Position numbers and translations under genes: made by a program | In this document: one piece after another, positions 1 through 64,000 of the stretch | Layout of the letters: every line of letters begins with the position of its first letter | Numbering within the stretch: position 1 is the stretch's first letter | The notes under the pieces: model-generated | The model's database searches: none | Told to the model about the DNA's origin: nothing | Seen by the model: only the letters and a program-made list of their open reading frames with translations | From: Vulcanimicrobiota bacterium | GTDB taxonomy: Bacteria; Vulcanimicrobiota; Vulcanimicrobiia; Vulcanimicrobiales; Vulcanimicrobiaceae | Reading direction: 5' to 3' | Length of the DNA: 64,000 nt | Assembly (NCBI GenBank): GCA_963723515.1 | Contig: CAVRQT010000003.1 | Span: forward strand, 64,001-128,000

Positions 1-2187
1 ATCGCCGCAAGCGAGCCGATGATGCCGTCATGACGCAATCTCAGAAGAAGAAGCGATCGATCCGCTCGACGCGCAGAACGCCGGCTTAGACGAGCAAGCG
101 CTGCAAGCCGGACACGAAGAGATCAATTTGAACCTCGAGGGGTTCGAGCCGCAGGTGCCGCTCGCGGAACATGATTCTGCCGAGCAACAGCCTGCCCTGA
201 GCGAGCCGAAGGGTCGGAGTGCCGAAGGGACGCAAGAGGGCAGCTGACGCGCTGCCGCTTCCGACAGCATCGGAGGCGGCCTTTGAAAGACTTCTCGCCT
301 CCTATCTCGGTCCGCAGCCCGCGGTTGCGGAGACAGCGCCGCAGCGTTCCACGCGCGATGAATTCGTCACGGAACTCTTTGCGGAGAGCGAAAAATTTCT
401 AGCACCGCGCACGATCGCCGACACCGAGCGCTTCAACTCGAAGATCGTCGGCGTTTCGTTCGAGGGTCGCCAAGATGTCATTGCCGGCCTGCAGGTCGGC
501 GCAACGCTAACGCTTGAGCGTCAGCCCGACAATCCGCACGATCCCAACGCGATCGCCGTCTCCTACGGCACCTTGCAGCTGGGCTACATCAGAAAAGAGC
601 ACGCCGTGCATCTCGCATCGGTGATCGATTCCGGCGTTGCGTACCGCTGCTACATCAGCATGCTGACCGGCGGCGGCGACTTGCATCGCGGCGTCAACAT
701 CGTTGTCGAACGCGCGCGTGCTGCCGTCCTCGAATCAAGACCGTCGGTCGCCGTTGACGCCGATGCCGCCGCGGTCCGTCAGGCTCTGATCGGCGATCAG
801 CCGGTTCGCCCCGCTCAGCAAGCCGTTCTTGACCGACTCGAGCACGGCAAGAACACGCTCGCGATTCTCGGCACAGGACGCGGCAAGTCGTTCTGCTTTC
901 AGTATCCGGCAGCGATGCGGGCGTTGGACAGCGGTCAAAAGACGGTCGCCGTGTACCCGTTGCGCGCCCTCGCGAACGATCAGTTTGACGCGGTGCACCG
1001 GCGTTTTGATGGCTTCGGGTTGCGGATCTTTCGCGCGAACGGCTCGATCGATGCGGCGCACCGCGTCGCACTTTTCGACGCGCTCGGCAGTGGAGCGTGG
1101 GACATCATCTTTGCGACGCCTGAATTCTTGCAGTTTCATCGCGATGCGTTTTCGAAATCGAGCCGGCCGTCACTCGTCGTGGTCGATGAAGCGCATCATA
1201 TCTTTGCTTCTCGCCATCGCGATGCGTACAGCAATCTTGGCCGGGCGATCCGCGAACTCGGTGCGCCCCAGGTCCTTGCCTTGACCGCGACGGCACGCGA
1301 CGATGCTTTCACCGATATGACGCGAGAGTTGGAAATTGAATCGTGGGTCATCGATCCAACCGTGCGCGAAAATCTGCACGTGGTCGATGCGCGCGAAAAC
1401 GCGGATAAGGTCGGCTATATGCGCGGCCTTTTTGAGGGCTCCGGCAAAGGCATCGTCTACTGCAACTCCAAGCGAGAATGCGTGAACGTTGCGGACCAGC
1501 TGCGCAAGACGTTTGGAAATGACGTGATCTACTACCACGGCGGATTGGATAGCGAAGCACGGCTGAATGCGGAACGCTACTTCCGCGAGGGCCAGGTACG
1601 TGTGGTCGTAGCAACGACTGCGTTCGGCGAAGGGATCGATTTACCGGACGTGCGTGACGTTGTGCTGTATCACTTGAACTTCAATTTCACGGAGTTCAAC
1701 CAGCAGGCGGGCCGTGCCGGCAGAGACGGAGCGCCGGCGCGCATTCATTTGCTTTTCGGTGAGCGCGACCGCGCGCTCAACGAGTTCCTGATCAGCCTCG
1801 GTGCGCCGACGCTTGCGGTGTTGCGCGAAATTTACAGAGAGGTTCGTGCACTTAGCCGCGACGGCATCGTACGGATGTCGGCGGAAGAAATTGCGCGCAC
1901 GCTCGACATCCGTCACACCGAAGGGGACGACGATCACCTCGGCCGTCCAGATCTTCGAAGATGCCGGGCTGGTGGAAATAGGCAGGGATGAGGATGGAAA
2001 GTTCATTCGCTTTCTGCCGGCGCGCGAGCGCATCGACCTGACCAAAAACGAACGCTTCGCAGAAGGCGAGGCAGAGCGTGAGGACTTTGCGCGCTTTGCG
2101 GAATTTGCATTGAAGGCGAGCCCTCAGGCGCTTGAAACGATCATCAACCGCCCGATTTATCCGTCGAACGTTCCCCTAGAGAAGTAG
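1..2187 (+). CDS. HIRAN domain + RecQ-like DEAH helicase, probably 5'-partial; apparent frameshifts near 225 and 1925
   Basis: HIRAN-like segment KIVGVSFEGRQ...LERQPDNPHDPNAIAV...LGYI; helicase motifs GTGRGKS, DEAH, LTATA, ATTAFGEGID, QQAGRAGRDG. C-terminus continues in ORF 1801..2187 after the GGGG run at ~1923. An acidic linker reads in frame +2 at 32-246. Confidence 0.8.
190..229 (+). repeat. REP-like repeat copy with expanded centre, inside the helicase linker
   Basis: GCCTGCCCTGAGCGAGCCGAAGGG-TCGGAGT-GCCGAAGGG matches copies at 20890, 37627 and 62607. Confidence 0.7.
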
Positions 2188-2190
2188 CCG

Positions 2191-3387
2191 CTAAGCCACC
2201 ACGCGCGCGACGTTCGCGCCGTCAACTCGCTTGTAGAACGCGTTGTTCGTTTCAGAGACGCGCGGCGCCCATGGATCGATTTGGTCGGGACGCACAGGAA
2301 AATGAACCGTCGGTCCGGCGGCATCGCGGTAATCAGCGTCTCCAAACGGCGCAACGTCGCGGCTCTCGCCATGCGCGATAACCGTTGCGGAGATCGCTGC
2401 CGCCGCTTCGTTTGCTCTTGCGCGCAGATCCGGATCGAGTCGCGCGTCGCGCGCGAACGAATCGTAGAGTGCGATTGCAGGCCTATCCGCGCGCCAGGGC
2501 ATCCCATCCGAATTTGGAAAGCGCACCATGCCTTCGATCCGGCTTGCGTCATCACGAACGGCGTCGATTTCATTCCGCGGAACGGATGCAAAGGCGTCGT
2601 TGAACGCTTTGACGTCTTGCTCGACGCGCGCCCAGCGCTCCGCTGAAAGATCGAGTACGTCGAATGCGGCGGCGGGATGCCAACGCTCTGATCCGGCCTC
2701 ATACGAGAAGTGCATGACGTTGCGCACGACCGATTGCGCCATCGCCTTCGTGTCATTGGTGTGGTCCGCAATCGCCTCCGCGACGGTGCTCGGCGTGCCG
2801 GGAGAAAGCATCGTTTCCGGGCTGGCCGCCAAAAAACGCACGCCGGCGTGCGACAATTCGTCGGCAAAACCAAGGCTCGCCATCAGGCATTGATTTGCGA
2901 CGACGCCGTCGACACGTCGTCCTGCGTCTTCGGGATGCGCTTGCGCGTGCAGTTGCACGCCCTTCGCGATAGCAGCGGACATCGAGTCAATCGACATGAT
3001 CGCCTTCGCGCTATCCGCTTCTAAGCCGCCGCCGTCGCCGCCGCCGTGGTCGCTCAGTTCAACCCACGTCTGCTTCGCACCGCAGCGCTCCGCTTCGTCT
3101 AGGGTTCGCGCGACGAAACGCGCGAGGTTCTGCGGCGATGCCATGTCGTGCGCTGCACTCGTCGTCGCGTTTCGGACGCCGCCGTCGTCTATCGTGTACG
3201 ATCTTGTTTCCAGCGAGTCCGAATTTCGCGAGGTCGTGTCTTCGATCGTGAATTCGACGTTTGAACAACTCCGGCTGACCTGCAGGGCTTGCGCCAGCGT
3301 CACCGCCTGCGAGCCGTCCAAATTGTTGTCGCCGTCGCGATAGATGCCGAATTCGAGCGTGCGCCGCACGCTGGTGACGCTTTGCAT
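2191..3387 (-). CDS. Clostripain-like (C11, clan CD) cysteine peptidase without signal peptide
   Basis: YRDGDNNL, SDHGGG (catalytic His-Gly), ANQCLMAS (catalytic Cys), ASPET; GGAGG RBS. Confidence 0.7.
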   Translation of the reverse strand: MQSVTSVRRTLEFGIYRDGDNNLDGSQAVTLAQALQVSRSCSNVEFTIEDTTSRNSDSLETRSYTIDDGGVRNATTSAAHDMASPQNLARFVARTLDEAERCGAKQTWVELSDHGGGDGGGLEADSAKAIMSIDSMSAAIAKGVQLHAQAHPEDAGRRVDGVVANQCLMASLGFADELSHAGVRFLAASPETMLSPGTPSTVAEAIADHTNDTKAMAQSVVRNVMHFSYEAGSERWHPAAAFDVLDLSAERWARVEQDVKAFNDAFASVPRNEIDAVRDDASRIEGMVRFPNSDGMPWRADRPAIALYDSFARDARLDPDLRARANEAAAAISATVIAHGESRDVAPFGDADYRDAAGPTVHFPVRPDQIDPWAPRVSETNNAFYKRVDGANVARVVA

Positions 3388-3446
3388 CGAGCCCTCCTGA
3401 AATTCTCTTCAGGGGCTATCTGCGACGAACTAGCGCTGTAGAAAGG

Positions 3447-4358
3447 TCAACGGTGGCACCGACCGGAGCCGGCGTCGGTGAACGTCTTGCCGCTCTCGGG
3501 TTGAAACTTCCAATCGTAATCGTGATCGCGTAAATGCAACACGAGCACGCCGAACGTGTTGCTGTTGCGCGCTTGGCTGTTCGGTTCAACCTTTGTGAAA
3601 ATGTAGTGGCTGCGGCCGCCGGTGCCGACGACGAACTCCCGAATCCCACGCGCATTCGACGTGCCGTTCGGATCTTGCGGTCCGAAGCGCTCGTAGTCGT
3701 GATCGTGTCCGTTCAGCACGATGTCGGCATGCGCGGCGTAGAGGTCTCGCCAAAACGCTAGGTACGCCGCGTCGCTATGGTGCAGCCCCGATGAAAAACG
3801 CGGCTGATGCCAATATGCGAGAATGCAGTCCGCATGCTGCTTCTGAAGATCGTTCTTGAGCCAAGCTTCTTCCGCCGAGCCCGCTGCACAACCGCCGACT
3901 TCACCGCAGTTGGCATTGATCGCGACGAAGTGCCACCGCCCGCGGTCGAAACTATAGTAGCCTTTTGACTGATCCCCCGCTCGAGCACCAAAGTATCCGA
4001 AGTATCCGGCCGCGTGCGGGGTCACGTACTCGTGATTGCCTGGAACGGGCCGAGTGACCGCTAAGAATCTGCCCCATGTATTCCCATAGGACGATCGAAA
4101 GGCGTCGAGCGTCGCAGCTTGATATTGTTCATCGCCCAATGGAAGCAGCAAATCGGGGTGCGCAACCGCGATCAATTGTGCGGTGGCGCCCATATGACAG
4201 CTCTCGTCGGATGCATCTTCGGCTTTAGAACCCATCGCTGTCGCATCGCATGCAATGTCACCGGCGGCGACAACGGTGAGCGGCCGTTCATTTGTCGCAG
4301 CAACCGCGGCAATCGCCAATGCCAGCAGCGGTGCAGCGATCGCAGCAATGGCGTTCAC
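3447..4358 (-). CDS. Secreted calcineurin-like metallophosphoesterase
   Basis: Signal peptide; AGDIA, LGDEQY, PGNHEY, WHQP, GHDHDYER motifs. Confidence 0.85.
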   Translation of the reverse strand: MNAIAAIAAPLLALAIAAVAATNERPLTVVAAGDIACDATAMGSKAEDASDESCHMGATAQLIAVAHPDLLLPLGDEQYQAATLDAFRSSYGNTWGRFLAVTRPVPGNHEYVTPHAAGYFGYFGARAGDQSKGYYSFDRGRWHFVAINANCGEVGGCAAGSAEEAWLKNDLQKQHADCILAYWHQPRFSSGLHHSDAAYLAFWRDLYAAHADIVLNGHDHDYERFGPQDPNGTSNARGIREFVVGTGGRSHYIFTKVEPNSQARNSNTFGVLVLHLRDHDYDWKFQPESGKTFTDAGSGRCHR

Positions 4359-4363
4359 GCCAC

Positions 4364-5158
4364 CTAAAATCCCGTCAAGGTCATCGAACCGCTCACCGTC
4401 GCGAAAGAAATCTTTGCCCCGCCGCCATTCAGGTTTGCGCTGACATTTGTGCCGACGGTTTGGCTTGTCTTTGGAACATCTAAGTTGGATGAAAAATCTC
4501 CGGAGACGCTCCGAGCACTGATCGACGCGCCGGAGTGCTTCGGAATCCGGAAGACGATGTCGCCGCTTACGGAACCGCCGGTCAATTGACTGCCCGGCGC
4601 CAACGACGCAGCAGAGCCATCGATGGAACCCGAGGTCGTCGTCAACGTGAGGTTGCCGCGGTTGGTGGTCGCTTTGATGTCTCCGCTGATCGAAGTCGCG
4701 CGAACATCGCCTGTTACGCCGGTGACCTCGACACTGCCGTCGACGTTCGAGACATTCACGGCCATATTTTCAGGGATGAGAATTTGGTAGTCCACGCGAC
4801 CTGAAACGCGCGAGCCAAAGAAGAGAAACGTCGTGGGATAGTGCGTTCTGATATGTATTGTGTCGTCGACGCGGTCGGTCACAACCGAAATTTTTTGCAG
4901 CGCCGCGCTATCGCGCGCGCGAACGGTGGCAGTGACCTCGACGTCCGATCGTTTTGTACCGGTAACATCCACACGGCCGCTGACGTTTGACACCCTGACG
5001 TTTTGCACGCCGGCTGCCGAAAGAATGCGATGAACCTTGGCGCTTGCATTGTAGCCGCCGCGTTCTTCAAAAGACGTCGTACATGCGGCAAGCGCGAAAA
5101 TCGTCGCCGTAAGAAGGACCGAGGAACCGAGCAACGCGGGTATACGTTTTTTCATCAT
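4364..5158 (-). CDS. DUF4097-like beta-strand-repeat lipoprotein (putative adhesin)
   Basis: Lipobox ALAAC; repeated V/T-S-G-x-I/V motifs (NVSGRV, SISGDI, TTSGSI, SVSGDI, TVSGSM). Confidence 0.75.
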   Translation of the reverse strand: MMKKRIPALLGSSVLLTATIFALAACTTSFEERGGYNASAKVHRILSAAGVQNVRVSNVSGRVDVTGTKRSDVEVTATVRARDSAALQKISVVTDRVDDTIHIRTHYPTTFLFFGSRVSGRVDYQILIPENMAVNVSNVDGSVEVTGVTGDVRATSISGDIKATTNRGNLTLTTTSGSIDGSAASLAPGSQLTGGSVSGDIVFRIPKHSGASISARSVSGDFSSNLDVPKTSQTVGTNVSANLNGGGAKISFATVSGSMTLTGF

Positions 5159-5181
5159 AATCACACTTGAGGTGAGAAAAC

Positions 5182-5776
5182 TTGATCGTAGATATAAAGA
5201 AAGTGCTTGCCTGGGTCGCGCTAATGAGTCTCCTGCCGGTTGCTGCTTCGGCTGTAACCGTCTCGCTTCCGGCTGGAACCGAAATCAACGCGACACTGGA
5301 TAACCCGATTGACACCGGCAACGCGAACGTCGGCGACCAGTTCACCGCCCACGTTCAACCGCCGTATCCGTACGGCGAACACCGCTTTGACCAACGCCGT
5401 CATCTACGGCGAGATCGTCAACGTTCAGCGTGCCGGCCAGGGAAGAAAACCGGCCATCGAGCTGCGATTCACAACGATCCGTTTCTATGATGGCTCCAGC
5501 GCGCAGATCGACGGCTACCTCGTCGCATCACAACAGCGCAGCCAACAGAAGAGCGGCGCTCGCGTTGTTGCGACGACGCTCGCCGGAATGCTCGTTGGAA
5601 ATGCACTCGGCAAGGTCATCTTCGGCTCGGGCTCTCGAATGGGCGGCTGGGTCGGAGCGGCCGGCGGATTTCTGGTCGGCCAAAATTACCAAGCCAACCT
5701 TGAGATTCCGCAAGGGTCGCAGATGGTCGTGAAACTACGGCGCACGTTGTCGACTCGTCGCCAGGCCGGCCAATAG
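5182..5776 (+). CDS. Secreted protein with TrbI/VirB10-like beta domain and glycine zipper; 1-nt frameshift at ~5376
   Basis: ORFs 5182..5490 and 5309..5776 join as ...PPYPY/ANTALTNAVIYG; LPAGTEINATL, glycine zipper AGMLVGNALG...GAAGGFLVG, EIPQGSQM. Confidence 0.55.
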
Positions 5777-5814
5777 TTCAATCCAGCATGTCCGCCGACC
5801 GCGCTTCGCGCGGA

Positions 5815-6661
5815 TCAGCGCGGAGCCGGTGGACACTCTTTGAGCAACGTGTAGCCGTCCGCCGTGGAATGCTGAACGACGTATTGCACGATAACCGGCT
5901 CGCGGCCGGCTTTATCGGGCGGCGGCGGCTGAAATGGGATCGGCGCATCGGGATGCAGGCGCTCGTTTTGCGCCGACCATGGATCGACAGCTTCGCTCGG
6001 ATAGTACCAAAGCCAATCCAACTTCGTTGAATCCGCGTGGCCGTCCGGATAGTGGACGGTCATCTTGATCGTCTCGCGAAACGCGCCCGTGCCTTTGTCG
6101 TAGATCGGCTCCGCCGCCGGAACAAACTCAACGTAGCCGCAGGGTTCGTTCGGCGCGGCATACGTTCCATTGCCGGTGCCGCGACCGCCCGCGCCGGTTC
6201 CGGTTCCTTGACCGCCTGCGCCGGTACCCGTTCCGCGCGATGTCCCTCCGGCACCGACGCCCGCGCCGCTGCGGGTCAGACCTGGACCGGCGCGCGCGAT
6301 CTTCGGAACGACGATGTGCTCGATGCGCGGCGCGTGATGAACCGTATGCGCGATCGACTTTGCCGCACCGCGCTTGTGCGCGGCAGCTTTCGGCGCCGCG
6401 GGCGCCGGATTCACCGTCGCTACGACGTGCGGCGTCGGGACGATCTTCGGCGTCGGGACCAGATGTGGCGTCGGCCGCGGTGTCGGCCGGCGCACGATGT
6501 GCACGACGAACGTCGTGGCAATGCGCTCCGGTTGTTCCGGATTCGAGCGACCCCAGTGAAAAAGCGCGGCGCCAATCTCGTGCAAGGCGATGGCAATCGC
6601 AAAAGCGATCGCCAGCCGGCGCCGGTATTCCGTGTCGTTGCCGAATAAAAAAGAGAGCCAT
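5815..6661 (-). CDS. Membrane-anchored Pro/Gly-rich protein with TonB-like architecture; start uncertain
   Basis: The frame extends upstream of 6585 as RRRLAIAFAIAIALHEIG (anchor with His), then a PTP-rich linker, GTGAGG repeats and a C-terminal domain. ATG at 6661 fits if the poly-T run has one extra base. Confidence 0.5.
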
Positions 6662-6682
6662 CCCCCGGAGGCGGATGACTCT
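6647..6682 (-). terminator. Rho-independent terminator after the 6721..7017 gene
   Basis: Minus strand AGAGTCATCC-loop-GGATGGCTCT followed by CTTTTTT. Confidence 0.6.
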
Positions 6683-6720
6683 GCTTCATGTCGAGCTTGC
6701 GTCTTAGGTCAACCGCCGAT

Positions 6721-7017
6721 CTACTGTGGATTTACTCCGTACGTGCGGTAGTACCACTCCCGGAATTGCTGATCGGTCGGGTAGTAACCATATTTCTGGT
6801 AGAACCACGAACGGTAGGCTTCTTGACGGCGGGCCTGCTCGCGCAGCTCCGCTTGTTTCTCGCGTTTCTTGTGGTTGTAGTTTGTGATCGTCAACGCCGC
6901 TGCCGCGCTGCCGATTAAGATGTTGCGCGTGCTTGCGGCGCCGTCCGCCAATGCGGGTGCGAGCGTTCCGAAGGCAAGTGCCGCTGTCAGGGCCGACGCG
7001 ACAATTTTGTGCTTCAT
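6721..7017 (-). CDS. Small secreted hypothetical protein with duplicated aromatic motif
   Basis: AAAGGA RBS, signal peptide ending ALA, terminator downstream; YRSWFYQKYGYYP / FREWYYRTYGVNP. Confidence 0.7.
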   Translation of the reverse strand: MKHKIVASALTAALAFGTLAPALADGAASTRNILIGSAAAALTITNYNHKKREKQAELREQARRQEAYRSWFYQKYGYYPTDQQFREWYYRTYGVNPQ

Positions 7018-7096
7018 GCGGATCCTTTCTCATTAGCCGCTACTGCCATTGAAACGGAAAAGGCAGCAGGCCACGTTCCACGAACCCCTTGGCGCC

Positions 7097-7609
7097 GTGG
7101 ACGTGACGTCATTAGTACGGTCAATTCCCGATTTCCCGATTCCGGGCATTCTTTTTCGTGACATAACGCCGTTATTGCGTGACAAGGATGGCTTCAAAGC
7201 GGCAATCGACCTCTTCGTCGACCGGTATTCCGGCCGAGGGATCGATTACGTCGTGGGCATCGAAGCGCGAGGCTATATGCTCGGCGCACCGGTCGCCTAC
7301 GCTATAAGCGCGGGGTTCGTGCCGGTTCGTAAGCCGGGAAAATTACCGGGAACCAAGCTCACCGAGGAATATGCGCTGGAATACGGCACGAATTCGCTCG
7401 AAATCCACGACGATGCCATCGGGCACGGCAAACGCGTGCTGATCGTCGATGATCTCCTCGCCACCGGCGGCACGGCGGCTGCCACTCGTAAGCTGCTCGA
7501 GCGCCTGGGTGCGAAGATTGAAGGGTTCGCCTTTCTGATCGAGCTGAAGGACCTGCGGGGGCGCGACAAACTCGGCGAGCTCGACGTTACAACATTCATC
7601 CAATACTAA
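7097..7609 (+). CDS. apt: Adenine phosphoribosyltransferase
   Basis: IPDFPIPGILFRDIT, GIEARG, VRKPGKLP, YALEYG, VDDLLATGGT. Confidence 0.95.
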   Translation: MDVTSLVRSIPDFPIPGILFRDITPLLRDKDGFKAAIDLFVDRYSGRGIDYVVGIEARGYMLGAPVAYAISAGFVPVRKPGKLPGTKLTEEYALEYGTNSLEIHDDAIGHGKRVLIVDDLLATGGTAAATRKLLERLGAKIEGFAFLIELKDLRGRDKLGELDVTTFIQY

Positions 7610-7628
7610 ACTCTCTAGGAGGCCTTTC

Positions 7629-8075
7629 GTGCGTCTTTTTTTATTGATCTTTGTTGCCGCGGCTCTCATGCCGGTGGCCGCGTTCGCGCAGGTGGCAAGC
7701 CCTGCACCCGCTGCAGCGGCGCCCGCGGCTGAAAACGCAACCCTAACGACCCTTGCACGCGCGCAGATCGACGCGTTCCGTGCCGGGAAAATCGACCGCA
7801 GTCAGTACACCAGCGAGGCGAACGCGCATATCACCGACACACTGGTTACGCAGGTTGCTCAGCTGCTCGCTCGCGGCGGCAACATCAAGTCGTTCGCGTA
7901 CTCCGGCACAGCGGTGCAAAGCGGCGTGCAGGTCGCCCAGTATGCCGTGACGTTCGATAAGCCGGTTGCGGTGCCCGAGATGCCGTCGTTGCCGACGACC
8001 GCAAACTGGGTCGAATCGATTTCAACGGACAAAACTGGCAAGATCGCCTACCTGCTCTTCGCACCGAAGATGTAG
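7629..8075 (+). CDS. Secreted hypothetical protein
   Basis: AGGAGG RBS, signal peptide ending AFA, Ala/Pro linker. Confidence 0.7.
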   Translation: MRLFLLIFVAAALMPVAAFAQVASPAPAAAAPAAENATLTTLARAQIDAFRAGKIDRSQYTSEANAHITDTLVTQVAQLLARGGNIKSFAYSGTAVQSGVQVAQYAVTFDKPVAVPEMPSLPTTANWVESISTDKTGKIAYLLFAPKM

Positions 8076-8081
8076 CGAAAG

Positions 8082-8104
8082 AGGCTCCTCAGGGAGCCTT
8101 TTTT
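8082..8104 (+). terminator. Rho-independent terminator
   Basis: AGGCTCC-TCAG-GGAGCCT followed by a T tract. Confidence 0.75.
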
Positions 8105-8152
8105 GCATCGAGCGTCGCGCCTATGGCATCATAGGGTCAGAGGGATGCGGAC

Positions 8153-10321
8153 GTGACGATTGAGGAGCTGATCACACGAGTCCATACCTACGACCCGTCG
8201 CTCGACGGGTCGTGGCTTCGTCGCGTCTATGAAGCCGCTGGTCATGCTCACGAAGGCCAGCAGCGCGCATCGGGCGAGTCGTTCATCGAGCATCCGCTGG
8301 CTGTCGCCGGCGTCCTTGCTGAGCTCGAGATGGACCGCGCAACGATCGCCGCGGCGATTCTGCACGATGTCGTCGAGGACACCTCGATCACAAGCGAAGA
8401 AGTCGCGGCCGAATTTGGTCAGGAGATTGCGAAGCTCGTAGAAGGCGTCACGAAGCTGACGCGGATCCCTTATCAATCAAAGGAAGAAGCGCAGGTCGAA
8501 AATCTGCGCAAGATGTTCATGGCGATGGCCAAGGACATCCGCGTCATCATCATCAAGCTCGCGGACCGCCTGCACAACATGCGCACGCTCGCGAGCCTGC
8601 CGCCCGCAAAACAGGTCGCGATCGCACGCGAGACGCTCGACATCTATACGCCGATCGCACACCGTCTGGGCATTTGGAAGATCAAGTGGGAGATGGAAGA
8701 TCTCTGCTTGCGCTATCTCGATCCCAACGGTTATCGCGACATCGTCGAGCGTGTCGCCAAATCGCGCACCGACCGTGAAGCGTCCGTTGAAGCGGTCATC
8801 GACTCGCTGAAGCGGCAGTTCGAAGAGATCAATATTCACGCCGAAATCCAAGGACGCCCCAAACATTTCTTCTCGATCCACAACAAGATCAAGCGTGGGC
8901 GAGAGTTTTCAACGATCTACGATCTGATGGCGATTCGCGTCATCGTCGAGTCGGTTAAAGATTGTTACGGCGCACTTGGCATCGTACACTCGCTTTGGAC
9001 GCCGCTGCCGGGCCGCTTCAAAGACTACATCGCGATGCCCAAGCCCAACATGTATCAGTCGCTGCATACAACTGTCGTCGGTCCGCAAGGTGAGCCGCTC
9101 GAAATCCAAATTCGCACCTGGGACATGCATCGAACGAGCGAGTACGGCATCGCGGCGCACTGGCGCTACAAAGAAGGCGGCAAAGCCGATCAGTTTGAGA
9201 ACAAGCTTTCCTGGCTGCGCGCACTGCTGGAGTGGCAGAAGGACATGCGCGACTCGCGCATGTTCATGGAGAACCTCAAACTCGATCTCTTCGATAGTCA
9301 AGTTTTCGTCTTCTCACCGCGCGGCGACGTCTACAGTATGCCGGCACAAGGCACGCCGCTCGACTTTGCGTATGCCGTCCATACCGATGTCGGCAACCAC
9401 TGCGTCGGCGCAAAGGTGAACGGCCGCATCGTGCCGCTCGATCACGCGCTGCAAAACGGCGACATCTGTGAAATCTTGGTCAACAAGAAGACCGCCCGTC
9501 CGTCGCTCGACTGGCTTGCGATCGTCAAAACGTCCAGCGCGAAGCACAAAATCAAACAGTGGTTCCGTAAAGAGCGTAAGGAAGAGAACGTTCTCGCCGG
9601 TCAAGAGGCCGTCGAACATGAGCTGGCGCGCCATCACATGCGCCCGGACACCGCGCGGGGCGAGTTGTTGGAGAAGATCGCGCATCGCATGAACTATACG
9701 TCCGCGACCGATCTCTTTGCGGCGATCGGTTTTGGCGATGCATCAGCGCAAACGGTCGTCAATCGGCTGCGCGATGAGGTCAAGAGCAGTAACGTCGTCG
9801 AGCTGCCGAAACTCGAACGGCTGCCGTCGGTTTCACGGCGCGTCGCGCGCAAGAGCAGCGAGATCCGCGTCGCGGGCGTCGATGACGTCCTCGTGCGGCT
9901 TTCGAAGTGCTGCAGCCCGGTCCCGGGCGATCCGATCATGGGCTATGTGACGATCGGCAAAGGCGTCTCCGTGCATCGTGCGGATTGCCCGAACGTCACG
10001 TACATGAACGCAACGCCGGAGCGCGTGCTTGAAGCGACGTGGGTCGGCACGACGGAACTGACGCATTCGGTCGACATCGAAATCGACGCGATCGATCGTG
10101 CGGGCCTCTTGCAAGACGTGATGGCGGTCTTTGCGGAGCTCAAGACGGTCGTTTCCTCGGTGAACGCGCGCGTAAAACGCGATCGCGATGCGATCATCAG
10201 TTTGACGGTGCAGATTCGCGATCTCGAACATCTGCACACGATTCTGCGCAAGGTCGAGGGTTTGCGCGACGTGCGCCGCGTCTATCGCGTGACGAAGCGC
10301 GAAGCACGCGCCGGCGGCTAG
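8153..10321 (+). CDS. relA: Bifunctional (p)ppGpp synthetase/hydrolase (long RSH)
   Basis: HD motif LHDVVED, KLADRLHNMRTL, RFKDYIAMPKPNMYQSLHT, TGS domain, CC motif KCCSPVPGD, C-terminal ACT domain. Confidence 0.95.
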   Translation: MTIEELITRVHTYDPSLDGSWLRRVYEAAGHAHEGQQRASGESFIEHPLAVAGVLAELEMDRATIAAAILHDVVEDTSITSEEVAAEFGQEIAKLVEGVTKLTRIPYQSKEEAQVENLRKMFMAMAKDIRVIIIKLADRLHNMRTLASLPPAKQVAIARETLDIYTPIAHRLGIWKIKWEMEDLCLRYLDPNGYRDIVERVAKSRTDREASVEAVIDSLKRQFEEINIHAEIQGRPKHFFSIHNKIKRGREFSTIYDLMAIRVIVESVKDCYGALGIVHSLWTPLPGRFKDYIAMPKPNMYQSLHTTVVGPQGEPLEIQIRTWDMHRTSEYGIAAHWRYKEGGKADQFENKLSWLRALLEWQKDMRDSRMFMENLKLDLFDSQVFVFSPRGDVYSMPAQGTPLDFAYAVHTDVGNHCVGAKVNGRIVPLDHALQNGDICEILVNKKTARPSLDWLAIVKTSSAKHKIKQWFRKERKEENVLAGQEAVEHELARHHMRPDTARGELLEKIAHRMNYTSATDLFAAIGFGDASAQTVVNRLRDEVKSSNVVELPKLERLPSVSRRVARKSSEIRVAGVDDVLVRLSKCCSPVPGDPIMGYVTIGKGVSVHRADCPNVTYMNATPERVLEATWVGTTELTHSVDIEIDAIDRAGLLQDVMAVFAELKTVVSSVNARVKRDRDAIISLTVQIRDLEHLHTILRKVEGLRDVRRVYRVTKREARAGG

Positions 10322-10324
10322 CGC

Positions 10325-11077
10325 GTGCATCCCCTTCATCTCCAGCCGGCGCGCTCTGCCGGCGTCGCGCTGTTCTCCGGCGCACTCAACAGCGTCGCGG
10401 GCGGCGGAAGTTTCCTGACCTTTCCAACGCTGATCTTCACCGGCGTACCGCCGATCGAGGCGAACGCGACGAGCAATTTGGCGCTTTGGGTCGGCACGAT
10501 CGGCAGCGCGCGCGGCTACAAAGAGGAAGTTCGCGAGCACCGCCATCTGCTGACGTCTGCGATCGTCGTCAGCATTTGCGGATCGCTGCTCGGCGCAATT
10601 TTGCTTTTGCGCACGCCGGAGCACACGTTCACGCGTTTGATTCCGTTTCTGCTGCTCTTCGCGACGCTCGTCTTTGCGTTTTCGCCGCTGTTTGGTAGCG
10701 CGCGCTTATCGGAGGCGCGGCACCATTCACCGCTGCAGCTGGCGGCGCAGTTCGTCACGGCAATCTATGGCGGCTATTTCGGCGCCGGCATGGGATTTGT
10801 GATGCTGGCGATTCTTTCGTTCTCAGGATTGCCGAATTTGAACGCGATGAACGCGGTCAAAAATGTATTGGCCGTTGCGATCAACGGCGTCGCACTGATT
10901 CCGTTCATCATCGCAGGCATCATCGAATGGCCACAGGCGCTTTTGATGGCGGCGGCCGCCGTTATCGGAGGGTATTTCGGCTCGCGCATCGCACGCCGAA
11001 TTCCGGCGCCGCTGCTACGCAGCGCCGTGATTGTGCTCGGCGCACTAATGACCGTCTATTTCTTTGTCAGGAGATGA
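10325..11077 (+). CDS. TauE/SafE family membrane protein
   Basis: LNSVAGGGSFLTFPTL, ANATS, YGGYFGAGMG; multiple TM helices. Confidence 0.85.
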   Translation: MHPLHLQPARSAGVALFSGALNSVAGGGSFLTFPTLIFTGVPPIEANATSNLALWVGTIGSARGYKEEVREHRHLLTSAIVVSICGSLLGAILLLRTPEHTFTRLIPFLLLFATLVFAFSPLFGSARLSEARHHSPLQLAAQFVTAIYGGYFGAGMGFVMLAILSFSGLPNLNAMNAVKNVLAVAINGVALIPFIIAGIIEWPQALLMAAAAVIGGYFGSRIARRIPAPLLRSAVIVLGALMTVYFFVRR

Positions 11078-12303
11078 CCATGCCGCACGTTGTGTTTCGA
11101 AATTTGAAACGTTCGCGCTCACGTCGCTGTTGCTGGTGCTCTGTGGCGCAATCGGTAGCGCCGCGCCGCCGCTCGCGACCAATCGATCGCTCACCGCCGC
11201 CTTGCGCGCCGATTTGCAAACATATCTCGTCAAGCGCGCCGCACCGGAGCACATTAGCGCCGTGTCGTTGGCCATAAGCGTTCCTGGCAAGCCGACGCTG
11301 GCGCTCGCCGTGGGACGGTTTACGACCTCGCCACATTCGGCGCCCGTCGATACATCGTCGCTCTTTCAGATCGGCAGCAACACGAAGGCCTTTACCGCGG
11401 CGATCATTTTGAATTTAGAGGCGCAACACAAATTAAGCATCTCCGATACGGTCGGCAAGTGGCTTCCGCAGTATCCAGCGTGGAAAAATATCACGATTCG
11501 CCGGCTGCTCAATATGACCAGCGGCATTCCGACGTACGACAACGATCCGGCCTTTCAGCGGCGGTGGGCTGCAGATCCGTACCACCACTATACGCCGGCT
11601 GAATTCGTCGCGAGCGTCTATCCGAAGAACGGTCGTCGCGCAGCTTCACCGCGGCTGGTACTACTCAAACACCGCTTACATCTTATCTGAAATGATTATC
11701 AAGCGCGCAAGCGGGCTCAACTATTCGGATGCGTTGCAGAAGTACTGCATCGAGCCGTTGCATCTGCACGATGTGTATTACGATCCAAACCAATTGCCCA
11801 ACTCGTTATTGCAGCGCGAGGTGTCCGGCTACTTTGCCAGCGACGACCCGGATAACAAGTATCTCGCTCCGCTCTTCGGCAAGGATACGAAACCATTCAC
11901 GCTTTCATGGGCGCAGTCGGCGGGCGCGATCGTTGCGACGCCAAGCGCACTGATTCCGTGGTTTCGTGCGCTGTACGAAGGAAGCGCGATGCCCGCAGAA
12001 ACAGCGCGCGAGTTATTCCAACTGGTTTCCGAAAAGAGCGGCAAGCCGATTGCAGGCTTGAGTGCCAAAGACCAACGCGGCTTTGGGCTCGGCGTCGCGG
12101 AGGGGATGCTGCCTATGGTGGGCGCAGCGTGGTATTACGAAGGGATGACGCTCGGCTATCGCGTGCTGCACGTTTGGATTCCAAAGAGCGGCGCGATCAT
12201 CGTGCTCGCCACGAACAGCCAGCCGCGCGCGAAGAGCAACCATCTCGGCAGCGATCTGATGATGCACGTGTACCAAACGCTGCGCGCCTACAACGCGCTG
12301 TAG
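11074..12303 (+). CDS. Secreted serine hydrolase (class C beta-lactamase / D-Ala-D-Ala peptidase family); frameshifts near 11108 and 11635
   Basis: SxxK (GSNTKAF), LLNMTSG; YYSNTAY restored across the frame switch into ORF 11692..12303; ATGA overlap with the upstream stop. Confidence 0.8.
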
Positions 12304-12308
12304 GAGCT

Positions 12309-15300
12309 TTAGGCTGTAGGAACAGCTTCCGCGTTGTGGGACGCGCGACGGACGTTCCGGCGGCGCCGCGGTTGGTTTCGGCGCGAAGCGCGGTTCGATG
12401 TGATCGGCGACCCACAAATACAGCGTCGGAATAACGACGAGCGAGAGCAGCGTCGAGCACAGTAATCCGCCGATAACCACGGTTCCGAGCGGCGCTTGCG
12501 TCGAGCTGCCCGCTTCGATGCCGATCGTGATCGGCGTCATGCCGCCGATCGTCGCGAGCGTCGTCATCAAGATCGGCCGTAATCGCAGCGGCGCAGCTTG
12601 CATGACGGCATCGCGCGCCGGCATTCCTTCGTGTCGTAATTGGTTCGTAAATTCGACGACCAGAATTGCGTTCTTCACGACGATGCCCACGAGCATCAAG
12701 ACACCGATGAACGCGGTCAGCCCAAAGGCGCGATGCGTGACGAAGAGCGCCAGCACGACGCCGGCCAAGGCCAGCGGTACCGCCATCATGATGACGAGCG
12801 GATGCAGCAGCGATTCAAATTGCGCCGCGAGCAGCATGTAGATCAGCAAGATGGCCAGCGCGACGATCAACGCCAAGCTGCTGAAGGTGCTGCCTTGCTG
12901 CGTGATCGCGGGGCCGTACTGCCAGTAGTAGCCGGACGGTAGTGCGAGCGAATTCATGACCCGCGTCGACTGCCCGATGACAGCGCCTAGGCTCGTGTTC
13001 GTCAACGAAGCGGTGATGTCGATTTCGCGCTGCTTGTTTTGCCGGCTGATCTGCGAGGGGCCCGAGCCAATTTGCACTTGCGCGACTTCAGAGAGCGGAA
13101 CGGTTTGCAGCGAGTAGCTTTGTCCCGCCGGTGCGTTGACCGTGCTGATGAGGCCGCTGCTGCCGCCGACGCCGCCCGAAGGTCCGTTCGCCGAAGTGCT
13201 GGCCGACGATTGCACCGCGCCGCTCGTCGGCACCGCAAGCGCAAGCCCGGCAATCGAGGAGTACGTGCGCCGCTGGTTCGCCGGCAATTGCACCATGATC
13301 GGATACTGCGTGCCGTTGATCTGCAAGTACGAAGCAATCGAACCGCTCGTCGCGGTGTCGATCGCTTGTGAAATCTGCGAAGTGGAGAGGCCGAGGGTCG
13401 CCGCCTTGACGCGATCGATGTTGATGTTCAACAGCGGCTGCGATGCCGTGATGTTGGTATCAGGACGAGTAACGCCGGGGATTTGCGCGATATCCGGAAT
13501 CGCTTGCTGCGCGATTTGTGAAAGCTTGGTTACGTCCGGTCCGAAAATCTGAATCTGCAGCTCGTCTTGGCCTTGCGAGATGATCTGTTGCACGATGTCG
13601 ATCGTCCGTCCGAAGACCGTCAGACCAACGATGGGCCGCCCGATCATCTGACGGAATTGCGCGAACTGCGCGGACCGTGCGCCTCCGCCGGCCGCAGTGC
13701 ACCGCCGCCCGCGGCGCCGCCGGCACCGCGCGCGCCCGCCGGGCGTTGTCCGGTCAATCCATTCTGCCAAGTTTGCACGAACCGCGCGGCCTCGGCGCTG
13801 CTGATCCCGGGACGCAAGGTCACCGAAAGGTTCGACTTGGTTCGTGACCGCTTGACCGCCACCGAAGCCGCCACCGACGCCGACTGAGGCGCCGACGTCA
13901 ACAACGCGCGGATCGCGGTGGAGACGGCTTTCGACATCCTTGGTTACGGCGTTGGTAATGTTGAGCGCCGTGCCCGTCGGCATCCGCAAGGTAAACCGAA
14001 CGAACCGCGAGTTTGTCTGCGGGAAGAGCTCGGTTTGGACCAAGCCGAACTTGAGCGCGATCAACGTCACGAAGAAGATCGCTGCGGCAACGCCGACCAC
14101 GCGCCCCGGATGGTCCAAAGACCACCCTAAGAATTGTTTATACCGTGCGGAGAATCGCTCGTACTGACGGTCGAAGGCGGCGCTAAAGCGAGCGTAAGCG
14201 CTTTTCGGCGCGCCGTTGCGCTTCAGTAGCTCGCGTCCCCACAACCGTGTCGCGAGCATCGGTACCGTTGTGACGGCAACGACCAGCGAGATCGCGACCG
14301 CGACCATCACCATCATCGCGAACGGCGTGAAGAGCAATCCTTGCAAGCCCCGGGATCAAGACGAGCGGCACAAAGACGGTGACAACGGTGATCGACGAGG
14401 CGAGCACGGCCATGAAGATCTGCGTCACGGCGTTTTGTGCGGCTTGTTGAATCGGCTGTCCGCCGACGTAGTGGCGATAGATGTTTTCGATGACGACGAT
14501 TGCGTCGTCGACAATCAAGCCGACGGCAAGCGCCAATCCTCCCAGCGTCATCACGTTCAGCGAGTACTGCAGCACGTACGCTGCGAAGAGCGTTCCGAGC
14601 ACCGAGATCGGCAGCGAGATCGCGACGATCATCGTCGAGCGCCATGAATGCAAGAACAAGAGAATGATCAGGACGGCAAGCACGGCACCGTAAATCGCCG
14701 TGTGCTCGAGCGCCGTAACGGCATCGGTGATGAAACCGCGCTGATCGAAAACGACGCCGAACTTCATTGTCGGGTAACGCTTTTCGAGGTCTCTGATCTT
14801 GGCGTAAACGCCGTTTGCGACGCCGACGACATTCGCGTCCGGCTGAGCGGTGACCGAGAGGCTTACCGCGTTCGTCCCGTTCAAGCGGTTGAACGTGCGC
14901 TGTTCTTCGATTGAGTCGCTGACCTTGGCAACGTCACGCACGAAGACCGGCGCGCCGTTCTTGGTCGTGACGAGGATGTCTGCGATCTGCTGCGCACCCT
15001 GGAAAAGCGCGTTGGTTTGCAATCTGATACTCGTCGGGCCGACCTGCACGATGCCGGCCGGAAGGTTGACGTTTTCCGCGGAGATGCGGCTGACGAGCTG
15101 ATCCGCCGTCAGACCGTACCCGGCCAAGAGATTCTGATCTGGTTGCACCATGATCGCGCGCGTCTGTCCGGCGCTGCTGTTCACCGAGCCGACGCCTTGG
15201 ACCGACGAGAATTCATCGTCGAGCTGATTGGTGAACAAGTCGTTCAAATCGCTCAGCTTGCGCGTCGGGTCGGTGACGAATGCACGAATAACCGGCAGCG

Positions 15301-15751
15301 AATTTGGATCGAACTTTTGGATCTGCGGGGTCTGAAGATTCGGATCGTTCGGCAACTGTCCGCGAATGCGATCGACCTGCTCTTGTACGTCGACCGCTGC
15401 GGTGTCGATATTGACGCCGTAATGGAACTGCGCGCGGACGCTCGTCTGGCCTTCGGCCGAGGTCGAGTTGATCGTATCGATGCCCGCGACGCGGCTGACC
15501 GCATTTTCGATCGGTCGAGTGACGAGCGTTTCCATCGAGGCCGGCGAGACATTCGGATAGGTGACGCTCACCGAGATGATCGGCGGTGAGAAGCTCGGCA
15601 GCAGCGAGATCGCCAGGCGCGGAATCGCAAAAAGGCCCAGCACAATGAGCGCCGTCGCCATCATCGCGACGGCGACGCGCCGGTTTACGGCAAAGCGCGC
15701 GATCGGGTTCGGCCGCTGCTTCTCTCCGGTGAGGTTCAGGCCGTCACTCAT
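12309..15751 (-). CDS. RND (AcrB-family) efflux permease; several apparent frameshifts (~14348, ~13835, ~13690, ~12330)
   Basis: VGLIVDDAIVVIENI, GIVVKNAILVVEF, RLRPILMTT, APLGTVVIGGL; ORFs 14183..15751, 13644..13937 and 12013..14346 combine into one protein. Confidence 0.85.
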
Positions 15752-15812
15752 ACGTTTGTCTTAAGTATGGGCTTGGCCGGCTGTGAGCGCCATGAGAATA
15801 GCATTCCCATCG

Positions 15813-15841
15813 TTGCAAGACTCAAGTCGCTATGGTATCGT
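15813..15841 (+). promoter_or_regulatory. Sigma70-type promoter of the rpsF operon
   Basis: TTGCAA-17 bp-TATCGT with extended -10 TG. Confidence 0.6.
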
Positions 15842-15877
15842 AGGACGGTTTTCGGGCGGTCAACGACCGCCTGACCC

Positions 15878-15943
15878 GCTGCCCGCCTTGCTGAGGTGGG
15901 CCTCCGTGCGATCCCGCATGGAGTCCAAAGAGGGAGAGATTTC
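15878..15943 (+). promoter_or_regulatory. Putative S6:S18 ribosomal protein leader RNA
   Basis: Directly upstream of rpsF: CCTTGC ... hairpin CTCCGTGCG/CGCATGGAG ... GTCCAAAGAGGGAG (SD); layout resembles Firmicutes rpsF leaders. Confidence 0.5.
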
Positions 15944-16291
15944 ATGCAGACCGATTACGAGGTCGTCTATATCCTTCGGCCTCAGCTCGAGGAAGCCGAA
16001 GCGGATGAGCGCGCCAACGCGATTGCCGATATCCTCAAGCGCTCCGGCGGTGAAGTTCGCACGCTCGAAAAGCTCGGCAAGAAGCGCCTTGCGTACGAGA
16101 TCGGCGATTTTCGAGAAGGCATCTACGTCGTGATGGGATTCCGCAGTGAAGCCGCCGCCGCGCGCGAGCTGGAACGGCAACTGCGACTCAATGACGACGT
16201 TGTGCGAGCGCTCATGGTAAAGCTCGATCCGCGTGCGCTGGCCGCCGCAGCGGCAGCACCCCCTCCACCACCTACGCCAGCGCCCGCGTAG
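15944..16291 (+). CDS. rpsF: 30S ribosomal protein S6 with Ala/Pro tail
   Basis: YEVVYILRP, LGKKRLAYEI, EGIYV, LRLNDDVVR. Confidence 0.95.
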   Translation: MQTDYEVVYILRPQLEEAEADERANAIADILKRSGGEVRTLEKLGKKRLAYEIGDFREGIYVVMGFRSEAAAARELERQLRLNDDVVRALMVKLDPRALAAAAAAPPPPPTPAPA

Positions 16292-16400
16292 GGGGCCCAG
16301 CTTCTAAGGGCTCGAGAAAAGCACAATGTCACCCAGTTGGCACAGTGGGGCGCTACCTTTAACTTCATCCCACAACCTATAAGTAAAGCGGAGAAATCAC

Positions 16401-16835
16401 ATGGCAGGTTCATTCAATCGGGTCATCTTGGTCGGAAATCTCGTGCGCGATCCGGAGATCCGCTATATCGGCAGCGGCGCTGCCGTGACAAAGTTTACCT
16501 TGGCCGTCAATCGGCGCAGCAAGCAGCAAGAAGAGACGGACTTCATCGACATCGTCGCTTGGGAGAAGCTCGCGGAAACGTGCAACACGTACCTCAAGAA
16601 AGGCATGAGTTGCTTGGTCGAAGGGCGGCTCTCAATCCGTTCCTATGAAGACAAGGAAGGACAGAAGCGTAAATCGACCGAGGTCGTGATCAACACGATG
16701 CAGATGCTCGATCGTGCGCAGCGGCGTGAATCGCTCGATGAAGGGCAAGCGCCGGTCGGCGTCGGAGCGGCGGCCGCTCCACGTCCCGCCTCCAATGGGC
16801 TCGATCTCGATCAAGAAGAAGAGATCCCGTTTTAA
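16401..16835 (+). CDS. ssb: Single-stranded DNA-binding protein
   Basis: NRVILVGNLVRDPE, FTLAVNR, VEGRL, acidic tail EEEIPF. Confidence 0.97.
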   Translation: MAGSFNRVILVGNLVRDPEIRYIGSGAAVTKFTLAVNRRSKQQEETDFIDIVAWEKLAETCNTYLKKGMSCLVEGRLSIRSYEDKEGQKRKSTEVVINTMQMLDRAQRRESLDEGQAPVGVGAAAAPRPASNGLDLDQEEEIPF

Positions 16836-17087
16836 ATGCCACCGAAGACGAAAAGCAAGCGCGCGCTTAAGGATCGCCGGCCGAAGCGCAAACCGTGCAG
16901 TTTCTGCATCGAGAAGGCGATCGACATCAATTACAAGGACGTCCCGCGGCTGCGCAAGTGCATCTCGGAGCGCGGCAAGATTTTGCCGCGACGAATTTCG
17001 GGGAATTGCGCCAAGCATCAGCGGCTGCTGACCGTCGCAGTCAAGCGGGCGCGTATCATCGCGTTCCTGCCGTTCGTCGCCGAATGA
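16836..17087 (+). CDS. rpsR: 30S ribosomal protein S18 (Cys-containing form)
   Basis: [31 protein letters not shown]. Confidence 0.97.
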
Positions 17088-17091
17088 CGCA

Positions 17092-17538
17092 ATGAAACTG
17101 ATCTTGCTGAGCGACGTCAAGCCGCTCGGCAAACGCGGCGAAGTCGTTGAAGTCGCCGAGGGCTACGCCCGAAATTACCTTCTGCCGCGGCAGCTCGCGG
17201 CCGAGGCATCGAAAGGTGCACTGACCGCCTTAGCCGATCAGCAGCGCGCGAAGGACAAGCGCGCCGCGCAGAGTCTCGCTGAGGCCAAGGCGACCGCGCA
17301 GCGGCTGGAAAGCATGCCCGTGTCGGTCAGCGCGAAATGCGGCGCCAACGGTCGACTCTTCGGCACCGTGACAAGCGCTCAAATCGCTGAAGCGATCGAG
17401 CGAGCGTTTTCGATCACGGTGGACCGCCATAAGATCGGCTTGAAAGATCCGATCAAGGCCCTGGGTTCCTATCCGATCGAGATCAAGCTCGGACAGAGTA
17501 TCGTCGCCAAAACATTTGTGAATGTCGTTGCTGCCTAA
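17092..17538 (+). CDS. rplI: 50S ribosomal protein L9
   Basis: MKLILLSDVKPLGKRGEVVEVAEGYARNYLLP, GRLFGTVT, PIKALG. Confidence 0.97.
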   Translation: MKLILLSDVKPLGKRGEVVEVAEGYARNYLLPRQLAAEASKGALTALADQQRAKDKRAAQSLAEAKATAQRLESMPVSVSAKCGANGRLFGTVTSAQIAEAIERAFSITVDRHKIGLKDPIKALGSYPIEIKLGQSIVAKTFVNVVAA

Positions 17539-19486
17539 GAAGAGATACACGCGCGAGAATCAGCTCGGGCGATACGTGACCGCGCTCTACGACGTGCTTT
17601 CGAATGTCCTCGGCGCCGACAAGGTCGTCTTGCGCGCGGGGAAACTTGGAGCCCTCAAGTTGATGCGCTCGCAGGCGTTATCAGATCGGGTCGTTGCATT
17701 GCAGCGCCTCGTTTTTGAAGATCCGACGTTCGAACGGATGACGACTCCGGCCCAAGTCCGGCGCGCGTTAAGCGAAATCGAAGATGGCCTCGCCGATCTG
17801 ATCGCTCAGAAGAACGTTGAAGATTCTATCGAGCGCAAGATCAACGAAAAGATGAGCGAGCGCCATCAAGACTATCTCAACGATCTGAAGCTTGAAGCGC
17901 TCAAGGAAGATTCCGGTCCGGAGACGCCCGCTACGCAGAAGAAACTCGAGGAGCTCAACGCGCTCTCTGATCGCGGCCTCGCGGCGTCAGCGCTGCAGTT
18001 GCTGCGCCCGGAATCGCTGCGCGAGATCGTCGGACAGGAGAGCGCTGTTCGGTCGCTCTTGGCGAAAATTTCCTCGCCGTACCCGCAGCATGTGATTCTC
18101 TTCGGGCCGCCGGGCGTTGGAAAGACGACGGTCGCGCGGCTAGTGCTCGAGGTCGCGAAATCGCGCACGTACACACCCTTCGCGAAGGATGCGCCGTTCG
18201 TTGAAGCGAGCGGTTCGACGTTGCGGTGGGATCCGCGCGAAACGACAAATCCGCTGCTCGGAAGCGTGCACGATCCGATTTACCAGGGCAGCCGGCGAGA
18301 TTTTGCCGAGAGCGGTATCCCGGAGCCCAAACTTGGGCTCGTGACCAAAGCACATGGCGGCGTGCTCTTCATCGACGAGATCGGGGAGCTCGATCCGATG
18401 ATGCAAACGCGCCTGCTCAAGGTGCTCGAGGACAAACGCGTCACCTTCGAGTCGTCATACTTCGACGAATCGATGCCGAACGTGCCGGCCTACATTAAGA
18501 AGCTCTTTGCGCAAGGCGCGCCGGCGGACTTCATTTTGATCGGCGCGACGACGCGCGAGCCCGACGACATCGATCCGGCGATCCTCTCGCGCTGTGCCAG
18601 CGTCTATTTTGAGCCGCTGACGCAATCGCAAATCGTGGCAATCGTGGAAGGCGCTCTCAAGCGGCTCGGCGCGAAGGCGCCTAAGGCCGTCCCGCAACTG
18701 ATCGCCTCATACACCATCGAAGGCCGTAAGGCGGTGCAGATTGTTGCCGACGCCTACGGGCAGGCGCTCTACCGCCTGCATCCCACGGGGCACTCGGATT
18801 TGAAGCGACGCTCGCCGCACATTAGCGAACACGACGTCAATGTCGTCGTTCAAGCGAGCCGTCTCGTTCAGCACACGCTCGTGAAAGGGCGACCGGTCCG
18901 CGAGATCGGCAAGACGTTCGGATTGGGCGTCCTGCATTATCTAGGCAGCATCATCGAAATCGAAGCCGTCGCCTTTCCGGCATCTGAAGTGCACAAAGGA
19001 ACGGTGCGCTTCAACGATGCGGCTGGTTCAATGGCCAAAGATAGTGTTTTCAACGCAGCGGCGGTCGTGCGCGCCGTTGCCGGCCTCGACATGTCCGAAT
19101 TTGACGTGCACGTCAATGTGATCGGCGGCGGCAATATCGATGGACCGTCCGCCGGACTCGCGATTTTCATGGCGCTCTATTCCGCGCTGACCAAGACGCC
19201 GTTGCCGCAAGACATCGCGCTGACGGGCGAGCTCTCGATTCAGGGCAAGGTGCGTCCGGTCGGCGGAATCATCGAGAAGCTGTACGCCGCGCGGCAAGCA
19301 GGCATGCGCGCGATGATCGTTCCAAAGGAAAACCTGCGCGAAATCGACGCCAATCTCGCGGGAATCGAAATTATCCCGGTGACGACGGTCGAGCAAGCTT
19401 TTGACGCGCTCGGCGTCCACAAGAAATCCACAATTTCGTCCACAAGGCCGCACCCGCGTTCGCGCCGCACATCTAACGTTCGCTGA
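17522..19486 (+). CDS. lonC: LonC/LonB-type ATP-dependent protease
   Basis: Walker A GPPGVGKT, Walker B LFIDE, Lon protease DGPSAG and EKLYAA; rplI-lonC-dnaB order. Confidence 0.85.
   Translation: MSLLPKKRYTRENQLGRYVTALYDVLSNVLGADKVVLRAGKLGALKLMRSQALSDRVVALQRLVFEDPTFERMTTPAQVRRALSEIEDGLADLIAQKNVEDSIERKINEKMSERHQDYLNDLKLEALKEDSGPETPATQKKLEELNALSDRGLAASALQLLRPESLREIVGQESAVRSLLAKISSPYPQHVILFGPPGVGKTTVARLVLEVAKSRTYTPFAKDAPFVEASGSTLRWDPRETTNPLLGSVHDPIYQGSRRDFAESGIPEPKLGLVTKAHGGVLFIDEIGELDPMMQTRLLKVLEDKRVTFESSYFDESMPNVPAYIKKLFAQGAPADFILIGATTREPDDIDPAILSRCASVYFEPLTQSQIVAIVEGALKRLGAKAPKAVPQLIASYTIEGRKAVQIVADAYGQALYRLHPTGHSDLKRRSPHISEHDVNVVVQASRLVQHTLVKGRPVREIGKTFGLGVLHYLGSIIEIEAVAFPASEVHKGTVRFNDAAGSMAKDSVFNAAAVVRAVAGLDMSEFDVHVNVIGGGNIDGPSAGLAIFMALYSALTKTPLPQDIALTGELSIQGKVRPVGGIIEKLYAARQAGMRAMIVPKENLREIDANLAGIEIIPVTTVEQAFDALGVHKKSTISSTRPHPRSRRTSNVR
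19416..19445 (+). repeat. Three TCCACAA direct repeats upstream of dnaB
   Basis: TCCACAA starts at 19416, 19427 and 19439. Confidence 0.5.
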
Positions 19487-20850
19487 TGGCGCTAAGTGAA
19501 GCCGCGGTAATCGATCGCATCCCTCCGCAAAATCTTGAAGCGGAGATGGCGCTTATCGGTTCGCTTCTTGTCGATCGCGAGATTGCGGGCGTTGTCGCAG
19601 AGATCGTCAAGCCCGAAGATTTCTACGCGCACGTTCACGAGACGATCTATCAAGCGATAATAGACTTGTACGACCGCGGTGAACCGCTCGACAAGATCAC
19701 CGTTTCCGAAGAACTGCAGCGGCGCAACATGCTCGAGCGTGTCGGCGGTCTGTCCTATCTTTCGTCGCTGATGGATACGGTGCAGACGGCCGCATCGGCG
19801 ACATATTATGCCAAGATCGTTCGCGAAAAAGCGACGCTGCGCGGTCTCATTCACGCCGGGACGGAGATCAGCCGGCTGGGATTCGATAGCGAGGCCGACG
19901 TTGATGGCGCGCTCGATCGCTGCGAGCAGTTGGTCTATGAAGTCGGCAGCCATCAGCTCGGCGGTGAATTCGTGCCGATCAAGGCGCTGATGAAACCGGC
20001 GTTCGAGCAGATTGACAAGCTCTTCCACCAGCGCGGCGACCGAACCGGACTGACAACCGGATTCTCCGACGTCGATCAGATGACGACCGGCCTGCATCCC
20101 GGCAACCTCGTCATCATCGCTGCGCGCCCTGGCTTCGGCAAGACATCGTTGGCGCTGAACATGGCGGTCGCAACCGCCAAAGAGGATCAGCTGCCGGTCG
20201 CGTTCTTTTCGCTCGAAATGACGAACGACGAGTTGCTTCAGCGACTGATCTGTTCGGAAGCGAATTTGAATTCGCTGAACATCCGCAAGGGCAACATCAA
20301 AAACAACGAGTGGTCGATCATTGCGGAGGCAATGAGCCGGCTCAACGAATTGCCAATCTATCTCGATGACCAAGGTTCGATCACCGTTTCGGAAATTCGA
20401 AGCCGTTCCCGGCGCCTGAAATCACTGCATGGTCTCGGCATTGTCTTCATCGACTATTTGCAGCTGCTGCGTCCGGCGCCGAGCAACCGTTCAGTCAACC
20501 GCAACGAAGAGCTGTCGGAAATCTGCCGCGTGCTTAAAGCAACCGCCAAAGATTTGGAAGTGCCGATCGTTGCACTTGCACAGTTGAATCGCTCGCTCGA
20601 AGCGCGTCAAGACAAACGCCCGATGCTTTCAGATTTACGTGATTCCGGCGCTATTGAGCAGGAAGCGGATCTCGTTGAGTTTTTATATCGCGACGGTTAT
20701 TACAATCCCGATGCAACGGAAGCCGATTTAACTGAATTGATTCTCGCCAAACAGCGCAACGGGCCAACCGGCCTTGTTAAACTACGATTCCGCGCCGAAA
20801 ACACGAAATTTGTGCCGTACGGCGATGAGTCGTACTACTCGCCACCTTAG
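19486..20850 (+). CDS. dnaB: Replicative DNA helicase
   Basis: PPQNLEAE, AARPGFGKT, FFSLEM, IDYLQL, AQLNR, LSDLRDSGAIEQEAD, AKQRNGPTG; no intein. Confidence 0.97.
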   Translation: MALSEAAVIDRIPPQNLEAEMALIGSLLVDREIAGVVAEIVKPEDFYAHVHETIYQAIIDLYDRGEPLDKITVSEELQRRNMLERVGGLSYLSSLMDTVQTAASATYYAKIVREKATLRGLIHAGTEISRLGFDSEADVDGALDRCEQLVYEVGSHQLGGEFVPIKALMKPAFEQIDKLFHQRGDRTGLTTGFSDVDQMTTGLHPGNLVIIAARPGFGKTSLALNMAVATAKEDQLPVAFFSLEMTNDELLQRLICSEANLNSLNIRKGNIKNNEWSIIAEAMSRLNELPIYLDDQGSITVSEIRSRSRRLKSLHGLGIVFIDYLQLLRPAPSNRSVNRNEELSEICRVLKATAKDLEVPIVALAQLNRSLEARQDKRPMLSDLRDSGAIEQEADLVEFLYRDGYYNPDATEADLTELILAKQRNGPTGLVKLRFRAENTKFVPYGDESYYSPP

Positions 20851-20874
20851 AAGGCGTCGCGTCTCTTAACCGCT

Positions 20875-20925
20875 GTCACCCTGAGCTCAGCCTGCCCTGA
20901 GTTTATCGAAGGGTCGAAGGGCGAC
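20875..20925 (+). repeat. Nested REP-like repeat (one copy inside another)
   Basis: Outer GTCACCCTGAGC...GTCGAAGGGCGAC encloses inner GCCTGCCCTGAGTTTATCGAAGGG (20890-20913). Confidence 0.75.
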
Positions 20926-21436
20926 CGATATCTTGCTCCAGATATCGCCGCGATAGTTTAACGTATTCATCGGCCGAGATCTCGATCCAGTGCGCCGGCG
21001 CGCCTTCCAATTTTTTCTTGACGACCGCCGGCGCGCCGGCGGCCATAACTGACGAGGGGATCTGCGAATTCTCGCCCACGACACTTCCCGCTGCGATCAA
21101 GGTGCGCTCACCGATTCTCGAGCCGCCTAAGATCGTCGAGTTGCTCCCGATCAATGCAAAATTTTCGATTACACAATCTTCCATGACGGCGGCGTGACCG
21201 ACGGTCACGTCATCGCCGACAATTGTCTGTCCCGTTTCGCTGACGTGCATCACGGCATTATCTTGAATCGAGCTGCGTGCGCCGATGCGAATCGGTCCGT
21301 TGTCGCCGCGCAGCACCGCCCCGAACCAGATGCTCGACTCCGGGCCGACTTCAACGTCGCCGATCAGGGTCGCCGTGGGGGCGACAAAAGCGGAGGGGTG
21401 GACCGTGGGCCGCTTTCCGCGATACTCGATGAGCAT
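20903..21436 (-). CDS. Gamma-carbonic-anhydrase-family (YrdA/PaaY-like) left-handed beta-helix protein
   Basis: GGAGGT RBS; AFVAPTATLIGDV, IWFGAVLRGD, IQDNAVMH, VTVGH. Confidence 0.9.
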   Translation of the reverse strand: MLIEYRGKRPTVHPSAFVAPTATLIGDVEVGPESSIWFGAVLRGDNGPIRIGARSSIQDNAVMHVSETGQTIVGDDVTVGHAAVMEDCVIENFALIGSNSTILGGSRIGERTLIAAGSVVGENSQIPSSVMAAGAPAVVKKKLEGAPAHWIEISADEYVKLSRRYLEQDIGRPSTLR

Positions 21437-21504
21437 GGGATACCTCCGGCGAATGCGGTCTTTAGAACCGACGAAATTTTGATATTGCACACGAGGTCCT
21501 GTTC

Positions 21505-21783
21505 ATGAGTGAGCATCGGCATCAAACGCCGCTGCGCGGCGTGAAAGCGACGCCCCATCCCCAGCCCGACAACCCGAATTACGGCGCGATCAACTATGCC
21601 TACGCTGGCCGAACCGGGCACGTTCATGAGGTCGTGACGATCCGCGGCCAAGAACTGGCGAAAGTGGGCTTCGACGATCGTAAAATCGTCTATTACTTGC
21701 TCGAAGACTTGGAGCTGGATCAGGGCGCGAAGCGCGGAACGTTTCACGATCGCGACCTTAAAGCGAATGAGGAGAAGGGCTAG
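21505..21783 (+). CDS. Small hypothetical protein, possible SH3-like barrel
   Basis: GAGG RBS; GRTGHVHEV...AKVGFDD..IVYY..EDLE pattern. Confidence 0.6.
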   Translation: MSEHRHQTPLRGVKATPHPQPDNPNYGAINYAYAGRTGHVHEVVTIRGQELAKVGFDDRKIVYYLLEDLELDQGAKRGTFHDRDLKANEEKG

Positions 21784-21785
21784 CG

Positions 21786-22691
21786 ATGCCGATTTTGCCG
21801 GTCGATCCGCCGCAGCATGTACCCGTCATCGGCGGCTTCGATTATGTGACGGTTGACGCTGCACACCGTCGCGTCTACGCCGCGCACGTCGGAAGCCGCG
21901 CACTGCTCATCGTTGACGCCGATAGTGGAAAGATCGTCGGCCAAGTCCGCGTCGGTCCGATGTCTGGCGTGGCGTTCGACCCGAGCAGCGGCCACGTATT
22001 CACCGGCAACGGGGCGTGGCGCTCGGTTTCTGAGGTCGATCCAACAACCCTCAAGGAGTTGCGAAGCGTCGATGTGCCTGGCGAGGTGGACGCGATCGCA
22101 TACGATTCACAATCTGGACGAATCTTTGCCGATGAAGGCGACGGCACGCATATTTACGTGGTTGACGCAAAGACGTTCAAGCAGATCGGCTCGATCCACT
22201 TGCCCGGACATAAGCCCGAAGATCTGGCGATCAATGCCAAGGCCCGCGAACTCTATCAGAACATCGACAACCTCTCAGAAATCGCCGTCATCGATTTGCA
22301 GACGTTGAAAACCAAGCGGATCATCAAGACGCCGGCGCTGCAGCACAACCATCCCTTGCAATACGATCCGGTCTTCGATCAGATTCTTGTTGGGGGCATC
22401 AACGGGAAGCTCGACATTTACAGTCCGAGCGGCGCGCTGTTGCACGAATTGAACATCCCCGAACGGATCGACCAATGCAATCTCGATGCGCAGCGCCACC
22501 TGCTGGCTTGTGCCGGCAGTGGCAAGATTACGCTGATCAAGACTGATTCGTCCGCGGCACCGCAGATCGTCGGACAGATCGATGTCGCACCCGGAATGCA
22601 CACCTTAGCGATCGATCCGCAAACCGGCGCAATTTGGGCCGTCTGGGCGACGCAGGACGGCGACTTCGTCCAACGTTTTGCTTTGCAGTGA
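21786..22691 (+). CDS. YncE/YVTN-type beta-propeller protein
   Basis: GGFDYVTVD, repeated A(F/Y/I)D-(P/S) blade motifs. Confidence 0.8.
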   Translation: MPILPVDPPQHVPVIGGFDYVTVDAAHRRVYAAHVGSRALLIVDADSGKIVGQVRVGPMSGVAFDPSSGHVFTGNGAWRSVSEVDPTTLKELRSVDVPGEVDAIAYDSQSGRIFADEGDGTHIYVVDAKTFKQIGSIHLPGHKPEDLAINAKARELYQNIDNLSEIAVIDLQTLKTKRIIKTPALQHNHPLQYDPVFDQILVGGINGKLDIYSPSGALLHELNIPERIDQCNLDAQRHLLACAGSGKITLIKTDSSAAPQIVGQIDVAPGMHTLAIDPQTGAIWAVWATQDGDFVQRFALQ

Positions 22692-22716
22692 ACCACCTGC
22701 AGAAAGAGAGACGACG

Positions 22717-23373
22717 ATGCAAGTAACCGAGAGTCCAATCTTTGAAGGAGCGACAAGCGATTACCTCACGTCGCGGCACGCGCTGATTGACGCTGAGATG
22801 CGCCTGCGCGATCAAGTTGAAGCCGTGGCGCAGCAGCGACGATCGCTGCCAGAAGGCCCGTCGGTCGTGGATTTTGAGTTCACCGACGTCTCCTCGGGCA
22901 AGGGGGTGCGGTTAAGCGAGTTGTTCGGATCGCACGATTCGCTGATCATCTACAATCTAATGTTTGCGCCGAAAGATGATGCGCCGTGCCCGATGTGCAC
23001 GATGTGGGTTGATGGTTACAACGGCGTGATGCGTCAGGTCACCGACGCCGCATCGATGGCCGTCGCCTCACGCGCTCCGCTTGAAAAGCTGCGCGCATTG
23101 CGCGATTCCCGGCAATGGAATCGTCTGCGTTTGCTTTCTTCTCCGCGCGAATACGCGCGCACGATCGGTTCAGAAAATGATGATGGGACGCAAAACCCTA
23201 TTCTCACCGTTTTCCGGCGTTCGGGCAACAAGCTCTCACTTTGGTACCGCGCGAGCGCAGAATTTCCGAACGAAACCTACCGCGGCATCGACTTGCTTTC
23301 TCCGGTCTGGAACCTGCTCGATTTGCTTCCGGAAGGGCGCGGCGATTGGTTCCCGGCTGACATCAAGATCTAG
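22717..23373 (+). CDS. DUF899 thioredoxin-like protein
   Basis: VAQQRRSLP, LSELFG, CPMCT, GIDLLSPVWNLLDLLPEGRG. Confidence 0.85.
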   Translation: MQVTESPIFEGATSDYLTSRHALIDAEMRLRDQVEAVAQQRRSLPEGPSVVDFEFTDVSSGKGVRLSELFGSHDSLIIYNLMFAPKDDAPCPMCTMWVDGYNGVMRQVTDAASMAVASRAPLEKLRALRDSRQWNRLRLLSSPREYARTIGSENDDGTQNPILTVFRRSGNKLSLWYRASAEFPNETYRGIDLLSPVWNLLDLLPEGRGDWFPADIKI

Positions 23374-23379
23374 CGAACC

Positions 23380-23802
23380 ATGACGGTAACTGCTTTGCCG
23401 CAATACCGCTCGCTGCGCGGCTTGCTCCTTATTGTTGCGATTTTACTCGCGATCGGCGGCGCGGTGATCCTTTTCGATGCGCAGCTGGTTTTCTTGGCGT
23501 TGCCCATTCCAAAGGAAGCCTTCGCGCACGCGACCATCACAGTGCTGATCCAAGATTTGGGAGCGATGGCGCTCGGTATCGCGGTCGTCGTGTACGCCGC
23601 TTCGCGAGATCCCGTTCGCTACATTTCAGCCGTTGATGCGCTGATCGTCATTCTCGTGTTGCTCGCGAGCGTCGATGTGTACGCCGTGGAGAAACTGCAC
23701 TTCAATACGATCTATCCGAGCGGAATGATTTGGGCGCGCGTCGCTCTGCGCCTCATCGTAGCCATCGTGCTGCTCTGGTTACGCCCAAAGGCAGTATACT
23801 AA
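23380..23802 (+). CDS. Four-TM membrane hypothetical protein
   Basis: Four hydrophobic segments; operon-like spacing. Confidence 0.65.
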   Translation: MTVTALPQYRSLRGLLLIVAILLAIGGAVILFDAQLVFLALPIPKEAFAHATITVLIQDLGAMALGIAVVVYAASRDPVRYISAVDALIVILVLLASVDVYAVEKLHFNTIYPSGMIWARVALRLIVAIVLLWLRPKAVY

Positions 23803-23850
23803 CGGAAAGGGCGGCGACCGGAGGCGTTGAACGGGTCCGGTCGCAACGGC

Positions 23851-23926
23851 GCCGACGTAGCTCAGTTGGTAGAGCAGCTGATTCGTAATTAGCAGGTCAT
23901 CGGTTCGAGTCCGATCGTCGGCTCCA
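23851..23926 (+). tRNA. tRNA-Thr(CGT)
   Basis: Acceptor stem GCCGACG/CGTCGGC, D-arm, anticodon loop TTCGTAA, T-loop TTCGAGT, encoded CCA; 76 nt. Confidence 0.97.
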
Positions 23927-23933
23927 TATTTTG

Positions 23934-24578
23934 ATGCGAAACAAAATACGCAGGCATCCTGAGCGCGCTTTGCTCGAACACGACGAGGTCCTCGCCATTA
24001 TCGACGAGGCCCTCGTCGCGCATGTTGGCTTTGTAGACGATGGCGCACCGGTCGTTATTCCGACGACCTATGCGCGCGTCGGCAACACACTCTATCTTCA
24101 TGGCGCTGCATCAGGACGATTGATGTCAGTGACCGGCGCAGCCGAGCAGATTTGCGTAACGATCACTTTGCTCGACGGCCTCGTTCTCGCGCGATCCGCA
24201 TTCAACCATTCGATGAATTACCGCAGCGTCGTCATCTTTGGCAAGCCGCGAGTTGTTCGCGATCCCGATGAGAAGCGGCGCGCCTTTGCCGCGCTGGTTG
24301 AACATGTCGTGCCGGGTCGTGGCGACGATACACGCGAGGCCTCAGAAACCGAGCTGAAGACAACTGGAATCGTGGCGATCGATCTCGATCAATGCTCCGC
24401 GAAGCGCCGGAGCGGTCCGCCCAAAGATGCCAAAGGCGACGAATCGCTGCCACATTGGGCAGGCGTTTTGCCGGCGCAGATCGTTTTCGGCGAACCGGAG
24501 CCCGACGAAGCTGCGCAAGCCACGGGCCTACCAAACTATTTGCGCGCGTACGATCGCAGTTTGAAAAGGAGGCGCTGA
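23934..24578 (+). CDS. Pyridoxamine 5'-phosphate oxidase-like flavin-binding protein (NimA family)
   Basis: RRHPERA, AHVGFV, LYLHG, LDGLVLARSAFNHSMNYRSV, WAGVLP. Confidence 0.88.
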   Translation: MRNKIRRHPERALLEHDEVLAIIDEALVAHVGFVDDGAPVVIPTTYARVGNTLYLHGAASGRLMSVTGAAEQICVTITLLDGLVLARSAFNHSMNYRSVVIFGKPRVVRDPDEKRRAFAALVEHVVPGRGDDTREASETELKTTGIVAIDLDQCSAKRRSGPPKDAKGDESLPHWAGVLPAQIVFGEPEPDEAAQATGLPNYLRAYDRSLKRRR

Positions 24579-24697
24579 TTTTCGGTCTCACCGCCGCTCC
24601 TTCGTTCGCGGCGAGCAGTGTGCCGCCGCTGCCTGCGTGAGGAGAGCAAGAAGTGGGAAATATACGGCACCACTCGTCCCTTTATAAGGAGAGAACG

Positions 24698-24901
24698 ATG
24701 GCGTCAATTGCTCGTATAACCGAGATCAGTTCAACGTCGCAGACGAGCTTCGAGGATGCGATCCAAGCCGGAATATCGCGCGCGAATCAGACGTTACGCA
24801 ACGTTCGCGGAGCGTGGATCAAAGAGCAAAACATCGAGATCGATAACGGCAAGATCGCCGGCTATCGAGTGAATATGCTCATCACCTTCGTGCTTGAGTA
24901 G
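24698..24901 (+). CDS. Dodecin-family protein
   Basis: AAGGAG RBS; EISSTS.TSFEDAI..GI.RA..TLRNV.GAWIK...YRVN..ITF. Confidence 0.88.
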   Translation: MASIARITEISSTSQTSFEDAIQAGISRANQTLRNVRGAWIKEQNIEIDNGKIAGYRVNMLITFVLE

Positions 24902-24907
24902 GGCCGC

Positions 24908-27900
24908 TTAGCCGCTAATCGTCAGCGTTGTGGCCGCCGACCGGCCGAACTCCTCTGGTGCGTACTGCAGATGCGCCTCGGCGCCGGGCCACGCGAATGT
25001 CCCGCTGGTGACGGAACGCACGAGGTAGTGGAGTGAGTAGATGCCCGCATCGAGATGGTCGGCATAGGCGAAGATGCGGTCTTTATAGATCGTTTGGTAA
25101 TTTATCTGCCAGCTCTGCGCCTGCGCCGCAAAGAATGGCGTCGAGGTTTGGAAGGCGGTGTCGACCGCCTCCAAGCCTGCGGGCAAGGGATCGGTAATCA
25201 TCACATGGTCGACCGGATGGTCGGTAATGATCTCAAGTCCAATGTCGTAAACTGCCGCGGCACCGAGCGTCACCGGCGCCGGCTTGCTCAAACCCATCTG
25301 CGCAACGACCGGCTCGTCATTTGCGCGCCGGACGCTGCGCGTAACGCGCAGACCGCTCAGCGCGCCGGCTTGTTCCCCAGTCAACCGATACGTATACGCG
25401 ACGACATAATGGAGCGTCCCATTCCCGCTCTTTTGGAACGTCAGCGTTTTTTGTCCGCTGCCGACGCTTTGCGCATTAACGCTCAACTGATGCGCGATCG
25501 GGCGGCTGCCCGAAAACTGTACTGTTCCAACCGTATTCGAACCGACGACGGCAACGACTCGGAAATTTTGATTGGCCGGCTGCACCGACGCGTAATCGGT
25601 CAGGGCCATCAATTTCTGTGCGGTGTCATACGTGTTCAAGAAGGCGCACTCGCAATGCACGATGCTGAGCGTTCGTACGGCATTGTCCAGGAGCTCAGGT
25701 GAAGCATGTAGGGCCAGCAGCAGGCGCACGAGTTGCGCCTGAGCCACGTCCTTCGAATCGAGCCACTCCCAAGAGCCTGGAACATTTGCGGTCGCATTGC
25801 GAGCGGTGAGGTATAGGGTTTCTTGCATTTTCTTCGCGAGCGCGCGTCCTTGCGATTGCCAACCCGGAACCGACAGGAGATACCGCGCGAGACGCGCTTT
25901 TCCGGCGAAACTAAATTGCTCTCGTTGATCGTAGATGCTCGGAACAAAATCGCTGCGTGTGTTGCCGAGCTCCGAGAGCGCCAGTAGCATTTGCAACCGC
26001 ACGTCGGCTTTGCACGATGCCGCCCTGCACCAGTTCAGTTTCCCGGGATTGGCGAGCGTGTCGGAGAGATATTTCTTCAGCCCCGCGATCAGCGACTGAT
26101 CGACCGGAAGTCCTGCACGTTGCGCACGTCCGAGCGCTTGGGCGGCATAGCCGCTCATGAACGGCTCCGAGTCGCCGCCCGGCCACGCTGCGAGGCCGCC
26201 GTCGTCTTTCTTTAGTTTGGCCAGTGTCGCCACATCTGTGCGCGCTTCGTCAATCAGATTGACCTTGACCGGCTGTCCGATTTTCGGCGCGAGCTGCTTG
26301 AGGGAGGCTGCAATGATCAACCGGCTCGCCGCGGGTTCAACGAACGGCGCCGTTTCGGTCTGCAACACGCTTTGCGCGGGAGCGACGATCTGCGGGATCA
26401 CCGAGTTGCCGAGCCAGATACTTAAGGCGCCCGGCGCACTCAGCGAGAGCGGAAGCGACGTGTTGGTTTGCGTCGCCCCGGCTTGCGTGAAGGTTTCCGT
26501 CACGTCCGCATTGCGAACTTCGAACGGCACCTCGAACGCATCGCTGTGCGGCCCAAGCGTCGCATTGAACTGCATCGTCGTCGGCTGTGGCTCGCCGACA
26601 AGCATCGGGAAGCGAATCGCCTGCGTCCCGGTTGCGGCATCCGTCTGCAGATGTGCGGTTGATGACCGCGCGCCGTTTTGATCGAACTGCAGCGCCCCCG
26701 TCAGCGTGCCGGCGACGTTCGCTTGACCTGCATTTCCAGTCGTATTCGTTAGTGAGATCCCGCCTTGCAGGCGGTCGCCGGTCCGCGCGAATTGCGGCAA
26801 TAGCGGATTTGCAAGGACCGGTTTGCGCGAGATGAACGTTGCGTCGCTAACGCCGAACCGGTAATCTTGCCCTTGACCGCCTACCGCAATCGCCATAACA
26901 CGCCACGTTGTCACGTCGTCGGGCAAGGTAAATGAGAATTGTGCGTTTCCGCCCGTGTCGGTCTTCAGCGCACCGTTATAGAAGGCGAGCGGCTGAAAAT
27001 TTCGCCTCACGCGCGTGCTGCCGGCGCCTTCCATGAAACCACCGCCGTATCCGAAGCCTTTGGCGATCGGCGATGTCAGCGGCATGAGGACAACGCTGGG
27101 ACGGTTGTCGCTCAAGCGCGTTGATATCGGCTGCTCGGCGTAGACCGTTTGCACGAGATCCGGCAGACGATATCCGGTCAACTGCAGGATCGCATCGTTC
27201 ACGACCATGACGGCGAACTCGCCGCGCATCGCTCGGCCGCCGAAGTCTTTCAGTGTGAGGCTGACGCGTTGCGGACCACCGGGCGTCGTGATCGCGTTCG
27301 CGGGATGAATCGCAACCTTCAGATGCTTGCGATCGACGTTCGTGCTAAACGATGCAAAGCCGATTCGTACGAGGCTGTCGAGAGATCCGGCCGCGAGCTG
27401 TTGTAGCGGCTTACCGCGACGAACCAACACGGCCTGAACCGCGGCATTGGGCAGCATGCCGGGGGTGATTCTGAAATGCACGCGCGGCGCACCGCCGGTG
27501 ACGTGCTCGACCGATTTATACAGCACGTTTTGGCGAACGACGGAGAAATAGACGTCTGCTTGCGGATACGGCGACTGCAGAAGCGCCGTCGCAACGTCGC
27601 CCGTGTGATATGTCGATTTGTCGAGTGAAACTTTGAGCTGGCTCGGATTTTCCGAGCTCCACCGAACCGCTTCCGGCCCGGAGATCCAAATCTGTGTGTC
27701 GGTTTGCGTCGCGTCCGATTTCGCGCCCGCGAAATTGGCGCGGATGCGATAGGCGCCGGCCTTCGGCGGCGTTAGCGAGACGGTAACGGGTGTGCCGCTT
27801 GAAGTGACGTCGGTTTGCGCTAGAGTCGTATACTTGACCGCATTGCGAGCGGACTCCCCACCTTCGATCAACTGCGTCGCCGCGCTGAAATCCATCAATT

Positions 27901-30559
27901 GCAGCTCAACGTGCACCGCTTTTCCGCTTGACGCCGTGCCGTTCGGATCGGTGACGATGAGTTTGATCGGAAACGGCTTGTTTTCGTCACCAACGAAATC
28001 GTGTTGCAAGCCGATCAGCTGATCCGTTGGCAATGCCGTGAACGTCTTCGAGTCCGAAACCGAGAGATGCGAGACATCGCTGACCTCAAAGTCGACGCGG
28101 TAGTCCATCGGATAGGGCAAATCGTCGGCGACGTGCACGCCTTGCGACGCATGCCCTTGCGCATCGAGCGTTGTGTCTTGCTGAAGGACATCCGATTCGA
28201 CCGTCGGCGCTTCGTCCGGCCAGAACCACTGGCGGCCGAAAGCGTAGTTGTCCCATCCTTTTGGCTGCAGGGTCGCCTGCTGACGCGTCACGTAGAAGCG
28301 CGCGTTTGCGCCTTGCAGCGGCGCCCCGAAGAGGTAACTACTGCTGCCGGTCGCGCTAACTTCAGAACCGACCGCGGCGAATTTCTTGCTGAGCGCAAGT
28401 GACGCGTTGAAGTTCGGCGGCTTGAACTCCGCCACGCGCAGATCGCCGTCTAACTCGGTTCCATTTTCACCGACCGCCTTGATCGAGTAGTATCCCAGCG
28501 GCTGGTTCGTTTTGACGTTCCAGCGCCATGAAAAGATGCCGTATTCGTCGGTGAGCGCGGTTCCGAGCCGAGTCTCGGTGCCGTTGGAATCGCTGATTGA
28601 AATCGTATATTTTGCATGCGCGTCGCGTTTGATTGACCCATTTTGCAGGTAGTAGGCCACGCCGGTAAACATGGCATGCTCGCCTGGCTGATACATCTGG
28701 CGGTCGGAGAAGATCTGCCCGCGCGACATCGGCTTTCCGTTTGACCAGCCGAGATAGACGCCGTACGAGTATCCCGATGAGTCGTCAAGGGGCGTGTAGG
28801 TCCAATCCGCGCCGTCGCGGGCGATGATGAAAAGCGATGGAGCGGTATCGCTCGCAGCGCCTGCCGAGCAGCGCTCGACATCGATCAACGCAAGTTGGGC
28901 GGCGCCGTTGACATCGGTGCGTGCGGTCGCGCAAGGCGAAGACGTTTTTTCGCGATAGACTTCAATGGTCGATCCTGAAACAGGGCTTCCGTCGGAGAGG
29001 TGTTCGACTCCAAAGTAGGCGGCTTGCGGAAAAATTTGCGCGAACACACCCAGATTCGTTAGGCCGACGAGTCCGTAATAGGTTGCGTGGTCGTGCGGTG
29101 CGGCGCGCGCCCCATAGGCGAGCAAGCCGCTATTGCTGCCGAGCTTTCCTTGGACCGGAACGTGCAGCGCGAGAATTTCATTGTGCCCAGCGCTTGCCGG
29201 AAACGACGTCCATGAAGCGGGCGAGGGAAGCAGTGATTTGGTCGCGTCGCCGAGATCCGGTGATAAATTCGGCACCTCGGAGGGCGTTACGGCATGATAT
29301 GCCGCCTGATACTTGCCGTCCGGCAAATTGACGGCAGAAAAATCAAGGCGCAAGCGGTTCGTCTTCGCAAAGACATTCAGCCCCGTCGGTGCCCAGAAAT
29401 CTGGCGACAGATCGCTCGTCGAGAAGGTTGCGGTCTGATCTTTTCCAAGCGCCTGACCGAACTGATCTTTGAGAGCGGCGCCGATCTTGACCGTGTACGT
29501 GCGCGTTGGATCGAGCGACCACGCGTTGAGCGGGACGCTTCGATCTCCATCTGAGATGTGCAGAAGCGTCGTTGCGGGGCGGGGCGGTGGAGAAATTGTG
29601 ATCGCAGTGCTTGCCGATGCGGCATCCAAGCCATTGTTGAAGTGCAAGACCGGGTCGCCGTGCACAAAACGGGCTGCTGCTTGCGGATCGGTACCCGTTG
29701 TGCCGACGTTCATCAGCGCGAGCGGACCGTAGGTCTTGAAGCTCCCGCGAAACGTCTTGGTACTCCCCAGATTGCCGCTCGCGGGGTGAACGCCGGGCGA
29801 AATGACGAGCGCATAATCCGCTCCGCTTTCAAGCGCACGGACCGGTTTGATGTCGTAGATATAGTTTCGTAACGACGGATCGAACGATTCGGCGGCGTTG
29901 CTTTGAGGAGGCGGCGTCGCTGTTTTCTCGAGCGTTGCCGTGACCGCCGTCGACGCGTTGTCTTTCTTCGCGACCAATGCGGTGTTCTCGGCGAGCGAAC
30001 CCGTGTCAACTTGCGTGTTCGCCGTGACTTTGAGCGTCGGTGTCCGCTCGAGCGGAGTTAGGTCCTCATCGGTTTGTTCGCCGGGCAGATCCTTGAAATC
30101 AATCGCGGCGCTCGTAAACGTCCATGCGAAATCTTTTGCGAGGCGATCGTTCTTGAGATCGGTCAAGCCCGACGTGACGACCACCTTGAAGCGGCTCGCT
30201 CTTGGAATCGCTTGATCGGCTTGAAAGCCGACCATGCGCGGTGTCAAGAAGCGAAAATGCCCCGCGATCCTGGGCTCGATGCGAAAATATTTGAGCTTTG
30301 CGCTTTCGGATGGACTCTCTAATTGCTCGAGCGGGATCAACGGCTCTTTGAAGATGACGCGAATCTGGGCAAGCGTATCCGCTTCGCCTTGCGGCCCGTA
30401 GTCGGCAATCCAGTTCGGCAACGCAGGCGCAGGGAGCGGAGAAACTGCTGCTAGGGGTGCCGGCATAAGCGTACGTTGGCAGCCCGCCAGAGCAACGCAA
30501 AGCGCTAAGCAGCAACCAAGGGGCCACCTAAAACCAGTAGTCCCGCTCCAAGAAAGCAT
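24908..30559 (-). CDS. Bacterial alpha-2-macroglobulin lipoprotein
   Basis: Lipobox LAGC; FSDRQMYQPGE, VAEFKPPNF, bait-like GFGYGGG, LPDDVTTWR, DPLPAGLE, YAPEEFGR; adjacent pbpC. Confidence 0.9.
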   Translation of the reverse strand: MLSWSGTTGFRWPLGCCLALCVALAGCQRTLMPAPLAAVSPLPAPALPNWIADYGPQGEADTLAQIRVIFKEPLIPLEQLESPSESAKLKYFRIEPRIAGHFRFLTPRMVGFQADQAIPRASRFKVVVTSGLTDLKNDRLAKDFAWTFTSAAIDFKDLPGEQTDEDLTPLERTPTLKVTANTQVDTGSLAENTALVAKKDNASTAVTATLEKTATPPPQSNAAESFDPSLRNYIYDIKPVRALESGADYALVISPGVHPASGNLGSTKTFRGSFKTYGPLALMNVGTTGTDPQAAARFVHGDPVLHFNNGLDAASASTAITISPPPRPATTLLHISDGDRSVPLNAWSLDPTRTYTVKIGAALKDQFGQALGKDQTATFSTSDLSPDFWAPTGLNVFAKTNRLRLDFSAVNLPDGKYQAAYHAVTPSEVPNLSPDLGDATKSLLPSPASWTSFPASAGHNEILALHVPVQGKLGSNSGLLAYGARAAPHDHATYYGLVGLTNLGVFAQIFPQAAYFGVEHLSDGSPVSGSTIEVYREKTSSPCATARTDVNGAAQLALIDVERCSAGAASDTAPSLFIIARDGADWTYTPLDDSSGYSYGVYLGWSNGKPMSRGQIFSDRQMYQPGEHAMFTGVAYYLQNGSIKRDAHAKYTISISDSNGTETRLGTALTDEYGIFSWRWNVKTNQPLGYYSIKAVGENGTELDGDLRVAEFKPPNFNASLALSKKFAAVGSEVSATGSSSYLFGAPLQGANARFYVTRQQATLQPKGWDNYAFGRQWFWPDEAPTVESDVLQQDTTLDAQGHASQGVHVADDLPYPMDYRVDFEVSDVSHLSVSDSKTFTALPTDQLIGLQHDFVGDENKPFPIKLIVTDPNGTASSGKAVHVELQLMDFSAATQLIEGGESARNAVKYTTLAQTDVTSSGTPVTVSLTPPKAGAYRIRANFAGAKSDATQTDTQIWISGPEAVRWSSENPSQLKVSLDKSTYHTGDVATALLQSPYPQADVYFSVVRQNVLYKSVEHVTGGAPRVHFRITPGMLPNAAVQAVLVRRGKPLQQLAAGSLDSLVRIGFASFSTNVDRKHLKVAIHPANAITTPGGPQRVSLTLKDFGGRAMRGEFAVMVVNDAILQLTGYRLPDLVQTVYAEQPISTRLSDNRPSVVLMPLTSPIAKGFGYGGGFMEGAGSTRVRRNFQPLAFYNGALKTDTGGNAQFSFTLPDDVTTWRVMAIAVGGQGQDYRFGVSDATFISRKPVLANPLLPQFARTGDRLQGGISLTNTTGNAGQANVAGTLTGALQFDQNGARSSTAHLQTDAATGTQAIRFPMLVGEPQPTTMQFNATLGPHSDAFEVPFEVRNADVTETFTQAGATQTNTSLPLSLSAPGALSIWLGNSVIPQIVAPAQSVLQTETAPFVEPAASRLIIAASLKQLAPKIGQPVKVNLIDEARTDVATLAKLKKDDGGLAAWPGGDSEPFMSGYAAQALGRAQRAGLPVDQSLIAGLKKYLSDTLANPGKLNWCRAASCKADVRLQMLLALSELGNTRSDFVPSIYDQREQFSFAGKARLARYLLSVPGWQSQGRALAKKMQETLYLTARNATANVPGSWEWLDSKDVAQAQLVRLLLALHASPELLDNAVRTLSIVHCECAFLNTYDTAQKLMALTDYASVQPANQNFRVVAVVGSNTVGTVQFSGSRPIAHQLSVNAQSVGSGQKTLTFQKSGNGTLHYVVAYTYRLTGEQAGALSGLRVTRSVRRANDEPVVAQMGLSKPAPVTLGAAAVYDIGLEIITDHPVDHVMITDPLPAGLEAVDTAFQTSTPFFAAQAQSWQINYQTIYKDRIFAYADHLDAGIYSLHYLVRSVTSGTFAWPGAEAHLQYAPEEFGRSAATTLTISG

Positions 30560-30604
30560 GGGCTTGCCTCCGACGGTCCGAATTCACCGCGCACCACGAC
30601 AACC

Positions 30605-32869
30605 ATGCAAGCGATAAGCCGCGGCTTCCGGATCGGCGCGGTGCTTCTGGCACTGTTTACAGCTGCCGACATCGCATTCCACGCGCGTTTTCCGATCAGA
30701 ATCGCTGAGGCGCCGCGTTCTGCAAGCGAGATCGCCTTCGTCGATCGAAGCGGTTTGCCGTTAGGAACGATTTTGCCGTCGGATGGAAATCGCCAGGCAT
30801 CCGTTCCGCTTGGGAAGATCTCCCCATCGTTCTTGCAGGCCGTCGTTGCGAGTGAAGATGCCCGTTTTTGGCAGCATCATGGGGTCGATGCGTTCGCGCT
30901 GGCACGGGCGCTGCGACAGTTTCTTGCGAACGGACGCGCACAAAGCGGTGCGTCAACGATCACAATGCAGATCGCGCGAATGCGGTTCGGCATTCCGTCG
31001 ACGTGGCGCGGAAAACTGCGCGAGATGTGGCTTGCGGAGCGAATTGAAAGCGGCTCGACCAAATCACAAATTCTCGCCGCATACGCGAACCGTGTGCCGA
31101 TGGGCGGCAACCTCTACGGCGTTGAAAGTGCGGCTCGCGCATACTTCGGCGAGTCGGCGGATGAACTCGATCTGGCGCAATCCGCATTACTGGCTGCCAT
31201 CCCAAATGATCCGCCGCATTTGAATCCGCGCACGCACTGGACGGCGCTGAAGAGCGGCCAGCGTTACGTTCTGCAACGCATGGTCTTAAACGGATACATC
31301 ACGGATGTGCAAGCAAGGCGCGCGCAAGCCGAGGAAATAGCTCTTGCGGCGCCGGCGCAGGGCTGGATCGCCGCGCCGCATCTGCTGTTCGCATTAGCGC
31401 TTCACGCGCCGGCCGGTATTAGCCAGATCCAAACCACGATCGACAGACCCTTGCAGCGCTACGTCGAGGCGCAACTGCGCGCCGTCTTGCGCGCGCTCAG
31501 CGATCGAAATGTCGGCGAAGGCGCGGTGTTGGTCGTCGACAATGCGACGGGAGATGTTCTCGCATACGCTGGTTCTGCGGATTATACGGATGCGGCGCGC
31601 CGTGGACAGAACGACGGAGTCATCGCGTTGCGGCAGCCCGGCTCAGCGCTCAAGCCGTTTCTCTACGAGGTGGCGCTCGAACGCGGCGACATTTTGCCCA
31701 ACACGATTTTGGCCGATGTTCCGACGACGTATGCGGTCACGAACGGACAGCTGTACAGGCCGGCTGATTACAGCAATGCATATATGGGGCCGGTGCGCGT
31801 TCGTGCGGCGCTGGCCAATTCGCTCAACGTGCCGGCGGTGCGAGTCCTATCGCAAGTAGGCACTTCCACATTCCTCGACCGCTTGCACGAACTGGGATTT
31901 TCGCATTTGAGGAAGAGCCCGGATTACTACGGGCTCGGTCTGACGCTCGGCGGCGGCGAGGTGACATTGTGGGAACTCGTTCACGGCTACGTCACGATGG
32001 CGCGCCGCGGTTCAGCGATCGATTTGCGAACCATTACGTCACAGGCGGCGGCGGCGCCCGATCAAATCGGTTCGGCGCAGCTGTGGTCGCTGATCACCGA
32101 TATGTTGAGCGATTCAACGGCACGCGCCCATTCATTCGGTGTCGGATCGATTCTCGATCTGCCGTTTCAGACGGCGGTCAAAACGGGAACTTCTTCGGAT
32201 TTTCGGGACACCTGGACCGTCGGATTTTCTTCGCGCTATACGGTCGGCGTTTGGGTGGGAAACTTCAACGGCGCGCCGATGCGCCACGTTTCGGGTGTGA
32301 CCGGGGCGGCGCCGGTTTGGAATCGCATCATGCTGCATCTGCATGAAACGAGCGATCCGCCCGCACTTTCCAAGCCACTCGGCATGGTGCGCCGCCCAAT
32401 TTGCGCGACGACGGGACGCCGTCCGGATATTTCTTGCCGCGCGATCGTCTCCGAGTATCTCTTCCCATCGCAACTCGCTGCATACGATCGTCCGCAAAGC
32501 TCACCGCTCTCGCACGATTATGATGAGTGGTTGGCGATGCAGAAGACGCCGGCCGGCAACGCGCGCGACATTCGCATCCTTTTCCCCCACGACTCGGACA
32601 TGTTTTTGCTGAACCATGCGCCCGCGAATGCTATTCGCACTGCGGCGCTGCAAGCAATTCAATTTCAGGCGCGTGCGCTGCCCCATCAATCGGTGCTCTG
32701 GCGTCTCAATGGCCGTTATCTCGCAACGACCGCGTCGCCGTCGCTGATGTGGCCGTTGCGGGTCGGCAAATGGCACGTTGATATCCTGACGTCGGGACGG
32801 CGCGACTCCGTTTCGTTCTCAGTCGTGCCGGGCCAGCCGCACATGCGCCGCGGCTTTTCTACGTACTAG
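30605..32869 (+). CDS. pbpC: Penicillin-binding protein 1C
   Basis: Transglycosylase EDARF, GASTITMQ; transpeptidase GSALK, SLN, KTGTS; C-terminal Ig-like domain. Confidence 0.92.
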   Translation: MQAISRGFRIGAVLLALFTAADIAFHARFPIRIAEAPRSASEIAFVDRSGLPLGTILPSDGNRQASVPLGKISPSFLQAVVASEDARFWQHHGVDAFALARALRQFLANGRAQSGASTITMQIARMRFGIPSTWRGKLREMWLAERIESGSTKSQILAAYANRVPMGGNLYGVESAARAYFGESADELDLAQSALLAAIPNDPPHLNPRTHWTALKSGQRYVLQRMVLNGYITDVQARRAQAEEIALAAPAQGWIAAPHLLFALALHAPAGISQIQTTIDRPLQRYVEAQLRAVLRALSDRNVGEGAVLVVDNATGDVLAYAGSADYTDAARRGQNDGVIALRQPGSALKPFLYEVALERGDILPNTILADVPTTYAVTNGQLYRPADYSNAYMGPVRVRAALANSLNVPAVRVLSQVGTSTFLDRLHELGFSHLRKSPDYYGLGLTLGGGEVTLWELVHGYVTMARRGSAIDLRTITSQAAAAPDQIGSAQLWSLITDMLSDSTARAHSFGVGSILDLPFQTAVKTGTSSDFRDTWTVGFSSRYTVGVWVGNFNGAPMRHVSGVTGAAPVWNRIMLHLHETSDPPALSKPLGMVRRPICATTGRRPDISCRAIVSEYLFPSQLAAYDRPQSSPLSHDYDEWLAMQKTPAGNARDIRILFPHDSDMFLLNHAPANAIRTAALQAIQFQARALPHQSVLWRLNGRYLATTASPSLMWPLRVGKWHVDILTSGRRDSVSFSVVPGQPHMRRGFSTY

Positions 32870-33125
32870 AGCGCTTATCTTGACGAGTCAAATGCAGATC
32901 GGAAGCGACATCCCGGTAGAGATGCCGCATCGCTTCGACGAGCAGGCCGCCAATACGAAAGACGCCGTCACCCGAAACAGAGACACCTTCCCACGGCGTG
33001 CCCTGATGCTTTTGAACTAAAAGGTACGAATCGCGATCGCGCGCATAGAGCGCGAATTCACCTGATTCGGCAAGGCAGGTTGCGCCGGCAATAGATGCCG
33101 GATCAAGGGATTTGAAAAGTTCCAT
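32859..33125 (-). CDS. Hypothetical protein
   Basis: 88-aa ORF filling the gap between pbpC and msrB. Confidence 0.55.
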   Translation of the reverse strand: MELFKSLDPASIAGATCLAESGEFALYARDRDSYLLVQKHQGTPWEGVSVSGDGVFRIGGLLVEAMRHLYRDVASDLHLTRQDKRSST

Positions 33126-33171
33126 CGCGGCGGTCGTTCAGCGACAGAACGAAGGCGAACCTGCTTACGAA

Positions 33172-33663
33172 TTATTTCGGTGAGAAAACGAGCGCGAGGC
33201 CGTTCATACAGTAACGCAGCCCGGTCGGCTTCGGTCCATCGTTGAAGACGTGCCCTAAGTGGCCGCCGCAGCGCCTGCAATGAACCTCGGTACGCGCCTC
33301 GATGAGCGAGTAATCGGATTTGGTCCGCACCGCATTGGGCAGGGGAGCGTAGAACGACGGCCATCCCGTTCCGCTCTCAAACTTCGTTGTTGACGAGAAG
33401 AGCGCGAGTTGACAGCCGGCGCAACTGTAGGTACCGCGCCGATGCTCGTATTCGAGCGGCGAGCTCCACGCCGGTTCGGTGCCCGCGCGGCGTAAAATTT
33501 CGAAACGTGCGTCTCCGAGGCGTTTACGCCATTGTTCATCGCTGAGCGTTACTTCGAAACTTTCAGCGGCAGCGGTGGCGAACCGTGGCCTGAACGCAAT
33601 GACTCCTAGCGATGCTGCCAGGCTGCCGATCAGTTCAAGACGCCTCAAGCGTTGATGTGACAT
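33172..33663 (-). CDS. msrB: Methionine-R-sulfoxide reductase with possible Tat-like signal
   Basis: [36 protein letters not shown]. Confidence 0.95.
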
Positions 33664-34127
33664 GACACTCCGTGCTTTTCAAAGTACCGCTGATGGTAGT
33701 CTTCGGCGCGGAAAAACGGTTTCGCGGGCTCAATCTGTGTGATGATCGGAGCGTCGTGCGTGCCGGAACGCTCAAGCGCGGCCTTCGATGCTAAGGCTTC
33801 CTGTTGTTGCTCGGGCGAGTGGTAGAAGATCGCCGAGCGGTATTGCGTGCCGACATCCGGCCCCTGACGATTGATCGTGGTCGGGTCGTGCATCTTCCAG
33901 AAAAGGCCCAACAATTGCGAATACGAGACTTTCTGCGGATCGTATGTCACTTGCACCACCTCCGCATGCCCGGTGCGGTCGGTACAAACGTCTTCGTATG
34001 TCGGATTCTCTTTGTTGCCGCCCATGTAACCGGATACCGCGTCAATGACGCCCGGAAGCTGCCGGAACGCCGCCTCGACTCCCCAAAAACATCCCGCTCC
34101 GAATGTCGCTGTCTCCATTGTTGTCAT
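33645..34127 (-). CDS. msrA: Methionine-S-sulfoxide reductase
   Basis: GAGCFWG, GHAE, HDPT, QYRS, AEDYHQ. Confidence 0.96.
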
Positions 34128-34199
34128 TCCCTTCAACGCTCCGCTGGGTGCACTTTCTAGAACCCCACCCTTCCCTTAACGGGTTGTAGCCAGTACCGG

Positions 34200-34778
34200 A
34201 TGGCTCAACAGCTTGGGTTTTTTCAGGAAAGGCAGCGGCAGATCGTTTCGACGGCCGGCGGCCGCATCGTTTACTTTGCGTCGGTCTTCACTGCGGCTGA
34301 GAGCGAGTCGCTCTTCGACGTGCTCTTGCGGACCATCCCGTGGTCGTCCGAGCGCATGTGGATGTACGAAAAACTCGTCGATGTGCCGCGGTTGGTCGCT
34401 TCCTACGACCCAGGCGCGGAACTTCCGGAGGCACTGCGTACGATCAAAGCGCGCACTGAGGAAGCGGTCGGTGAGCGCTTCAACGGTGTTTCGCTGAACT
34501 ACTATCGTGATGGCACCGATAGCGTTGCCTGGCACAGCGACCACAGCGAAGGATTGACGAAGCATCCGACCGTCGCGCTCGCAAGCTTCGGCGCAACGCG
34601 CAGCATGCTCTTCCGCGCGAAGGCGCCCCCGCGTCGCCAATTGCGCTGCGATCTTGGACCGGGCAGCGTCCTGGCAATGTACGGCGACATTCAGCAGCAT
34701 TGGGAGCACCATATTCCCAAAGTGCGAATGCCGACCGATGCGCGCATCAGCGTCGCGCTGCGTACCAAGGTCGCTTAA
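34200..34778 (+). CDS. AlkB-family 2OG-Fe(II) dioxygenase
   Basis: LNYYRDG.DSVAWHSD, WEHHIPK, RISVALR. Confidence 0.9.
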   Translation: MAQQLGFFQERQRQIVSTAGGRIVYFASVFTAAESESLFDVLLRTIPWSSERMWMYEKLVDVPRLVASYDPGAELPEALRTIKARTEEAVGERFNGVSLNYYRDGTDSVAWHSDHSEGLTKHPTVALASFGATRSMLFRAKAPPRRQLRCDLGPGSVLAMYGDIQQHWEHHIPKVRMPTDARISVALRTKVA

Positions 34779-34784
34779 CGCAAC

Positions 34785-36230
34785 TTAGTCAGTGATGAAA
34801 CGCGTGAAGAGATCCGCGCGCAACTTTGCAAGCGCGCCGGGGTCTTCAAGCCAGTCGTCCAGCATGAATGAAAAGGTCACGGTGCCGTGCCGCCGCGTCC
34901 GTAAGAAGCCGGAGATCGTGCGAACGTGGCTGATGCTTCCCGTCTTAGCGAAGACATTTCTTTCGGCCGGCGTCCCGGTGTAGGCGCTTTTCAGCGTGCC
35001 GCGCACACCGGATTCGGGCAGCGCATCAACGATGATATCGCGATGAGGGGATCGCCAATCGCTTTGCAGGATCGTCAGCAGATCGCGCGGGGTAATGCGA
35101 TCGTATTGCGAGAGCCCCGAGCCGTCCGCAATGGAAGCGGTTGCCGGATCGACGCCGATCGATTTCAGATACTGCTGCTCGAGCGCGACGGCGGCCGCCA
35201 TCGGGTCGTTTCCGCCTCGCGAAACGCCCAGCGCAAGGAGAAAGAGCTCGCCCATTAGATTGTCGCTCGGCTCCCAGAAATCAGCGAGCAGCTGCGGCAT
35301 CGTCGCGGAATCGTGGCCCCAAAGAACTTGTGTACCGGTCGGCTGCGCACCCGATCGCACCCCGCCGTCAACGCTGACTCCATGCGCTCGCAACGCTCGC
35401 AAGAATACATCGCCTGCGTAGGCAGCTGGATCGGGCACGGCCGGACGCACGTCGTCGGATTCCTTCGCATCGATCGGATAGGAGCCGGTGAACTTCAGCG
35501 TCGTCCAATCGGAGAAGTCGCGGCTGGTGTCCGTCGTGTCTTTTGAGCGCGGCGGGCCGGTTGTGATCTCGTTGTCGATCTTTAGCGCATCGGTTTGCGG
35601 CTCGACGCGCAGCGCCGCGGGCGTGCCCACCGCCGGGCCGGGCCGCATGTAGATGTGAAGAACATTTTCCTCGAGGGAGAGCGCGGAGACGAGCGGCGCA
35701 TAGTAATAAGGAAGGTCGTCCCAGGACCAGCCCGGCTGATACCTCTGCCCGCCGAAGTACGTCGCATCGGTAATCACGGCACCCGTGAAGTGCGTTGACG
35801 AGGTCGCGACCTTTGCCGCTGCGGCATCGAGATCGTTTGCGGTTAGATGCGCGTCGCCACCGCCTTTGAGGTAAAGATTGGCACCGTCGGTTGCAACCGT
35901 TGTCTTGAACGTGAAGCCGATTCCCAGGTCCCGAAGCGCTGCCGAACCGGCGAGCAACTTAAAGTTTGACGCCGGCATGAATTCGTCATCGGCGTTACGG
36001 GAGTAGAGAAGCTTTCCGCGCGCCGTATCGACTGCGATGAATCCGATATGCGCGCCGCGCAGTACGCGCCGGCCGAGAATGCGAGCGACGTCGCGCTGCA
36101 GCTTTTGAACGTCACGATCCGTCCAGGGCGCTCCCGCAACCGCTGGAGGGCGATCCGCCGCCGACGCGTTCGGCGAATCCAAAAACAACATTGCGAGCGC
36201 CGCGCATGTGAAGAGCAACAGTCGCTTCAT
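34785..36230 (-). CDS. dacB: D-Ala-D-Ala carboxypeptidase/endopeptidase (PBP4, S13)
   Basis: PASNFK, SDN, DGSGLS, KTGS; signal peptide. Confidence 0.92.
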   Translation of the reverse strand: MKRLLLFTCAALAMLFLDSPNASAADRPPAVAGAPWTDRDVQKLQRDVARILGRRVLRGAHIGFIAVDTARGKLLYSRNADDEFMPASNFKLLAGSAALRDLGIGFTFKTTVATDGANLYLKGGGDAHLTANDLDAAAAKVATSSTHFTGAVITDATYFGGQRYQPGWSWDDLPYYYAPLVSALSLEENVLHIYMRPGPAVGTPAALRVEPQTDALKIDNEITTGPPRSKDTTDTSRDFSDWTTLKFTGSYPIDAKESDDVRPAVPDPAAYAGDVFLRALRAHGVSVDGGVRSGAQPTGTQVLWGHDSATMPQLLADFWEPSDNLMGELFLLALGVSRGGNDPMAAAVALEQQYLKSIGVDPATASIADGSGLSQYDRITPRDLLTILQSDWRSPHRDIIVDALPESGVRGTLKSAYTGTPAERNVFAKTGSISHVRTISGFLRTRRHGTVTFSFMLDDWLEDPGALAKLRADLFTRFITD

Positions 36231-36249
36231 GCTTGCTTCTTCATGGCCG

Positions 36250-37667
36250 CTACCAGGCCGGACTCCTGCGCGCAATACTCTTCGGTTTCGCCCCGATGCG
36301 CGCGTAGAGCTCGATTCCGTCGTTTGCGCGAACCAAATGATAGCGGCCCTCAGCGCTTTGCGCGCGAATGCGAGGACCGTCGCGAATCACCCAATTCGAC
36401 TGTGGATACTGCCAATCGAAGAGCGCATAATCGGGATACTGTTCGACACCGAGCGTCGCTCTTGGGAAGAAGCCCATGTGGGTGTAAGCCTCTTCTTGCG
36501 TTCCAACTTCGATCGTCCGCGGCAGCGTCGCAATAAACGCGTCAAGCTGCGCGTCGCGCGCCTGCGGCCAGCGCAGAAAATATCTCGGATGCAATGGATT
36601 CGCGATTGTGAAGATCAGCAGGCAGACGACGGCGCAGCCGATGAGGAGCCGCCGTGCCGCAAGCGGTGCCCGCGCTGATACACTCGGCAAGCGCCCAGCG
36701 TAAAGGCAACGAGCACGTAAGGAATCCACACCGCGGCATAATGTTGTCCCATCGTGTAGGTCACGGGAGCGCGCGAGAGGAGCACTTCGGCGAATGGTGC
36801 GATGGCGAGTACCAGCGCGCGCGAGAGAAACGGCAAGAAGAGCAGCGGCAAGAACGCCAATACGAGGTAGCCGGCGCGATCGGCGATGCCCTGAATCAAA
36901 GACGGCGTCTGCGGCTGCACAGGGGAGTACATGACGAGCGGATGCCAAGGTTCATGCGCTCCGGCGAGCGGCCGTACGACAAGAAAGTAACCGGCAAAGA
37001 CGATCACGGCGCAACCAAGCATCACGAGCGCAGCGCTGACGCCGCGTCGTTCGCCTCGGGCAGCAAAGTACCACAGCGCCGCAATGGCGAGCAACCCGAT
37101 GAAGACCGCCTGATCCTCTTTGATCGCCAAAGCAAGCACGGCGAAGAGGAGTGCGAGCCCAAACTTGCGTGCGTCGAGCGCGTAGAGCAACCACGTGACG
37201 GCCGGAACGACGAGACTGTTTTCATGAAAGTCGGCGAACGTGATGCCGCACAGCGGCGGATAAAGGAACGACAGCGCGGCGATTGCCAGCGCGCACCGTT
37301 CGGGAACCCGCCGCCGCGCGATCAAAAAAAGTGCCGGCGCCACGGTGGCGTTGCACGCCGCGCTGACAACGATTAACGGCAGGGCAGAATGCGTCGCCCA
37401 TACCAACGGCGAGAGCACGTACAAGATCGGCGAAAAGTGAACCGTAAAGTGGCTGGCGCTTTCGATCGTGTTCGAGAAACCGGCAAATGCACTCGCGATC
37501 GTCTGAAAGAAGATGCCGAAATCTTCGGCTGAGCGGTGAGCGACGTACCGGTCGATGCCCAGCGCGCTGAAGATCAAAAAATATCCGGCGCTTCCAAGCC
37601 AAATCCAACCGAGAGCGCTGATACGACACTTCGACAAGCTCAGTGCAGGCCACTTCGACAAGCTCAA
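36250..37667 (-). CDS. DUF2079-like membrane protein (GT-C-like); frameshift near 36670
   Basis: DFGIFFQ, HFSPIL, DFHE, IKED, QHY motifs; C-terminus continues in ORF 36250..36948. Confidence 0.75.
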
Positions 37668-37674
37668 TGCAAGC
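37627..37674 (-). repeat. Two tandem 24-bp REP-like copies
   Basis: CACTTCGACAAGCTCAGTGCAGGC + CACTTCGACAAGCTCAATGCAAGC (22/24 identical). Confidence 0.8.
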
Positions 37675-37744
37675 CATTGCGCCGTATTCTCATCTATCTT
37701 TTAAGAAGGCGAAGCTGCCGCGACCGTATAGTACAAGGAGAAAG

Positions 37745-39151
37745 ATGAAAGGATTCATTGCAGCGATTGCACTGTGCGCCGCAGCGGCGATCGCAGTCGT
37801 CACGAGTTCGCATTTCTCGAACGCCAAACCGCAAGCCGCACTTGCGGCGGACGCCGGCATTCACAAGATCAAGCACGTGATCATCATCATGCAAGAGAAC
37901 CGCTCGTTCGATAGTTATTTCGGGACGTATCCGGGCGCGGACGGCATTCCGGCGTCGGTCTGTGTCCCGGCAACGCAGGGCGGATGCATTCGTCCGTACC
38001 ACGACGCGAACGATCGCAACGCAGGTGGTCCGCATGGGGAACGCAATGCGATCGCCGACATCGACGGCGGTCGCATGGACGGCTTCATTCTCAGCGCGCA
38101 ACGCGGTCGCCGGCGATGCCGTGGCGTGAACAATCCGAACTGCACGAACGGCGCACGTGTCGATACAGTCGGGTATCACGATCAGCGCGAGATTCCGAAT
38201 TATTGGACGTATGCGCGCAACTTCGTGCTGCAAGACCGGCTCTTTCAGCCGAACGCGTCGTGGAGTTTGCCGCAGCATCTCTTTATGGTTTCAGAGTGGT
38301 CTGCGTCTTGTTCACGGATCGGCGACCCGATGAGCTGTGTCAGCGCATTACAGAGTCCGGACTCGCCGCGCGACTTTGGCGCTCGCCGCGGTGGCGCAAT
38401 GACGCCCGGCCGGCCTGATTACGCGTGGACCGATTTAACCTATCTGCTGCATCGCGCGCATGTGCCTTGGGCTTACTACGTGATGGGCGGCTTCGAACCG
38501 GATTGCCGCGACGACGGAATGCAATGCGCACCGCGCAGCCAAGGCGTGCACACGCCCGGCATTTGGAATCCTCTGCCGTCATTTGATACCGTCAAGCAGG
38601 ATGGCCAGTTAGGCAACGTTCAGGACATCGGCAACTTTTTTCGCGCGGCGCGCAACGGCACGCTTCCTGCCGTGTCGTGGATCACCCCGGCTAACCGCTA
38701 TAGCGAACATCCGCCGGCGCTCGTTAGCGCGGGTCAAGCATATGTGACGGGCCTGATCAACGCGATCATGCGCAGCCCGGATTGGCCCGGCACGGCGATC
38801 TTTCTTTCGTGGGACGATTGGGGCGGTTTTTACGATCACGTCGTTCCGCCGCGGGTCGATCAAAACGGATACGGCCTACGCGTTCCCGGAATCGTGATCA
38901 GCCCGTATGCGCGACGCGGCTTTATCGATCATCAGACACTGAGCCACGATGCGTACGTCAAATTCATCGAAGACGATTTTCTCTTCAGCGCTCGTATCGA
39001 TCCGCGCACCGACGGCCGCCCCGATCCTCGTCCCGACGTGCGGGAGAACCAGGCAACCTTAGGCGATGTAACCCGCGATTTCGATTTTACGCAGCGGCCG
39101 CGTCCGCCGCTGATCCTGGCGGGCGGCATCGGACCGCCGTATCTGCGTTAA
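37745..39151 (+). CDS. Secreted phosphoesterase (phospholipase C / AcpA family)
   Basis: [50 protein letters not shown]. Confidence 0.9.
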
Positions 39152-40225
39152 GGTTTTGCCAACGGCGCGAACTGATGTAAGAACCGCTCGATGCGCTCGG
39201 CATCGACGCCGGCCGACTGCAATCGCTCTTCCATTGCATCGGCGCGCGCCGGCGGCGTAACGAACATCATGGCGGCTCGATCGTCTGAAGCGCGCAATTC
39301 TACATGGTGCGAGCGCGCGGGAAAGACGACGGTTTGGTAGGGCGTGAGCTCTGCGCTGCCGGTTTCACATCGAACTTCGGCAGGACGATCGAGCGTCATG
39401 AAGATCAGCGGCCGCCCTTCGGTCGGCAACGTGGACCAATTCGCCGTCAAATGGAGCTTCTCGACCGTAAAGTTGTGATCGGCAACGCATGCGAGGCGAC
39501 GCATTCCGCCGAGCTCGTACTCAATCTGTGCGATCGCTCCAGCCTCGGAGCGGCGGTAATCGAGCACGTCGGCCGCTTTTTGCACGTGCAGCTCGCGCGG
39601 CTTACCCTTGTGCATCGACACGATTCCAATCGAAGATGCGATAGGTTAAGTCGCTCGCCTGTTGGGTTTCAAAGACGATGATTCCCGCGCCGATGGCATG
39701 CAACGTGCCTGCCGGTAAGTAGTACACTTCGCTGGCGCGCACCGGAACGCGCCGCAGGATTTCGCCCAGCGTTCCATCTTGGACGCGCCGCTCGTATTCT
39801 TCACGCGACGTGTCGCGATTCCAACCCAGCACGAGCTCCGCGCCCGGTTGCGCATCGATCACGTACCAGCATTCCGTTTTACCGTTCGGCTGATGCTCGA
39901 CGCGTTGGGCGTACTCGTCGTCGGGATGGACTTGCACCGAGAGCGAGTCGTGCGCGTCGATGATCTTCGTCAACACCGGAAAGGTCCGGTTCGGATCGAG
40001 ATTTCCCAAGAATGCGGAGCCGAGCCGGCTGCGAAGATCCGCGAGCGTTTGCGTTTGCAGCGTTCCGTTCAAGACCGCATTTTCGTCCCAGCACTCCCAC
40101 GATTCGCCGAGTTTTTCATTCGGGTCGCCCGCTTTGCCGAAGCGTTTGACGAGCGCATCGCCGCCCCAAATGGCGCCGACGAGCTTCGGGTCGATCAAAT
40201 ACGGGTAGAGCAGCGAATCGTCCAC
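39148..40225 (-). CDS. manA: Type I mannose-6-phosphate isomerase; frameshift near 39605
   Basis: [44 protein letters not shown]; continues as GKPRELH in ORF 39148..39621. Confidence 0.88.
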
Positions 40226-40279
40226 GCGAGCCTATGATACCAAATGGGTGCGCACCGAGCGAAAGTGGAAGGGTTTCGC

Positions 40280-41735
40280 GTGCACCAAGTCCACGTCGGC
40301 ATCGGCTCCAACCTCGGCGACCGCCAGAGCAACATTCTGGCCGCACTGCAGCGCCTGCGCCGAAAAGGTGAAGTTTTCGCCGTCTCTTCGTTTTACGAGA
40401 CGGCGCCGTTTGGCGGCGCCGAAGGTCCGCCGTTTCTGAACATCGCGGCGTCGCTGCGCACCGAATTAGATCGAACGGCGTTCGAGCGGTTTGCGCTGGA
40501 CGTCGAAAGCGCGGTCGGCCGCGCAAGACGCCGGCCGATGGAGGCGCGTCCGATCGATATCGACGTTCTCGTCTTCGATGACGCATACGCTCATCCGAAC
40601 CTTGCGAGCCGCAGTTACAACTTGTTCCCGCTCGCCGAGATCGCGCCGGACGTTCTGATTCCACAGCTTAACGAGCGCGCCGCGGATCTTGCCGCGTCGC
40701 TTCCGCAAAACGGCGTGCGAAGAAAATCTCGCGCGCTGGCATTCGCCGCGAATCGGCAAGAAGAAGAACCGGATGTCCGTATCTCGCTTGGCCGCGCCGG
40801 CGTTTCGAACGTGCGGCGCATCATTCACCTCAACATCGATGGGCAGCCGCAGACGTACAATGCGGAGTTTACAATGGTTGCCGCACTGCCGCCGGATAAA
40901 GCCGGCATGCACATGTCGCGCTTCGGCGAGACGCTCGAAGAAGCGACCCTCGAAGTGCTTTCGCGGCAAGATCCTAAGGCGCGCATCGAAACGCTGGTTG
41001 ACGATATTGCGCGTGAAATCATCAGCACGCATCGTGCCGTGAGTGCCGACGTGCGGCTGCGTGCAGACTTTGGGCTCGAACGTTGGACGCCGGTCAGCGG
41101 GAAAGCGCGGCGAAGAGACATACACGCTCGTCGCGATCGCGCACGCCGACGAGGAAGAAACGCGCCACGTCGTTGGAGTTGAAGCGGAAGGGATGACAGC
41201 CTGCCCTTGCGCGCAGCAGATGGTGCGCGAGCATAGCATCCGCGAGCTCGAAGAAGCCGGCTTTACGCCGGAGCAAGCCGAGCGCGCGCTGAACGCGCTG
41301 CCGGCGGCGACGCACAATCAACGCGGACGCGGCTCCGTTTTGATCGGCAACGATCCGGGTGCGCAAGCAACGATCGTCGCCTCAGATCTGATCGAGATCG
41401 TCGAGAACGCGATGTCGAGCGAAACGTACGATCTGCTCAAGCGGCCGGACGAGTTCTTCGTCGTCAACAAGGCGCATCAAAATCCGAAGTTCGTCGAAGA
41501 CGTCGTTCGAGGAATCATCGCCGGCGCGCTGGCGATGTATGCAGACTTTCCGGATTCGGCGTTTATCGCCGCGTCGCAAGTGAACTACGAATCGATTCAC
41601 AAGCATGACGTCTTTGCCGAGGCGTTTGGAACCTTCGGCGAGTTTCGCGCCGAGTTGCGATCAGGGTCCTACCTGGCGCGCAAGACCGACCTCGCCGGCT
41701 GGCTTCGGACCGTGCATAGCCCCGTTTTGCTCTGA
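40280..41735 (+). CDS. Fusion of FolK (HPPK) and MptA/FolE2-type GTP cyclohydrolase; frameshift near 41103
   Basis: FolK: GIGSNLGDR, SSFYETAP, FLN, RPIDIDVL, HP. Cyclohydrolase: GMHMSRF, EGMTACPCAQ, THNQRGRG, LLKRPDE, PKFVEDVVR, ESIHKHD. Confidence 0.85.
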
Positions 41736-42920
41736 ACGTGCCCGTTCGGCACTAAGGCGCAGCGCGGCGATGCGCTTGCCCAGCGAAGGATGCGTTGAGA
41801 ACAGCACTTCGTACCAAGTCGGAACCTCTTCTTCCGCGAGATTCTGCTCGCGCAGCCGAGTGAATGCCGCGCAGCCGGTTTGCGGCGCACGCGTTGCAGC
41901 CACGGCAAAGCGGTCGGCAGCCCACTCGCGCGATCGCGTAAACGTGAAGAGCACCGGGCGAAGCAGCGCTGAGAAAAGCGCCATGCGCATGTAAAGACGA
42001 TAGAGAGCATCCGTGCGATCGTAACTGCGGCGTTCGGATTGCGGCATCGTGAGGTTGGCAAGTAAGAACGTTGTTCCGGCGATGACCGTGCCGAACGCGC
42101 AAAGCCGCCAACTGTCGCGCGCGACATAATGTCCGAGTTCGTGCGCGACGACGAACTCCGTCTCTTCATCGGGGAACGATTTCAGCAGCGTATCACCGAC
42201 GACGATGCGATGCGTTCGGAACAATCCGGTAACGTAAGCATTCGCCTTCTTCGTTTGCCGGCTCATGTCCATGCGTAATATTGCGGCGTCACCGACACCA
42301 AAACGCGACGCAAGACGCCGTAAGCGATTTTCAAGCGCACCGGTCAATGGTTCAAACCGATTGAAGAGCGGCGCGACATAGACCGGCACGATCAGCCCCA
42401 TCAGGACGAAAAACGGCAACAAGGCGAGCGTGGCAAAGAACGGCCATCCATTCGGTTTACGACGCAGGAGCGTCGCAAACGGGATGCTGATCAGCCCGAT
42501 TAATGCGGAGCTGATTCCGAGTCCCTTCGCGTGATCGGTCAGCCATGCGGTCACAGATTGATCGCTTAGTGCGAAGCGGCGCTCTAGCTCATAATCTTCG
42601 ATGAATGAGGCCGGCAATTCAATCAGCGTATCAATCACGAGTCCGGCAACCGCAAGAACGGCAGGGCGCAGCGTGACGGGCAACGGTGCGGTCAAACGCT
42701 GCAGCCGAGCGCCGAAGCCGCCCTCGGAGAGTGCAGCGGCAACCGCGATCGAACGCACGGTGTTCGTCAGTTCCAGGTTTCTTCGAATCCGTCCGTAGCG
42801 CGCAGCATCTTTTTCAAATTGCGGCGGCGGCCGGCGCAGCGCGCCGATCGCCTCGATCAGACGGTAGGCAGCATAGCCGGCGGTGAGGCCGGCTCCGATT
42901 CCGAACAGAAAGCGTCGCAT
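41661..42920 (-). CDS. M48 (Ste24-like) membrane metalloprotease
   Basis: ANAYVTG, HELGH, EWAAD, THPS; 3' end uncertain. Confidence 0.9.
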   Translation of the reverse strand: MRRFLFGIGAGLTAGYAAYRLIEAIGALRRPPPQFEKDAARYGRIRRNLELTNTVRSIAVAAALSEGGFGARLQRLTAPLPVTLRPAVLAVAGLVIDTLIELPASFIEDYELERRFALSDQSVTAWLTDHAKGLGISSALIGLISIPFATLLRRKPNGWPFFATLALLPFFVLMGLIVPVYVAPLFNRFEPLTGALENRLRRLASRFGVGDAAILRMDMSRQTKKANAYVTGLFRTHRIVVGDTLLKSFPDEETEFVVAHELGHYVARDSWRLCAFGTVIAGTTFLLANLTMPQSERRSYDRTDALYRLYMRMALFSALLRPVLFTFTRSREWAADRFAVAATRAPQTGCAAFTRLREQNLAEEEVPTWYEVLFSTHPSLGKRIAALRLSAERARSEQNGAMHGPKPAGEVGLARQVGP

Positions 42921-42942
42921 GAAGTCCTCTAATCGCTCCGAA

Positions 42943-44448
42943 GTGCGCCGTTTCGCCAATGCGCGCGTCTACTCATATCTTCCGGATCGCGACGAGTACG
43001 TCGTCTGCTGTGGCCTCGCAGTCGAGGGCGATCGGATCGTTTCGCTCGGCGAAGAGAATGCGCTGAGCGGGAAGACATCGCGCGATCTCGAGGGCCTCAC
43101 GGTGTTGCCGGCGCTTGCGGATTGCCACGTGCATATGGCGGATACCGGATTCACGCTGGGAGCGCGCAACTTGAGCGGCGTCCGCTCCTACGCAGAATAC
43201 TCGGCGGCTGTCGCTGCGCTTGCGCACGGCCACTTTGTTTTCGCCGGAAACTACGATGAAAGCGATTGGAACGACGGCCGGCTCGCCGATGCTGCGCCGC
43301 TCGAACGGTTCTTTTCGGATTCGCTCGCGATGCTCGTGCGAATTGACGGCCATTCGTGCATTGTTAACCGCAAGACGCTGCAGTGGCTTTCCTTGCCGCC
43401 AAATCTTCGCGGCATCGAGAAGAACGAGGGCGGAGAGCCAACCGGAAAGCTTTTCCTGGACGCGAGCTGGAAGGCGCAGTTTGCTTTCTTTGGCGCGATT
43501 CCTGAGGAGATGCGGCGCGCCGCCGAAGCGAGCGCAACGGAAATCGCGCTTTCTCGCGGCGCCGTGCATCTGCACGCGCAACTCGTCGGTTTCCGAAAAG
43601 ATCAATACGCCGGCGAGGTTGAAGCGCTGCGTCGCCTCGCTGGCCCCAAATGGTATCCGAAGATCTGCGAGCCCGACCCATCGCTCGCCAAATCGTTGGG
43701 TCTGCCGTTCATCGGCGGAGACGTCTTCTTGGACGGTTCGATCGGAAGTTGCACCGCCGCAGTCAGCGAGCCGTTCACGACCGGCGGTCATGGGCAAGGG
43801 TGTGGCGCGCTTAACTTCGATGATGATGCGCTCTTCCGGTACTTCGACGAAGCGGAGCGCATCGGCATCTCCGCCGGCGTGCATGCCATCGGCGATCGCG
43901 CGATCGAGCAATGCATCGCGACTTGGGAACGCGTCCTCGATGGAAAGCCGACGCAGCAGCGCCATTTCATCGAGCATTTTGAGATCGCGCGGCAAGATCA
44001 CATCGAGCGCTGCGTGCGATTAGGGATCTATCTCTCAATGCAGCCGCAGTTCGATTTATTGTGGGGCGGTGCAGGCAATATGTACGAGCAGCGGCTCGGC
44101 GCCCAGCGAATGCGCACGATGAATGCTCTTGGGCGCGCACAGCGTGCCGGTGCGGTGCTATGCGGCGGCGATGACAGCCCGGTCTGCGACCTTTCGCCGC
44201 TCTTAGGCATGCACGCCGCAGTGCATCATCATGAACCGCAAGAACGCTTGACCCCGGCGCAAGCGCTGACGATGTACACGTACAATGCGGCGCGTCTCGC
44301 GCACGTCGAAGATCAAACAGGGAGGCTTGCTCCCGGCCTTGCGGCGGACTTCGTCGTGCTCGATCGCGATCCGATGCAGGACGGTGACTTCGCGAGCGCC
44401 ACCGTTCTCCAGACTTGGAGCAACGGCGAACTCGTGTACGAGCGCTAG
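42943..44448 (+). CDS. YtcJ-like amidohydrolase 3
   Basis: DCHVH, RIDGH, FLDGS, HAIGDRA, IEH, SMQP, ADFVVLDRDP. Confidence 0.88.
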   Translation: MRRFANARVYSYLPDRDEYVVCCGLAVEGDRIVSLGEENALSGKTSRDLEGLTVLPALADCHVHMADTGFTLGARNLSGVRSYAEYSAAVAALAHGHFVFAGNYDESDWNDGRLADAAPLERFFSDSLAMLVRIDGHSCIVNRKTLQWLSLPPNLRGIEKNEGGEPTGKLFLDASWKAQFAFFGAIPEEMRRAAEASATEIALSRGAVHLHAQLVGFRKDQYAGEVEALRRLAGPKWYPKICEPDPSLAKSLGLPFIGGDVFLDGSIGSCTAAVSEPFTTGGHGQGCGALNFDDDALFRYFDEAERIGISAGVHAIGDRAIEQCIATWERVLDGKPTQQRHFIEHFEIARQDHIERCVRLGIYLSMQPQFDLLWGGAGNMYEQRLGAQRMRTMNALGRAQRAGAVLCGGDDSPVCDLSPLLGMHAAVHHHEPQERLTPAQALTMYTYNAARLAHVEDQTGRLAPGLAADFVVLDRDPMQDGDFASATVLQTWSNGELVYER

Positions 44449-44454
44449 GAAGAC

Positions 44455-45540
44455 TTAGATCAGCGAGATCGTTTGCTTCTCTTTGGGAATCGACTCAACG
44501 GAGCGCAGCAGCGCGGCCGCGAGTTCGTCGCAGACGGGATCGTCGAGCTCTTCGATGCGTCCTTCATCCGCAAGCAGCGCCTTGAGCGGATCGATCGGCA
44601 TGCGGGCAAGAACCGGCGCTTGTGCCAGTTCAGCAACGCGATCCGCGTACGATGGCCCGAAAACTTCGTACCGTTTGCCGGTATCCGGCGCGACGTAGTA
44701 TGACATGTTCTCAACGACGCCCAAGATCGGCTTCTTCAACTGATGAACGAGGTTCGCAGCCTTGCGTACGATCATCGTTGCCAGCATCTGCGGCATCGTG
44801 ACGAGCACGACGCCGTCGATCGTGAGCGATTGCAGGACCGTCAGGGGCGCATCGGATGTTCCGGGCGGAAGATCGATCAGCAACACATCGAGATCGCTCC
44901 ACGTGACCTGCTCGTAGAACTGGCGAATGACGCCCGAGACGATCGGTCCGCGCCACACCATCGCGGTGTCTTCCTGATCCGTGAGCAGATTTGCGCTGAC
45001 GATTTCGATCGCGCTGCGCGAGATCGCCGGCACGAGCAACGGGCGCTTTTTCCCATCCGCACCGGGCGGCGCCTCCGGATCTTCTCGAATGACGAGCGGC
45101 TTTCGCAAGCCGAAGAGTCGCGGAATCGAAGGCCCCGTGATGTCGGCGTCCAGGATGCCGATGGTCAGGTTGCGCCGGCGCAGGCCAACCGCCAGCAGCG
45201 CCGTCACGAGCGACTTCCCCACGCCGCCCTTTCCCGACATGATCGCGACGACGTACTTGAATGCGGCGCGTCGAGCGAAGGCGCTTGGCGGACGCATTAT
45301 CGGACGTCGGTCTTCATTATTAATCAGCGGGACGCGTCCCGAAAGGCGGGCTTGAACCAGCGCCGTGACGATCGGCTCAACGCGCAGTCCGTGGGCGCGT
45401 GCGCCCTGTTCGATCGTCTCGTAGCGGTTGACCCCGCAGCCCGCGCAGTGCAGCCCGAAAACCGAAAGCACATCCGGCGCGATCGGCAAATCGGCAACGA
45501 GTTGACGGATATTCGTTTCAGGGGCGATCGTGAGGGGCAT
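44455..45540 (-). CDS. Mrp/ApbC P-loop ATPase with N-terminal DUF1858-like CxxC domain
   Basis: FGLHCAGC...ETIEQGARAHG; SGKGGVGKS, DADITGPSIP, DLPPGTSD, VENMS. Confidence 0.88.
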   Translation of the reverse strand: MPLTIAPETNIRQLVADLPIAPDVLSVFGLHCAGCGVNRYETIEQGARAHGLRVEPIVTALVQARLSGRVPLINNEDRRPIMRPPSAFARRAAFKYVVAIMSGKGGVGKSLVTALLAVGLRRRNLTIGILDADITGPSIPRLFGLRKPLVIREDPEAPPGADGKKRPLLVPAISRSAIEIVSANLLTDQEDTAMVWRGPIVSGVIRQFYEQVTWSDLDVLLIDLPPGTSDAPLTVLQSLTIDGVVLVTMPQMLATMIVRKAANLVHQLKKPILGVVENMSYYVAPDTGKRYEVFGPSYADRVAELAQAPVLARMPIDPLKALLADEGRIEELDDPVCDELAAALLRSVESIPKEKQTISLI

Positions 45541-45573
45541 GGCTGATTCTTCCGTCTTGAGAAGGCGACTCCG

Positions 45574-46296
45574 TTGAATACAAACCGATCGCCGGACCTT
45601 TCGTTTGCGGATCACGACACGTTACGCCGGCTCGGTGCGAGGCTAATCGTGAGGGACGACCCTGCTTTTCCGGCCGGCTTACGTGAACTCGAGGATCCAC
45701 CGCATCTTCTCACCGTGCTCGGAGAGTTGCCTTTGCGAGGCGTCGCCATCGTCGGGAGCCGGCGTCCGCCGCAAGAAGCCGCCGAATTCGCATTTGCGCT
45801 GGCCCAACGCATCGCCGAACCGGTGATCAGCGGTTTGGCGAGCGGAGTTGATAGTGCCGCGCACCGCGGAGCGCTCGCGGGCGGAGTCCAAACGCTTGCA
45901 TACATAGGAAGCGGCGTAGCGGCGATCTTTCCACCTGAAAATCAGCCGCTCGCACAAGAGATTGTCCGCAGCGGCGGCGGCATCGCGTCGGCCGAGTTGC
46001 CGAACGCGCTCGTTTCAGATCGTGCGCTCGTGCGGCGTGACGGTTTTCAGGCGGCTCATGCTCGTGCAGTCGTGTTGGTCTGTTCGGAAGCAGGCGGCGG
46101 CGCGATGCATACGATGCGATTCGCGAAGCGCTTGCAGCGCGGACGGTTCGCGATTGTACCAAAGGACGGCGCACAATACTTCGGGAACAGAATCGCCCTC
46201 TCGGCCGGCGCTACGGCGCTTCCTTGGAATATCGAGGATGCGTTACGCGTGCTGCACGAAACGACAAGCGAATCAAGCAATGCCGCATCGATATAA
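45574..46296 (+). CDS. Short DprA/Smf-like protein (Rossmann domain only)
   Basis: DPAFP..L..LEDPP..L, VAIVGSR, VISGLASGVDSAAHRGAL, GGAMHT. Confidence 0.8.
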   Translation: MNTNRSPDLSFADHDTLRRLGARLIVRDDPAFPAGLRELEDPPHLLTVLGELPLRGVAIVGSRRPPQEAAEFAFALAQRIAEPVISGLASGVDSAAHRGALAGGVQTLAYIGSGVAAIFPPENQPLAQEIVRSGGGIASAELPNALVSDRALVRRDGFQAAHARAVVLVCSEAGGGAMHTMRFAKRLQRGRFAIVPKDGAQYFGNRIALSAGATALPWNIEDALRVLHETTSESSNAASI

Positions 46297-46681
46297 TCCC
46301 CTTTTTACGCCTGAAAACGTCCGCTGTGCGCGAGAAGATCGGGGCGCAGTGCTTCACCGCCTCCCTTTTGGCGTCATCATCGTCGATCGGAATGCCAAGA
46401 TCGTCGACTACAACGAAAATGAAGATCTCTCTACGGTCAAGCAAGATCTGATCGGAAAGAATTTCTTCGAAGAGGTCGCTCCGTGGGCTGCGGTCGACGC
46501 ATTCAAGCGCCGCTGGGACGAGTTCATCTCGTCGCAAGAGACGCTTTTGATGCCGTTCGATTTCACGCTGCCCGGTTCGAAGGGGCCGGTTGAGGTAACG
46601 GTGATGTTTGTGCGCGTCAATTTCGACTCAGATCACGCGACAATTTGCATCGCGCGTAAAGCCGAAGTCCCAAGCGCGTAA
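46280..46681 (+). CDS. PYP-like PAS protein with Trp at the Cys69 position
   Basis: LPFGVIIVD...YNENE...LIGKNFFEEVAPW aligns to PYP LAFGAIQLD...YNAAE...VIGKNFFKDVAPC; 133 aa from ATG 46280. Confidence 0.8.
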   Translation: MPHRYNPLFTPENVRCAREDRGAVLHRLPFGVIIVDRNAKIVDYNENEDLSTVKQDLIGKNFFEEVAPWAAVDAFKRRWDEFISSQETLLMPFDFTLPGSKGPVEVTVMFVRVNFDSDHATICIARKAEVPSA

Positions 46682-47996
46682 GGGCGCTGCGCCCGCGAGC
46701 GCGCTGGCGGGCGGCTGCAGTTCGCCCGTCCGGGCGGGTGCCGCGGTCGGCGGAGCACCCTTCATTCAGTCGCACGCGAAAGGCGCGTACGCGTTCGACG
46801 AAAATGGCCGCCGCTACATCGACTACATCATGGCGTACGGGCCGCTTCTTTTCGGGCATGCCCATCCTCGTTTTTCAACGGGTCTGGATGCAATCGCTGA
46901 GCGTGGAGCGCTGTTCGGGTCAACGCACGTTGAAGAGCTTGCGCTTGCAAAGCGGATTGCCGGACATCTTCCGTCGATGCAGCGCGTCCGTTTCACGACG
47001 ACCGGCACGGAAGCCGTTATGTCGGCAATCCGCGTTGCGCGCGCGTTCACCGGCCGCGAGCTGGTCGTGCGCTTTGCCGGGAACTACCATGGCCACTTCG
47101 ATCTGGTGCTTTCTCGTGCGGGCGCATCGGCCGCGCAAAACGGCAAACCAACCGCCTGTGCTGAGCTGCGTCGAAGCGGAATTACGCGCGCCGCGATCGG
47201 CGATGCGATCGTCACACGATACAACGATCTCGATGCGTTCGACCACGCCGTTCGAGGACGCGAGATGCAAATTGCGGCGATCCTCGTCGAGCCGATCGCG
47301 GCCAACATGGGACTCGTCCACCCCGTCCGCGGCTTCTTGGAAGGGCTGCGCCGCAGAGCCGATCGCTTTGGCGCGGTGCTGATCTTTGATGAAGTGATTA
47401 CCTGGCTGCGCTTGGGGTTGGGCGGCGCGCAGCGACGTTTGCAGCTCCGACCCGATCTGACGACGCTCGGAAAAGTTCTCGGCGGCGGTTATCCGATTGC
47501 TGCGTTCGGCGGAAGAGCCGATGTCATGCGCGAGCTCGCGCCTGAGGGCGCAACCTTCACCGGCGGGACGCATGCCGGCAATACGTTGTCAGTCGCAATG
47601 GCGCATCGAACGCTCGATCTGCTGGAATTGCATCCCGAGTATTATCGCTCGATGGCGCAACGAGCAACGCAGCTTGCCGCCGGTTTGCAGTCAATCATTG
47701 CTTCACACGGATTTCCGTATCAGGTCGTTCAAGACGAGAGCATCGTCGATTTCAAGTTTCGAGAGGGCGTCACGCGCAATTGGGAGGATGCATGCGGGGC
47801 AGACGCATCGGCGTATGCAGCGTACTACCACGAAATGCGAAAGCGCGGCGTGCTTTTACCGCCGTCTCAAAATGAACTGATGTTTCTCTCGATTGCTCAC
47901 AGCGCCGCAGACATCGCCGAAACGCTGAACGCGGTCGACGAGGCGTTCGCTCAACTTAAGCGGCGGAAGCCGGTTGGTCAGCGCACGCGCAGGTAG
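46608..47996 (+). CDS. HemL-like class III PLP aminotransferase, divergent; start uncertain
   Basis: GGCSSPVRA, YIDYIMAYGPLLFGH, GTEAVMSAIRVARAFTGR, YHGH, FDEVIT, TTLGKVLGGG. Confidence 0.85.
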   Translation: MCASISTQITRQFASRVKPKSQARKGAAPASALAGGCSSPVRAGAAVGGAPFIQSHAKGAYAFDENGRRYIDYIMAYGPLLFGHAHPRFSTGLDAIAERGALFGSTHVEELALAKRIAGHLPSMQRVRFTTTGTEAVMSAIRVARAFTGRELVVRFAGNYHGHFDLVLSRAGASAAQNGKPTACAELRRSGITRAAIGDAIVTRYNDLDAFDHAVRGREMQIAAILVEPIAANMGLVHPVRGFLEGLRRRADRFGAVLIFDEVITWLRLGLGGAQRRLQLRPDLTTLGKVLGGGYPIAAFGGRADVMRELAPEGATFTGGTHAGNTLSVAMAHRTLDLLELHPEYYRSMAQRATQLAAGLQSIIASHGFPYQVVQDESIVDFKFREGVTRNWEDACGADASAYAAYYHEMRKRGVLLPPSQNELMFLSIAHSAADIAETLNAVDEAFAQLKRRKPVGQRTRR

Positions 47997-48424
47997 CGGC
48001 CGAGCACGACGGCCGTTCCCTTGCCGGGCACGCTGCGGACTGCGAAAATATCGCTGCAGCGCTCCATGATGGGCAAGCCGCGGCCGCGCTCCGCAAACTC
48101 GTCGGGCAGCGGTGTCTTCGGCAGCGGATCCGTAATGAACCCGCGGCCCGAATCGGTGATCGTGGCCACGATCTTATCGTGTTCGATCCGGCATACGATC
48201 TCGATTGCGTCGCGCGATCCGGAATGTTCGATCGCGTTGGCAATCGCCTCGCCAAGCGCAAAGACGAAATCCTCGAGGTCGCAGATTGCAATGCGATGCC
48301 GATGCGCAAACGCGATGACCTCATCGCGGGCACTCTTGCCGTAGCGAGCGTTCGGCGGAATGCAGACGCGGAGCGAAGGACTCTGCGTTCGCCCGTTGCC
48401 AAAGTGCGATTCCGCGCGCTCCAT
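47978..48424 (-). CDS. RsbW-like anti-sigma factor / HATPase_c protein
   Basis: ALGEAIANAIEHS, ITDSGRGF, ERGRGLPIM, GTAV. Confidence 0.88.
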   Translation of the reverse strand: MERAESHFGNGRTQSPSLRVCIPPNARYGKSARDEVIAFAHRHRIAICDLEDFVFALGEAIANAIEHSGSRDAIEIVCRIEHDKIVATITDSGRGFITDPLPKTPLPDEFAERGRGLPIMERCSDIFAVRSVPGKGTAVVLGRYLRVR

Positions 48425-48446
48425 CAACCTAAGCAGTATCGCCCTT

Positions 48447-48470
48447 ATACCCCTCGTACGGCGGATAAAC
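48447..48470 (-). promoter_or_regulatory. SigB/SigF-type stress promoter
   Basis: Minus strand GTTTAT-N12-GGGTAT, ending 22 bp upstream of the RsbW-like ATG. Confidence 0.6.
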
Positions 48471-48532
48471 GTGGTTCTACGGCTTTTTAGAGTCGAATGG
48501 CCTAATGCATCGCAAAGCCGAATGAGCGATAC

Positions 48533-48811
48533 GTGACGGTAGATCGCGAGCGGTCCTACGTCTACGTGCTCATTTGTGCCGACGGTTCACTGTATACCGG
48601 TTGGTGTCGCGACCTGGATCGCCGGATGAAGGCCCACCGCGTTGGCCGCGGCTCAAAGTACGTCAGATCGCGGTTGCCGTGCCGACTGGCAACTTTTTGG
48701 GCGGTCGCAAACCCGTCCGTGGCCAAAAAAGAGGAGGCGGCTTTCAAACGGCTGCGGCGTCCGGCAAAGCTGCGCGCGTTGAAAGATAAGATACTCAAGC
48801 GCCGTTCTTGA
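48533..48811 (+). CDS. Small GIY-YIG nuclease (YazA/YhbQ-like)
   Basis: YVYVLICADGSLYTGW..DL.RR..AH..G.GSKY..SR.P. Confidence 0.9.
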   Translation: MTVDRERSYVYVLICADGSLYTGWCRDLDRRMKAHRVGRGSKYVRSRLPCRLATFWAVANPSVAKKEEAAFKRLRRPAKLRALKDKILKRRS

Positions 48812-49670
48812 CATGCCAATAGACGGCATTTGCAATTGCGCCGATTCCGTGAAGCGCGCCGGCATAGTTCGTCAAGTATTTCGTCAACACGCATAAGATA
48901 AAAGGGGTGTCCCCAAAGGGATCGACGATCGCGGCGTCGTTACGGACGCCGTCCACTTCCCCGGTCTTGTTGGCGATTGGAACACTGGCCGGAATTCCGG
49001 CCGGAATTTTGTCGCGATCGGTTTGACCCAGCATGATGTCGATCATCCGCCGGCATGCGCGGGAAGAGGCGACCGTGTCGAGCCCTTCCCGCGAGCCGCG
49101 CTCGATCTGGTAGAGCAGCATACCGATGTCGCGCGGCGTCGTGACGTTCTCGTGATGGTGCACGATCGCGCTATAGTCGAGGAAATGGCGACGCAGATGC
49201 GTCTGTTCGAGCCCCGCGGCGGCGATCGTTTTATTGATCGATTCGAAACCGAAGTGAGTAATCAACGAGTTTGCGGCGCTATTGTCGCTGAGCCGGATCA
49301 TCGGCACGAGGAGCTGCTCGACCGTGAAGCGTTCGCCGCCCCGCGCGCCGGCTAAGAACGGCGAACCGCCGACAAGGTCGGAACCCCGAATCGCTACCAC
49401 GCTGTCGAGAGCGTTTGCGTGATGATCCTGAGCGCGAAACGCCGTGAGCATGATCAAGAGTTTGATGACCGATGCCGCAGGGAAGACGACCTGGGCATTG
49501 TACGCGACGAGCGCTGAACCGGGCGCCATCGTTCTGGCAAAGATTCCCGCCGCTCCCGGCATATCGTCAACGATCGCGCTGAGATTGAGTTCGTCGGCGC
49601 GGGCGCGCCATGGAGGTATTGCAAAAAGCGCGGCGGTGGCGGAGAGGAACGTCAACCGATCCACACGCAT
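48795..49670 (-). CDS. Class A beta-lactamase-like serine hydrolase
   Basis: ASVIK, SDN, KTG; N-terminal signal; TGATG coupling to the upstream permease. Confidence 0.85.
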   Translation of the reverse strand: MRVDRLTFLSATAALFAIPPWRARADELNLSAIVDDMPGAAGIFARTMAPGSALVAYNAQVVFPAASVIKLLIMLTAFRAQDHHANALDSVVAIRGSDLVGGSPFLAGARGGERFTVEQLLVPMIRLSDNSAANSLITHFGFESINKTIAAAGLEQTHLRRHFLDYSAIVHHHENVTTPRDIGMLLYQIERGSREGLDTVASSRACRRMIDIMLGQTDRDKIPAGIPASVPIANKTGEVDGVRNDAAIVDPFGDTPFILCVLTKYLTNYAGALHGIGAIANAVYWHVKNGA

Positions 49671-50464
49671 CAGCTGCCGGTTCCTTGATAGTGGTTGAGG
49701 CCGACGCGCCAAAACGCATACGAGACGGCGAGCCAAGCGATGCCGATCAGCGGGGTCAGCAGGCCAACTTGTGGCGCTAAGGAGAGACCGCTTTGCGCCT
49801 TATGCAAGAAGTACGTCGCCGGAAAGTAGTTCATGAACGCGAACGGCAGCACGAATGTGAGCACGAAACGCACGGCGCGCGTGTAGATGCTGATCGGATA
49901 GCGCGTAAACTCCTGCTCCAGCGACATGACGACCCAGCGTAGCGTGTCGACGCGAACGAACCAAAAAGAGAGCGTCGCCACGACAAGTGAAATGCCGAGA
50001 TCGATGAGCGCGCCGCCGATCACAATCAGCGGAACGAGCAGAACGAATGCCAGGTCAACCTGCACCTTTGTGTATTGCGTCGCGAAGATGAAGAAGACGA
50101 TCCCGAGGACCAGTTCGTCCGGCCAGATCTGCTGCGGCACGGTCAGCGTTTGAAAGAGCGTGTCGAGGGGCCGCACCAAGAAGCGGTCGAAACGGCCCTC
50201 TCGCACGTATTCGGGAACGCTGACGATCGTAAAGAAGAACGTGTTATGGATCGCGTGGCCGAGCATCCAAAGCGCGTAGAGAAATGCCATCTCGCGAAAG
50301 TTCCAGCCGTTCATCGACGGGAATTGACGCAGCGTTACATAGAGTGCCGCGATCGCCGTTCCGTGGTAGACGAGCGTGAATGCGAGCCACATCAAGAAAT
50401 TGGCGCGATACTCGAGCATCGTCAGGAAGTTGATGCGCCAATATTGCTTGTACGTCGCGAGCAT
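49670..50464 (-). CDS. ABC-2 permease (DUF990-type)
   Basis: EYRANF, VREGRFDRFLVRPLD, RYPISIY, YQGTGS. Confidence 0.88.
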   Translation of the reverse strand: MLATYKQYWRINFLTMLEYRANFLMWLAFTLVYHGTAIAALYVTLRQFPSMNGWNFREMAFLYALWMLGHAIHNTFFFTIVSVPEYVREGRFDRFLVRPLDTLFQTLTVPQQIWPDELVLGIVFFIFATQYTKVQVDLAFVLLVPLIVIGGALIDLGISLVVATLSFWFVRVDTLRWVVMSLEQEFTRYPISIYTRAVRFVLTFVLPFAFMNYFPATYFLHKAQSGLSLAPQVGLLTPLIGIAWLAVSYAFWRVGLNHYQGTGS

Positions 50465-50517
50465 TACGTCAAGAATCCATCACGATCTCAGCATCGACAC
50501 GAGCGTCGCAAGCCACG

Positions 50518-51417
50518 GTGAGCCGTTCCGTGTTTCGTGTCGAAGTTCCGGTCAAGGAACCGTTCGATCTACGGTTGACCGCGCGGGCGCTGCAGCGCCT
50601 GGGAAACAACGCCGTCGACGTCATCAGCGCAGACGGCACGTATCGGCGCGCGTTGCAGGATCGCGGTCATACCATTGCCGTGCGCGTGCGTCAAATTGCG
50701 CCGCAGGAACTGGATGTCGCTTTCGCCGGCGCACGCACCGCTCGGCTCCTGCCGACGATCGAGCGGATGTTCGCTATCGACCTTCGGTTGCGTTCGTGGG
50801 AGACGCGTGTCGCCTCGATCCCATGGTTGCGCGATTTGGCCCGGGCGCACCGCGGATTGCGCCCGCCGCGCTACCCGACGCTCTGGGAAGCCGTCGCGCA
50901 TGCGATCGTCTTTCAGCAAATCAGCCTGCATGCCGCGGCGGCGATCATGTACCGCTTCGTGCGAGCGTTGGCGACGCCGATCGAAGACGAGCGCATCGTT
51001 CTCTTTCCGTTTCCTGATGTTCGCGCGGTTGTCGAAGCACCGATGAACCAGTTGCAACACGCTGGACTGAGCGCGAACAAAGCTCGCGCGCTCAAGGAAG
51101 CCGCGAACGCTTTCGCGGAGCGCAAAATCAACGAAGCAACGCTGCAGCGGCTGCCGAGCGCCGAGGCAATCGCGGCGCTCAGCCGCTTGCGCGGGATCGG
51201 GCCGTGGAGCGCAACGGTGATCTTGCTGCGCGGGCTTGGGCGGCTTGACGTCTTTCCGCTCAACGATACGGGCGTCGCCGCGACGATCAAGGTGCTGTCC
51301 GGCAGCGCAACCGTTGACCTCGATGAGCTGCTCTTGCGCTTAGGCGATCAGCGCGGCATGCTCTATTTCCACCTATTGATCGGGCGGCTGGCTCACGCAG
51401 AAAGGCTCAAGAAATGA
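50518..51417 (+). CDS. DNA-3-methyladenine glycosylase II (AlkA family)
   Basis: IVFQQIS, FP, HhH motif LRGIGPWSA, DVFP..D. Confidence 0.88.
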   Translation: MSRSVFRVEVPVKEPFDLRLTARALQRLGNNAVDVISADGTYRRALQDRGHTIAVRVRQIAPQELDVAFAGARTARLLPTIERMFAIDLRLRSWETRVASIPWLRDLARAHRGLRPPRYPTLWEAVAHAIVFQQISLHAAAAIMYRFVRALATPIEDERIVLFPFPDVRAVVEAPMNQLQHAGLSANKARALKEAANAFAERKINEATLQRLPSAEAIAALSRLRGIGPWSATVILLRGLGRLDVFPLNDTGVAATIKVLSGSATVDLDELLLRLGDQRGMLYFHLLIGRLAHAERLKK

Positions 51418-52136
51418 AAACGATTGCCCAAGGCGCGACCTTTACGATTCAGCGCTCGCAGCAACGATACTTTGCAGACCATGGGTGGCTGCAAACGTAT
51501 CACTCGTTCAGCTTCGCGGATTACTTCGATCCGCACAACGTGCAATGGGGCGCGCTACGCGTTTTCAACGACGATCGCATCGCCGCCGCGCAAGGGTTTC
51601 CGCCGCATCCGCATCGCGACATGGAAATTTTGACGTACGTCCTTTCGGGCGAGCTCGAGCATCAGGACAGCATGGGAAATCGCGGCGTCGTGAGCGCCGG
51701 TGGCGTGCAATTCATGAGTGCCGGCACGGGCGTCCGCCACAGCGAATTCAATCATTCGAAGAGCGATGAACTGCACTTGGTGCAGATGTGGGTCCTACCT
51801 GGAAGAGCCGGTACGCGGCCCAGTTATGGCCAGAAAGATTTCACGGCGGACGATCGGCGCAACCGGTGGCTCGTCATTGCCGGGGGCCAGCAATCTGTGG
51901 AGGCTCCGATCGCCCTGACGCAAGACGCTACCCTACGCGTTGCAAGCATCGCGAATGCGTCGCTGAGGTATCAATTTGCGCCGAAGCGCTATGGCTTCTT
52001 GTTTGCCGCTGCCGGGCCGATCATCGTCAATGGCGAGACCATCAATGAAGGGGACGCGGTGCGTCTTTACGACATCCCGGAACTGGAAATCTCGGGCAGC
52101 GGCGAGATCGTTTTCTGGGATCTGCCCGCAGCGTAG
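51414..52136 (+). CDS. Pirin-family protein (YhhW-like)
   Basis: HGWL..YHSFSFADY, GFPPHPHRDMEI, MSAGTGVRHSEFN. Confidence 0.92.
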   Translation: MKTIAQGATFTIQRSQQRYFADHGWLQTYHSFSFADYFDPHNVQWGALRVFNDDRIAAAQGFPPHPHRDMEILTYVLSGELEHQDSMGNRGVVSAGGVQFMSAGTGVRHSEFNHSKSDELHLVQMWVLPGRAGTRPSYGQKDFTADDRRNRWLVIAGGQQSVEAPIALTQDATLRVASIANASLRYQFAPKRYGFLFAAAGPIIVNGETINEGDAVRLYDIPELEISGSGEIVFWDLPAA

Positions 52137-52160
52137 CGCCGCGAAAGTTCGGGCGGGAAG

Positions 52161-52961
52161 CTAACCGCCTTGGATCACGACGCGGCGTGACGCGGCGCGC
52201 CATACGAGCATCGAGAGCAATCCAAAGAGTGAAAGCCACAGTGCTTGCGCGATGAAGTAACGCTCGTATTGCGCCGGCGGAATCAAACCGACGTAAATAA
52301 GCAGCGGCGTCGAGTAGATCGCCGCGAATGGAAGCGCGAAGAGAATGCGTCCGACGATGCCGGAAAAGAAGGTCAGCGGAATGACTTGACCGCTCAGCAG
52401 ATCGGAAACCCAGCGCACGATCAACTGCACGGCGAAGGTCTCCAGCGTCCAAAACGCGATGGCGTTCATCACAAAATTGACGAAGAAATTGACGAGATAG
52501 CCAAGGAGAAAGGAAAACGCAAAGGCGGCGGCTGCCTGCGGGGAGCGCGGCAGATCGATGTGCACGAGCAAGAGCGCGAAGATCAGGGAAGGGACGACGA
52601 GCAAGGCATGCACCAGCGTTTGTCCGACGCCGTCGCTGAAAAAGTACATCGGCAGGCTGATCGGCTTCATCAGATCCGTGGCAATCGTGCCTTCCCGCAC
52701 TTTCTCGCGAATCGAACGCGTCCCATCAACTTCCAGAATGAGCGACATGAGCAAGGCGACCGTCGCGTAGGTGATCATCGAGTGAAGCGGCAGACCGAGC
52801 GGGGCGACGTTTTGCGCGTAGAGCGCCGTCCAAAGCGAACGCAACAGGTAGACCCGTAGTACCAGCGAGACGACTTCCGTAAGGACTTCCATGCGATAAG
52901 TCGCTTCGCGCGCGAACGCCTTCTTGGCGAATTCGATGTACGGCTCAGCGCGAAAGCGCAC
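52161..52961 (-). CDS. ABC-2 permease (DUF990-type)
   Basis: TYR, VREGTIATDLMKP, LLSGQVIPL, LPF..IY..P, VVIQGG. Confidence 0.88.
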   Translation of the reverse strand: MRFRAEPYIEFAKKAFAREATYRMEVLTEVVSLVLRVYLLRSLWTALYAQNVAPLGLPLHSMITYATVALLMSLILEVDGTRSIREKVREGTIATDLMKPISLPMYFFSDGVGQTLVHALLVVPSLIFALLLVHIDLPRSPQAAAAFAFSFLLGYLVNFFVNFVMNAIAFWTLETFAVQLIVRWVSDLLSGQVIPLTFFSGIVGRILFALPFAAIYSTPLLIYVGLIPPAQYERYFIAQALWLSLFGLLSMLVWRAASRRVVIQGG

Positions 52962-52967
52962 GCGGCT

Positions 52968-53741
52968 CTACTTTTTTTCGCGCTTCTCTCGTTCGAGGCC
53001 GGCTTCACGCCGATGTCGCGCTTCCTCAAGCTCGAGGAACATGACGTCGACGACTTTGCCGACATCGGCGGCTTGCGTCGGCGGCGGCTCTTGCGTCTTA
53101 GAAACCGGCGCCTTGACGGCCGCTTTCTTCGGCTGTTCGGGAATCACTGAGTCCTGCGCGTGCTGCAGGCGCAAGAACCTCGCGTATGTTTGTGCCGCCT
53201 TCTCGCGAACGTCGTCGCTTTGCGGCAGATTGAAGACCGTTTCAAAGAAATTCATTTGGGCGTGGACGTCAGGCGCTTCGCGCGGCGGGTGGATCGTCGC
53301 CGGATCGCCGTAGGCGATGTGCTGCATGGGCACATGCTGTCCCGCGCGCACGTGCGTATTGACGTGAACGATCGCGCCCAGCGCAACGCTGACGCCTGAA
53401 TCAACGGTCGCGCCGTTGAAGACGCGGGCACCGGAAGCGATGAATGCGCCGGGCTCGATCGTTGCTCCGACAAGGTATGCGCCGGGGCCGATGATGCAGC
53501 TTTCGCCGATCGTGAGCGGAAACTGCATCGCCTTGCCGCCGCTGCTCTTCAGTACTGCATTCTCCATAACCACGCTATTGGCGCCGACGACGATCGGCGC
53601 GCCCTCGGCGGTGATCACGGCGCCGTGCAGGACGGCGCAATCTTCTTCGAGCGTCACCTCGCCGCTGATGACGGCGGTGGGCGCAACGTAGGCGTTCGCA
53701 TGGATCTTCGGCTTCTTGGTGTTGCTGGAGACGATCATCAT
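52968..53741 (-). CDS. Gamma-CA-like left-handed beta-helix protein lacking the Zn-ligand His residues
   Basis: PKIHANAYVAPTAVISGEV hexapeptide repeats; charged C-terminal tail. Confidence 0.8.
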   Translation of the reverse strand: MMIVSSNTKKPKIHANAYVAPTAVISGEVTLEEDCAVLHGAVITAEGAPIVVGANSVVMENAVLKSSGGKAMQFPLTIGESCIIGPGAYLVGATIEPGAFIASGARVFNGATVDSGVSVALGAIVHVNTHVRAGQHVPMQHIAYGDPATIHPPREAPDVHAQMNFFETVFNLPQSDDVREKAAQTYARFLRLQHAQDSVIPEQPKKAAVKAPVSKTQEPPPTQAADVGKVVDVMFLELEEARHRREAGLEREKREKK

Positions 53742-53746
53742 TTACC

Positions 53747-54755
53747 TCATCTGGAGTGCTCGAGCAGCGGATCATCATACCCTTCGATGTAGATCCGTCG
53801 TATGATCGATTCGAGATCGGGCTCTTCGATCGAGACGTCCGTAATCGGAAAACGTTCGCGCGGCAACGCGAATCAACTGGTCCGCTCGAACGCGTTCGCG
53901 ATCGAAGCGAAATCGCGCCACGGCGCCCTCATTGGCAACGAGTTCTGCGTCAGGCAACTGCATGTCGTGACGTGGTTCGCTCATCGTCACCACGAGCGTC
54001 CGATGCGTCCCGTACTGCTCCTTGATCCGCTCGATCGGGCCGTCGTAAATGATCGTACCGCGGTCGATCAAGACGATGCGATGCGAGAGGCGCTCGACGT
54101 CGGCCAAGTCATGCGTCGTCAAAATGATCGTCGTGCCGCGCTGCTCGTTGATGGCGCGCACGAAATCACGGATTGCCTCCTTCGCGACGATATCGAGTCC
54201 GATCGTCGGCTCATCGAGGTAGATGATCTTCGGGTCGTGCAGCATCGCCGCCGCAAAATCGCCGCGCATGCGTTGCCCAAGCGAAAGTTGACGCACCGGC
54301 GTCTGAAGGAATTCTCCCATCTCGAGCACTTCCGTGAAGTGAGCTAAATTGGCAGCATAACGATCGCTTGGAATCGCATAGATTGCGCGCAACAACTCGA
54401 ACGATTCGATCAGCGGAAGATCCCAATACAACTGGCTGCGCTGACCGAAGACGACGCCGATGTGCTTTGCATTCTCTTGGCGGGATTGATATGGAACGCG
54501 GCCGTCGACCTCGATCAGACCGGATGTTGGTACGAGGATTCCCGTCAGCATCTTGATCGTCGTCGACTTTCCCGCGCCGTTGGGACCGATGTACCCGACG
54601 AGTTCGCCCGGTTCAAGCGACATATTCACGTTGCGAACCGCGACTTTTTCGACATACTTACGGCTGAAAAGCGTCCGGATTGCGCCTGCCGGTCCGCTTT
54701 CGCGCTGAACGGAGCGAAACGTTTTGCAAAGGTCGCGCGTGCGAATGATGGGCAT
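53747..54755 (-). CDS. ABC transporter ATP-binding protein; frameshift near 53858
   Basis: GPNGAGKST, LSLGQ, LDEPT, TTHD; corrected C-terminus ...DVSIEEPDLESIIRRIY... Confidence 0.9.
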
Positions 54756-54800
54756 GGCAGGAGGCGCTATTCCACGCGCTGCAAGCGGTCCCTTAGCGAG

Positions 54801-55412
54801 ATGATCGTGACCGTTTCGAATCAATACGGCGCCGGCGCGATCGAGATTGCGCGGCGCGCGGCGGCACAGCTGGGCTACCGCGTCATCGACCAAGAGCTTC
54901 CCGTCGTCGTCGCAAAGCGGCTTCATACCTCACCCGATGCCGTCAGCGCGAGCGAGGATACGAGCCGCAATCTCGGCGAGCGGTTGATCAGCGGTCTCGA
55001 ACTGGCGACGCCCGAGATTTCGCTCGCATCGCGCGAGCAGCAATCCTTCGACCGCGATTGTTTGCGTGAGGTGCAAGTCGCGGTGCGAGAATTTGCTTCC
55101 CAAGGCAACGTGTTCATCATCGGCCGTGCGGCCTATGCGATCTTAGGCCGGCGCGATGACGTGGTGCGCGTCTTCATGTATGCGCCGCGTGAGTGGCGCA
55201 TCGAGCGCATCAGCGACGCAATGCAGGTTCCCCAGGCGCAAGCGGCAGCCGAAGTCGAACGCATCGACCGAGCGCGACGCGCGTACGTTCACGACTACTA
55301 CCAGCTTGAGTGGGCCGACTCCAAACACTACGATCTGTGCATCGATACGGCGCGCTTCGGTCAGCAAGCAAGCGCGTCGATCATCGCCGGCGCGGTTCGT
55401 GGATGCGCGTAG
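54801..55412 (+). CDS. Cytidylate-kinase-like family protein
   Basis: IVTVSNQYGAGA..IA..AA..LGY..ID, IIGRAA, YDLCIDT. Confidence 0.85.
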   Translation: MIVTVSNQYGAGAIEIARRAAAQLGYRVIDQELPVVVAKRLHTSPDAVSASEDTSRNLGERLISGLELATPEISLASREQQSFDRDCLREVQVAVREFASQGNVFIIGRAAYAILGRRDDVVRVFMYAPREWRIERISDAMQVPQAQAAAEVERIDRARRAYVHDYYQLEWADSKHYDLCIDTARFGQQASASIIAGAVRGCA

Positions 55413-56671
55413 CGCGCGAGCTGCCGGCGCTCCTGGAAGAGGCGCCTCCAAAGCGCGGGCCGGGACTCTTTGGTGCGCTGCGGTTTCACGACTTTCGGTT
55501 GTTGTGGATGGGACTGCTCGTCTCGAATCTCGGCACGTGGATGCAATTTACGGCGATCGGCTACTTCGTCGTAAAGCTCTCGCCGACGCCGCAACTCGGA
55601 TCGTTTTACCTCGGTGTGCTCGGCATCGCGCGCGCGATTCCGGTGCTCTTAGCATCACCGATCGCGGGCGTCGTCGCAGATCGTCTGCCGCGACGGCGTG
55701 TGCTCTTTATAACGAACTCGACGATTTCGGCGCTCGCACTGCTTTTAGCCGTGCTCACAAGCCTGCACAGGATCAACATTTGGGGGTTGATCACGCTGTC
55801 TATGCTCAACGCGGCCGCGCAATCGTTCGACGTGCCGGCGCGGCAAAGTTGGGTGCCGCTGCTCGTCGACCGCGAATACGTCGGTAACGCGATCGGTCTG
55901 AATTCGATCGCCTTCAACGCGCCGGCGGTCATCGGGCCGGCGATCGCGGGTTTCTTGATCGCTTACGCCGGCGTTGCGGGGTCGTTTTACGTAAACGCGG
56001 GCGCGACGCTCGCGGTCGTTCTGGCGTTGCTCTTCATGCAATCGCCGGCGCCCTCGAGCACCGTAGCCGAGCCGCTGCTCGTTTCGATTCGCAACGGCAT
56101 TGCGTTCTTGCTTTCGCACGCCATTCTGCGCTATGTCATCATCTTTTTTATGGTGAGCGCGCTCCTCGTGCGATCGTATAGTCTCGTGCTGCCGGCATAT
56201 GCGTTGAACTATCTCGGCGCCGACGCGAAGGGACTCGGTTGGGCGATCGCCGCGACCGGCGTCGGCGGATTCGCCGGTGCGCTCGTTACTGCGCTCTTTG
56301 GATCGCGCGATCGACGCGGCGGATTGTGGTTGCTCTCTGCAAGCGTCATGGCGCTCTCCGTCTTCGCGTTGGGCTTCGTGCGCACGTTATGGATGAGCAT
56401 TCCGGTGCTGATGGTAATCGGGCTTGCCACATTGGCGTTTATGGGCATGTCGAACATCTTGATTCAGACGCTCTCGCCGGATGCGGTGCGCGGTCGCGCG
56501 ATTTCGGTGTACTCGATGCTTGCGCTTGGATTCGTACCTGCCGGCGCCTTTGTCATCGGCGGTTTAGGGTCGCTGATCGGCCTCGGACATGCCTTCATCG
56601 CCGCGGGGCTGGCAACCGCGCTCTTTGCGGTATGGCTGACCCTGCGCAGACCAATCATCAGAACGGTATAA
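55403..56671 (+). CDS. MFS transporter
   Basis: FRLLW.G..VSNLGTWMQ, GVVADRLPRRR, RGR; about 12 TM helices. Confidence 0.9.
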   Translation: MRVARELPALLEEAPPKRGPGLFGALRFHDFRLLWMGLLVSNLGTWMQFTAIGYFVVKLSPTPQLGSFYLGVLGIARAIPVLLASPIAGVVADRLPRRRVLFITNSTISALALLLAVLTSLHRINIWGLITLSMLNAAAQSFDVPARQSWVPLLVDREYVGNAIGLNSIAFNAPAVIGPAIAGFLIAYAGVAGSFYVNAGATLAVVLALLFMQSPAPSSTVAEPLLVSIRNGIAFLLSHAILRYVIIFFMVSALLVRSYSLVLPAYALNYLGADAKGLGWAIAATGVGGFAGALVTALFGSRDRRGGLWLLSASVMALSVFALGFVRTLWMSIPVLMVIGLATLAFMGMSNILIQTLSPDAVRGRAISVYSMLALGFVPAGAFVIGGLGSLIGLGHAFIAAGLATALFAVWLTLRRPIIRTV

Positions 56672-56836
56672 GGAACCTCTGATCAAGTCCCACGCGGCCC
56701 ATCCTCGGCCGTTTTTTGCCGATTTCAGCGTTGCTGCGGCGGCCACAATGCGTGCTGCATTGCGTCCGTCCTCGCGCCTTGAACTCAACAAAAATCGTCA
56801 CGAGGTTGAACGACGGAGACTTAATCACAGGTTCCT
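56671..56836. mobile_element. MITE-like element, 166 bp, with 19-bp terminal inverted repeats
   Basis: Left AGGAACCTCTGATCAAGTC vs right (reverse complement) AGGAACCTGTGATTAAGTC, 17/19; further internal inverted repeats; no credible ORF. Confidence 0.7.
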
Positions 56837-56840
56837 ATAG

Positions 56841-56870
56841 AAAAAAGCGAGCCGCGAAATGCGACTCGCT
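56841..56870 (-). terminator. Rho-independent terminator of the histone-like gene
   Basis: Minus strand AGCGAGTCGC-ATTTC-GCGGCTCGCT then TTTTT. Confidence 0.8.
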
Positions 56871-56892
56871 AAAGGCACTAAAGAGCCGGGTC

Positions 56893-57189
56893 TTAGGCCG
56901 CTGCCTTCCTCCGACGGCTCCTGCGGCGCGGTTTTGCGGATGCCGCTTTACGCGACGATTTGCGCCGCGTCGACGCCTTGCGAGCTTTCTTTCGTCCGCC
57001 GGACTTCCGTCCGCTTGATTTCTTGCGTCCGCTCGATTTCTTGCGTCCGCTCGATTTCTTACGGCCGCTCGATTTGCGTCCGCCCTTGCGTGCTGCTGAG
57101 CGCTTTGCGGTTGATTTGCGTCCGCCTTTTCTCGAACTGGATTTTTTCGACGAACTCTTCGCGCTCGATCTCTTACGTTTGGCTGCCAT
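56893..57189 (-). CDS. Highly basic histone H1/protamine-like protein (98 aa; alternative start 57204)
   Basis: 24 Lys + 22 Arg, no acidic or aromatic residues; GGAGAAAGGA upstream; TTGCGT-18-TATAAA promoter candidate; own terminator. Confidence 0.8.
   Translation of the reverse strand: MAAKRKRSSAKSSSKKSSSRKGGRKSTAKRSAARKGGRKSSGRKKSSGRKKSSGRKKSSGRKSGGRKKARKASTRRKSSRKAASAKPRRRSRRRKAAA
57007..57085 (-). repeat. 18-bp tandem repeat encoding KKSSGR
   Basis: GCGTCCGCTCGATTTCTT, about 4 copies, with synonymous variation for the minus-strand frame. Confidence 0.85.
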
Positions 57190-57306
57190 ATTTCGTGCAG
57201 TCATCCTTTCTCCGGTCTGGTAAAGACCAGGGTTGTTGCCTCCTTTATACAGCAAACTAGCGTGTGCACGCAAGTTTTGGCGTTGCGCGACGGGAAGTGC
57301 AAGTGA

Positions 57307-58102
57307 GTGAACGTTACAATCGACGGCGTTCGATTGCATGCGATCAGCGCCGGAAACGGATCGTGCGTCGTACTGTTGCACGGCTTTCCGTTGTCCGACG
57401 TGATTTGGAATGCGCAGCTCGAAGCGCTCTCCTCCGCCTCACATGTAATTGCGCCCGATTTGCGCGGTATGGGGCAATCCGATGCGCCGCCGGGGCCGTA
57501 TCTCATGGAGCATCTTGCCGCCGATATCGCTGCGATGCTCGACATCCTTGGAGTTTCACGCGCCGCGATCGTCGGGCATTCGATGGGTGGTTATGCGGCA
57601 TTGTCGTTCTTTCGGATGTTCAGCGAACGTGTCTCGAGTTTGACGCTCATGTGCAGCCGCGTCGATGCCGATACGCCGCAAGCGGCAGAACGCCGAATTG
57701 CACTCGCAACCCGCTTAGAGCGCGAAGGGATGGAGCCGGCGGTCGATGAGTATCTTCCCAAGCTGCTTGCCGCCGATGCCTCCAGTGGGCTCGTTGGTTC
57801 GGTTGCGGCGGTGATGCGTTCGCAAAACCCGATGGGCGCTGCGGCCTTGCTGCGTGGTGCGGCGGTACGCGCCTCGTCGGACGATTTGTTGGAAGATCTC
57901 GACGTGCCGGTGCTGATCGTCTGCGGGTCAGACGATGCGATTTCTCCACCGGAAACGAATGCCGGCGTTGCGGCGCGCATTCATGATTCAGAATTGAAAG
58001 TGATCGAGCGCTCGGCTCACTTGCCGATGCTGGAAAATCCGCACGCAACTGAGCGACGCTCTCAAGGGCTTCCTGCAGCGCTCGGGAACCATTCAGGTGT
58101 GA
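57307..58102 (+). CDS. Alpha/beta hydrolase; frameshift near 58050
   Basis: LLHGFP, PDLRGMG, GHSMGG, G..D, SAHL; corrected end DALKGFLQRSGTIQV* gives a GTGA overlap with the next gene. Confidence 0.88.
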
Positions 58103-58842
58103 AACGGATGGTGGTCGTAGGGACCATCGTAGCGTCTGCGTTTCTCCTCTCCGCGGCTGCGACGCAAGCTCAAAGCAAGCCGTTGCGTCACCTTGTCTAC
58201 AATGTGGGCGTCACCGAGTCGACGCAAACCGACGAGCTCGTCATGGGCAACCACGATTGGATGCCGACGGCCGGCAGCGGCGTCGCGCACTACAGCGGCG
58301 GCATGCTCTCAAATGGAACGATTGACGTCGATATCATCGGATTTACGAACGAAGGCGATGCTCTCGCCGTGCAAATCTCGGAGCATACCGACAATCGCCG
58401 TTCGCCGGTCGTTCGTGTCGACGTCACGTCGGACGGCGCCTTGCGGATGCGCTCGGAAGATGCGATCAACCTCACGTCGGAGGAGCAGGCGCTGTTGCGG
58501 CTTCTCGCACGAAAGTTTCTCAGTCAAGACGGCATGCTGGCCGGAACATGGGTGCATCAGCTGATCGATCGTCAAGCCGATATTCACGAAGAATTCCATG
58601 TCACAGGAACGCAGCCCAACGGCGACATCAACATCGCGCTCGACGAGCGGATCAAAGTTTCCGGCGCGCAGCCGTTCGATACGACGACGCACGGAACGAT
58701 TACGTACAGCCCAGCGTACAAAGTACCGCGGTTGGTCCTCATTGACGGCCGCACGCATCACGAGGGTCTCCAGCAAACGCAGACCGAGGATCTCAAGGTG
58801 CACCTGAACCTTGTCAGCGACTCGTTCGAACCAAACAGCTGA
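58099..58842 (+). CDS. Secreted hypothetical protein, paralog A
   Basis: Signal peptide MKRMVVV...ATQA; colinear similarity to 58919..59677. Confidence 0.75.
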   Translation: MKRMVVVGTIVASAFLLSAAATQAQSKPLRHLVYNVGVTESTQTDELVMGNHDWMPTAGSGVAHYSGGMLSNGTIDVDIIGFTNEGDALAVQISEHTDNRRSPVVRVDVTSDGALRMRSEDAINLTSEEQALLRLLARKFLSQDGMLAGTWVHQLIDRQADIHEEFHVTGTQPNGDINIALDERIKVSGAQPFDTTTHGTITYSPAYKVPRLVLIDGRTHHEGLQQTQTEDLKVHLNLVSDSFEPNS

Positions 58843-58918
58843 CTTTAAGCAAGCGCGTACTTAACAGCGCCCGCAACTGTTCAAGGATTGGCTGCCCCAC
58901 AACCCTGAAGTAACATTC

Positions 58919-59677
58919 ATGAAAAGAACGGCGATCGTTGCACTCGCCCTGGGCGGCGTCTTTCTCTCGTGCGGCACGGCGCTTGCGCAAAAATTACCGC
59001 GTCACTTGGTCTATAAAGTCGGCGTGACGGTTTCCAGTCAGACCGAGGAGCTGACGATGGGTGAAGCCGGTCCCGGCGGTGCAAATGCTTCGATGGCCGG
59101 GGCGTCGGCGAGCAGCGGTGTCGCGCGCTACAACGGCGGCATGCTTTCGAAGGGAACGATCACGGCAGATGTCACCGGGATCACCGCGGACAACGCGTTG
59201 GCGGTGCAGATCTCAGAGGATACGGATAACCGTAAGGCGCCGCCGGTGCGCGTCGACGTTATGCCGGACGGCCAACTCCGCATTCCGGCCGATCAGGCCC
59301 TCAACCTCACTCCCGAGGAGCACGCGCTGTTGGCCCTGCTTGGACGCGACTTCGTGAGCAATGATGACGTCAACGCCGGTAAGTGGGTCCGCGAAGTATC
59401 ACAGAGCCAATCGAACGTTCACGAGACCTACCAAATCACCGGAACGCAGCCGAACGGCGATATCGCCATCACCGTAAACCAGCAGGTGAAAGTGACGGGC
59501 GCGCAGCCGTCCGATACGACGACCTACGGCACGATTACTTACAGCAGCAAATTTAAGGTGCCGCGTTCAATCTCGCTTAACGGACGCACCCATCAAGAGG
59601 GCGTTCAGCAAACGCAAACCCAGGATACCAAGCTGAACTTGGATCTCCTGAGCGATTCGTTTCAGACGGGCGGCTAA
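58919..59677 (+). CDS. Secreted hypothetical protein, paralog B
   Basis: Signal peptide ending ALA; shares RHLVY, GGMLS.GTI, TGTQPNGDI, GTITYS, SDSF with paralog A. Confidence 0.8.
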   Translation: MKRTAIVALALGGVFLSCGTALAQKLPRHLVYKVGVTVSSQTEELTMGEAGPGGANASMAGASASSGVARYNGGMLSKGTITADVTGITADNALAVQISEDTDNRKAPPVRVDVMPDGQLRIPADQALNLTPEEHALLALLGRDFVSNDDVNAGKWVREVSQSQSNVHETYQITGTQPNGDIAITVNQQVKVTGAQPSDTTTYGTITYSSKFKVPRSISLNGRTHQEGVQQTQTQDTKLNLDLLSDSFQTGG

Positions 59678-59683
59678 AGAATT

Positions 59684-59762
59684 TCGAAGAAATTGGCAAG
59701 CAATTTCTTCGAGAGAGAATAGGTTGAAAGCGGAGTGGCGAGTAAATCGTCACTCCGCTTTC
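59684..59762. terminator. Two strong hairpins between convergent genes
   Basis: TCGAAGAAATTG/CAATTTCTTCGA (12 bp, perfect) and GAAAGCGGAGTGGCGA/TCGTCACTCCGCTTTC (16 bp, one G-U). Confidence 0.7.
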
Positions 59763-59786
59763 TTCGGTTCGAAGCGCCGCGAAGAG

Positions 59787-59975
59787 CTACCGGGAGATTG
59801 GGAGCTGCGGGCGCCGTCCGAGGCGGCGCACGAAATTCACGAGGAACAACACGCCGATCAATAGCGCCGCGATCACGGCTGCCGCAACCACAATGGGCAG
59901 GGCGAGGAGAGCGACCTTTACGATGACGATGCAGAGCGCGAGCAAGATCGTCAGTCGAACAAATGTATTGAGCAT
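59787..59975 (-). CDS. Small two-TM membrane protein
   Basis: 62 aa, hydrophobic with basic C-terminal tail. Confidence 0.6.
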   Translation of the reverse strand: MLNTFVRLTILLALCIVIVKVALLALPIVVAAAVIAALLIGVLFLVNFVRRLGRRPQLPISR

Positions 59976-60023
59976 TCTGCGATATCTACCGGAACGCGCG
60001 GCAGCAAGTTTCGTCCATGGCAT

Positions 60024-60037
60024 CGAACGTACGTTCG
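60024..60037. promoter_or_regulatory. LexA (SOS) box, GAAC-N4-GTTC type
   Basis: Perfect palindrome CGAACGTACGTTCG, 3 bp before the likely Lhr ATG. Confidence 0.75.
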
Positions 60038-60040
60038 TTC

Positions 60041-62644
60041 ATGGCTGACGTCTTCGGAACGCTGCACCCGATCGTGGCGGGCTGGTGCCGCGAGCACTTG
60101 GTTGAGCCCACGATGCCGCAGCGAGAGGCGCTGCCTCTGGGCGTCAAACTGCGCACCTTTCTGCTCTCATCTCCAACGGGCACCGGCAAGACCTTAGCCG
60201 CCTTTCTTCCTTTAATGAGCCGCTTAGCGGAACGCCGCGACGCCGATGAGTTGCTGCCGCGGACCTACGGCCTCTACGTCTCTCCTCTCCGGGCGCTCAG
60301 TTATGACGTCGAGCACAATCTGCGCGTGCCGTTGCGCGAAATGGGGTTGCTCGAGCGGCCCAATTCGGAGCGCGCCAAGCTCCGAAGGGGCCGCATCCGC
60401 GAATCAGTGGTCCGCACGGCGGTTCGAACGAGCGACACGCCGCTGGAAGAACGCCGCCTCATGCTCAGACGGCCTCCGCATCTGTTGCTGACGACGCCGG
60501 AATCGCTTGCGGTCATGCTGGCGATGGACTCCTATCGTAAGGCCCTTCGATTTGTTGAAACCGTGGTGGTTGATGAGGTACATGCGCTCGGCGGCAATAA
60601 GCGCGGCGCGCAACTGAGCCTGCTCTTAGAGTCGCTTGAGGAGTTGGTTGCCGCACCGTTCAATCGCATCGGGCTCTCCGCGACTGCCAGCCCGCTCGAA
60701 CGCATCGCCGAATTCTTGGCCGGCGTCGGACGCGCATGTGAGATCGTTGACGCTCGCGGTTTGCGTTCGGTTCAGGTGCGTGTCGATGCGCCCTTCGAAG
60801 GTGCAATGGCGCCGCTCGCAACGGTTGCGCGCGCCGCTTCTGATCTTACGCGCGAGGTCCGCTCCGCGCTCGTCTTCACGAACGTTCGCAGTCAAGCGGA
60901 GCTGATCGGCCACGAGATGGCGCAGCTCGAGGAGGTGCCCGAGCACGTTGAAATCGCCGGCGACGTTCCTCGGCGTCGCGAGGGAACGCGCATCGGCGTC
61001 CATCATAGTGCGCTCGAACGGAACGTCCGCCATCGGATCGAGGCCGCGTTGCGCGACGGAAAGTTGCACACCGTCGTCTGCAGTTCGAGCTTAGAACTGG
61101 GGGTCGACATCGGCTTCATGGATCGCGTCATCATCGTTGGCGGAGCGCGCGGCATTACGGCGACGCTGCAGCGTATTGGACGATCGGGGCACCGCCCGAA
61201 CGCAATCGCGGATGGTGTCGTGATCGCTCAAGATCGCGATGATATCATTGAAGCGGCGGCGACCAAACGGTGCATTGCCGACGGCACGATCGAAGCGATT
61301 GAAATACCCGCTGCACCGCTCGACGTGCTCGCGCAATGGCTCGTCGGAAGCGTCGTACCTCGCCGTCGAGCGCAGGTGAACGATCTGTTGCGAATCGCTC
61401 GCCGAGCGTATCCGTTCCGCGAACTTGAAGAATCGGATCTGCGCGCTTGCGCGCGGTATCTCTCCGGCCAAGGCGTCGGCTCCGAGCGGGCGCACGTGCG
61501 GCGCATCGGCTATGACGGGCATGCGCTCTATGGACTTGGACGCGATGTGTCAGCAGCATTCTTTGAAAATGTCGGAACGATTCCGGACGAGGCGCAGACC
61601 GTCGTCCGCGCACGCGAGGGCACCGACATCGGCCGTGTCGAGGAAGCGTTTCGGGATCAACTGCACGTCGGTGATGTCTTGCTGCTCGCCGGGCGAACGT
61701 TTGAAATCAAGGAAGTCCGTCGAGGGGGAGTTGTCGTTGAACCGGTCTCCGCGAAGCCGACCGTCCCGCAGTGGAGCTCGCATCTGCGCGGTATTTCGAA
61801 GCCGCTGGCGCTTGAAATCGATCGCCTTCGCAGCGGTGTAGCGCAGCGTTTAACGAGCACCTCTGCGGCTCGCGAGTGGTTGCAGCGCCGATACGGCTTG
61901 CGGGAATGGGAAGCGCGCCACGTCGTTGGATACCTCGCGCAGCAAGCCGCGATCTCTGCGATTCCGCAGCTGCAAGAGCCGATCGTCGAGATCTATCGGA
62001 TGAGCGGCCGCCAAACCGCCGTCTTTCACACCGGCGCCGGGCGCCGGATCAACGAAACGCTCGGGCGCGCTGTCGGCGCACGGCTCTTCCGATTTGCCCG
62101 GACCAATACGCAGCTGACAACCGACGACGGCGGCTTCATGCTGACCTTACCGCGCGGCAAAACGATTCCGGACGCCGTCTGGGCGTCGATGCTGCACGTG
62201 GAGCATTTCGAGCGCGATCTGCTCGAAGGTCTGCAATCGTCGCATCTGATCAAGACGAACTTCCGCTACGTTGCAAACACCGGACTCTTAGTGCTGCGGC
62301 GTGCCGGTGGTCGAGCGCTGCGGCGCCGCGCGCTCTCATGGAATGCGGCCGAAATTCTGGGGCGCGTGAAGAACGCCGATCCCGATTTCGTCTTGTTGCG
62401 GGAAACCATCCGCACCGTCACTCGTGATCTGCTCGATGCGCCCGGCGCGCTCGAATATCTCAATGCGCTCAAAGGTGAGCCGCGCGTTCTGCATCCGCCG
62501 GCTGCCTCGCCGTTTACATTCGGGATCGTCACGTCGAGCTTCGGCGATTCGATCGTCTTGGAGGAGCGGACGACGATGGTGGAAGCGCTTCACGAACGCG
62601 TGCTAGCCCTTCGGCCCCGCTCAGGACAGGCCTTGGCGCAATGA
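60041..62644 (+). CDS. lhr: Lhr-core SF2 helicase
   Basis: SPTGTGKT, YVSPLRAL, TTPESL, DEVH, GLSAT, HHSAL, SSLELGVD, QRIGRSGH, GTIPD. Confidence 0.9.
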   Translation: MADVFGTLHPIVAGWCREHLVEPTMPQREALPLGVKLRTFLLSSPTGTGKTLAAFLPLMSRLAERRDADELLPRTYGLYVSPLRALSYDVEHNLRVPLREMGLLERPNSERAKLRRGRIRESVVRTAVRTSDTPLEERRLMLRRPPHLLLTTPESLAVMLAMDSYRKALRFVETVVVDEVHALGGNKRGAQLSLLLESLEELVAAPFNRIGLSATASPLERIAEFLAGVGRACEIVDARGLRSVQVRVDAPFEGAMAPLATVARAASDLTREVRSALVFTNVRSQAELIGHEMAQLEEVPEHVEIAGDVPRRREGTRIGVHHSALERNVRHRIEAALRDGKLHTVVCSSSLELGVDIGFMDRVIIVGGARGITATLQRIGRSGHRPNAIADGVVIAQDRDDIIEAAATKRCIADGTIEAIEIPAAPLDVLAQWLVGSVVPRRRAQVNDLLRIARRAYPFRELEESDLRACARYLSGQGVGSERAHVRRIGYDGHALYGLGRDVSAAFFENVGTIPDEAQTVVRAREGTDIGRVEEAFRDQLHVGDVLLLAGRTFEIKEVRRGGVVVEPVSAKPTVPQWSSHLRGISKPLALEIDRLRSGVAQRLTSTSAAREWLQRRYGLREWEARHVVGYLAQQAAISAIPQLQEPIVEIYRMSGRQTAVFHTGAGRRINETLGRAVGARLFRFARTNTQLTTDDGGFMLTLPRGKTIPDAVWASMLHVEHFERDLLEGLQSSHLIKTNFRYVANTGLLVLRRAGGRALRRRALSWNAAEILGRVKNADPDFVLLRETIRTVTRDLLDAPGALEYLNALKGEPRVLHPPAASPFTFGIVTSSFGDSIVLEERTTMVEALHERVLALRPRSGQALAQ
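62607..62631 (-). repeat. REP-like copy encoding the Lhr C-terminus
   Basis: Reverse complement GCCTGTCCTGAGCGGGGCCGAAGGG; translated as LRPRSGQA. Confidence 0.7.
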
Positions 62645-63399
62645 CGGCGTCGCAGCAGCTCCAACAGCATCAACTTTTCGCCGGCGTCGCAGCCCTTAGC
62701 AGCGGCATGCTGTGGTTTGAGGCCACACGCACCCTGGTTGGCGCCGACGTGCATCTCGGCTACGAGGAGGTAATCGGCGGAGCGCTGCCCCTGTGGAGCA
62801 CGACGCCATCGATCGATGCGCTATGCGACGCCGCGAGGCAGTTGCAAGCGCAGCACGTCGTGCTTTTAGGCGACGTTATTCACGGCGTTGAGATGAGCGA
62901 CGGTGCCAGACGGCGCATTACGCGCGCGCTGCGAACGCTCCGGTCGCGCGCGCACTTGCAGATCATCGCCGGGAACCACGAAGGAAGATCGCGCGGCGTC
63001 GCCGTTCTCGGAGAAACGTACGAACGGCTGGAAAGCAACGGCTGGGTGCTGATGCACGGCGACCGTCCGACGAACGAGAATCGCGCGGTCATCGGCCATC
63101 TTCACCCGAGCATTCACTTGGGCGGCGGCCAATCGGTACCCGTGTTCTTGGCATCACCGCAACTGATCGTCGTGCCGGCGATGACACCGTATTCGATCGG
63201 CCTCGACGTCCGCTCCGATGATTGTGCTGCCTCACTTGCGATGTGGCGCCTGCGCCCCAGTGATTTTCAGGTTATCGCCTCGGTGCCATCGGGTCTGTTT
63301 GCATTGGGAAGTTTGGCGGCGCTGCGTTCCGCGCAGCATCGGTCGGATGGTGCATCCGGGCGAGGATTTCATCGAAAATTTCTGCAGCCGGATCGCTAG
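62641..63399 (+). CDS. Lhr-associated metallophosphoesterase (MPE/PdeM-like)
   Basis: ADVHLG, LGDVIH, GNHE, MHGD, GHLHP; ATGA overlap with lhr. Confidence 0.85.
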   Translation: MTASQQLQQHQLFAGVAALSSGMLWFEATRTLVGADVHLGYEEVIGGALPLWSTTPSIDALCDAARQLQAQHVVLLGDVIHGVEMSDGARRRITRALRTLRSRAHLQIIAGNHEGRSRGVAVLGETYERLESNGWVLMHGDRPTNENRAVIGHLHPSIHLGGGQSVPVFLASPQLIVVPAMTPYSIGLDVRSDDCAASLAMWRLRPSDFQVIASVPSGLFALGSLAALRSAQHRSDGASGRGFHRKFLQPDR

Positions 63400-63935
63400 C
63401 GTAGGGTATCGAGTATCGTATAGACGGCGGCCACTTGGGTTGCCGATTCGATCGCGCCACGGCGCAGCAAATCGTGCAGTTGAGCGAGCGACACGACTTC
63501 GACCTCGATGTCTTCAGCCGGATCGAGTTTCTGCGCGAGCTCGTGGCGCACGCCGCGAGCGAGAAACAGGTGCATCAGCGTCGTTGAATTGGTAGGATCC
63601 GGAACGAAGGTTCGAACGAGCTCGAGCGAGTCGGCGACATAGCCGGTTTCCTCAGCCAATTCGCGCACGGCGGCTTCCTGCGGCGACTCGCCGTCGTCGA
63701 TAAAGCCGCTCGGTAACTCCAGCACGGAGCGTCGAATGCCGTACTTGAATTGCCGCACCAGAATGACTTTTTCGTCATTCGTGAGAGCAAAGATCGAGCT
63801 GAAGCCGCGCGTTTCACGAACGTAGTAGTCGTCGATGATCGCGCCGCTGGCCAGTTCGATCGTGTCTTTGCGCAATCGCATGTACGGTGAATCGATCACA
63901 TACGAGGACGCCAGCACCCGCCATTTGTGGTTCAT
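63396..63935 (-). CDS. Nudix hydrolase (ADP-ribose pyrophosphatase-like)
   Basis: Nudix box GFIDDGESPQEAAVRELAEETG; LVRQFKY. Confidence 0.92.
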   Translation of the reverse strand: MNHKWRVLASSYVIDSPYMRLRKDTIELASGAIIDDYYVRETRGFSSIFALTNDEKVILVRQFKYGIRRSVLELPSGFIDDGESPQEAAVRELAEETGYVADSLELVRTFVPDPTNSTTLMHLFLARGVRHELAQKLDPAEDIEVEVVSLAQLHDLLRRGAIESATQVAAVYTILDTLR

Positions 63936-64000
63936 GATCGCTCTGCAACATTCCCCATGGAGCGGCGCGATACACATGTTGGTGGTAAGGACCGCCGGAC

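Follow-up and report, generated by a model that had tools for sequence, protein, structure and literature searches.

The protein encoded by pyp(W69) is a descendant of photoactive yellow protein (PYP) in which the chromophore-binding Cys69 has become a tryptophan. This replacement marks a conserved branch whose Cys69 orthologues occupy the same locus, mostly within a cluster of anoxygenic photosynthesis genes. Known PYP chemistry allows no thioester and no photocycle without Cys69, and judging from our sequence comparisons the Trp69 protein is very probably functional and non-photoactive. Two leading mechanisms remain for what it may do instead: either the tryptophan would plug the empty chromophore pocket, or the pocket would sense a phenol non-covalently. 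Positions given below are those of the window, that is, the whole stretch of 64,000 nucleotides analyzed.

A PYP-derived protein without Cys69

The translation of the ORF at 46280–46681 gives the stand-alone protein of 133 amino acids that the initial annotation had described, with its LPFG, YNxxE, and IGKNFFxxVAPW motifs and a TGG codon where PYP has cysteine (Table 1). In an alignment with PYP, Ppr, and FAST, Tyr44 (TAC, 46409–46411) and Glu48 (GAA, 46421–46423) correspond to Tyr42 and Glu46 of PYP, so the two phenolate-binding residues are kept as claimed; because two residues are deleted in the lid segment, the numbering of the tryptophan falls back to 69. With the PYP of Halorhodospira halophila the protein shares the fold, the stand-alone size, Tyr42, Glu46, Leu26/Phe28/Gly29, Gly59, Phe62/Phe63, and Ala67/Pro68. 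It differs in the Cys69 to Trp replacement, in the shrunken Phe96 and Tyr98, in a shorter lid, and in that tal and pcl were not found.

Table 1 Features of the pyp(W69) locus (window positions)
Feature	Position	Strand	Remarks
mrp/ApbC ATPase	44455..45615	-	Adjoins dprA here; in G291 about 13 kb of puf-bch genes separate mrp and dprA
DprA-like short gene (Rossmann fold)	45574..46296	+	PF02481, 130 bits; directly upstream of pyp at Trp69 and most Cys69 loci
pyp(W69)	46280..46681	+	Stand-alone PAS protein of 133 aa with PYP fold; its ATG lies within the 3' end of the DprA-like frame
Y-N-x-x-E motif	46409..46423	+	Tyr44 and Glu48, equivalent to PYP Tyr42 and Glu46
Lid segment, Glu46 to Gly59 (PYP 47–58)	46424..46453	+	Variable in the Trp69 clade, where it is shortened by 1–2 residues
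Trp69 codon TGG	46484..46486	+	Replaces the chromophore-binding Cys69; one base away from a Cys codon
Trp79 (PYP Phe79)	46514..46516	+	Second fixed Trp gain; W in 17/17 vs F in 79/80
Gate loop FTLPGSKG (PYP 94–101)	46562..46585	+	Phe96 to Leu/Val, Phe98 to Gly/Ser/Thr
Second hemL-like class III aminotransferase	46608..47996	+	Start uncertain; NF000818 above cut-off
Last beta-strand, A-T-I-C motif	46634..46660	+	Common to Cys69 orthologues; candidate output surface
RsbW-like anti-sigma kinase	47978..48427	-	Shares 41% identity with the kinase domain of the Trp69 PYP fusion P0021

Whether the protein scores better as a PYP than as a generic PAS domain was answered in favor of PYP. Against TIGR02373 it reaches 53.4 bits, below the curated cut-off of 143.05; since a Cys69 orthologue-type protein (85.3 bits) also stays below this cut-off, the model is a narrow one. 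Pfam PAS_4 gives 31.5 bits, above its gathering cut-off of 23.1, which places the protein in the PAS superfamily. All 33 sequence matches in the PDB are PYP, Ppr, or FAST, the best being FAST, and a language-model search likewise returned PYP clusters first. In an AlphaFold2 model built from 113 sequences (pLDDT 80.7), the protein is predicted to adopt the PYP fold with its N-terminal helical cap. All Foldseek matches of this model listed to rank 39 are PYP, Ppr, or FAST; residues 7–127 superpose on PYP 5–125 with Z 15.4 and rmsd 2.4 over 119 aligned residues, against Z 10.9 for the best non-PYP PAS structure. Together these searches rule out a generic PAS domain. The family definition of Xing et al. 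(2022; PMC9664959, as far as available) asks for Tyr42 and Glu46, which Tyr44 and Glu48 provide, and for Cys69 carrying the p-coumaroyl thioester, where all 17 clade members have Trp69. As Cys69 defines the family, the window protein is a descendant of PYP and not itself a family member.

Trp69 is invariant and pyp(W69) is under purifying selection

The conservation of Trp69 among homologues, a check proposed with the initial annotation, was borne out. Trp69 was invariant in the first 16 homologues, and a profile search yielding 104 new rows (103 Cys proteins and one Trp protein) added a seventeenth, giving 17/17. According to their source names, the close Trp69 matches come from Candidatus Eremiobacteraeota and the Cys relatives from Vulcanimicrobiaceae. 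The codon is TGG in 5/5 separately assembled loci (L042 has the same genes as G336 and was counted once). The single sequencing run listed (share 0.06) covers only 45862–46112, with the Trp69 codon outside. Comparison of the five loci in 10 pairs gave dN/dS of 0.07–0.18 at dS 1.0–1.8, comparable to the values for the neighboring hemL and rsbW (0.08–0.11); pyp(W69) is under purifying selection. Since Trp69 is found in all 17 close homologues, with TGG in all five assembled loci and dN/dS near 0.1, a sequencing or assembly error at this codon is ruled out: Trp69 is real, the protein is PYP-derived, and attachment through a Cys69 thioester is impossible, as had been proposed. Because it is still conserved, the Trp69 protein probably has a new, light-independent job.

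Gene neighborhood

The gene pyp overlaps the reading frames of both its neighbors, and no promoter-like site was found at 45400–48600. We considered the hemL-like gene as a dedicated partner of pyp or a chromophore enzyme and rejected it, because it is a core gene of the family, present in 308/348 genomes; the other hemL of the window's genome is 44% identical to it. Proximity of the rsbW gene, 1.3 kb downstream of pyp, was also set aside as support, since an RsbW-like gene occurs in 88/121 genomes and lies near hemL at 5/28 loci without pyp. No ATG or GTG stands near the conserved start of the hemL-like gene (46608–46700), and at 5/5 Trp69 loci its frame is open into the last 25–30 pyp codons, with a TTG there. 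Further along, a class A beta-lactamase-like ORF (48795–49736, minus strand; PF13354) is kept at the locus in relatives.

Cys69 orthologues lie in photosynthesis clusters

A search of 348 family genomes with the profile of the clade gave matches in 18 at an E value of at most 1e-30: G000 (the genome of the window) and G336 carry Trp69, and the 16 others carry Cys69. At least one of the two neighbors seen in the window, the dprA-like and the hemL-like gene, also adjoins these Cys69 orthologues. Reaction-centre genes are found in 15/16 Cys69-orthologue genomes versus 15/330 others, the genomes being kin and not independent. Where 2.5 kb or more of upstream sequence is available, a bch or puf gene is present at 31 and absent at eight of 39 non-Trp orthologue loci (L085 and L086 being included without a reading of residue 69), compared with 0/7 Trp-lineage loci, where mrp adjoins dprA in 7/7 (about five organisms; L087 stops before residue 69). 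As the mrp-dprA join is local, it does not depend on genome completeness. Up to ten genomes that are marked as unpublished (G420, G248, G370, G424, G213, G238, G263, G359, G391, and G427) enter the family tallies; four of them are among the 28 pyp-less loci described below and G424 is in the hemL tree, but each of our claims has support beyond them.

The gene order at the G291 locus runs pcl-like ligase, mrp, flavin oxidoreductase, two reaction-centre genes, cytochrome, crp, bchF, bchC/X/Y/Z (named from their Pfam matches), dprA, pyp, and hemL, which is consistent with the bchFCXYZ and puf sub-clusters in the available part of PMC9758169. The Cys69 PYP lies inside the photosynthesis cluster, behind bchXYZ and the DprA-like gene, at this locus (L101, G291:C5:487000-506900) and at L096, L097, L099, L103, and L107; in genus g47 the pcl-like ligase sits at the cluster edge beside mrp. 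Such a Cys69 PYP is a candidate light regulator of the photosynthesis genes, and in the literature passages covered we found no earlier description of a PYP at such a place in Eremiobacterota phototrophs. The Cys69 proteins of this cluster (L009–L023, L109) share with the window protein the dprA-pyp-hemL slot, the A-T-I-C motif, 36–48% identity, and one tree group. They differ by Cys69, Thr70, Phe79, Phe96, and Phe98, by a full lid, by a position usually directly after bchXYZ, and by hosts that almost always have puf.

G000 (88% complete) and G336 (77% complete) gave no match to Photo_RC, PF00148, BchH, or BchF, nor to rhodopsin or PHY. For 12/14 cluster proteins of G291 and G011 no match was found in G000, where bchP matched only distant flavoproteins and a peptidase used as control was absent too.

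Order of events at the locus

In our PYP trees the Trp69 clade is recovered with SH-aLRT 97–99 and groups with the Cys69 orthologues (92–94), a nesting inside them not being forced (AU p 0.11). Outside the genus, none of the 28 closest loci has pyp (0/28), 14 having mrp-dprA-hemL or part of it and 14 mrp-hemL. The hemL tree, rooted on the long branch of the genome's other hemL and with the best matches to the window's gene as pyp-less loci, places the Cys69 loci as first branches and the Trp69 loci among the pyp-less ones. On the simplest reading, which we infer from these trees, the cluster and a Cys69 pyp were ancestral, both disappeared from most non-phototrophs, and pyp survived in the present lineage in its Trp69 form.

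Loss of phototrophy is the setting of the Trp69 clade and not a rule. G232 has neither puf nor bchF and yet keeps Cys69, and in 29/55 other PYP-carrier genomes the reaction centre is absent while the paralogues retain Cys69; the 99 other PYP-like domains of the family comprise 96 with Cys69, one with Ser, one Trp fusion (G162), and one fragment. Conversely, Trp69 occurs in phototrophs: in the fusion of G162, and in Phaeospirillum, which is on the Trp69 list of Xing et al. (PMC9664959) and is called phototrophic in PMC6532209, both sources as far as available. Phototrophy loss thus neither forces Cys69 loss nor is needed for it.

Chromophore supply

The absence of tal and pcl reported for the window held and extends to the genome (88% complete), whose sole aromatic ammonia-lyase scores over the hutH cut-off and which has nothing close to the 4-coumarate:CoA ligase model. 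As evidence, this absence is weak and non-diagnostic because most Cys69 relatives are without these genes too: a recognizable pcl is present in 4/15 Cys69-orthologue genomes, most of which have no second ammonia-lyase. Across the family, 5/57 genomes have pcl and 5/57 have ammonia-lyase matches under the hutH cut-off. Many family genomes carry up to seven PYP-like matches, nearly all with Cys69, yet few have pcl or a second ammonia-lyase. The hutH of the window's genome appears frameshifted near its start (L003; G000:C3:450753-450875).

Trp69 arose more than once

A motif scan of GTDB genomes returned 10 loci, eight with a PYP-like Trp69 protein and two without such an ORF. Six of the eight are Magnetospirillum-type (three of these are titled otherwise, or only as Proteobacteria or Stygiobacter MAGs or Paramagnetospirillum) and two are gammaproteobacterial; Tyr42 and Glu46 are kept in 6/6 and 2/2, respectively, although the pattern did not demand them. 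A single origin of all Trp69 proteins was rejected (AU p 0.0065 with column 69 removed), the free tree needing four changes, and so was one origin with the gammaproteobacterial pair alone (AU p 0.008). Union with the Magnetospirillum group alone was not rejected (AU p 0.19), the two standing apart on both free trees.

The combination of Tyr, Glu, and Trp is not unprecedented, as had been supposed. A supplement of PMC9664959 holds 11 Magnetospirillaceae Trp69 proteins (nine Y-E-W, two H-E-W) among 31 "PYP_like" rows; neither Trp69 nor those taxa are named in the available main text, and the available supplements contain no Eremiobacterota. These Magnetospirillaceae proteins resemble ours in Tyr42 (or His), Glu46, Trp69, stand-alone size, and a small residue 96, and differ in their distant sequence, their place apart on the free trees, and their position beside a chemotaxis operon. 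In the available part of Dohmen et al. (2025; PMC12826048) only Cys69 proteins are treated, 11 of them from this phylum. We found no paper on PYP C69W or on this clade in the literature covered; most subscription papers, including a 2012 survey of the family that may mention PYPs without the cysteine, and most of the table of Xing et al. lie outside it. What is already known is the tabulation of Tyr/Glu/Trp PYP-like proteins for Magnetospirillaceae; the genomic context of this clade is new. A natural Cys69 loss for which a changed function is proposed is also known from methylobacterial Ppr-PYP domains (PMC9664959, available part), but these are domains of phytochrome kinases with Y42C/S50C, proposed as redox sensors, whereas the window protein is stand-alone and keeps Tyr42 and Glu46.

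Several further Trp69 proteins and residue-69 variants were seen. In L238, where the genes are annotated, a Magnetospirillum-type Trp69 gene is arranged head to head with a STAS-cheY-cheA-cheW operon, and the ORF layout of L239, L240, L244, and L247 is similar. The two gammaproteobacterial Trp69 PYPs (L241, L242) retain Phe96; downstream of them come an unannotated ORF of 380 aa and then KaiC or GGDEF-EAL. Leu, Tyr, and Ser also replace residue 69 in PYP-like proteins (P0025, P0073, L170), and P0017 is a chemoreceptor of 1174 aa with four tandem Cys69 PYP domains.

An RsbW-type kinase as candidate output partner

In two proteins, P0021 and P0053, an RsbW-like kinase is fused to a Trp69 PYP domain, and P0053 is encoded in G162 directly after a STAS gene. 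This makes an RsbW-type anti-sigma kinase the best lead for a partner of the Trp69 PYP. It is a lead only, because RsbW-like genes are common across the family, Phe79 is still present in the fusions, and a test of whether the fusions arose with the Trp69 clade or apart from it gave p 0.43 and favored neither. A complex prediction for the RsbW-like protein with the window PYP (P0001) scored 0.26 (mark 0.32), and a search for longer fusions, limited to 532–2000 aa, returned three unrelated multi-domain proteins. Opposite the STAS gene and the following fusion of G162 (L278:7493-8745, G162:C4), in head-to-head orientation, lie genes for a MaoC dehydratase and for a regulator of the PadR family.

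Changes in the chromophore pocket

We compared the 17 Trp69 proteins with 80 orthologue-type proteins picked from the alignment by Cys69 and TIC, leaving 16 other rows out; by this choice residue 69 is C in 80/80, against W in 17/17, and T121 and C123 are invariant in both sets (17/17 and 80/80, the latter again chosen for TIC). T70A is found in all 17 Trp69 proteins, as is the second tryptophan, at position 79. The spacing from Tyr42 to Gly59 is 15 or 16 in 16/17 Trp69 proteins versus 17 in 80/80 Cys69 proteins. All 17 carry F96L/V and F98G/S/T in the gate loop; Pro97 and Gly101 are already common among the Cys69 orthologues.

These changes are consistent with a plugged pocket, the reading that we rank first, though with a probability somewhat below even. 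A Trp side chain extends about 7 Å from its C-alpha, whereas the phenolate of the coumaroyl group lies about 11 Å away; the indole would then fill the thioester and vinyl part and fall short of Tyr42 and Glu46, leaving water or a small ligand there. By our estimate, made from side-chain volumes and not from a structure, C69W and F79W would roughly balance the lost coumaroyl volume. By synteny, the window gene is the orthologue of a Cys69 PYP that lies in the photosynthesis cluster of Eremiobacterota phototrophs; the puf-bch block is missing in this lineage, and the PYP would have been retained and remodelled into a PAS module that has no chromophore and does not respond to light. In such a module Trp69 and Trp79 might fill much of the coumaroyl space and keep the ligand-free protein folded in a dark-state-like form, the lid and the gate residues needed for photocycling would be relaxed, and the N-terminal cap and the last beta-strand would be kept for partner binding. 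The plug is favored by the volume balance and by the eroding lid. Evidence against it is that nearly all Trp69 proteins keep Tyr42 and Glu46, since a buried Glu is hard to explain in a ligand-free pocket. Against the reading as a whole also stand the loose tie between phototrophy and Cys69, the nesting that the trees do not force, and the small number of whole genomes with Trp69, which are two of one genus, 88% and 77% complete.

The same two residues, together with a FAST-like loop, favor a ligand, and we regard as possible, if less probable, that the Tyr42/Glu46 site binds a small phenol or aromatic compound non-covalently, with Trp69 closing the thioester end or replacing Phe96/Phe98 and with binding switching the ancestral light-output surface. 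Tyr42 is kept in 16/17 and Glu46 in 15/17 clade members, and both in 8/8 proteobacterial Trp69 proteins, in line with the nine Y-E-W and two H-E-W proteins in the available supplement of Xing et al. FAST is a PYP with C69G, Y94W, T95M, F96I, D97P, Y98T, Q99S, M100R, and T101G (PMC5618792) that binds an anionic hydroxybenzylidene dye reversibly (PMC5618792; bioRxiv 2023.08.31.555680), both sources as far as available, and at positions 96 and 98 the clade has changed in the direction of F96I and Y98T. FAST, or Y-FAST, and the window protein both lack Cys69 and have a rebuilt 94–101 loop with an aliphatic 96, Pro97, a small 98, and Gly101. However, FAST is artificial and binds fluorogens, the window protein being likened to it by loop sequence alone, and its Gly69 makes room where Trp69 takes room away; moreover, only two loop positions are derived, because Pro97 and Gly101 are already present in Cys69 orthologues. 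The eroding lid and a position 50 that varies among A, V, T, P, and L are unlike a specific binding site, and Glu46 is replaced in P0008, P0009, and P0053. A new input would nevertheless explain why the gene is kept in one lineage and absent at 28/28 related loci, and Trp69 proteins elsewhere lie beside outputs (the cheY-cheA-cheW operon, GGDEF-EAL, KaiC) or are fused to RsbW.

Slow decay of a relic that outlived the photosynthesis cluster, with C69W merely tolerated and the apparent selection acting against misfolding or for dprA-hemL translation coupling, seems improbable. It would fit the absence of pyp at the 28 closest loci, the overlap of pyp with both neighboring frames, and a TGC/TGT to TGG step that is a single change, and real decay does occur at the locus; it takes the form of deletions, G130 being without the middle of the gene and G018 without the Tyr42–Glu46 segment. 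Against this, the Trp69 gene keeps its full length and reading frame in 17 clusters, with identities as low as 56% and dS of 1.0–1.8, dN/dS remains at 0.07–0.21 when codons overlapping the neighboring frames are left out, and five positions in the pocket do not vary freely, being either fixed or confined to a narrow change. That the protein is still a chromoprotein, attaching its pigment through the Cys123 found in 17/17 Trp69 proteins or holding one non-covalently, is very improbable, as Cys123 is also present in Cys69 orthologues and is no compensating gain, it aligns with PYP Phe121, which we take to face the N-terminal cap and not the pocket, and the genome has no pcl.

Implications

Both family surveys (PMC9664959 and PMC12826048, available parts) point to a gap in what is known of the output partner of single-domain PYPs, and a PYP locked in one state, with RsbW fusions at hand, would make the search for it easier. 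Our results also carry a warning for annotation: PYP photoreceptor genes were counted in Magnetospirillum MSR-1 and SP-1 (PMC6532209, available part), but the PYP-like proteins listed or identified for these strains carry Trp69. If a ligand exists, Trp69 proteins may be natural scaffolds for FAST-type tags. More broadly, and with a rather low probability, PYP photoreceptors could have turned repeatedly, on two or more and possibly four occasions, into non-covalent sensors of small phenols through Cys69 to Trp, as analogues of FAST in nature. Their signals would go to a chemotaxis operon in Magnetospirillaceae, to c-di-GMP or KaiC modules in Gammaproteobacteria, and to RsbW-type partner switching in Eremiobacterota, where the replacement would have come after the loss of photosynthesis. 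Within this family, the matched Cys69 and Trp69 orthologues in the same slot offer a view of a photoreceptor losing its chromophore and keeping a function.
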